Shown here one piece after another: positions 1-34,201 of a DNA stretch of 34,201 bases; position 1 is the first letter of the stretch, and every line of letters starts with the position of its first letter. The stretch is taken from contig CAZLLR010000001.1 in the NCBI GenBank assembly GCA_964560655.1, forward strand, positions 1-34,201. Direction: 5' to 3'. Source of the stretch: an uncultured Candidatus Saccharibacteria bacterium. Lineage in GTDB: Bacteria > Patescibacteriota > Minisyncoccia > GCA-002772825. Both the position numbers and the translations under genes were made by a program. Under the pieces are notes generated by a model. The model did not search any database. It was not told the DNA's origin and worked only from the letters and a program-made list of their open reading frames with translations.

Positions 1-142
1 TCTCCGATAATTTGCTTGCCGGAAGAAACAGGTCTAATCATAGAAAACGGCTCTGCATTATGCGTTGGCACTAAGCCTTACGTTATATATTTTGCTGATG
101 GTACAAAAAAAGAAATCCGCCCGGAAGAATTTTTTAAATTAT

Positions 143-175
143 AAAAAAGTGCTCACACCGAATAGTGTGGGCACT
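143..175 (-). terminator. Intrinsic terminator downstream of the C39 peptidase gene
   Basis: Minus strand reads AGTGCCCACAC-TATTCG-GTGTGAGCACT followed by TTTTT (one mismatch in the stem), about 25 nt after the stop at 200. Confidence 0.75.
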
Positions 176-199
176 GAAATGTTTATTTATGTTAAAATA

Positions 200-724
200 T
201 TATTTCCCAGCTGGATATATCGCAATAAGCTGACGAATAATCATATCGTCCCACGATGTTATGTGAGCTGATTTAAAATCAAACCATACGCGCATAAAAT
301 CATCGCGATCCAGTCTTCGCAAGCCTCCAATCTCAGGATCCTGCAAATAGATATAGTTATCATCAAGTCCAACTACTACCGAATAGTGTCCGTCAGGAAC
401 CTCCTCCTCGTCATAGTCAACGCGACCGCGCGTAAACCAGTTAACAATAACCGGCACCCGACGATCAAGCCAACGCTGAATCGATTCAAATGAAGCATTA
501 TTTTCAATCTCAACTTGCAGGCCGTATGATTCAGCTACTTTCTTAAGAGACATGTCGTCCGTACCAAGTTCTGAGTCACGATTACATGCGACAGCAATCT
601 CTTCTTCGCTTTGATTGATGTTCCAATAATCTAATACAATTTTGAGACTAGCAGGTCCACAGTACCCACCACCAAGTGTTTCTTGAAATGATTTTACTGG
701 AAGATGTTTTTTATTGGTCGTCAT
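200..724 (-). CDS. Stand-alone peptidase C39-family (papain-like) cysteine protease
   Basis: Q...YCGPASLKIVL (catalytic Cys), GHYSVVVG (His) and YLQDP (Asp) in the C39 order; 174 aa with no ABC domain. Confidence 0.85.
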   Translation of the reverse strand: MTTNKKHLPVKSFQETLGGGYCGPASLKIVLDYWNINQSEEEIAVACNRDSELGTDDMSLKKVAESYGLQVEIENNASFESIQRWLDRRVPVIVNWFTRGRVDYDEEEVPDGHYSVVVGLDDNYIYLQDPEIGGLRRLDRDDFMRVWFDFKSAHITSWDDMIIRQLIAIYPAGK

Positions 725-754
725 ACATCTAAGTTTATCTGATATAATTAAAAA

Positions 755-1186
755 ATGGAAGATAAATCATTTGGAGTGATGCCTGTTATGAAAAAAGACG
801 ACGAGTGGCTTTTTCTTTTGATTCAACATAATAATGGCCATTGGGCTTTTCCCAAAGGACATCCTGAGCAAGGAGAAAGTGAAATTGAAACAGCCAAGCG
901 TGAATTTGAAGAGGAGACAGGCGTTAAAGAATACGAACTGAAAGAGAATACGTTTTTTATTGAAGATTATTCTTATCAAGGAAAAGACGGGGTAATTAAA
1001 AAGCAGGTTAAATACTTTCTCGCAATAGTGAATAAGCCTGATGTGTTTTTACAAAAAGAAGAATTGCAGAATTTTAAATGGGTAGATTATGAAGAAGCAC
1101 TTGAATTGATTACTTTTGATGAAGCTAAAGAAATTTTAAAAGAAGTGAATGATTTATTATATCAAGTAAATATAAACTCTTTCTAA
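755..1186 (+). CDS. Nudix hydrolase, Ap4A hydrolase (bis(5'-nucleosyl)-tetraphosphatase)-like
   Basis: Nudix box GHPEQGESEIETAKREFEEETG preceded by HWAFPKG; later KQVKYFLA segment typical of asymmetric Ap4A hydrolases. Confidence 0.85.
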   Translation: MEDKSFGVMPVMKKDDEWLFLLIQHNNGHWAFPKGHPEQGESEIETAKREFEEETGVKEYELKENTFFIEDYSYQGKDGVIKKQVKYFLAIVNKPDVFLQKEELQNFKWVDYEEALELITFDEAKEILKEVNDLLYQVNINSF

Positions 1187-1311
1187 AGAAAACCTAAAGT
1201 AATTATTAAATTTTATTAAAATTTAATATCTTAAACGAGGTTAGTTACCTACTTCTTACCAACTTAGGACGCTCTAGACTCCTAGTGCGGTTTGCGTCAT
1301 TAATAGTATAC

Positions 1312-2643
1312 ATGGGAGATGCAACAAGAATATCGGTAGAGAATACTACACAAAAAGCAGACTCTATAGTAAAGGTTAAATATTGCCTCTACGCACGTAA
1401 ATCAACAGAGCAAGAGGATAAACAAGCATTATCAATCGAATCACAGGTAAATGAGATGCTCGAGCTTGCTAAGCGAGAGGAGCTTAATGTAGTTGAAATT
1501 AAGAGAGAATCACATTCATCAAAAGATGTTGGTCAAAGACCTATATACAACGAGATGCTCGCTGAAATTAAACAAGGTAAGTTCAGCGGAATTTTAACAT
1601 GGGCACCCGATCGTCTGTCTCGTAATGCAGGGGATCTCGGTGCAGTAGTTGATTTAATGGATCAAAAATTATTGCATGATATACGCACTTACGGGCAACG
1701 GTTCTCTAATAATCCAAATGAGAAATTCCTACTAATGATTCTCGGTTCACAAGCAAAGCTAGAAAACGACAACAAGATGGTAAATGTGAAGCGTGGACTT
1801 CGCGCGCGATGCCAAATGGGACTCTGGCCATCAGTTCCTCCAACAGGATATTTAAGTCACCCTAATAAAGACAGGAAGTGTGAAGTAGTAATTGACGAAT
1901 TAAGAGCGAAAGTAATCAAGCAGATGTATGAAAAGGTTGCATACAGCGGATGGTCAGGTCGCAAACTCTTCAAATGGCTTATAGAGGATATGCAATTTAA
2001 AACTAAACACGGTAAACCACTCTCATTAAGTAATATTTATATAATTCTCAGAAATAGTTTTTATTATGGAGAATTTGAATATCCTAAAGGTGGCGGACAA
2101 TGGTACAAAGGAAAACATACTTCAATCGTTAGTAAGGAACTATTTGATATCGTGCAGAATAAGATGAGGAACGAACATACCGTACGTACTCAAAGCAAAG
2201 AATTCGCCTTCACGAAGATGCTTACGTGTGGACTATGTGGATCGGGCATCACTGCCGACGAAAAATTTAAAAAACTCAAAGATGGAACAACTAATCGTTA
2301 TGTGTACTACGGTTGCACAAAGTTTAAAGATAAAAACTGTCCATGTGGATATATACGAGAAGAAGATTTAATTGAACAGCTCGTAAATATATTGGATATC
2401 GTATCGCTTGATAAAATAGGTATGCAAAGTCAAATTAAAGCTGAAATCAAAAAACATCAGGAATTTCAAGAATCAGTTCTTGGATTAGAAATTAAAGAGA
2501 TAGTAAAGATAAAAGAAATAGATATCAGAAACTATGCGAAGCATATACTACGTAAAAGATCTATATTGGAGAAGCGTGAGTTGCTGACGCATTTGAGAAG
2601 TAAGATTATGTTAAAGGAGAAACAAATAACTTTGATAAGCTGA
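1312..2643 (+). CDS. Large serine recombinase (resolvase + recombinase + zinc-ribbon domains)
   Basis: YARKST catalytic Ser motif, DRLSRN, PPTGY, CGLCG...YYGC...C zinc ribbon. ATG at 1312 preferred over GTG at 1285. Confidence 0.92.
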   Translation: MGDATRISVENTTQKADSIVKVKYCLYARKSTEQEDKQALSIESQVNEMLELAKREELNVVEIKRESHSSKDVGQRPIYNEMLAEIKQGKFSGILTWAPDRLSRNAGDLGAVVDLMDQKLLHDIRTYGQRFSNNPNEKFLLMILGSQAKLENDNKMVNVKRGLRARCQMGLWPSVPPTGYLSHPNKDRKCEVVIDELRAKVIKQMYEKVAYSGWSGRKLFKWLIEDMQFKTKHGKPLSLSNIYIILRNSFYYGEFEYPKGGGQWYKGKHTSIVSKELFDIVQNKMRNEHTVRTQSKEFAFTKMLTCGLCGSGITADEKFKKLKDGTTNRYVYYGCTKFKDKNCPCGYIREEDLIEQLVNILDIVSLDKIGMQSQIKAEIKKHQEFQESVLGLEIKEIVKIKEIDIRNYAKHILRKRSILEKRELLTHLRSKIMLKEKQITLIS

Positions 2644-2650
2644 TTTTGTA

Positions 2651-3409
2651 TTACTGCCCAGATTTTTGTTGGGTTTTCTTAAATCGATCAGTTTCCATCA
2701 TCATAGCTTTGAGTCGATGATTTTCTTTTTCTAGATCCTTTAAACGTGGCACAAAGTCATCAGTAAACTTAATTACATCAAGGTCTTTATTCACACCGAA
2801 GAATAAATCTGTTAAACCCATGATAATATTTCCAATTTGCCATAAATCTGTTTTTACCCAAAATTCGTCCTCTTTATCAAAAAAAGGAGTTGAGAATTTT
2901 CCTGTCTTCTCATCAAAACTAAAATTATTATGAGCATATACAATATTTGCATGTGCTGAAGAATTATTGATTGAGTTCTTCATGTTATATATAGCTGTTG
3001 AACCAGCAGGATAATTTTCCTCAAGCCATTTATACCTCTTTCCTGTAAGTTTCTGAGAAGGATCAAGGAAGCCATTCTCATCTATATCAGCAAACCCGCT
3101 TTTCTCAATATTAGCAATTGCATATGCCGCGCAAGAACCAGCTTCAAGGACTTGCCTCAAGTTCATCATTGCTTGTATATGATGTAAACGAACTGCTGAA
3201 AACAGTGCTAGTGTTGTGTGTTTGCGTATCTGTGAAAGAAACATGGCAAAAATAAATCTATCTGGATCCACAGACTTAATAAATTCATTCAATAAAATAT
3301 TAAATTCAGATGCATTTATAAAAAAATCTCCGTACCGTTCTGAAGCAGTCAAGAACATCTCTCGTTCACTATCTATTATTTCTCCAAAAGTAGATTGTTT
3401 AAATTCCAT
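2651..3409 (-). CDS. Hypothetical helical protein, DUF5677/HEPN-like signature
   Basis: Long ORF with AMMNLRQVLE (RxxxE) and distal SSAHAN. ATG at 3409 preferred because TGtTAAAAT (3425-3417) lies 7 nt upstream. Family assignment is tentative. Confidence 0.6.
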   Translation of the reverse strand: MEFKQSTFGEIIDSEREMFLTASERYGDFFINASEFNILLNEFIKSVDPDRFIFAMFLSQIRKHTTLALFSAVRLHHIQAMMNLRQVLEAGSCAAYAIANIEKSGFADIDENGFLDPSQKLTGKRYKWLEENYPAGSTAIYNMKNSINNSSAHANIVYAHNNFSFDEKTGKFSTPFFDKEDEFWVKTDLWQIGNIIMGLTDLFFGVNKDLDVIKFTDDFVPRLKDLEKENHRLKAMMMETDRFKKTQQKSGQ

Positions 3410-3440
3410 ATGTATCATTTTAACACTTTCAACTACTGCT

Positions 3441-3474
3441 ACCTAAAAGGCACCCGAATGGGTGCCTTTTAGGT
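3441..3474. terminator. Bidirectional terminator-like hairpin downstream of tRNA-Gln
   Basis: Perfect 15-bp inverted repeat ACCTAAAAGGCACCC-gaat-GGGTGCCTTTTAGGT with A/T tracts in the arms. Confidence 0.8.
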
Positions 3475-3555
3475 CTGGTTACTGCTCTCAGCAGGTATGC
3501 AGTTTTCGGAATAGAACTTGTGATTTTGACCGTCTCGGTCTGTCTCACTAAGCTG

Positions 3556-3626
3556 CTGCCGGACCAGGATTCGAACCTGGATACTCGCCTTCAAAGGGCG
3601 ATGTCCTACCATTAGACGATCCGGCA
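3556..3626 (-). tRNA. tRNA-Gln(TTG)
   Basis: Acceptor TGCCGGA/TCCGGCA, anticodon arm TCGCC-CTTTGAA-GGCGA, T-arm CCAGG-TTCGAAT-CCTGG; CCA not encoded. Confidence 0.97.
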
Positions 3627-3730
3627 ACTTGTCCCGTTAGGCGGGATAGTTAATTTATAACATAATTTTGGCAAAAAACAATTTTTTATTTAGGCTTGCC
3701 AGTCGACACCTTAAGTAACATAATATAAGT

Positions 3731-4210
3731 ATGAAGAAGATATTTCTAATACTAATACTTGTTGTAGTTACTATGGGCTTAGTGGCTTTCTTTAGAGGTA
3801 ATATAGCAGAGAATATCCCCGTAGATGTAGATAAGGGCACAGTAGGAGACATAACAGTGGATAAAGACACCACAGAGTCACCTGTAGGCATATTGCCTTT
3901 TGATTCTGGCGTTATGGGTAAAGTCTTGCTCGGCCCAGTTTGCCCTGTCATGCGTGAGGGTGATGATAGTTGTAATGACAAGCCTTACTCTGTTGTTATA
4001 GATGTGTTTAGCAAGGGCAATGACAATAATCCATTCTCAAGAGTGGAGAGTGATAAAGAAGGAAACTATAGAGTAATGTTGCCTCCTGGCAATTATATAT
4101 TGAAGCCAAAGAATGAAAAGGTATTTCCTCGTTGCGAAGAAAGGGAGGTGGCTATAAAGCCTTCAGTCTTACAAGAGGTTAATCTTTCTTGTGACACAGG
4201 CATACGGTAA
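3731..4210 (+). CDS. Secreted or membrane-anchored protein with a carboxypeptidase-regulatory-like beta-sandwich domain
   Basis: N-terminal hydrophobic signal; GPVCPV...C motif; SDKEGNYRVMLPPGNY; C-terminal CDTGIR. Confidence 0.7.
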   Translation: MKKIFLILILVVVTMGLVAFFRGNIAENIPVDVDKGTVGDITVDKDTTESPVGILPFDSGVMGKVLLGPVCPVMREGDDSCNDKPYSVVIDVFSKGNDNNPFSRVESDKEGNYRVMLPPGNYILKPKNEKVFPRCEEREVAIKPSVLQEVNLSCDTGIR

Positions 4211-4230
4211 AACAATAAAAAAGTTTTTTC

Positions 4231-4266
4231 GAACGACTCAATCCGCCACGTCGGATTGAGTCGTTC
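4231..4266. repeat. Palindromic intergenic element (REP-like), copy 1
   Basis: Perfect 15-bp arms GAACGACTCAATCCG/CGGATTGAGTCGTTC. Core 4240-4257 is 16/18 identical to 6969-6986. Confidence 0.7.
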
Positions 4267-4276
4267 ATTGAATAGC

Positions 4277-4981
4277 ATGCTAATAAATATTAGGAAGGAT
4301 TTAAGGGGTAAATCTAGTCTTGCTAAGGCAAAGGTGCTTCGAGGTTTCTTCAAGACAGGTGCTGGTCAATATGGAGAAGGAGATGTCTTCTTGGGTGTGA
4401 CGGTGCCAGACTCAAGAAAGATTGCTGTGAAGTATAAATGTTTAAGTTTTCAGGACACAGAGAAGCTTCTTAAGTCAAAAGTTCACGAAGAGAGACTCGT
4501 CGCGCTTTTAATCCTCGTTCATAATTTTAACGAGGGAAAAGAAGAGGGAAAAAAGAAGATTTTTAATTTCTACTTAAGAAATACACGTTTTGTAAACAAC
4601 TGGGACTTGGTTGACCTATCCGCGGATAAGATAGTGGGCTTGTACCTTTTGGACAAATCTGATAAAAGGATTCTTTATAAGTTAGCGTCATCAAAGAACC
4701 TATGGGAGAGAAGGATTGCGATAGTCGCAACTTTTAATTTTATAAAAAATGGTCAATTTAAAGACACACTTAAAGTCGCAGAGATTCTTTTAAATGATGA
4801 TCACGACCTTATACACAAAGCGGTAGGGTGGATGCTTCGGGAAGTTGGGAAGTGCTCACTTGAGACGGAGGAAAAGTTCCTGAAGAAGCATTATAAAAAG
4901 ATGCCGAGGACCATGCTTCGTTATGCTATAGAGAGATTTCCAAACGATATAAGACTGCAATATTTAAAAAGTCTGATATAG
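4277..4981 (+). CDS. DNA alkylation repair protein (AlkD-like HEAT-repeat family)
   Basis: FFKTGAGQYGEGDVFLGV, NNWDLVD, NLWERRIAIV, IHKAVGWMLRE, PRTMLRYAIE motifs. ATG at 4277. Confidence 0.9.
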   Translation: MLINIRKDLRGKSSLAKAKVLRGFFKTGAGQYGEGDVFLGVTVPDSRKIAVKYKCLSFQDTEKLLKSKVHEERLVALLILVHNFNEGKEEGKKKIFNFYLRNTRFVNNWDLVDLSADKIVGLYLLDKSDKRILYKLASSKNLWERRIAIVATFNFIKNGQFKDTLKVAEILLNDDHDLIHKAVGWMLREVGKCSLETEEKFLKKHYKKMPRTMLRYAIERFPNDIRLQYLKSLI

Positions 4982-5042
4982 TAAAAGTATTTAAAGGAAC
5001 ATAAAATTAGCAAAATTTTAAATATAAGTTATAATAATACAT

Positions 5043-5558
5043 ATGAATATTCACCCCTTATTTTTACATTTTCCAATAGCTTTACTCGTCGTCTATTCAG
5101 TGCTTGAATTTTTGCCGATGTCTAGTGTACATTTTAAGCTCAATTGGCGTCGAGTAAAGATTTTTATACTAGTGATAGGAGTTTTATCTGCTTTTGCCAC
5201 ACTTATAACGGGTGCTATGGCTGAAGAGCTTTTGACTGACCCTGAGAAGTTGAAGATAGTAGAGTTGCATTCAGGTTTTGCCGGTACCGCTACAGTCATC
5301 TTTTCAATACTTGCTGTCTTGTATTTAGTCGGCTGGTTTGATGAAACTTATGGCGGTATAAAGCGACCTCACTTTTTAAGTGTAATATGGCGCTTATTAG
5401 AGAGGGTTAAGTATTTAGTGTTAGATACAAAGATAAAATATATTTTCGTGGGCGCCGGTTTTATAGCTATCTTCATAACAGGTAGTCTTGGTGGGGCTAT
5501 GGTGCATGGTCCTGAAGCTGATCCTTTTGTCTCTTTTGTATATCATTTGTTTTTTTAA
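5043..5558 (+). CDS. DUF2231-like membrane protein (four TM helices, conserved His)
   Basis: N-terminal HPLFLHFPIALL, TGAMA, central His and C-terminal TGSLGGAMVH pattern. Confidence 0.8.
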   Translation: MNIHPLFLHFPIALLVVYSVLEFLPMSSVHFKLNWRRVKIFILVIGVLSAFATLITGAMAEELLTDPEKLKIVELHSGFAGTATVIFSILAVLYLVGWFDETYGGIKRPHFLSVIWRLLERVKYLVLDTKIKYIFVGAGFIAIFITGSLGGAMVHGPEADPFVSFVYHLFF

Positions 5559-5977
5559 TGAATCATTACCCACTAATAAGGACAATTTATCTTTATCTGT
5601 TCACCTTGCTTGGCTTAGTACTTTTGGTTATTGGAGGAGTGCGTTTTGTGGACATGGGTTTGAAAACTTTTATCTTTACTAAAGCTGACGAGGAGCAGAG
5701 GTTTATGTCAAAACAGCCTTTCTATACACCTTATCCAGTAGATTGTCTGGGAAAATCAGCTAAATCTCAAGGTGATAGTGATTTCTCAGAGCAAGAAAAA
5801 GCTGATATAAAACAATGGCTAGTAAGCTATAAAGAGTGGAAAAAGGATAGGTCGGAGATAGACCCTATTACTTCAAGCAGGCAAAGAGATGCTTCTATGA
5901 ATTTTGCCTTGCTCTTGATAGGGCTTCCTCTCTACATGTACCATTGGATGATTATTAAGAAAGAAACTAGAAAATAA
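5558..5977 (+). CDS. DUF5671-like membrane protein
   Basis: IRTIYLYLFTLLGL and ALLLIGLPLYMYHW transmembrane motifs; start overlaps the upstream stop (TAATG). Confidence 0.7.
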   Translation: MNHYPLIRTIYLYLFTLLGLVLLVIGGVRFVDMGLKTFIFTKADEEQRFMSKQPFYTPYPVDCLGKSAKSQGDSDFSEQEKADIKQWLVSYKEWKKDRSEIDPITSSRQRDASMNFALLLIGLPLYMYHWMIIKKETRK

Positions 5978-5978
5978 A

Positions 5979-6962
5979 ATGGCTTTTATAGATGAATTAA
6001 GAGTCCACATTAAGGCGGGCGATGGCGGTGACGGTGTCGTACGGTGGCTCCATAATAAGCAGAAAGAATTTGGTGGACCTTCTGGTGGAGACGGAGGACG
6101 CGGAGGAAGTGTTTACTTACTCGCTGTTCGTGATGTTCACATCTTATCTCGATATAGGGCGAAGAAAGAGTTTAATGCAGAAGACGGCGGAGATGGACAA
6201 AAGGACAGTCTCTATGGGCATAATGGCAGCGACTTAGAAATACTCCTTCCTATCGGCTCTATAATCACAAATGTAAAGACAGGTAAAAAAATCTCTTTAC
6301 TAGAAGAAGGAGAGAAGGTGATACTGTTAAAGGGGGGATTCGGGGGCAGAGGCAATGAGTCTTATAAGAGCTCTATTAACCGCAGTCCAGAGAATTGGAC
6401 TCCAGGTAAGCTGGGTGAAGAGGGAGATTTCTTCGTAGAGATAGAATTAGTCGCCGATATTGGCTTGATAGGCTTCCCGAGTGCAGGTAAGACTAGTCTT
6501 TTAAACTCACTCACTGCGGCTAAGGGAAAAGTGGGGGATTATCCTTTCACTACTCTTGAGCCAAACCTAGGAGAGTGTTTTGGTTATATCATCTCAGATG
6601 TCCCTGGTCTTATCGAGGGGTCCGCAGGTGGCAAAGGTTTAGGGCATAAATTCCTTCGTCATATAAAGAGGACAAAGATGATTGTTCATTTAGTTTCGCT
6701 GGAAAACAAAGATGTTCTAAAGGCATATAAAGATATAAGAAAAGAGCTAGGAGAATATGACCCCGAACTTCTGAAGAAGAAGGAGGTGGTGGTGCTTACT
6801 AAGACGGATGTTATCGATAATGATGCTGATATAGAGAAAATTGTTGAGAAAATGAAGAAAGCTTCCCCTTTAGTTTTCACAGTGTCTCTTTATGATGATG
6901 CTTCCGTTAAACATCTACAAGATAGTCTTATTAAATTAGTTTCTGGTAAGGAGGGCGAATAA
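5979..6962 (+). CDS. obgE: GTPase ObgE/CgtA
   Basis: Gly-rich Obg domain (AGDGGDG, GGDGGRGG), G1 GFPSAGKT, YPFTT, DVPGL, TKTD. Confidence 0.97.
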   Translation: MAFIDELRVHIKAGDGGDGVVRWLHNKQKEFGGPSGGDGGRGGSVYLLAVRDVHILSRYRAKKEFNAEDGGDGQKDSLYGHNGSDLEILLPIGSIITNVKTGKKISLLEEGEKVILLKGGFGGRGNESYKSSINRSPENWTPGKLGEEGDFFVEIELVADIGLIGFPSAGKTSLLNSLTAAKGKVGDYPFTTLEPNLGECFGYIISDVPGLIEGSAGGKGLGHKFLRHIKRTKMIVHLVSLENKDVLKAYKDIRKELGEYDPELLKKKEVVVLTKTDVIDNDADIEKIVEKMKKASPLVFTVSLYDDASVKHLQDSLIKLVSGKEGE

Positions 6963-6968
6963 GACTTT

Positions 6969-6986
6969 AACCCGCCACGGCGGATT
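6969..6986. repeat. Palindromic intergenic element (REP-like), copy 2
   Basis: AACCCGCCACGGCGGATT, 16/18 identical to 4240-4257, located just after the obgE stop. Confidence 0.6.
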
Positions 6987-7064
6987 ATTCCACTTCCCAT
7001 TTTTGATAGTATGGGTTATGGTGTGTTATTGATTAGTGTTTGAAAAAATTTTAGAATTATAAAT

Positions 7065-8516
7065 ATGGCAAAAAATGAAGTTATAATTAGATTTGATAAA
7101 GTGTCTTTCGAGTACGGGCACAATAACCCCATTTTAGATGAGGTTAGTTTCCCTATCAGGAGGGGCGCGAAGATTACACTTATGGGACAAAATGGAGCTG
7201 GTAAGAGTACGATCTTTCAGCTTATTGAAGGTGCATTGAAGCCAGAGTTAGGCTCTCTTCATATTGCGCCTAGGCTTAGTATTGCTTTCGCTAAGCAGGT
7301 TATCCCTCGTGAAGAGATGGATTTAACAATAAGAGAATTCTTTGAAAAACGTTTTAAAGAGAAGGTGTATGACATCGACCCGAGGATTGATAAAGTTCTT
7401 GAAGTGGTTAACTTGAGCGCTCCTCATGGTCGTATTGTTAAATCTTTCTCTGGTGGACAGCAAGCGCGCCTACTCTTGGCTTCAGCTTTGATCCAGAGCT
7501 CAGATGTTCTTCTCCTCGATGAACCGACTAATAATCTGGATAAAGAGGGCATAGATCATTTGAAGAGATTTCTTATTGAATATAAGAAAACATGTATTGT
7601 TATCTCTCATGACGCTGACTTCTTAAATGCTTTTACTCAAGGAGTTTTGTACTTAGATGTTTTCACTCGCAAGGTGGAGCAATATGTTGGTAATTATTTT
7701 GATGTGGTGGCTTTGATCTCAGCAAAGATTGAGAAAGAGAATAAGAAAAATGCTCAGTTATCAAAAGAGATACAAGAAAATAAAGATAAGGCAAACTTTT
7801 TCGCTAATAAAGGAGGGCAGATGAGAATGGTTGCAAAACGCATGAGGGAAAAGGCCGATGAAATGGAGGAGGCTAAGGTAGATGTAAGAAGAGAAGACAA
7901 GACTATCCGTTCTTTTGCTATACAGGCTCAGCCTGACATCGTGGGGGAGATTTTAAATATTTCGTCTTATGACGTTATAAGAGATCATAAGCCTGTGTCG
8001 CATAAAGCTAAAATTTCCCTAAAGAAGAAACAGCACCTCTTGCTGGCAGGACCAAATGGTATAGGTAAAAGTACACTACTTGAAGCTATCGCCTCAGGAG
8101 AAGCAAAGGGAGCTAAGATTATGCAAGATATAAAAGTTGGTTATTATAGGCAGGATTTTTCTACGCTTAACTTTGAGGATACTGTACATGATGCTCTTGC
8201 GAATGTGATGGAGAAAGTTGTAGAAGAGAATCTTCGTTCAGTTGCTTCGGGGTTCCTTATAGGTGATGACATTATTAATGTGAAGATAGGTAAGTTATCT
8301 GAGGGTCAGAAGGGGCTAGTAGCCTTCGCTCAGCTTGTATTGCTAAAGCCTGGACTTCTTATACTTGATGAGCCGACTAATCATATCAACTTCCGTCATA
8401 TACCTATCATCGCAAAAGCGCTTGATATGTATGAAGGAGCCATGATCTTAGTGAGTCATGTTCCTGAATTCGTGAATAAGATTCGTATAGATGAGACATT
8501 AGATTTAAATAAATAA
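7065..8516 (+). CDS. ABC-F family ATP-binding protein
   Basis: Two ABC domains (GQNGAGKS/FSGGQ/LLLDEPTNNLD and GPNGIGKS/LSEGQ/LILDEPTNH), helical linker, no TM segments. Confidence 0.93.
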   Translation: MAKNEVIIRFDKVSFEYGHNNPILDEVSFPIRRGAKITLMGQNGAGKSTIFQLIEGALKPELGSLHIAPRLSIAFAKQVIPREEMDLTIREFFEKRFKEKVYDIDPRIDKVLEVVNLSAPHGRIVKSFSGGQQARLLLASALIQSSDVLLLDEPTNNLDKEGIDHLKRFLIEYKKTCIVISHDADFLNAFTQGVLYLDVFTRKVEQYVGNYFDVVALISAKIEKENKKNAQLSKEIQENKDKANFFANKGGQMRMVAKRMREKADEMEEAKVDVRREDKTIRSFAIQAQPDIVGEILNISSYDVIRDHKPVSHKAKISLKKKQHLLLAGPNGIGKSTLLEAIASGEAKGAKIMQDIKVGYYRQDFSTLNFEDTVHDALANVMEKVVEENLRSVASGFLIGDDIINVKIGKLSEGQKGLVAFAQLVLLKPGLLILDEPTNHINFRHIPIIAKALDMYEGAMILVSHVPEFVNKIRIDETLDLNK

Positions 8517-8520
8517 TTTT

Positions 8521-8850
8521 ATGGCAACTTACGATGATTTTAAAGAGATAGATATTAAAATAGGTAAAATTTTATCTGCAGAGAAGATTCCTGATACAGA
8601 TAAGTTATTAAAACTATCAGTTGATTTTAGAGAGGAAGAACCTAGGACTATTGTTTCTGGTATAGCTTTGCATCACCCAGACGAACAAGTGCTTGTAGGT
8701 AAGAAATGCGCCTTCGTCACTAATCTTCTGCCTAGGGTCATCCGCGGTGTAGAAAGTAACGGCATGATCTTAGCCGTTATCACAGAAGATAATAAGTTCT
8801 CTCTACTTGAGCCTCAAGATGAAATACCCGAAGGATCTAAAGTGGGGTAA
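8521..8850 (+). CDS. Stand-alone tRNA-binding OB-fold protein (MetRS C-terminal/Trbp111/CsaA-like)
   Basis: DDFKEIDIKIGKI, DKLLKL, RTIVSGIA, NLLPR..RGVESNGMILA. Confidence 0.92.
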   Translation: MATYDDFKEIDIKIGKILSAEKIPDTDKLLKLSVDFREEEPRTIVSGIALHHPDEQVLVGKKCAFVTNLLPRVIRGVESNGMILAVITEDNKFSLLEPQDEIPEGSKVG

Positions 8851-8857
8851 TAAAAAT

Positions 8858-9463
8858 ATGGATAACTATAAAGAAGAGACAAAAAAGACTTACGATAAAT
8901 ATAGCTCTGATTTTGACTTGAAGTTTAAGAAGCATTTTGATGGTTACTTGTTATCATTTGCCAATTTTTTTATTAATAACCTTTCTGGTAAAGATGTGTT
9001 GGACCTTGGTAGTGGGCCTGGCAATCATGCCGTCTATTTTAAAGAGAAAGGTTTAGATGTATTGTGTCTTGATATCTCTGAAAAAATGATTGAAAAATGC
9101 CAAGAAAAAGGACTGAAAGGAATCGTCGGTGATATAGAGAGTCTTAGCTTGGACGATAGATATGATGGTATCTGGGCATATGCAGCACTTCTTCATGTTC
9201 CTAGAAAAAATATTCCTTCTGTTGTTTCGAATATAGCTAAATTGCTTAAGCCAAAAGGATTTTTAGCGATAGCAGTTAAAGAGGGGGTTGGTGAGGGCTT
9301 TGAAACTCATGAAAAGTACCCAGAGACCAAAAGGTGGTTTACTTATTTTTCTGATGAAGAGATCCGAAGTTTCTTCTCGCGAGATTTTGATTTAATAGAA
9401 ACCTCAAAAACAAATGTAAAAGATAAATATGTCTTTCTAAACTACCTCTTTAGGTTGAAGTAA
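8858..9463 (+). CDS. Class I SAM-dependent methyltransferase
   Basis: VLDLGSGPG motif I, LDIS, YDGIWAYAALLHVP, LKPKG. ATG at 8858. Confidence 0.9.
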   Translation: MDNYKEETKKTYDKYSSDFDLKFKKHFDGYLLSFANFFINNLSGKDVLDLGSGPGNHAVYFKEKGLDVLCLDISEKMIEKCQEKGLKGIVGDIESLSLDDRYDGIWAYAALLHVPRKNIPSVVSNIAKLLKPKGFLAIAVKEGVGEGFETHEKYPETKRWFTYFSDEEIRSFFSRDFDLIETSKTNVKDKYVFLNYLFRLK

Positions 9464-9575
9464 TAATTTATTGTAAAATCTTCGTTATGTTGCAATGTTA
9501 GGTTTTTCCAGTAGGATAAAGCTATAAAGATAACTGAAATCGTCGAAAATTATATCAGCGCAAGCCGTTAAGCTA

Positions 9576-9614
9576 AAAGACCCGTTTGGATTTTTCCAAA
9601 CGGGTCTTTATTTT
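9576..9614. terminator. Terminator-like hairpin upstream of nirK
   Basis: Perfect 15-bp stem AAAGACCCGTTTGGA-tttt-TCCAAACGGGTCTTT followed by ATTTT. Confidence 0.8.
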
Positions 9615-9672
9615 ATATTTATACACAGACATCTTTTGGATATGTATAAAAGAATTGTATAATAATCTAACT

Positions 9673-10878
9673 ATGTTAGAAATATTAACACTCATCAAGT
9701 TTGTACTTATACAGGGTTTCGGTCTTTTTATAGCCATATTTTTTGCAGGGTTGTTTTTATTTTTAATTTTAAGGAAGCTTCATTCGCTTAGAGACGCTTT
9801 ACTTCTCTTCGTAATGTTTTTTGGTGTGTTCCTCTTCTTATATCTTCCTCAAGGAATTCCAAACTCTTTACATTATCCTTTCTCCCTTACTACTTTTGGG
9901 CCAGCTGAAGGGCCAATTTTACCTCTTACAAATATTATAAAGTTTTTTGGCGATGTTGATGATATGGAACATGTAGCAGACATCGCTCGTGACCCAAATG
10001 ATATTCCACCACCTATCTTAAGAACTGAGTCTGAGACAGTAAAGATTGAGCTAGAGACAAAAGAAGTCATCGCTGAGATGGCGCCTGGTATAGTCATAAA
10101 CTATTGGACTTTCAATGGTAAGATACCCGGTCCTTTCTTGCGTGTGAGGCAAGGAGACACAGTGGAGTTAACTCTTAAGAATGAATCTTCAAGTCTTCAT
10201 CATCATAATATAGATCTTCACGCAGTGACGGGGCCAGGAGGAGGTGCGACTCTGACAGACGTTGCTCCTGGAGAATCTAAGACAATGATTTTTAAAGCAT
10301 TAAATCCTGGTTTATTCGTGTATCATTGTGCTACCCCAAATGTGCCTAGTCATATGACTCATGGTATGTACGGACTTATATTAGTAGAGCCAGAGGAAGG
10401 ACTCCCTCCTGTTGATAAAGAATTTTATGTGATGCAGGGAGAGTTTTATACAAGTGGCGCTCTCGGCAAGAGGGGTTTGCAGATGTTTGATGGTAAGGCG
10501 ATGTTGGATAGCAGACCGCAATACATAGTGTTTAATGGAAAGACAAAGGCGCTTATAGACAATATGAATGCAAAGGTGGGTGATACAGTGAGACTCTTTG
10601 TCGGAAACGGTGGGGTAAACCTTGTCTCATCATTTCATGTCATAGGAGAAATCTTTGACAGGGTGTATCCTGAGGGGTCACTAACTTCTTTGCCTCACAC
10701 TAATGTACAGACTACCCTCGTCCCAGCAGGCGGTGCTGTTGTAGCTGAGATGGAGTTACAGGTTCCTGGGAAGCTTATCCTCGTCGACCATGCACTTTCG
10801 CGTCTTGATAGGGGCTTATGGGGATTCATAAATGTTGTAGGAAAAAGTAATCCAGAGATATTCAAGCAAGGAAGTTGA
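9673..10878 (+). CDS. nirK: Copper-containing nitrite reductase with N-terminal two-helix membrane anchor
   Basis: HNIDLH, YHCATPNVPSHMTHGMYG (type 1 and type 2 Cu ligands), SSFHVIG (catalytic His), LVDH. ATG at 9673. Confidence 0.93.
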   Translation: MLEILTLIKFVLIQGFGLFIAIFFAGLFLFLILRKLHSLRDALLLFVMFFGVFLFLYLPQGIPNSLHYPFSLTTFGPAEGPILPLTNIIKFFGDVDDMEHVADIARDPNDIPPPILRTESETVKIELETKEVIAEMAPGIVINYWTFNGKIPGPFLRVRQGDTVELTLKNESSSLHHHNIDLHAVTGPGGGATLTDVAPGESKTMIFKALNPGLFVYHCATPNVPSHMTHGMYGLILVEPEEGLPPVDKEFYVMQGEFYTSGALGKRGLQMFDGKAMLDSRPQYIVFNGKTKALIDNMNAKVGDTVRLFVGNGGVNLVSSFHVIGEIFDRVYPEGSLTSLPHTNVQTTLVPAGGAVVAEMELQVPGKLILVDHALSRLDRGLWGFINVVGKSNPEIFKQGS

Positions 10879-10900
10879 TTTAAATTAAAATAAAACAAAA

Positions 10901-12553
10901 ATGAATTATAAACAGAATATAAAGCAGATAAAAGAAATTATCAGTGGTGATGTTTGTATTAATGAAAATATTATCGATGAATATAGTCATGACACGAGTC
11001 TTTTTAAGGTAAGACCTGAGGTTGTAGTGCTCCCTAAAAATACAGAAGATATAAAAAAGCTAGTAAATTACACTGCAGAGAAAAAGAGAGAAGGTAAAAG
11101 TATTTCTCTTACAGCTCGTTCAGCTGGGACAGATATGTCTGGAGGCCCACTCTCAGAATCTATCGTACTTGGTTTTACTAAATATTTTAACCATATAAAA
11201 AAGGTAGGGGAGGGCTACGCTACCGTAGAGACAGGTGTCTTCTATAGGGATTTTGAGAAGGAGACTCTGAAAAGGGGGCTTTTGTTGCCTTGCTATACGG
11301 CCTCAAAAGATCTTTGTGCTATTGGCGGGATGATTTCAAATAATTCTGGAGGGGAGAAGACGTTAGCCTACGGCAAGATGGAAGATTATGTTGAAGAGTT
11401 GAAAGTAGTATTGTCAGATGGAAATGAGTATATTTTTTCCTCCCTTACGCTGCCAGAGTTAGAAGAAAAAAAGAAACTTAAGACTTTTGAAGGAGAGATT
11501 TATAGAAAAATATTTAAACTTATCGATAGTAACTATGAGTTATTAGAGGAGGCTAAGCCACGGGTTGCGAAGAACTCTGCTGGATATTATCTATGGAATG
11601 TGTATGACAAGAAAAAAGGAACTTTTGATCTTACGAAGCTTATAGTCGGTTCTCAAGGGACACTAGGGATGGTTACAGAGGCGAGGTTAAGGCTTATAAG
11701 GCCAAAAAAGTCTTCACGGCTTTTGGTCATAATGCTTAAGGAGATGAAACCCTTAACTAAGGTTATAAATAAGATTCTCAAGTACAAGCCAGAGAGCTTT
11801 GAGTCTTACGATGACCATACTTTTAAAATGGCAGTCAGATTGTTCCCGCTTATTATAAAGCGCCTTAATGGGAATATGGTTCGCTTGGCTTTTGATCTTC
11901 TGCCTGAATTTTTTATGTTTCTTACTGGTGGAGTACCTAAGATGGTATTGATAGCAGAATTCACAGGAGATACTGACGAAGAAGCTTTGTCTAAAGCAAT
12001 AAAAGCAGAGAAGAGTTTAGAGAGCCTTAACCTAAAGACTAAAGTTACAAAGACAGAAAGAGAAGCAAGAAAATTCTGGACATTTAGAAGGGAGAGCTTC
12101 AATCTTTTACGCCAGAAGATGAAGAAACTTCATACAGCTCCTTTTATAGAAGATATTTCAGTGAAGCCGGAAGTCTTACCGGAGTTCTTGCCAAGATTAA
12201 ATAAACTTTTAAGTCGTTACGATCTAGTATACACAGTTGCTGGGCATGTGGGAGATGGTAATTTTCACATTATTCCTCTTATGGATCTTTCTGACCCAAA
12301 GTCGATTGATATAATAAAGAAGCTTTCAAAGGAGGCTTATAAACTCGTAGTGGAGTATAAAGGGTCCATCACAGGCGAGCACAATGACGGCCTTATCCGT
12401 ACACCATATCTACCGATGATGTATGGCGATAAGGTGTGTAAACTCTTTGAAGAGGCGAAAGATATCTTTGACCCTCTTAGTATATTTAACCCAAGAAAGA
12501 AAGTAAGAGGAGATATAAACTACGCCATGGACCATATAGACAAAAATCATTAA
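10901..12553 (+). CDS. FAD-binding oxidoreductase, D-lactate dehydrogenase/glycolate oxidase (GlcD) family
   Basis: ARSAGTDMSG, IGGMISNNSGG, GSQGTLG, GHVGDGNFH, GSITGEHNDG, DPLSIFNP motifs. Confidence 0.9.
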   Translation: MNYKQNIKQIKEIISGDVCINENIIDEYSHDTSLFKVRPEVVVLPKNTEDIKKLVNYTAEKKREGKSISLTARSAGTDMSGGPLSESIVLGFTKYFNHIKKVGEGYATVETGVFYRDFEKETLKRGLLLPCYTASKDLCAIGGMISNNSGGEKTLAYGKMEDYVEELKVVLSDGNEYIFSSLTLPELEEKKKLKTFEGEIYRKIFKLIDSNYELLEEAKPRVAKNSAGYYLWNVYDKKKGTFDLTKLIVGSQGTLGMVTEARLRLIRPKKSSRLLVIMLKEMKPLTKVINKILKYKPESFESYDDHTFKMAVRLFPLIIKRLNGNMVRLAFDLLPEFFMFLTGGVPKMVLIAEFTGDTDEEALSKAIKAEKSLESLNLKTKVTKTEREARKFWTFRRESFNLLRQKMKKLHTAPFIEDISVKPEVLPEFLPRLNKLLSRYDLVYTVAGHVGDGNFHIIPLMDLSDPKSIDIIKKLSKEAYKLVVEYKGSITGEHNDGLIRTPYLPMMYGDKVCKLFEEAKDIFDPLSIFNPRKKVRGDINYAMDHIDKNH

Positions 12554-12555
12554 TT

Positions 12556-12586
12556 AAAAGACAGTGCTTTAGCACTGTCTTTTTTT
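12556..12586. terminator. Bidirectional terminator between convergent genes
   Basis: AAAAGACAGTGCT-tt-AGCACTGTCTTTT plus T run. Confidence 0.88.
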
Positions 12587-12588
12587 AA

Positions 12589-13299
12589 CTATTCATCTCT
12601 CATTGGAGCTCTTTTTACAATCTTTAGTATTTCTTTCTCGTCATCTATTATCTTGTAGAGAGCATAATCTTTTTTATCAATAGTCTTATATTTTTCAGCA
12701 AGATGCTCACGGATAAATTTATCAAGTGGTTTCCAGAACTCGCTTCCTACTAATATGATAGGGACTTTTGGTATTTTGTTTGTCTGCACTAAAGTTATAA
12801 TCTCGAAGAATTCATCGAGAGTACCGAAACCCCCAGGGAAATAGATATAAGTCTCTGCGGAGAATGATAAAGCAACCTTCCTACTAAAGAAATAATAGAA
12901 ACTCTGTGACTTAGTAACATAAGGGTTAAGCACTTGTTCGTAAGGAAGTTGTATGTTGAATCCAAGTGAGGGCCCACCTATATTTTCGGCGCCATGATTA
13001 GCTGCTTCCATTATCCCTGGTCCACCTCCTGTTACCACAGCGTACCCCAACTTGGATATCTCCTCAGCAAGGTGAATAGCCTTCTTATGGTATATATTAT
13101 TTTTACCAAGTCGTGTTGAACCAAAGAATGTTACTGACTTTGGATAATGGTTTATAAACTCAAAACCAGCGGCGAATTCTTTACTTATACGAGAAACTCT
13201 ATCCTTGGAAGCTTTTAGAAGCTCTTTCCTTGTATGTGGCATTCTGAGTATTTTTGCGTCTGGCAGATTTATATGTTTCGTTTCTTTTTTCTTTTTCAT
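12589..13299 (-). CDS. LOG-family (TIGR00730) nucleotide phosphoribohydrolase
   Basis: VTFFGS, TGGGPGIMEAAN and PGGFGTLDE motifs. Confidence 0.93.
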   Translation of the reverse strand: MKKKKETKHINLPDAKILRMPHTRKELLKASKDRVSRISKEFAAGFEFINHYPKSVTFFGSTRLGKNNIYHKKAIHLAEEISKLGYAVVTGGGPGIMEAANHGAENIGGPSLGFNIQLPYEQVLNPYVTKSQSFYYFFSRKVALSFSAETYIYFPGGFGTLDEFFEIITLVQTNKIPKVPIILVGSEFWKPLDKFIREHLAEKYKTIDKKDYALYKIIDDEKEILKIVKRAPMRDE

Positions 13300-13391
13300 A
13301 TGCGTAATATAATATCACATGACTTGTAAAATAGAAAACTTTATTAGTAAGGGGTATTTTTTAGTTTATTTTATGTTATATTATTACAACT

Positions 13392-14852
13392 ATGAAAATT
13401 GATGAATCTAAACATATTCCCACTGTCTTTGTAATATTTGGAGCAACTGGAGATCTTATGAATAAGAAGATAGCTCCAGCACTTTTTAATTTATATAAGA
13501 AAGATCGTTTACCTAAACTTTTTAAAGTTGTAGGTGTTTCTCGTTCTGTTCTTTCAGATGATGATTTTAGGGATCGTGTTGGTGAAATGCTTAAAAACCA
13601 CGGAGCAAAAGAAGATGAGGTTTACAAGTCGTTTCTTGAGGCCTTCTCGTTTAAGTCTGGCCAATTTGACGATAAAGAAAATTATAAAAACATAGTAAAG
13701 CACATTCTGGATATAGATGTCTCTTGGGGTGTCTGTTCAAATAAGCTCTTCTACCTTTCTGTTGCACCTGTAAATTATGAGGTGATATTGAAAAACCTTT
13801 CATTCTCAGGTTTAACTATGCCTTGTTCTGATAAAGAGGGTTGGACTAGGGTACTAGTGGAGAAGCCTTTTGGTAAAAATGCAGATACTGCAAGAGACTT
13901 AGATACTCTCTTGGGGACACTCTTTCGTGAAGAGCAGATTTACCGTATAGATCACTATCTTGCTAAAGAGATGCTCCAGAATATTTTAACTTTTCGTTTT
14001 TCGAATAATCTATTTGAAGATAGTTGGAATAAAGACTTTATAGAAAAGATTGAGATTCGTCTACTTGAGAAGATTGGCGCTGAGAAGAGAGGAGAATTTT
14101 ATGATGGTATAGGGGCTCTTCGTGATGTAGGTCAGAATCATTTACTTCAGATGCTGGCTCTGGTGACGATGGATGTCCCTTTAAGTTTTGATTCTACTGC
14201 TATAAGATCAAAACGCTTTAATATATTAGATACACTAAAGATGCCTTCTAAAGAAGATGCGAAGAATCATTCATATAGAGCTCAGTACGAAGGATATAGA
14301 GAGATAAAAGGAGTTAACCCAAAGTCAGACACAGAAACTTATTTTAAAATGTTGGCTTACCTTGGTGGTACACGCTTTAAAGATGTGCCTGTGATAATGG
14401 AGAGTGGTAAACGCATGAAAGAACAGATAAAGGAGGTCGTCGTTACTTTTAGGCACCCGACTCCTTGCTTATGCCCACCAGAAGTACACTTTAAGAATAA
14501 GATAATCTTTTCCGTTGAGCCCCAGGAGAAGATATCTATAGAATTTTGGTCTAAGAAACCTGGCTTGGATTTAGATATGGAGAAAAGGACGCTAGACTTT
14601 CTTTATAGAAAAGATGGAGAGAGAACTCAGTATGTACAAGAGTATGAGAAGTTACTTCTGGATTGTATCTTAGGAGATCAGACCTTGTTTGTAAGTACAG
14701 ATGAAGTACAGGCGATGTGGAGATTTACAGATATTATCTTAGATGCTTGGCATGATGGTATTGTTCCACTTAAGTTTTATAAGCCAGACACCCAAGAGGC
14801 GAGAGAGGGTTCAAGTTATATAGAGAAGTTTATTTCTGATGATGAAGTGTAG
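13392..14852 (+). CDS. zwf: Glucose-6-phosphate 1-dehydrogenase
   Basis: GATGDL, EKPFG, RIDHYLAKE, RDVGQNHLLQ. Confidence 0.97.
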   Translation: MKIDESKHIPTVFVIFGATGDLMNKKIAPALFNLYKKDRLPKLFKVVGVSRSVLSDDDFRDRVGEMLKNHGAKEDEVYKSFLEAFSFKSGQFDDKENYKNIVKHILDIDVSWGVCSNKLFYLSVAPVNYEVILKNLSFSGLTMPCSDKEGWTRVLVEKPFGKNADTARDLDTLLGTLFREEQIYRIDHYLAKEMLQNILTFRFSNNLFEDSWNKDFIEKIEIRLLEKIGAEKRGEFYDGIGALRDVGQNHLLQMLALVTMDVPLSFDSTAIRSKRFNILDTLKMPSKEDAKNHSYRAQYEGYREIKGVNPKSDTETYFKMLAYLGGTRFKDVPVIMESGKRMKEQIKEVVVTFRHPTPCLCPPEVHFKNKIIFSVEPQEKISIEFWSKKPGLDLDMEKRTLDFLYRKDGERTQYVQEYEKLLLDCILGDQTLFVSTDEVQAMWRFTDIILDAWHDGIVPLKFYKPDTQEAREGSSYIEKFISDDEV

Positions 14853-14913
14853 TCTTGAGAGGTAGCGTTTTTTGGAGTATAATATAAATATATTATTAAG
14901 TAGTTATCTAATC

Positions 14914-15291
14914 ATGATGAATATAAGCATAAAAGCAACAAATATAGAGCTAACTCCAGCTATCTCAGATTATGTCACTAATAAAGTCAAACCACTTGAG
15001 AAGTTTGTGGGTTCTGTAAAAAAAGATGCGGAAGTGCAAGCTTGGGTTGAAGTAGGAAAGACTACCAATCACCACGAACAGGGTGATATTTTTAGAGCAG
15101 AGATACAGATAAGGGCACCTCACGCTTCTCTTATAGCTAAGGCGGAGAGTGAAGATTTATATGCTGCCATTGATAAGGTCCGCGATGAGATGCAAAGAGA
15201 GATAAAAAAAGCACATGGTAAAAAGATTACAAAGTTCCGTGGAGGTGCAAGAAAGATTAAGGGTATACTTACTGGCTTTTATAAAAAATAA
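14914..15291 (+). CDS. raiA: Ribosome hibernation factor (RaiA/HPF, short form)
   Basis: MNISIKATNIELTPAISDYV and EDLYAAIDKV motifs. ATG at 14914 or 14917. Confidence 0.9.
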   Translation: MMNISIKATNIELTPAISDYVTNKVKPLEKFVGSVKKDAEVQAWVEVGKTTNHHEQGDIFRAEIQIRAPHASLIAKAESEDLYAAIDKVRDEMQREIKKAHGKKITKFRGGARKIKGILTGFYKK

Positions 15292-15300
15292 TTGATCTAG

Positions 15301-16632
15301 ATGTCTGATTATCTTGTCGATGGAGGTAAGCTTCTTAAGGGCTCTATAGTAGTGAATCCGTCTAAGAACGGTGCGGTAGCTGTGCTTGTAGCCTCACTTT
15401 TAAATAAGAAGAAAACTATAATAGAAAACCTCCCAAAGATTGAGGAGGTATTTAGGATAATAGAAGTTCTAAAGAGCGTTGGAGTTGAAGTTAATTGGCT
15501 GGATAAGAAGCACTCAAAGTATGGTGGGCATATTGTTGAGATTATACCTCCTAAGAAAATAAAGATAGGCAACATAGACAAGAAGGCGGCTAGCATGACG
15601 CGAAGTATCATACTTTTTGCTGGCGCTTTGGCGAACCAGTTTACTAAATTTTCTCTACCTGCTTCAGGTGGATGCAAACTTGGCAAGAGGTCAATAATGC
15701 CTCATATTTATACATTGGAAGAATTTGGTGTTAAGACTAAAGTCTCTTCTACAGGATACTTTTTCAGTAGCAATAAAGTTTCTCCTGTTTCTAGTCTAGT
15801 TCTTTATGAAGCGGGTGATACTGTCACAGAGAATGCTATTATGGCGGCAGCTTTAATTTCAGGAAAAACGGTTATTAAATTTGCCTCAGCGAATTATCAG
15901 GTGCAGGATCTTTGTTTCTTTTTAAAAAAGTTGGGTGTGAAGATAAAAGGCATAGGCACAAGTACTCTTACTGTTTACGGTAAGAAAAAGATAAATAAAG
16001 AAGTCTCTTATGCCTTGTCTGAAGACCCTATTGAGGCGATGTTGTTTCTCTCTATCGCTATTACGACAAACTCCTCTATAACGATAGAAAGGTGTCCGAT
16101 AGACTTTCTTGAGCTTGAGCTCTTGAAGCTTAAGAAAATGGGATTTAAATTTAAAATCTTGAAGAAGTATAAGGCGAGGAATGGCTATACTCGTCTTGTT
16201 GATATAAAGACCTTCTCTTCCAAACTTAAAGCTCCAGAGGAGAAGATCTCGGCGATGCCGTACCCAGGTATCAACATAGACAACTTGCCGTTTTTTGCTG
16301 TTATAGCATCAAAATCAAAAGGAGAAACTTTGGTCCATGACTGGGCATATGAGAATAGGGCTGTATATCTCTTAGAACTTAACAGACTAGGAGCGAAAGT
16401 TACTTTAGCAGATCCTCACCGTGTATTTATAGGAGGACCTTCTGTTCTTACTGCTGCAGATATAGTATGTCCACCGGCACTTCGTCCTTCGACCATTATC
16501 CTTGCTGCCATGCTTGGGGCAAAGGGCAAGTCGTTGCTTTCAAATATCTACTCTATAGAGAGAGGGCATGAAGACCTCTGTGGCAGGCTTTTAAAGATTG
16601 GCGCAAAGATTAGGAAAATAGAAGATGATTAA
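15301..16632 (+). CDS. murA: UDP-N-acetylglucosamine 1-carboxyvinyltransferase
   Basis: SKN, GGCKLGKR (active-site Cys retained), TENAIMAA, PYPG, ENR, IERG. Confidence 0.92.
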   Translation: MSDYLVDGGKLLKGSIVVNPSKNGAVAVLVASLLNKKKTIIENLPKIEEVFRIIEVLKSVGVEVNWLDKKHSKYGGHIVEIIPPKKIKIGNIDKKAASMTRSIILFAGALANQFTKFSLPASGGCKLGKRSIMPHIYTLEEFGVKTKVSSTGYFFSSNKVSPVSSLVLYEAGDTVTENAIMAAALISGKTVIKFASANYQVQDLCFFLKKLGVKIKGIGTSTLTVYGKKKINKEVSYALSEDPIEAMLFLSIAITTNSSITIERCPIDFLELELLKLKKMGFKFKILKKYKARNGYTRLVDIKTFSSKLKAPEEKISAMPYPGINIDNLPFFAVIASKSKGETLVHDWAYENRAVYLLELNRLGAKVTLADPHRVFIGGPSVLTAADIVCPPALRPSTIILAAMLGAKGKSLLSNIYSIERGHEDLCGRLLKIGAKIRKIEDD

Positions 16633-16641
16633 AGTAAACTA

Positions 16642-16671
16642 AACGGCTAACATCTTTTTATGTTAGCCGTT
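16642..16671. terminator. Hairpin after murA
   Basis: Perfect 12-bp stem AACGGCTAACAT/ATGTTAGCCGTT; weak downstream T tract. Confidence 0.65.
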
Positions 16672-16713
16672 GAAGTTTTGCAAAAGGAGGGATCCTAGCG
16701 TTATAATAAGAAT

Positions 16714-16830
16714 ATGAATCCCGTTAGAGATCAAAAACTTAATAATAATACAGAAGTAAAATTTATTAACAATGATAATAAGATAGACTTTAAGGAAAAA
16801 TTCCTAAGGAGTCTATCTCTAACGGGATGA
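16714..16830 (+). CDS. 38-aa upstream ORF spanning the MITE-like element (MNPVRDQKLNNNTEVKFINNDNKIDFKEKFLRSLSLTG)
   Basis: Open from ATG 16714 (6 nt after TATAAT 16702-16707) to TGA 16828-16830, which overlaps the pcm ATG (ATGA). Confidence 0.5.
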   Translation: MNPVRDQKLNNNTEVKFINNDNKIDFKEKFLRSLSLTG

Positions 16831-16831
16831 A
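16714..16831. mobile_element. MITE-like element inserted at the pcm start codon
   Basis: Perfect 14-bp inverted repeats ATCCCGTTAGAGAT (16718-16731) and ATCTCTAACGGGAT (16815-16828); direct repeat ATGAA at 16714-16718 and 16827-16831; AT-rich interior. Confidence 0.7.
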
Positions 16832-17477
16832 AAGACTTATTGAAGACATGATAAGCGAAGGTTTCCTAAAGACACCGAAGATAATCGACGCTTTTAGATT
16901 TATCGATAGGGCAGATTTTGTGCCTGAAGAATTAAAGTTTGAGGCTTATGTAAATGCGCCACTGCCTATTGGCTTTGGGCAGACTATTTCTCAGCCTTCT
17001 ACTGTGGCTTTCATGTTTGAACTATTAGACCCAAAACCGGGAGATAATATCTTAGACATAGGCGCTGGCTCGGGATGGCAGACAGCGCTACTTGCTTTTA
17101 TCGTAAGTCATGACAATAAGGGCGAAGAACTTCCGCCTGAGAAAAAAGGAAAGATAATTTCTATAGAGCTTATACCCGAGCTTGAAGTTATGGCAAGAAA
17201 AAATATCTCTAAATATAATTTTATAAAAAAAGGTGTAGTCGATATCCATTGTCTTAACGCGACAAAAGGCTTCCCCTCAGAAGCTCCATATCAGAAGATA
17301 ATCAGCGCCGCATCAGCAGACGAGATACCAAAAGATTGGCAAAATCAACTAAGCTCGGGTGGGTCAATTGTTGCTCCGATAGGCTTAAGTCTTTGGCAGT
17401 ATAATAAGAAAATGGACGACACTTTTCTAAGGAAGGAGTTCCCTGGGTTTGCTTTTGTGCCGTTTGTCAAAGAATAA
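16827..17477 (+). CDS. pcm: Protein-L-isoaspartate O-methyltransferase
   Basis: RADFVP, AYVNAPLPIGFGQTISQP, LDIGAGSGWQTALLA, C-terminal FAFVP. Confidence 0.95.
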   Translation: MKRLIEDMISEGFLKTPKIIDAFRFIDRADFVPEELKFEAYVNAPLPIGFGQTISQPSTVAFMFELLDPKPGDNILDIGAGSGWQTALLAFIVSHDNKGEELPPEKKGKIISIELIPELEVMARKNISKYNFIKKGVVDIHCLNATKGFPSEAPYQKIISAASADEIPKDWQNQLSSGGSIVAPIGLSLWQYNKKMDDTFLRKEFPGFAFVPFVKE

Positions 17478-17988
17478 GCGAAAAAAATATTATCAAAAGT
17501 ATTATTGCTATTTGAATAGGTATTCCCTTGGTAGGCTCACCCATAAATATGTTTTTCTTGTGGAAGAACATATGGATTTTATGAAAGAAGGCGATAGGCT
17601 GTTTTTTAAAAAATATATTTATCAACTCTATAAGATCCGGCATGATAGATGCTGGTACGATGATAACCAAAGCGAATATCTTATCATTTATACTAAGCGA
17701 ACTTAAGCTTATGAGGACAGTGGATATAACCAGGCCCAATAGACCATCTAAGGTCATATGAATAAGGTCTTTTTTCAGTTTATCTTTCTTTATGCACCCA
17801 AGTTTTTCTTCTTGGTGGCAAGTCTTTATAGAATGAAGCTTATAATCCCAATGGGGGATTAAATCCAGTAGATAATGACTACAAAAAGCTACTATGAATA
17901 CGACTAGAGCATTTAGGGGGGTTATTGGTCTTATGGCAAAAGGTAGAGCGACGGCTGTAGCTGTAATTATGTGGGAAGAAAGTATCAT
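17467..17988 (-). CDS. Membrane-bound metal-dependent hydrolase-like protein (YdjM-related)
   Basis: N-terminal His, SHYLLDLIPHWD, PDL and HKIHMFFH motifs among several TM helices. Confidence 0.65.
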   Translation of the reverse strand: MILSSHIITATAVALPFAIRPITPLNALVVFIVAFCSHYLLDLIPHWDYKLHSIKTCHQEEKLGCIKKDKLKKDLIHMTLDGLLGLVISTVLISLSSLSINDKIFALVIIVPASIMPDLIELINIFFKKQPIAFFHKIHMFFHKKNIFMGEPTKGIPIQIAIILLIIFFSLIL

Positions 17989-18088
17989 TCAATATATAAT
18001 ATCAAAAAATATCTTTTTATGCTGGGGATAACATTTTTGTAGATATTCTTTTAAACTTAAGCTTTTAAGTGAAGAAAAAAAACCTGAT

Positions 18089-18973
18089 TTATATTATATA
18101 GTCAGGGATTTGGGCTTTCAGCTCAGAGTTCCCATTGAGGAAGTCTTGGAACATCATCTCTCTTTTTCCTTCGGGTTTTACTTTTTCTATCTTTAGCTTG
18201 TCGCCAGAAAGTGAGGCTTTCGTTATGATGACGCGAAAAGGTTTCTCATCTCTTCTTAAGAAGAAATAAGCTCCAGGCCACGGATAAAAAGCTCTTATTT
18301 TCCTCTCTATCGTCTCAGGGTTTTCGCTCCAATTTATAAGAGCATCTTCTTTCTTAATTTTCTTAGTATAAGTTGCTTTTTTATGGTATTGTGGAGTTGC
18401 TTTAATCCTCCCTTCTACCCAGAGTGGGACAATCTCGACTAAAGCTTCACCACCCAGCTTAGCAAGTTTACCCTCAAGTTCTCCTTGATTCATATTATTT
18501 GTCAATGACAATAGCTTGGTAGTAACTATCGGTCCATGGTCTAATTCTTCATCAAGGAGCATGATAGTGACCCCTAGTTTTTTGTCCCCATAGAGGATTG
18601 CCGATTGGACAGGGGAAGACCCGCGGTGTTCAGGTAGGATAGAAGGGTGAATATTTAGTATGCCGTGTTTGGGTAGAGCTATGAACTCTTTAGGTACAAT
18701 CTTACCGAAAGCTGCAAGTACAAAGATATCCCAATTCTCTTTCTTTAATTTGTCATAAACATCGCACAGATTAAGAGGCTGAAGTACGGGTATCTTTTCT
18801 TCATTTGCCCAGACTTTTACAGGAGTGGGGGTGAGGACGAGTTTCCTCCCTTTTGGTTTATCAGGTGCTGTTATAATGAGAGTTGGTGTTAATCCTCCAC
18901 TTTTCATCTCACCCAAGATCTTTACGGCAAAGTCTGGAGTACCCAAAAATAATATTTTAAGTTTATCTGCCAT
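18089..18973 (-). CDS. fmt: Methionyl-tRNA formyltransferase
   Basis: FLGTPDFA, PDKPKGR, NIHPSILP.HRGSSP, IRAFYPWPGAY; adjacent to def. Confidence 0.96.
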   Translation of the reverse strand: MADKLKILFLGTPDFAVKILGEMKSGGLTPTLIITAPDKPKGRKLVLTPTPVKVWANEEKIPVLQPLNLCDVYDKLKKENWDIFVLAAFGKIVPKEFIALPKHGILNIHPSILPEHRGSSPVQSAILYGDKKLGVTIMLLDEELDHGPIVTTKLLSLTNNMNQGELEGKLAKLGGEALVEIVPLWVEGRIKATPQYHKKATYTKKIKKEDALINWSENPETIERKIRAFYPWPGAYFFLRRDEKPFRVIITKASLSGDKLKIEKVKPEGKREMMFQDFLNGNSELKAQIPDYII

Positions 18974-19490
18974 AGTCTACTTTATTTAAATTTCTCGCAG
19001 AGTCTATGAAGAGGATCCCTTCTAAGTGGTCCACCTCGTGTTGAATTATCTGAGCTAAGAGGCCGGAAGCACCCCTAGTAAACTTAACGCCATTTTCATC
19101 AAGCGCTTCAACTGTGACTTTGTCCGCGCGCTTTATATCGCCTTGGACGCCCTCTACACTTAGACACCCTTCAGGTATGGATGCCGACTTCTTAGATATT
19201 TTGGTAATCTTAGGATTTATAAAGACGATATCTGGTGTCCTCGCTTGAGAGATTTCCTCCCCATCTTTAATCCTTAAGTCAGGAGTAAAGAATCTACCTG
19301 AAACGATAAAGAGTCTTAAGGACTCAGCTACTTGAGGGGCAGCGAGCGCCACACCTTCGTCATAGCCTGCAAGTGTCTCAGACATAGAGCTTAAAAGCTT
19401 TTTGATTTTTTCACTTTTAATTTCCTCGAGGGTTAACTCTCGGGATTTTTCCCTTAAGACTTTATCTTCTTTTTGAACTACGTTTCTCAT
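18963..19490 (-). CDS. def: Peptide deformylase
   Basis: GVALAAPQ, EGCLS, QHEVDHLEG. Confidence 0.97.
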   Translation of the reverse strand: MRNVVQKEDKVLREKSRELTLEEIKSEKIKKLLSSMSETLAGYDEGVALAAPQVAESLRLFIVSGRFFTPDLRIKDGEEISQARTPDIVFINPKITKISKKSASIPEGCLSVEGVQGDIKRADKVTVEALDENGVKFTRGASGLLAQIIQHEVDHLEGILFIDSARNLNKVDYGR

Positions 19491-19520
19491 TAAATTTAAG
19501 TATAATATAAAATTAACATA

Positions 19521-19548
19521 TTGACAAATATAAAATCATGTGTATAAT
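19521..19548 (+). promoter_or_regulatory. Consensus sigma70 promoter upstream of the small Cys-rich ORF
   Basis: TTGACA (19521-19526), 16-nt spacer, TATAAT (19543-19548); SD AAGGAGG at 19594-19600. Confidence 0.75.
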
Positions 19549-19604
19549 TAAGGTAGAAAAGTGAAGATTTTTTAGATATTTTTTTAAATAAAAAAGGAGG
19601 GATT

Positions 19605-19808
19605 ATGAGTAAGATAAAATATCTTCCCAATCCAATTCTACATGGTTGTTGTTGTAGTTGCTTTTCACCTCTCCCAGAAGACATGGGTGGAGAAGGTGGA
19701 GCAAATTGCCCAAACTGCGACGAGAGTCCGTACTCTCGACCAGACTCCTACACAAAAGAAGAGATGGCAACATTAAAGTGGCTTCCTTCTTTTAAAGCAT
19801 TGAAGTAG
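19605..19808 (+). CDS. Small Cys-rich, zinc-ribbon-like hypothetical protein (67 aa)
   Basis: Strong SD and promoter; HGCCCSC and CPNC motifs; mostly intergenic, with a 17-nt tail-to-tail overlap with priA. Confidence 0.65.
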   Translation: MSKIKYLPNPILHGCCCSCFSPLPEDMGGEGGANCPNCDESPYSRPDSYTKEEMATLKWLPSFKALK

Positions 19809-21672
19809 GGTCAACTTCCACCCTCCAGGTAGGAGGAAGGGAGGACAAGAAGCTAAGGAGTTTCTTGTCCGGCCACGAGGCGGGGTCAACTTTCAAAAGG
19901 GCGTGCATTATATGCAGGCCCTTTATTTTTGGCACAAAAGCAGAGTAGGCGGTAGGGCTATAATCCACTAGTTCTTTTTCCAACGACTTGAAATCAAGAT
20001 TAAGCTGTTTTTTGTCTTTACTTTGTTTAGTGACTTTGATAAGGAGTTTAAATGGAGGGTAATTAAACTGTTGCCTTATTTCAAGCTCCTTCCTGTAGAA
20101 CTCTGACACATCTCCCCTTATAGCGAGCTTAAAGATATTAAGCTCTGGCATTCGTGTCTGTATCAAGAATGTTTTTTGTGAAAGAGTTTTCATCTTTATC
20201 AAAAGGTGAAACACTCGTTCGCTGATCCTAAAGTCGGGTATGGTAAGGAGGGCATCAAGCGAGATAATAGCCGTGCGGTCAACCTCCTTATGAAGATAAG
20301 AGAAGATTATTTCGGTGGCTATCAATATACTCCCGGGCATAGAGAAGAATTCTTCTATGATTTTTTCTCCTTGTTTCTTCGTCTTCACTACATCTGAATC
20401 CATGCGAAATAATTTAAATTTCGGGAAGATCCTGTTTATCTCTTCGGCAACTTTTTCTATGCCTGTTCCTAAGGATTTTAGTCGCCAGCTTTTACAGTAA
20501 GGGCATCTGTCTTCAGCGGAGAAAGAAGATATGCATTTATGACATATAAAATTTGTTTTTTTACCGTTCTCTTTATGGAGGACTAGAGGGGAGTCACATT
20601 TCTCGCAGAGTATAGTCCTTCGGCAATCATCACAGATTGTTGTCTGACTGTATCCGCGTCTGTTGAGAAACAAGACTACGTGTTCGTTATGCCTAGTAGA
20701 CTCTTCCAACATCTTTTTTAATTCTTCACTTATGACGGTAAATTTTTTTGTTTTTTCTTCCTCCTCTTTCATATTTACTAATAGGGGCTCTGCCTTGGAG
20801 AGTATATGCGAGGGGGTAATACTGTCTTTTTTGAAATTATAATAATCTTCTGTCCTTATAACCTCATCTCCATATATCAAATTTGTTTTAATATTATGAC
20901 TTACTACTTCTGCTATTTTACGCGTATCAAGATAAGGCTTCGTCCGATATTTATAAAAAGGAGAGCTCTCTTGATCTATTATTATTGTATTCAAATCTTG
21001 TCTTGGCAATGACATAAACAAGCTCGTCGATATAATTAAGACAGGCTTCTCACTAAGAAGCGCTTCATTCCATTTTTCTGTTAGTTTTTTCTTTGGAGTT
21101 ACTTCAGAGTGGAGAATTATGACGTGAGATTCAATCCCCTTTTTAAGTTCATTCGATAGCTCAGCGATAGAGGAGATAGTGGGGAGGATGATAGAGACAG
21201 AGTGTCCTTTAGCAAACTCTTCCCTGATAATACTTTTATAATACCTCAATCGTTCTTCCGTAGATCCTTGAAAGATAGATATTTTTTTATACCCTTCTTC
21301 TTTTACCTTGTTTTTATTTGGTACCGCTTTGATTTGTTTACTGTTCTCTAGTATAACAGTGGGGGTAATCTCTTTTAAAATATTACCTAATGATGAGGCG
21401 TAATACTCGGCAATTTCTGTCGCCGCTTCTATAAAAAGAGGGCTAAATACAGGTATACCAGATTCGCTGATCTTCTTTAAAGAAAATGAGGACCTCTTTA
21501 AAGCACTTTTAACTTCCTTTACTTTCTTAGATGTCACTACTACTCCGGGCACAGTTTTGTTTCTCAATGGGATCTTAACGATAGATCCTAATTCCACTTT
21601 TTTAGTTGTAAAATAAGAAAGATCTTTCCTTAAGAATCCTTTCGTTATTGGTATGACTGTTATTAATCTCAT
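19792..21672 (-). CDS. priA: Primosomal protein N' (PriA), degenerate helicase motifs
   Basis: N-terminal 3'-DNA-binding domain (GSIVKIPLR), LFLNRRGYS, four CxxC pairs, GTGIEKV, PDFRISER, IQTR, YPPF; Walker A absent. Confidence 0.9.
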   Translation of the reverse strand: MRLITVIPITKGFLRKDLSYFTTKKVELGSIVKIPLRNKTVPGVVVTSKKVKEVKSALKRSSFSLKKISESGIPVFSPLFIEAATEIAEYYASSLGNILKEITPTVILENSKQIKAVPNKNKVKEEGYKKISIFQGSTEERLRYYKSIIREEFAKGHSVSIILPTISSIAELSNELKKGIESHVIILHSEVTPKKKLTEKWNEALLSEKPVLIISTSLFMSLPRQDLNTIIIDQESSPFYKYRTKPYLDTRKIAEVVSHNIKTNLIYGDEVIRTEDYYNFKKDSITPSHILSKAEPLLVNMKEEEEKTKKFTVISEELKKMLEESTRHNEHVVLFLNRRGYSQTTICDDCRRTILCEKCDSPLVLHKENGKKTNFICHKCISSFSAEDRCPYCKSWRLKSLGTGIEKVAEEINRIFPKFKLFRMDSDVVKTKKQGEKIIEEFFSMPGSILIATEIIFSYLHKEVDRTAIISLDALLTIPDFRISERVFHLLIKMKTLSQKTFLIQTRMPELNIFKLAIRGDVSEFYRKELEIRQQFNYPPFKLLIKVTKQSKDKKQLNLDFKSLEKELVDYSPTAYSAFVPKIKGLHIMHALLKVDPASWPDKKLLSFLSSLPPTWRVEVDPTSML

Positions 21673-21703
21673 CTTTTATCCATCCAGATAGTGGATGTAG
21701 CTT

Positions 21704-22528
21704 TTAAAGGTTTAGCTTAATAAGTGTTTTTTCATCGAGGATATATAAGGTCTTGTTGTTTAACTCAAAGATAGGGTTAGACCCCTTGTAGATAGGTTGA
21801 AGAATTCTTCCTCCTCTCCCGTCCACCTCAATAGCAAATATTGCATTTTGTACGGCAAAAATAAGCACATCACTCCTGCTAGGATAAAAATCAATTTTTC
21901 TTATAGTTGACTTGGAATCAATCACCAAGAGGGGGGAGGTGCATTCATCGTTATTGCAGAAGTAATAAGGCAGGGGAGAGTTTAAGGCAAGCCATTCTAT
22001 CCAGATATTGTCTGACTCATCTACATATATTTTTTCATCTTTATTTTCATCTGTTTTTAAGAGATCATCTTCCTGGGGAAGAAGTAATTTCTCTAAGGCC
22101 TCGTTCTCTATTGTGGTGAGACCTTTTTCTTTTTTAGTAATGTCATTTAAGAGTACCTCTCCTCCTGGGTCTTTAGCTATGAGGAAGGCTCGGGCCTCTG
22201 TAACTAACCCTTCATTTACTTTTAGATTTTTTGCCCATGGCCAAAATTTATTTTTAGCTACGAGGATAGAATAATTATCAGGAGTGAGATTTTGTAGAAA
22301 TACGCCACCTTGAAGCAGACTTGTCTCTCCTTTTTCTTTTTCGTCTATGAAAATTTTTGCCCCAGATAGAGGAGAGGAGATATAGAGACCGCCTGTCTTT
22401 CTAAAATGTAGATTCTTGTCTATTCTGTACCCGGAAGTGTAGAGTATTATTGTAGGCACAAGAATAATAAAAATTATAAATGATATCAGTAGAATAATTC
22501 GCCTTTTTTTAATATTTGTAGGATTCAT
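21704..22528 (-). CDS. PEGA-domain membrane-anchored protein
   Basis: N-terminal TM helix, then SGYR...TGGLYISSPLSGAKIFID...NLTPDNYSILVAK. Confidence 0.75.
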   Translation of the reverse strand: MNPTNIKKRRIILLISFIIFIILVPTIILYTSGYRIDKNLHFRKTGGLYISSPLSGAKIFIDEKEKGETSLLQGGVFLQNLTPDNYSILVAKNKFWPWAKNLKVNEGLVTEARAFLIAKDPGGEVLLNDITKKEKGLTTIENEALEKLLLPQEDDLLKTDENKDEKIYVDESDNIWIEWLALNSPLPYYFCNNDECTSPLLVIDSKSTIRKIDFYPSRSDVLIFAVQNAIFAIEVDGRGGRILQPIYKGSNPIFELNNKTLYILDEKTLIKLNL

Positions 22529-22583
22529 CTTACTTTAAATAGTTGCAAAAAAAACATAAAAAGTCTAGAGTTATATTAAAGTT

Positions 22584-23597
22584 ATGGGAATTTTTGTTAA
22601 AAAATTAGGAATAGATTTAGGTACGGCCAATACTCTCGTATTTTTGCCTGGTAGCGGGGTTATCTTAAATGAGCCTTCCGTTGTCGTTATATCTCAAGCA
22701 GACAATAAGGTTTTAGCCGTGGGAGATGAGGCAAAAAATATGATAGGTAAGACTCCTGATGGAATTATCGCTTATAGGCCGATGAAAGATGGAGTTATCG
22801 CTGACTATCGAGTTACTGAAGCGATGCTTCGTTATTATATAAAAAAAGCGCTTAATAAATTTAATGCTTTCAAGCCAGAAGTGATGGTCTCAGTACCGGC
22901 AGGGGTTACTTCCACTGAACGCCGAGCTGTGGTAGAAGCGGCTATTAAAGCTGGTGCTAAATCAGCTTATGTTGTCAAAGAACCTATACTTGCTGCAATA
23001 GGAGCGGGGATACCTATCCATGAACCTCAAGGATGTATGATAGTCGATATAGGAGGTGGAACTACAGATGCCGCAGTGATATCATTGGGAGGAATAGTGT
23101 CTTCTATTTCTGCGAAAGTAGCTGGCAATAAAATAGATCAGGCTATCGCTGATTATATTAAGAAGACGTTTAATTTAGCTATAGGAGATAGAACGGCAGA
23201 AGAGATAAAAATAGCTATTGGCTCAGCTGTCCCTATAGAAGAAGAACTTACTCATAAGATAAAAGGAAGAGATTTTCTTACTGGCTTGCCAAGGAGTGCA
23301 GATGTATCAACTAATGAGATAGTGAAGGCCATAGAAGGAGAATTGAGAGAGATAATAAAAGCCATAAAGTTGGTACTCCAAGACACTCCGCCAGAACTTG
23401 CCGCAGACATTATAGATAAAGGTATAATTATGACAGGCGGATCCTCTCTCTTGAGAAATATTGATGAACTTATCTATCGTTCTACTGGTATAAAGGTGAC
23501 TATTGCTGATGAAGCTCTGTTTTGTGTAGCTAAAGGTACAGGTATTGCTCTCGATCATTTAGACCTCTATAAAAAAAGTATCATTGCAAAAAAATAA
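22584..23597 (+). CDS. mreB: Rod shape-determining protein MreB
   Basis: GIDLGTANTLV, RPMKDGVIAD, VDIGGGTT, TGGSSLL. Confidence 0.97.
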   Translation: MGIFVKKLGIDLGTANTLVFLPGSGVILNEPSVVVISQADNKVLAVGDEAKNMIGKTPDGIIAYRPMKDGVIADYRVTEAMLRYYIKKALNKFNAFKPEVMVSVPAGVTSTERRAVVEAAIKAGAKSAYVVKEPILAAIGAGIPIHEPQGCMIVDIGGGTTDAAVISLGGIVSSISAKVAGNKIDQAIADYIKKTFNLAIGDRTAEEIKIAIGSAVPIEEELTHKIKGRDFLTGLPRSADVSTNEIVKAIEGELREIIKAIKLVLQDTPPELAADIIDKGIIMTGGSSLLRNIDELIYRSTGIKVTIADEALFCVAKGTGIALDHLDLYKKSIIAKK

Positions 23598-23631
23598 AAA
23601 TGATCTCAACCTTGTGATATAATAGTTGTAT

Positions 23632-24315
23632 ATGAAAAGAGAGAGTCATGGATATTTAATTCTCGGTGATAAAGATAAATCATATATTTGGGCTAGAGAA
23701 AAAGCAGCTACTTTGCTGGGCACTTTAGATGATGCCCTTATCTCTCACCCAGATTTTACTAAAGAAGATTATGATTTATTTGGGATAGATGAATCAAGGC
23801 GGCTTAGGGAACGTGCTTTCATAAGACCTTTAAGTGGAGAGAAGAAAGTTTTTATAATCTCTTCTCGAGAGTTTACTCCTGAAGCGCAAAATGCCTTGTT
23901 GAAACTTTTTGAAGAACCTCCATTAGGTACACATTTTTTTATAATTACTCAAAACTCTAGAAATATTCTCTCTACTTTAATTTCACGGTTGACGACTATA
24001 AAACTTGAAGATAAAATCTTTACAGAAAATGCTAGTGGGGTGTCAGCAGATTTTTTATCAAGTGACCCATCAAAGAGGTTGTTTATGATAAATAAGATGA
24101 TAGGAAAAAAAGCCAAAGAAGAAATGTCTAAAGGAGATATAGAAGATTTCTTAAATAATCTTGAAAAAATACTCTCAGATAAAATAGAAAAAAGAGATCA
24201 ATCTTTTGTCAAAGCTGTAGAAAGTATATATAAAAGTAGGAAGTACTTAAGTGCACGAGGCATGTCGACTAAACTTGTCTTTGAATATCTTGCACTTTCG
24301 CTCCCTATTCTTTAA
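23632..24315 (+). CDS. holB: DNA polymerase III delta' subunit-like protein (short form)
   Basis: HPDF, KKVFII, EAQNALLKLFEEPP, TLISR. No P-loop remnant or Zn module. ATG at 23632. Confidence 0.75.
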   Translation: MKRESHGYLILGDKDKSYIWAREKAATLLGTLDDALISHPDFTKEDYDLFGIDESRRLRERAFIRPLSGEKKVFIISSREFTPEAQNALLKLFEEPPLGTHFFIITQNSRNILSTLISRLTTIKLEDKIFTENASGVSADFLSSDPSKRLFMINKMIGKKAKEEMSKGDIEDFLNNLEKILSDKIEKRDQSFVKAVESIYKSRKYLSARGMSTKLVFEYLALSLPIL

Positions 24316-24381
24316 AATAAAGAGATAGGATAAGGAAGGTATTTAAAAAGAGTTGAATCCAGACCATTTTTAAATATAGGG

Positions 24382-24410
24382 TTGACAATATCAATTTTTT
24401 CGTTTATTTT
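24382..24410 (+). promoter_or_regulatory. Putative promoter of htrA-clpB
   Basis: TTGACA, 17-nt spacer, TATTTT, ending 11 nt before the ATG at 24422. Confidence 0.5.
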
Positions 24411-24421
24411 ATATATAAACC

Positions 24422-25699
24422 ATGGAAGACTTAACAAAATCACAACTTATATTACTTGCTCTTCTTGTGAGCTTTGTTACTTCAATCGCTACTGGCATAG
24501 TGACGGTTAGTTTAGTGAATCAAGCTCCACCACAAGTGACCCAGACAGTAGGAAGAGTCATAGAAAAAACTATTGAGCGGGTCAGTCCTAGTGATTCAGA
24601 TATTGCTTCTGTCATTGAGACCATTATAGTGTCTGATGAAGATATGACAGTTAAGGCAGTAGAGAAGGTGATGCCTGTTGTCGTAAGTGTTATCGCTACA
24701 AAAGATGTTCCTGTGCTGGAACAATACTTCGTAAACCCTTTTGAAAATGATCCCTTATTAAAAGATTTTAGTTTGAATGTTCCTCAGTATAAACAAAAAG
24801 GAACAGAAGAGAAAAAGATCTCAAGTGGGACAGGATTTATCATCTCGCCTGATGGTATGATAGCAACTAATAAACATGTGGTGGCAGACGAAGAGGCTAA
24901 TTATTCTGTAATACTAAACGACGGACAAAAATTTAGCGTAGAGGTTGTAACTCGCGATTCCATGCAGGATATTGCTATTCTAAAGATTAAAGAAGGTGAA
25001 GGAGATGTCAACAAGACTTTTAAATACGCCTCTTTAGGTAATTCAGACAGTATAAAAATAGGTCAGAAGGTCATAGCTATAGGCAATGCGTTAGGAAAAC
25101 TGCAAAACAGTGTATCAGTCGGTATTATCTCCGGGTTAAACAGGGAGATAATAGCTTCAAGCCCCAACGGAGAAGAGCGTCTTTCTGAGGTTATCCAAAC
25201 AGACGCAGCTATCAACTTTGGAAATTCAGGAGGCCCACTTATAGACCTTAGAGGGAAGATTATAGGTATAAATGTCGCTAAAGCAACCAGTGGAGATAAT
25301 ATAGCTTTTTCATTACCTGTTAATATCATAAGAAAGATAATTTTAGATGTAGAAGAATTCGGTGAAGTCAAATACGCATTCCTAGGGGCAAGATATCTTG
25401 CTATCAATAACGAAGTAGCGAAAGAGAAAGATCTTAGTGTAAATTATGGCGCTATACTTATACCTGATAAAGAAAATAAAATAGATGCTATACTTAAAGA
25501 TTCTCCTGCTGATAAAGCCGGTTTGAGAGAAGGAGATATTATATTAGAGTTTAATAATGAAAAAATTACTAATAAAAAGACTCTAGCTCTTTTTATCTCT
25601 AAGGCAAGAGTAGGAGCTGAAGTTGATTTAAAAGTATTAAGAGAAGGAGAAGAATTAGAGATAGCAATTACTTTAGAAGAGAGGCCAAATAGTGTTTAA
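24422..25699 (+). CDS. htrA: HtrA/DegP-family serine protease with one PDZ domain
   Basis: N-terminal TM helix, TNKHVV, DIAILK, QTDAAINFGNSGGPL, C-terminal DSPADKAGLREGD. Confidence 0.95.
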   Translation: MEDLTKSQLILLALLVSFVTSIATGIVTVSLVNQAPPQVTQTVGRVIEKTIERVSPSDSDIASVIETIIVSDEDMTVKAVEKVMPVVVSVIATKDVPVLEQYFVNPFENDPLLKDFSLNVPQYKQKGTEEKKISSGTGFIISPDGMIATNKHVVADEEANYSVILNDGQKFSVEVVTRDSMQDIAILKIKEGEGDVNKTFKYASLGNSDSIKIGQKVIAIGNALGKLQNSVSVGIISGLNREIIASSPNGEERLSEVIQTDAAINFGNSGGPLIDLRGKIIGINVAKATSGDNIAFSLPVNIIRKIILDVEEFGEVKYAFLGARYLAINNEVAKEKDLSVNYGAILIPDKENKIDAILKDSPADKAGLREGDIILEFNNEKITNKKTLALFISKARVGAEVDLKVLREGEELEIAITLEERPNSV

Positions 25700-25718
25700 C
25701 CAATAATAATTAAATAAT

Positions 25719-28430
25719 ATGCCTGAATTTTCAAATTTTACAATAAAAGCCCAAGAAGCAGTTCGAAGGGCTCACGAGCTTGCCATAGAAAGAGGGCAAA
25801 ACCAGATAGATGAACTTTATCTTCTATCTGCTTTGTTGTTACAAGACGAGAGTCTTGTGATATCTATTCTCGACAGGCTGGAGATAGACATCATGCTTCT
25901 AACGGATTCTGTAATGGATCACCTTGATGAAGGGAACCGGTCAGTGGCTATGCCTCAATCTTACCAGATGTATCTTTCGCCTTCCTTAGGGAAAGTACTT
26001 GAAGCTGCCCAGAAAAATGCTGCAGAGTTAAAAGATGATTTCATATCGACAGAGCACTTATTCTTAGCACTTATCGTTACCCCGTCAAAGGCTTCAGACA
26101 TCTTGACTAAGTTTCAATTAGACAAGGAGTCCATACTAAGTGTATTAAGAGACCTCAAGAGTTCTAAGGTAGCAGATATAGAGACGCCAAAGAAATTTCA
26201 TTTTATTGAGAAATATGCTAGAAATCTTACAACCCTTGCAAGAGAAGACAAACTTGATCCTGTAATAGGTAGAGACGAAGAGATTAGACGCTTAATGCAA
26301 ATCCTCTCAAGGAGGACAAAGAATAATCCTATACTAATAGGTGAAGCTGGAGTAGGTAAGACGGCTATTGCTGAGGGTCTTGCTCAGAAGATTGCCAAGG
26401 GGAGTGTACCAGAACTTATAAAAGATAAAGAATTCGTATCTCTCGACTTGGGTTCTCTTGTCGCAGGAACAAAATATAGAGGAGAATTTGAAGATAGGCT
26501 AAAAGGCTTGATGCGTGAGATAGAACAAGCAGAAGGAAAGATAATCTTATTTATAGATGAGATCCACACTATCGTCGGCGCTGGAGCGGCTGAAGGTGCG
26601 CTTGACGCTTCCAACTTACTTAAACCGGCCCTTGCAAGGGGGCACCTAAGAGCGATTGGAGCAACAACCCTAAAAGAGTATCAAAAGCATATTGAGAAAG
26701 ACCCGGCCCTTGCAAGGAGATTTCAACCTATCTTTGTGGAGGAGCCCTCTGTTGATAATGCCATCTCTATATTGCGTGGACTTAAAGAAAAGTATGAACT
26801 TCACCATGGGGTAAGGATAACAGATGCAGCTATCAAGTCCTCAGTTGTTCTCTCAAGTAGGTATATCACAGATAGATTCCTCCCTGATAAGGCCGTAGAT
26901 CTTATAGATGAAGCGGCTTCAGCCTTGAGACTTGACCTTGAAAGTGAGCCTGAAGAAGTTGAAGCAGTAAATAGAGAGACAATGAAACTTGAAGTGGAGA
27001 GAGAAGCTCTCAAGAAAGAGATAGAGAGAAGCAGTGGCTCTACAGAACGCACTAGCCTCGCTATAAAACAAGCAAAACAAAGAATCAAAAAGATTAACAA
27101 AGAGATAAGTGACTTGAAAGAAAAGACTTCTGAACTTAGCTTGAAGTGGAAAAATGAGAAGAAGGCTATCTCAGAGATAAGTCAGGTAAAGAAAGAGTTA
27201 GAGAAGCTCAGGGTAGAGGCTGATAACGAAGAGAGAAAAGGCGACCTTACAAGAGTGGCTGAGTTGAGGTACGGCTTGATCCCCGAAAACGAGAAGAAAA
27301 TGAGGGCTGAAGAGGTAAAGCTTAGAAAGCTACAAGTATCACGTAAATTATTAAAAGAGGATATTACTGAAGAAGATATAGCGAAGATTGTCTCAAGATG
27401 GACAGGGATTCCTGTCTCAAAAATGCTTGAGGAAGAACAGCGAAAACTTTCACGTATTGAAGATGAGTTCAGGAAGAGGGTTATCGGGCAAGATGAAGCT
27501 ATCACTAAGATTGCTAATGCCATCAGGCGCTCAAGAGCAGGGATATCAGACCTCAATAAGCCTATAGGCTCCTTTATGTTCCTTGGGCCGACTGGAGTAG
27601 GGAAGACTGAGCTTGCAAAAACAGTTGCAGACTTTATGTTCAACGACGACAAGGCTATGGTACGTGTAGATATGTCGGAGTATATGGAGCGGCACACAGT
27701 GTCTAAACTCATAGGCTCTCCTCCTGGCTATGTAGGGCATGATGAGGGGGGACAACTTACAGATACTATAAGGCACCGTCCTTACTCAGTAGTCCTCTTT
27801 GATGAGATAGAGAAAGCTCACCCAGAAGTATTTAATATAATGCTTCAGGTTCTTGATGATGGTCTTTTGACAGATGCTAAGGGAAGGCATGTAAACTTCA
27901 AAAATACAGTGATTATTATGACTTCAAATATTGGAGGAGAATATGTTAAGCAGATGGAGAAACTAGGATTTATTACCGAAGAAGAGACCGAGGAAAAGAA
28001 AAGTATAGAGCTTAAAAGTAAGATTCAAAAGAGCCTTGAAGATAGATTTCGTCCGGAATTTCTTAATAGACTTGATGAGATTATCATCTTCAACCCTCTC
28101 TCAAGTGATAACATAAGAGAGATAGTTGTTAAGCAGGTTGAAATAGTCGTTAAAAGACTAAGAGAGAAAGAAATGATCTTAACGGTATCAGATGAAGCAC
28201 TTTCCATTTTAGCAAAAGAGGGTTATAATCCTCATTACGGTGCAAGACCTTTGAAGCGTCTCATCCAGAACAAGATATTGAATCCTGTGGCTGAATACAT
28301 CGTCTCAGGGAAGATAAGAGGGGGCTGTAGGATAATGGTTGAGGCTGGCAAAAACAATGAGATTATTATAAATATTCCACCTAAGCCACCTCGTAAATCT
28401 ACTAAGAAGAAAACAAAGACTAAAAATTAA
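25719..28430 (+). CDS. clpB: ATP-dependent chaperone ClpB
   Basis: Clp N-domain, two AAA+ modules ([16 protein letters not shown]), long coiled-coil middle domain with AELRYG, GARPLKR. Confidence 0.95.
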
Positions 28431-28438
28431 TTCTATAA

Positions 28439-28467
28439 TCTCACAGCGGGTTTATCTTGCTGTGAGA
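28439..28467 (+). terminator. Hairpin after clpB
   Basis: TCTCACAGCGGG-tttat-CTTGCTGTGAGA (two G:U pairs); no clear U tract. Confidence 0.5.
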
Positions 28468-28526
28468 AATAAGAAGTTATAAAGATACTGATGGATTTAA
28501 AAAGTTAATAGGACTATAGACTATAT

Positions 28527-28610
28527 GGGTAGGTGGCGGAGTGGTCAATCGCACCAGACTGTAAATCTGGCGGCTTTATGCCTACGGGGGTTCAAATCCC
28601 TCCCTGCCCA
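28527..28610 (+). tRNA. tRNA-Tyr(GTA)
   Basis: Acceptor GGGTAGG/CCTGCCC, anticodon arm CCAGA-CTGTAAA-TCTGG, long variable arm, T-loop TTCAAAT; CCA not encoded. Confidence 0.97.
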
Positions 28611-28760
28611 CAGTGAGTGTAACGAACGAGGAAGAGGAACGAGCAAAACAATTTGCTCGTATAGGGATTTGAAAAGATTTTCGTTATGAATGAGCCGACA
28701 GGCGAATGAATCGAAAATCATCAAGTAGTATGTAATCGAAAAATCCCTCCTTGCCCACCA
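28594..28760 (+). mobile_element. 147-bp gene-less structured insert bounded by direct repeats of the tRNA-Tyr 3' end
   Basis: AAATCCCTCCCTGCCCAC (28594-28611) versus AAATCCCTCCTTGCCCAC (28741-28758), 17/18 identical; the second copy ends in CCA. Internal AGGGATTTGAA (28663-28673) is antisense to the T-arm. Confidence 0.75.
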
Positions 28761-28796
28761 GAATAGGTTCGGATTTGGTAAAATAGAGGCACCGTG

Positions 28797-28831
28797 AAAT
28801 AAAGATCTCCTCTTGTGGGGATTTTTATTTT
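28797..28831 (+). terminator. Terminator-like hairpin after the tRNA-Tyr insert
   Basis: AAATAAAGATCTCC-tcttgt-GGGGATTTTTATTT stem with G:U pairs valid on the + strand and a T-rich tail. Confidence 0.65.
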
Positions 28832-28959
28832 GCTCTGCCTCCACACTAGTCATTATCTCAAAAATGGTTATAATAAAAAAAGCCCCACAGCCTTTAATGT
28901 CCCTATCGGCCAGTGGCTAATTTCATATATTGTCAGGTAAATAATAATAAAATCATTTT

Positions 28960-29118
28960 ATGGCGCAACCGCAATTAATCAAGCTACAGTGTACTGAGTG
29001 CAAGAGAATCAACTACTGGAGCAGAAAGAATAAGAAGCTCGTCGAAAGAAAGATTGAACTTAATAAGTTTTGTAAATGGTGCAGAGGACACAAGAAGCAT
29101 AAAGAGGCCAAGAAATAA
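28960..29118 (+). CDS. rpmG: 50S ribosomal protein L33 (Zn-binding form), 52 aa, not in the ORF track
   Basis: MAQPQLIKLQCTECKRINYWSRKNKKLVERKIELNKFCKWCRGHKKHKEAKK; directly upstream of tRNA-Trp, as is usual. Confidence 0.96.
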   Translation: MAQPQLIKLQCTECKRINYWSRKNKKLVERKIELNKFCKWCRGHKKHKEAKK

Positions 29119-29152
29119 TCACTTTAAAACCTCCCTGCTGGAGGTTTGTGAT

Positions 29153-29224
29153 GGGGGTATAAGCTCAATGGCAAACTGCAGGTCTCCAAAACCTGACTTC
29201 TAGGTTCGAATCCTAGTACCCCCG
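29153..29224 (+). tRNA. tRNA-Trp(CCA)
   Basis: Acceptor GGGGGTA/TACCCCC, anticodon arm CAGGT-CTCCAAA-ACCTG, T-arm CTAGG-TTCGAAT-CCTAG; weak D-stem. Confidence 0.95.
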
Positions 29225-29302
29225 CAGAAAAAATATATAAAATGGTCGATTTTTTACATTTTTTATAAATATAGTTAATAATTAATTAAAATATATAATA
29301 TT

Positions 29303-30190
29303 ATGAACATTATGAAATCACTTTCTGTCTCAACCTTATTTATAGGTATTATGATACTCTCTAGTGGCTCTGTCTTTGCTGCCTCTCCTGTCGTGACATT
29401 GCCTAGCGCTGGTCTTACACCAGATAGTGCATTTTATTTTCTTGACCGATTAGGTGAGAATATAAGAGAATTTTTTACTTTTAGTCCTGAGGCAAAAGCA
29501 AATCTTCAAATTAAATTTGCTGGAGAACGTATATCAGAGATTAAAGTGATGGTTGAGAAAAGCGGACCAAAGACGAAAGGTATAGAGCGAGCTAAATCAC
29601 TTTTGATAGCAAATGTGGCTCAGGCTGCAAATATAGTGAGCCAAGAAAAAGCATCTGGAAAAGACGTCTCTATCCTTGCAAAAAGTATTGACGACCAATT
29701 TGACGCTCGCGAGAAATTACTCACTCAAACATTTTTAGATGCGAGAGCAAAATTAATAGCAGAGAGGCAAGAAATTAAAATTAATTTAATTAAAGAAGCG
29801 CAAGCTTCTGGTGATACTGCCAGAGTTGCTGAGCTTACAAAACAGATTAATGATATGACAATTCAGTCAAATGATTTGAAAAACAAAAAAGATGAGATTA
29901 AAACAGCCTTTCGCTCTGAGAAGAAGAAGATAGAGAGAGAAATGGATAAGAAAGATCAGCAAAATGATAAGAAAGATCAAGAGCAAGAAGACCAGATAGA
30001 ACAAAAAGAAGAAGCTGAGCAGGATGAAACTGAAATAGAAGACGAAAATAAAAATGAAAGTGAGCAAGGTAAAAACGAGGCAAAAAAGGAAGATGGACAA
30101 GATAAGGCAGAATCAGATAGCTCTAAAGATTCAGATAAAGGGGATAACGAAGCTACAAAGGCGCAAGAAAACGGCAATCAAGAAAGATAG
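29303..30190 (+). CDS. Secreted DUF5667-like helical protein with acidic low-complexity tail
   Basis: Signal peptide ending VFA, AGLTPDSAFYFLDRLGENI...AGERISE motif, coiled coil, D/E/K/Q-rich C-terminus. Confidence 0.75.
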   Translation: MNIMKSLSVSTLFIGIMILSSGSVFAASPVVTLPSAGLTPDSAFYFLDRLGENIREFFTFSPEAKANLQIKFAGERISEIKVMVEKSGPKTKGIERAKSLLIANVAQAANIVSQEKASGKDVSILAKSIDDQFDAREKLLTQTFLDARAKLIAERQEIKINLIKEAQASGDTARVAELTKQINDMTIQSNDLKNKKDEIKTAFRSEKKKIEREMDKKDQQNDKKDQEQEDQIEQKEEAEQDETEIEDENKNESEQGKNEAKKEDGQDKAESDSSKDSDKGDNEATKAQENGNQER

Positions 30191-30247
30191 TAATTAGGTT
30201 ATTTAAGTGTTCGTTTACTTAATTCTCCGTATTTACATATCTATAAT

Positions 30248-30300
30248 ACAAAAAACTCAACGGCTACCGAGATTATCTCGGTAGCCGTTGAGTTTTTTGT
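30248..30300. repeat. 53-bp near-perfect palindrome, probable bidirectional terminator
   Basis: 26-bp perfect arms ACAAAAAACTCAACGGCTACCGAGAT/ATCTCGGTAGCCGTTGAGTTTTTTGT with a 1-nt spacer. Confidence 0.85.
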
Positions 30301-30382
30301 TAGTTTATTATGGACTAAAAAAATAATTTATTATATTATTTAATTATAGATATTCTCTACCAGGAAATTATAATCAAATTTT

Positions 30383-32329
30383 ATGAATACTCTAAAAAAT
30401 AATAACCATAATCATCAAGCTATAAGGAAACCAATCTATATCGGTATCAACATAGAAAATGATGGCTTGTATATAGCCATAAAAGATAAAAATAAAGTAT
30501 CTGTCAAACATATTAAGACAGAGAGAAAAGAGCTCGATAAAAAGATCTCCGCTTGGTTGTATACTTATCAGTTACTCCACGATGTAAAGATTATCGGTGC
30601 CGGGATTGTCGGACATGAAGAAAGAGAGAGGAAACTTATGACTAATATCTGGCTTAAAGAGGATATTGTCCCCGTCATATTTTATCTTAAAGAAGGAGAC
30701 GCTAGAGAGCGAGCAAGGAAGGCTGTTGTTAAATTGTCTCAAGAATTTAAAGAAAATAACCTAATAGATGTTCGCTTTAACTCTAAGAGAAAGATCCTCG
30801 TTAAAGGATTAGCTGGCTTAGAAGATTTTAAAAAAACTGTCTCTAAGGAAGAATTTAACTTACTTCAGGAATTAACTGAAAAGTTTAAAGAACAAAAAGG
30901 TAAATTGGTATTTTTTAGTTCAACATCCCAAGGTGGAGGAGTAGCTCTGATGAGGCACGCTTTGATACGTTTCTATGAGTTGCTAGGCATAGATGTAAGC
31001 TGGCATGTTATGTCCCCTGATGAACAGATATTTAACATTACGAAGAAGAAATTTCATAATACTTTACAAAATAGCACCTCTGAAGATAAGTTAAGCACAG
31101 AAGATAAAAAAATATTTAATACATGGAGCGAGAAGAACGCTAAGAGTTTTGCTGGTATTTTCAAAAAAGCAAAAGTGATAGTTATTGACGACCCTCAACC
31201 TTCAGGCTTAATCCCTTATATAAAAAAAGAAAACCCCAAAGTAAAGATTATTTACAGGTCTCATATTCAGATTGAATCTGCTTTAGCTAAGAGAGATGGT
31301 ACTCCTCAGAAAAAGGTGTGGGATTTTATCTGGAAAAATATTAAAGATGTAGACTTATTTATAAGTCACCCTATAAAAAGATTCATCCCTCCTAATGTCC
31401 CTAAGAAAAAGACAGTATTTATGGGAGCGGCTACAGATTACTTGGATGGATTAAATAAAAAATTAACAAAACAGCACATGGAATATTATTTTAGCCTGTT
31501 TAATAATATTCTTTATGAGACGGACCAAAGTCCGTTAAACTTGAGGAGGCCTTATATTATACAAGTTGCTCGTTTTGACCCCTCTAAAGGTATCCCTGAT
31601 GTACTAGAGTCATATAAAAAGCTTAGAGAAAAAATGGAGAAAGATGAAAAAGAAAGCCATAAAGTCCCACAATTAGTTATTGTTGGACATGGTGCGATTG
31701 ATGACCCAGAAGGGATGCCAATTTACCAAGAAACAATAGACTCACTTGAGACGGATGATTATAAAAAATATGCTGACGATATTAAAGTTGCTAGACTCCC
31801 CGACAGTGACCAAATCTTAAATGCTTTACTGAGGGGAAGCTTTGTCGCCCTTCAGCTTTCTCATAAAGAGGGTTTTGAGGTTAAAGTCTCAGAGGCTATT
31901 AGTAAAGGGAAGCCGGTAATTGCCTATAAAACAGGAGGTATTCCACTTCAGATAGAAGATAAAATTACTGGTTATTTAGTTAATGATGGCGATACAAGTA
32001 AAGTTGCAGAGATAGTATATAAATTATTGAATGATAAAGAAAAATATTTCACTATGAGAAAAAATGCTAAACAAAAAGTTGAGCATGATTTCTTTACCGT
32101 TAATAACGCTATTAAATGGTTATTTTTAGCTACTGAGCTAATGGAAAAAGGAGAAATTGATGGTAATTGCCAGCGAGTAAAAGAGATTATTAAAAAGCAA
32201 AAGTCTATAAGCCTTCATAGGAATATGTTTATGTGGATTTCCGGTGCTTTAACTGGGACATTAAACTTAACCTTAATCACTTCAAAAAATCTTATTAAAT
32301 TACCTAATAAACTATTAGATAAAGAATAA
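30383..32329 (+). CDS. GT4 glycosyltransferase of the trehalose synthase (TreT)/fungal trehalose phosphorylase type
   Basis: STSQGGGVALMRHALIRF, ITKKKFHNTLQ, IDDPQ, YRSHIQI, QVARFDPSKG, LQLSHKEGFEVKVSEA, GGIPLQI. Confidence 0.85.
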   Translation: MNTLKNNNHNHQAIRKPIYIGINIENDGLYIAIKDKNKVSVKHIKTERKELDKKISAWLYTYQLLHDVKIIGAGIVGHEERERKLMTNIWLKEDIVPVIFYLKEGDARERARKAVVKLSQEFKENNLIDVRFNSKRKILVKGLAGLEDFKKTVSKEEFNLLQELTEKFKEQKGKLVFFSSTSQGGGVALMRHALIRFYELLGIDVSWHVMSPDEQIFNITKKKFHNTLQNSTSEDKLSTEDKKIFNTWSEKNAKSFAGIFKKAKVIVIDDPQPSGLIPYIKKENPKVKIIYRSHIQIESALAKRDGTPQKKVWDFIWKNIKDVDLFISHPIKRFIPPNVPKKKTVFMGAATDYLDGLNKKLTKQHMEYYFSLFNNILYETDQSPLNLRRPYIIQVARFDPSKGIPDVLESYKKLREKMEKDEKESHKVPQLVIVGHGAIDDPEGMPIYQETIDSLETDDYKKYADDIKVARLPDSDQILNALLRGSFVALQLSHKEGFEVKVSEAISKGKPVIAYKTGGIPLQIEDKITGYLVNDGDTSKVAEIVYKLLNDKEKYFTMRKNAKQKVEHDFFTVNNAIKWLFLATELMEKGEIDGNCQRVKEIIKKQKSISLHRNMFMWISGALTGTLNLTLITSKNLIKLPNKLLDKE

Positions 32330-32438
32330 TTTTTCCAATTTTATCCAGACCTGCTCAAAAGCGGGTTATTTCGCTATTTAATTATCGTATTTTAGAGTCT
32401 CTAAGCAGTAGAGTTTATCCCCAGTTTTGTTTTGTCTA

Positions 32439-32483
32439 GTGGGGGATTGTGGTGTATAGTGTATATAGGTGGATAATTGTGGG
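32439..32483 (+). promoter_or_regulatory. MraZ-binding repeat array
   Basis: GTGGG, GTGGT, GTGTA, GTGGA, GTGGG starting at 32439, 32449, 32459, 32469 and 32479 (exact 10-bp period) upstream of mraZ. Confidence 0.85.
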
Positions 32484-32496
32484 AAATATAAATAAA

Positions 32497-32931
32497 ATGT
32501 TAATCGGCGAATATACACATACAATTGACCTAAAGAAAAGAATTTCTATCCCATCTAAATTCCGTAAGGAACTAGGCAAAAAGGCAGTTGTGACGCGTGG
32601 ACTTGATAATTGTCTTGTTGTCTATACTTTGTCCGAATGGGAGAAAGAAGCAAAGAAACTTTCTGACCTGCCTTCAGGGAATTCTCAAGCAAGGGACTTC
32701 GCAAGGATAATGCTTTCAGGGGCAGTCGATGTGGTTCTTGATTCTTTAGGAAGAATATTGGTCCCAGACTACTTGAAAGATTACGCTAACCTAAAGAGTA
32801 AAGTAGTAGTCACTGGAGTTTATAATCGCTTAGAAATCTGGAATGAGAAACGTTGGAATGAATACAAAGGAAAGATTGAGAAACAGACAGATGTATTGGC
32901 AGAGAATCTCGGTGAACTCGGAATCTTGTAG
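32497..32931 (+). CDS. mraZ: Division/cell wall cluster transcriptional repressor MraZ
   Basis: MLIGEYTHTIDLKKRISIPSKFR, DSLGRILVP, RLEIW. ATG at 32497. Confidence 0.96.
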   Translation: MLIGEYTHTIDLKKRISIPSKFRKELGKKAVVTRGLDNCLVVYTLSEWEKEAKKLSDLPSGNSQARDFARIMLSGAVDVVLDSLGRILVPDYLKDYANLKSKVVVTGVYNRLEIWNEKRWNEYKGKIEKQTDVLAENLGELGIL

Positions 32932-32988
32932 AAAACATAAGATATAAAGTGAAAAAACAGACAGCAGGTAGAAATTAAAAATGAATTA

Positions 32989-33897
32989 ATGATTAATAAA
33001 TTAGCGAACATAACCCACACACCAGTCCTTTTAAATGAAGTAATAGAAAGCCTAGGTACTAAGAAAGGAGAAGTGGTGATAGATGCGACTGTCGGCGCTG
33101 GGGGACACTCAAAAGCAATCTGCGAAATAATAGGTAAAGAAGGAACTTTACTTGGGTTAGACCAAGACAAGATGGCGCTTAAGATTGCAGAAGAGAATTT
33201 AGAAGAGGTAGGCTGTAAGGTCACTTTGGTAAATGGAAACTTTGGAGATATCGAAAGTTTAGCTAAAGAGAAAGGCTTAGAGAAGGTAGATAAGATACTT
33301 TTTGACCTAGGGGTCAATTCAATGCAATTTGGGCCAACAGGTAGAGGGTTTTCCTTCTTACATGATGAACCGCTCCTCATGACTTTAAAAAGCGACTTAG
33401 GGGAAGACGATTTAACTGCTTACACTATCGTAAATAGTTATAGGGAAGAAGAGCTTGCAGACATTATATACAAATACGGAGAAGACAGGGCTTCAAGGCG
33501 TATTGCCAAAGAAATATGCAAAGCAAGGAAGGTCAAATACATAGGGACGAGTGGCGAACTTGCTGAAGTTGTGAAGAAAGCATTTCCTGCAAAACACTTT
33601 AAGATTCACCCGGCCACGAGGACTTTCCAGGCTTTAAGAATAGCGGTAAACGACGAACTATGCATGCTCGAAAGTGGACTGAAGGGAGGTTGGGAGATAT
33701 TAAACAAAGGAGGAAGGATGTCCGTTATCTCTTTTCATTCTCTGGAAGATAGGATAGTGAAGAATTTTTTCAGAAATTTAGCAAAAGAGAAAAAAGGATT
33801 ACTTATAAACAAGAAACCGATAATAGCAAAAAGGGATGAAGTCAATCTAAACCCAAGATCAAGAAGCGCTAAGTTGAGGACTATAGAGAAGATATAA
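32989..33897 (+). CDS. rsmH: 16S rRNA (cytosine1402-N4)-methyltransferase RsmH
   Basis: HTPVLLNE, DATVGAGGHS, DLGVNSMQ, HPATRTFQALRIAVNDEL, FHSLEDR, NPRSRSAKLR. Confidence 0.97.
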   Translation: MINKLANITHTPVLLNEVIESLGTKKGEVVIDATVGAGGHSKAICEIIGKEGTLLGLDQDKMALKIAEENLEEVGCKVTLVNGNFGDIESLAKEKGLEKVDKILFDLGVNSMQFGPTGRGFSFLHDEPLLMTLKSDLGEDDLTAYTIVNSYREEELADIIYKYGEDRASRRIAKEICKARKVKYIGTSGELAEVVKKAFPAKHFKIHPATRTFQALRIAVNDELCMLESGLKGGWEILNKGGRMSVISFHSLEDRIVKNFFRNLAKEKKGLLINKKPIIAKRDEVNLNPRSRSAKLRTIEKI

Positions 33898-33911
33898 ATT
33901 TTAAATAATAT

Positions 33912-34201
33912 ATGACAAAGCTTATAAAAAATATTTCGAAAATAAATAAATTCCATAAAGTCATATTATGGGGTATTGTTTCTTTGATTATTTTTTCAGG
34001 TGTATTTTATCTCTATCTTACCGCCAATGTAGTTATAGAGACTGCTATGATGAACAGTAATTCTCTAGAGTTAAGATCTCTTAATGAGAGTTACCAGCAA
34101 GTGGAGGAAGTATATCTTAGTGAGATATCTAAATTAACATTGGACTATGCATTGGCTTTAGGATTCCAAGAGAGGGCTAATAGACAATTTGTCACTCGTG
34201 G
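33912..34201 (+). CDS. ftsL: FtsL-like cell division protein (runs off the window end)
   Basis: MTKLIKNISKINKFHKVILWGIVSLIIFSGVFYLYLTANVV...YALALGF: basic N-terminus, one TM helix, coiled coil; canonical position after rsmH. Confidence 0.65.
   Translation, partial: MTKLIKNISKINKFHKVILWGIVSLIIFSGVFYLYLTANVVIETAMMNSNSLELRSLNESYQQVEEVYLSEISKLTLDYALALGFQERANRQFVTR

What the first reader, a model, noticed from the sequence alone, without database searches (positions are those of the whole stretch)
16702..16831. MITE-like element inserted on a start codon that preserves expression by translational coupling
Seen: 14-bp perfect inverted repeats are flanked by a duplicated ATGAA. Removing the insert and one ATGAA restores TATAAT-6 nt-ATG AAA AGA, a plausible leaderless pcm start. 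With the insert, the first ATG opens a stop-free 38-aa ORF (MNPVRD...SLSLTG) whose TGA overlaps the pcm ATG (ATGA). Inference: the element end (...CTAACGGG + ATGA) makes insertion at start codons nearly harmless, which suggests a non-autonomous element family adapted to gene starts in a compact genome.
Basis: partly seen in the sequence, partly recalled or inferred. Interest (0 to 1): 0.78.

Follow-up and report, generated by a model that had tools for sequence, protein, structure and literature searches.

The report
Hairpin transposon relic on start codon
A 109-base remnant of a tiny mobile DNA element, whose intact relatives carry only a small GIY-YIG nuclease gene, sits exactly on the start codon of a protein-repair gene in an ultra-small bacterium, and the element family seems built to land on gene starts without breaking them.

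Summary
It includes the 14-bp perfect inverted repeat, the duplicated ATGAA, and a 38-aa ORF whose TGA overlaps the pcm ATG. Three same-genus genomes have the same murA-pcm locus without the insert, with TATAAT 6-9 nt before the ATG. This proves a precise insertion on the start codon.

The insert is one of 16 copies in this 652-kb genome. One 280-bp copy (contig C21) encodes an intact 95-aa GIY-YIG nuclease, and its first and last codons are the inverted repeats. The window copy is an internal-deletion derivative of that gene.

The family-wide anatomy is a 13-bp terminal repeat plus a 4-bp target duplication (mostly TGAA). The host's A plus the duplicated TG becomes the element's start codon. 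The element's last base (A, G or T) plus TG rebuilds the host start. The right-hand TGA is the element's stop.

The closest known system is the Ssn nuclease/hairpin-repeat family (Chenal 2025). That paper does not report start-codon targeting, target duplication or empty sites.

This scan found the same family earlier in other genomes.

The parts
16642..16671 (+). Hairpin after murA (12-bp stem), a terminator-like boundary of the upstream gene. It is not part of the element.
   Evidence: (I3).
16678..16707 (+). Promoter-like site TTGCAA-18-TATAAT. Its -10 box ends 6 nt before the first ATG, which would give a leaderless transcript.
   Evidence: The same TATAAT-6..9 nt-ATG arrangement is seen at the empty pcm sites of G001-G003.
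16714..16716 (+). The original pcm start codon, now the start of the 38-aa relic ORF. It is made of the host A plus the TG of the left target duplication.
16715..16718 (+). Left copy of the 4-bp target-site duplication, TGAA.
   Evidence: TSD identical in 75 of 82 start-type elements. Empty sites.
16719..16827 (+). Non-autonomous element (109 bp, subfamily A), an internal-deletion derivative of the 280-bp GIY-YIG element.
   Evidence: It is 94% identical to the copy on contig C8.
16719..16731 (+). Left 13-bp terminal inverted repeat, TCCCGTTAGAGAT. It lies in codons 2-6 (NPVRD) of the relic ORF.
16815..16827 (+). Right 13-bp terminal inverted repeat, ATCTCTAACGGGA. Its last base is the A of the pcm ATG.
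16714..16830 (+). 38-aa ORF (MNPVRD...SLSLTG), a remnant of the nuclease reading frame. Its stop TGA overlaps the pcm ATG.
16805..16810 (+). AAGGAG inside the element, about 15 nt before the pcm ATG. It is conserved in all 4 subfamily-A copies and is paired in the predicted RNA fold.
16828..16831 (+). Right copy of the target duplication, TGAA. Its TGA is the relic ORF's stop.
16827..17477 (+). pcm (protein-L-isoaspartate O-methyltransferase), the host gene. It is intact.
   Evidence: Orthologues are 75-81% identical.

Best explanation
Window 16719-16827 is a non-autonomous, internally deleted copy of a very small hairpin-ended mobile element. The full form of that element (277-280 bp) consists of one 93-95-aa single-domain GIY-YIG nuclease gene.

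What is shown: the element has 13-bp terminal inverted repeats that are also the first and last codons of the nuclease ORF. It is flanked by a 4-bp target duplication, here TGAA. It entered the pcm start, A|TGAA, after this lineage split from its congeners.

The geometry makes three codons. The host A plus the duplicated TG gives the element ORF its start codon. The right-hand duplicate gives it its TGA stop. The element's last base plus TG rebuilds the host start codon, so pcm stays whole.

What is inferred: the nuclease works like the Ssn ssDNA nucleases. It would recognise the hairpin that the two ends form in single-stranded DNA and cut a few bases 5' of it. This would mobilise both full and short copies, in one orientation.

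Also inferred: pcm is still translated because ribosomes that start on the old, probably leaderless, AUG read through the left arm. This opens the stem that hides the new AUG. In this copy they terminate on the overlapping UGA and restart.
For: Insertion is shown.
- pcm orthologues in 3 of 3 same-genus genomes have murA, a hairpin, TATAAT, 6-9 nt and ATG with no insert.
- Exact empty sites also exist in G002 for the C21 and C9 copies.

The family is shown.
- The genome holds 16 copies with both ends plus 1 remnant.
- 15 of the 16 copies abut the first codon of an ORF of 103-520 aa. These include murG, gatB, scpB and pcm, and their Pfam profiles begin at residues 2-6.

The autonomous form is shown.
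- The C21 copy encodes P0001, which matches Pfam GIY-YIG at E 4e-17.
- The predicted model has a GIY-YIG fold (pLDDT 86.9). The residues encoded by the terminal repeat are disordered.
- The window copy aligns to the full form at both ends and in two inner blocks.

Anatomy.
- Positions 1 and 11-13 of the repeat vary, yet stay complementary in 76-80 of 82 elements. Complementarity stops at position 14.
- The TSD is identical in 75 of 82 elements. Variants include TGAG, TGGA, TGAT, TAAA and TTGA.
- End pairs T..A, C..G and A..T give host starts ATG, GTG and TTG.
- None of the 117 end-motif hits has the G that would give CTG.

Orientation.
- 24 of 25 internally similar pairs lie the same way round relative to the host gene.

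Start-codon excess.
- At least 12 of 14 copies are on starts. A model that tolerates every non-genic ATGAA expects 35% (P 1.6e-4).

Link to the nuclease.
- A close homologue (E <= 1e-30) is present in 7 of 21 relatives that have the end motif, against 1 of 39 without it (Fisher P 0.002).
- Y1 transposase genes show no association: 10 of 21 against 18 of 39.
- In 80 loci chosen by protein similarity alone, 55 have both repeat cores with at most 1 mismatch.

Structure.
- The element folds strongly as ssDNA on both strands (z -5.5 and -5.7) and as RNA (z -5.7). In the RNA fold the A and U of the pcm AUG lie inside the stem.

Ssn precedent.
- Ssn proteins are single-domain GIY-YIG proteins of about 94 aa that bind a hairpin in ssDNA and cut upstream of it. 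The ssnA gene is flanked by such repeats (PMC11893778, sections read).
Against: - No biochemistry or expression data exist for this family.
- GIY-YIG enzymes hydrolyse DNA, and no strand-transfer activity is known for them. The joining step is therefore unexplained.
- 14 of 21 relatives with the end motif lack a close nuclease homologue.
- The published Ssn-related motif (SRM) does not match these ends and is not enriched in this genome: 1 match, against 0-2 in shuffles.
- Membership of the Ssn clade (CDD cd10448) could not be tested.
- The near-invariance of repeat positions 2-10 is partly built into my search pattern.
- The start-codon excess rests on crude gene calls, and selection could contribute to it.
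- Other subfamilies of the same element lie between genes with a TTGA duplication: 9 of 27 in G050. Start codons are therefore a preference of the T..A/TGAA lineage, not of the whole family.
- The coupling part holds for only 6 of 55 short copies.
- Mismatches in the stem show no bias to G-U on the sense strand (12 against 8). This gives no sign of selection on the RNA hairpin.
Confidence: 0.75

Rival explanations
1. It is an ordinary MITE moved in trans by a conventional transposase encoded elsewhere, either a Y1/HUH transposase of the IS200 or REP-associated type or a DDE enzyme. On this reading the GIY-YIG gene is only cargo or a neighbour.
For: The genome has three Y1_Tnp (PF01797) genes of 215-259 aa. 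Y1 enzymes act on DNA hairpins and insert in one orientation. 14 of 21 genomes with the end motif lack a close GIY-YIG homologue.
Against: - Y1 genes show no association with the end motif: 10 of 21 against 18 of 39, P 1.0. Seven relatives with 3-12 end-motif hits have no Y1 match.
- The one Y1 gene flanked by repeats (on contig C9) has a different hairpin, TGTTAGACAT..ATGTCTAACA, on both sides.
- No rve or DDE_Tnp_1 match was found in the genome.
- The nuclease ORF is bounded exactly by the repeats, which are its own first and last codons, in 55 of 80 loci chosen by protein similarity across several phyla.
- IS200/IS605 elements, as I recall them, make no target duplication. These elements do.
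Confidence: 0.08
2. The nuclease is a free-standing homing-type endonuclease. It cuts gene starts, and the copies spread by break repair or gene conversion rather than by excision and integration. The short copies would be decayed homing genes.
For: GIY-YIG is a classical homing-endonuclease fold. Weak matches were found to the group I intron endonuclease family (TIGR01453, E 1.4e-6, below its cut-off) and to I-TevI. Insertion is precise, with overlapping start and stop codons. The start of the class-V aminotransferase gene is occupied by different elements in G000 and in G001/G003.
Against: - At least 16 unrelated target genes in one genome share only about 5 bases.
- A 4-bp duplication flanks the copies, which homing does not produce.
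- Short non-coding subfamilies with the same inner sequence occur at different genes. This means they were copied as short units.
- The protein has no DNA-binding domain beyond the roughly 85-residue catalytic core.
Confidence: 0.1
3. The hairpin plus short ORF is a host regulatory leader, a structured 5' region with a leader peptide that controls translation. It would be kept for the host's benefit and would no longer be a mobile element.
For: The predicted RNA structure is strong and hides the AUG (z -5.7). The upstream ORF always spans the left arm. All copies lie at 5' ends of genes. Some subfamilies supply an SD-like AAGGAG, a -10-like box or an in-frame ATG.
Against: - Congeners express the same genes without it.
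- The host genes are functionally unrelated.
- The inner sequences decay, with stops at varied places.
- Stem mismatches show no G-U bias on the sense strand.
- There is no Rfam match.
- One copy still encodes an intact nuclease.
Confidence: 0.05

Closest known systems
Ssn site-specific ssDNA nucleases with NTS/SRM hairpin repeats (SsnA of Neisseria meningitidis; Chenal et al. 2025, PMC11893778). I read sections 5 (parts 1-2), 10, 12 and 17, and ran term searches in the text and supplements.
   Same: Both have a single-domain GIY-YIG protein of about 94 aa. In both, the gene is bracketed by hairpin-forming inverted sequence that also occurs in many gene-less copies. The authors note the IS-like NTS-ssnA-NTS layout. 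The tyrosines and glutamate they mutated (Y6, Y17, E64) have counterparts at similar spacing in P0001 counted from Met10. That correspondence is my own count and was not aligned to SsnA.
   Different: - Here the two arms of one inverted repeat enclose the gene and are part of its coding sequence. Ssn genes have a separate short hairpin on each side.
- The SRM search motif does not match.
- Here there are target duplications, empty sites and start-codon insertion. The paper's text mentions none of these and no Patescibacteria: 0 occurrences of 'start codon', 'MITE' or 'Patescibacteria' in the text, and 0 of the taxon names in the supplements held.
- cd10448 membership was not testable.
Bacterial MITEs such as Correia elements of Neisseria (recalled; no paper read)
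   Same: Short, non-coding, with terminal inverted repeats and a target duplication. Many copies. Able to carry promoter-like or start-like sequences that affect neighbouring genes.
   Different: The putative parent encodes a GIY-YIG nuclease and no known transposase. Insertion is exactly on start codons in one orientation. The element end supplies the first base of the host start codon.
IS200/IS605 elements and REP/RAYT systems (as discussed in PMC11893778 section 12; details recalled)
   Same: Both recognise hairpins in single-stranded DNA, show strand- or orientation-specific behaviour, use short specific target words, and have very small elements with many non-autonomous hairpin copies.
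   Different: The enzyme there is a Y1 HUH transposase that forms a covalent intermediate, and IS200/IS605 makes no target duplication. Here the enzyme is GIY-YIG and a 4-bp duplication is present. Y1 genes in these genomes do not co-occur with the element.
Rickettsia palindromic elements (recalled). Chenal et al. list Rickettsia among SRM-rich genomes (section 12).
   Same: Palindromic selfish repeats in a reduced genome. They survive inside or at the edge of coding sequence by being translated.
   Different: As I recall, RPEs sit in frame within genes and add peptide segments. These elements sit on the start codon, out of frame with the host gene.
Free-standing GIY-YIG homing endonuclease genes of T4-like phages (Seg proteins; recalled; PMC2988022 seen only in a search listing)
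   Same: A GIY-YIG gene inserted between genes with little disturbance of neighbours.
   Different: Those proteins carry DNA-binding domains, have one cognate site each, make no target duplication and have no short derivative copies.

Membership tests
Ssn nuclease / SRM repeat systems | Single-domain GIY-YIG protein of about 94 aa | tested here: met
   P0001 has 95 aa and matches PF01541 at E 4e-17 over residues 10-77. The model shows one compact domain, with best fold matches to Slx1 and UPF0213 GIY-YIG domains.
Ssn nuclease / SRM repeat systems | Protein belongs to the CDD cd10448 clade | not testable with these tools
   No CDD library or verified SsnA sequence was available. The closest solved sequence is UPF0213 BH0048 (E 0.0011).
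Ssn nuclease / SRM repeat systems | Gene flanked on both sides by SRM hairpin repeats (the published degenerate motif), with SRM enriched in the genome | tested here: not met
   The SRM pattern from the paper's Methods gives 1 match in the genome, against 0-2 in 5 shuffles. There is no match at the C21 gene or at the window element. The gene is instead enclosed by the two arms of one 13-bp inverted repeat.
Ssn nuclease / SRM repeat systems | Cuts only single-stranded DNA, a few bases 5' of the bound hairpin | not testable with these tools
   This needs the purified protein. The 4-bp offset of the duplication from the stem foot is compatible with it but is not a test.
MITE (non-autonomous inverted-repeat element) | Terminal inverted repeats, target-site duplication, small size and no intact gene | tested here: met
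   13-bp repeats, a TGAA duplication, 109 bp, and a relic ORF only.
MITE (non-autonomous inverted-repeat element) | Multiple copies and orthologous empty sites | tested here: met
   16 copies in the genome. Empty sites at three loci.
MITE (non-autonomous inverted-repeat element) | Parent element with the same ends that encodes a transposase | tested here: inconclusive
   A parent with the same ends exists (C21; also 55 of 80 loci elsewhere). Its only gene is a GIY-YIG nuclease, for which no transposase activity is known.
IS200/IS605 | Encodes a Y1 HUH transposase, with no terminal inverted repeats and no target duplication | tested here: not met
   The element encodes a GIY-YIG protein and has terminal repeats and a 4-bp duplication. 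Y1 genes do not co-occur with it.
Free-standing GIY-YIG homing endonuclease | Catalytic domain joined to a DNA-binding domain, with one long cognate target site | tested here: not met
   The protein has 95 aa with only the catalytic core. At least 16 unrelated target genes share only about 5 bases.

The most novel reading that the evidence does not exclude
The 277-280-bp form is a complete autonomous DNA transposon, smaller than any insertion sequence I know of. Its only protein would be an 86-95-aa GIY-YIG single-strand nuclease acting as the transposase. It has no start or stop codon of its own and takes both from the 4-bp duplication it makes at A|TGA-type gene starts, giving the host gene back a start codon with its last base. 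If so, it would be a new mechanistic class of transposon that is specialised to parasitise start codons, and so the host's promoter and translation start, in streamlined genomes.
Probability: 0.4. Interest if true: 0.88.

Novelty: new variant of a known kind. Interest (0 to 1): 0.74.

Why it matters
If the reading holds, a nuclease of under 100 residues and 13-bp ends are enough for a mobile element. The element can occupy the start codons of essential genes (murG, gatB, scpB) in genomes of about 0.65 Mb without killing the host.

This would give the newly described Ssn nucleases a direct role in DNA mobility, which their discoverers only suggested. It would add a transposition route that uses neither DDE, HUH, serine nor tyrosine chemistry.

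It also matters for annotation. In candidate-phyla-radiation genomes these inserts create false short ORFs, shifted start codons (ATG to GTG or TTG) and N-terminal extensions.

The family offers natural pairs of small ssDNA nuclease and hairpin site. It also offers a natural test bed for how leaderless, Shine-Dalgarno-poor bacteria choose start codons.

Tried and rejected
- RNA evidence: the look-up of sequencing runs listed 3 DNA runs of one study and no RNA holder. Expression could therefore not be examined.
- Population polymorphism: laying the contigs of those 3 runs on window 15800-17800 gave no joint that skips the element. It showed only contig breaks and other copies of the repeat at its ends. 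This says nothing either way.
- Rfam: no family matched window 16500-17000 at E <= 1.
- Chance of the 12-mer alone: not significant with 2 mismatches allowed. I dropped it as an argument.
- Extra promoter requirement at targets: a -10 box of at least 5 of 6 matches lies near the ATG at 9 of 14 insertion sites, against 81 of 157 element-free ATGAA starts. There is no clear enrichment, so I rejected the idea that the element targets leaderless promoters as such. Copies in other phyla also sit on starts preceded by Shine-Dalgarno-like sequence.
- Stop-codon targeting by the TTGA subfamily: only 1 of 9 G050 copies follows a long ORF. Rejected.
- RNA-level selection on the stem: there is no G-U bias.
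- TGA as a sense codon: rejected. ORFs are long under table 11, and TGA ends 48 of 574 crude genes.
- DDE transposases: rve and DDE_Tnp_1 were not found in the genome.
- Literature: six full-text searches found no description of GIY-YIG or hairpin elements at start codons or in Patescibacteria. bioRxiv supplements are closed, and subscription journals are not in the library.

Full report
**The observation**

Window 16714-16831 reads ATGA-ATCCCGTTAGAGAT...ATCTCTAACGGGAT-GAAA.
- The two 14-bp arms (16718-16731 and 16815-16828) are perfectly complementary.
- ATGAA stands on both sides.
- The first ATG opens a 38-aa ORF (16714-16830). Its TGA overlaps the ATG at 16827 of a 216-aa ORF.
- That ORF is protein-L-isoaspartate O-methyltransferase, with the Pfam PCMT profile starting at residue 2.
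- A TTGCAA-18-TATAAT promoter-like site ends 6 nt before the first ATG.
- Taken alone, a 12-mer pair with 2 mismatches allowed is not above chance. The case rests on what follows.

**It is an insertion**

The pcm orthologues of the three same-genus genomes (75-81% identical) keep the same neighbourhood. That neighbourhood is the murA end, a hairpin, then TATAAT followed 6-9 nt later by the pcm ATG. None of the three has an insert.

Removing 16719-16831 from the window gives TATAAT-AAGAAT-ATGAAAAGACTTATTGAA. This matches the arrangement in the congeners.

Two further copies have exact empty sites in G002 with nearly identical flanks. One is the full-length copy on contig C21 and the other is the copy on C9.

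At the C9 host gene (a class-V aminotransferase), G001 and G003 carry a different, degenerate member of the family at the same start codon. So that site has been used more than once.

**The family in this genome**

A search with the element found 5 places. A scan for the end motif found 14 pairs of ends. A blastn search with all copies added two more pairs and one right-end remnant.

By inner sequence there are at least six kinds:
- A, 109 bp, 4 copies including the window. The window copy is 94% identical to the copy on C8.
- B, 79 bp, 7 copies.
- C, 2 copies.
- D, 1 copy.
- E, 1 copy.
- One 280-bp copy on C21.

In the first 14 copies, the codon formed at the right end opens an ORF of 103-520 aa. 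It is ATG in 11, GTG in 1 and ATA in 2. The two later copies abut ATG-initiated ORFs of 360 and 174 aa.

Ten of the 14 host proteins have Pfam families: PCMT, MurG, GatB, a radical-SAM enzyme, a class-V aminotransferase, DUF1573, RNase H, PAP2, ATP synthase epsilon, a polysaccharide flippase-like protein and ScpB. The profiles start within the first few residues, so these are true N-termini.

The one clear exception is the C17 copy. It has a TAAA duplication and lies 11 nt before the atpC ATG.

**The parent**

The C21 copy encodes a 95-aa ORF (P0001).
- It matches the Pfam GIY-YIG domain at E 4e-17.
- Its AlphaFold model is confident (mean pLDDT 86.9). Residues 1-6 are disordered and the last six are weaker.
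- The best fold matches are the GIY-YIG domains of Slx1 (TM 0.62-0.63) and UPF0213. The best sequence match in the PDB is UPF0213 BH0048, E 0.0011.
- The protein has more than 4,700 relatives of similar length. Most of the closest have 95 aa with a conserved MNPVRD start and RFLSLTG end. These are the residues encoded by the inverted repeats.
- The window's 38-aa ORF aligns with the full gene at its first roughly 75 nt, at a block matching the RFKEH codons, and at its last roughly 30 nt. It is a deletion derivative, and its open frame is a relic.

**Anatomy across genomes**

I examined four sets:
- (a) this genome, unbiased;
- (b) 652 kb of G050, tiled and scanned for both ends, unbiased with respect to flanks;
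- (c) 80 stretches from relatives, chosen by the left-end motif and therefore biased for the left flank;
- (d) 80 loci chosen only by similarity to the protein, mostly Patescibacteria MAGs but also MAGs labelled Omnitrophota, Nitrospiraceae, Planctomycetota and others.

Results:
- Complementarity of the arms holds for 13 positions (76-82 of 82 elements) and falls to chance at positions 14-15.
- Positions 1, 11, 12 and 13 were not part of my search pattern. They vary and yet stay complementary in 76-80 of 82 elements.
- The four bases outside each end are identical in 75 of 82 start-type elements. They vary together: TGAA, TGAG, TGGA, TGAT; elsewhere TAAA, TTGA, CAGG, TAAG. That is the signature of a 4-bp target duplication.
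- With this register, the host start codon is the element's last base plus TG. End pairs T..A, C..G and A..T give ATG, GTG and TTG.
- Among the 117 end-motif hits, the first element base is T in most, C in 22, A in 5 and G in none.
- Elements with G..C ends do exist (5 of 55 in set d). In the two I read, they lie between the pheS stop and a pheT gene that has its own ATG.
- In set (d), 55 of 80 loci have both 9-nt repeat cores with at most one mismatch, although the proteins are only 50-80% identical. This points to constraint on the DNA itself. In the other sets, the invariance of positions 2-10 is partly imposed by my pattern.

**Start-codon preference**

- This genome: 15 of 16 copies.
- G050: 27 elements. 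12 lie on ATG or GTG starts and 3 more are shifted by one base. 9 short C..G-ended copies with a TTGA duplication lie between genes, and only 1 of these 9 follows a long ORF.
- Set (d): 25 of 55 sit on a start with the canonical register. Many of the rest still abut a host ATG on the right.

Start codons are therefore the habit of the T..A/TGAA lineage and not of every subfamily.

With crude gene calls (574 ORFs), the genome has 2,121 non-element ATGAA words. Of these, 149 are at called starts and 273 are outside genes. If every insertion inside a gene were lost, 35% of survivors would be expected at starts. Observing at least 12 of 14 has P 1.6e-4. The model is rough, and selection may add to targeting.

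Insertion sites do not differ clearly from other ATGAA starts in having a nearby -10 box (9 of 14 against 81 of 157).

**Orientation**

Short copies were oriented by their host gene. Among them, 24 of 25 pairs with clear inner similarity lie the same way round. These pairs fall into 8 clusters with at most one flipped member. Because the ends are symmetrical, this asymmetry suggests either a strand-specific mechanism or strong selection.

**Which enzyme**

- A close homologue of the nuclease (E <= 1e-30) is found in 7 of the 21 relatives that have the end motif and in 1 of the 39 that do not (Fisher P 0.002). Related genomes are not independent.
- The genome also has three Y1 (IS200 or REP-associated type) transposase homologues. 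One is flanked by a different hairpin.
- Y1 genes are present in 10 of 21 relatives with the motif and 18 of 39 without it. Several element-rich genomes have none.
- No rve or DDE_Tnp_1 match was found.

The nuclease is therefore the best candidate for the mobilising enzyme. This is an inference.

**How it most likely works**

Shown:
- the insertion;
- the 13-bp ends and the 4-bp duplication;
- the borrowed start and stop codons;
- the rebuilt host start;
- one intact nuclease copy and many deleted copies.

Inferred from the Ssn precedent: SsnA is a 94-aa single-domain GIY-YIG enzyme. It binds a hairpin in single-stranded DNA and cuts a few bases upstream of it, and it does not act on duplex DNA or RNA. 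The authors remark that NTS-ssnA-NTS looks like an insertion sequence (PMC11893778).

The window element folds into the expected hairpin as ssDNA on both strands (z -5.5 and -5.7). A cut 4 nt 5' of the stem foot would fall at A^TGAA, the edge of the duplication. How the cut DNA is joined to a new site is unknown.

**Host expression**

In RNA the same stem forms (-38.1 kcal/mol, z -5.7). It contains the A and U of the pcm AUG, and an inner stem covers the AAGGAG.

Over all sets, an open frame ending in ATGA is found in 19 of 27 full-length copies but in only 6 of 55 short ones. The lengths of short copies show no modulo-3 rule outside this genome.

Other subfamilies offer other aids:
- a CATAAT-like box 10 nt before the ATG (4 of 5 B copies);
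- an in-frame ATG 8-9 codons upstream inside the element (C and E; in the C7 copy the junction codon is ATA, so this inner ATG is probably the start).

A feature common to all start-type copies is that the upstream ORF spans the whole left arm. Ribosomes starting at the old AUG would therefore open the stem. This is my proposal and is untested.

The genome is poor in Shine-Dalgarno-like sequences (45 of 574) and rich in -10 boxes just before starts (151 of 574). This fits leaderless translation.

**Comparison with what is known**

The system works like, and is probably related to, the Ssn/hairpin-repeat systems. It fails one defining test: the published SRM motif does not match and is not enriched. 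The clade test (cd10448) could not be run.

It meets the structural definition of a MITE family, with a parent element of an unusual kind. It is not an IS200/IS605 element and not a classical homing endonuclease gene.

Six full-text searches found no report of such elements at start codons or in Patescibacteria. The Ssn paper and its held supplements do not mention them.

Earlier reports of this scan describe the same family in other genomes and pointed me to the Ssn paper. I reached the GIY-YIG reading before seeing them and re-tested their main claims here.

**Verdict**

Two corrections apply: the translational-coupling mechanism is not general, and the duplication is 4 bp, not 5. The element is a new variant of a recently described kind, and its mode of mobility is open and potentially new.

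Noticed in passing
G000 contig C7:17745-18130 (locus L226), outside the window: A second, divergent GIY-YIG gene (38% identical to P0001) lies between a partial duplicate of the 5' part of tRNA-Val(TAC) and the intact tRNA-Val gene. It looks as if its insertion duplicated part of the tRNA.
   Followed up: partly
G000 contigs C9:6771-7483, C2:1431-1661 and C20:10715-10951, outside the window: Three Y1 (IS200 or REP-associated type) transposase homologues of 215-259 aa. The one on C9 is flanked by a 23-nt palindrome (TGTTAGACAT...ATGTCTAACA) that occurs only 4 times in the genome. A similar hairpin lies between murA and pcm in G001.
   Followed up: partly
Whole genome G000: Only 45 of 574 crude genes have a Shine-Dalgarno-like 4-mer upstream, while 151 have a TATAAT-like box (at least 5 of 6) 4-10 nt before the start. 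The organism seems to rely largely on leaderless or SD-independent initiation. ATGA stop/start overlaps occur at 12 gene pairs.
   Followed up: partly
L210 (G001) and L212 (G003), upstream of the class-V aminotransferase gene: The same start codon that carries a subfamily-A element in G000 and is empty in G002 carries a different, degenerate element of the family in G001 and G003. The site has been used repeatedly or the element replaced.
   Followed up: partly
G050 contigs (tiles L169-L206), e.g. C12:43568-43683 and C13:6112-6166: A short subfamily (56-65 bp) with C..G ends, GC-rich inner hairpins and a TTGA duplication lies between genes, once as two adjacent copies. It shares the repeat core but not the start-codon habit.
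   Followed up: partly
L128, L129, L134, L136, L138 (Kaiserbacteria-type MAGs): Full-length elements with G..C ends sit at the same place, between the pheS stop codon and the pheT start, in five genomes. The left duplication is no longer recognisable. This is probably an old, vertically inherited insertion.
   Followed up: partly
G000 C7:8881-8960, C25:3041-3121 and C6:10098-10176: In subfamilies C and E an ATG inside the element is in frame with the host gene 8-9 codons upstream. In the C7 copy the junction codon is ATA, so the host protein (a radical-SAM enzyme) probably now starts inside the element with a 9-residue extension.
   Followed up: partly
L061, L064, L067 (G042): An 80-bp C..G-ended element with a TAAA duplication is nested inside a longer T..A-ended element. 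The composite recurs at three loci with the same inner flanks, so a nested element has itself been copied.
   Followed up: no
G000 C5:18895-18990: A right-end-only remnant of the element lies 16 nt before the ATG of a 391-aa ORF, next to a terminator-like GC-rich hairpin.
   Followed up: no
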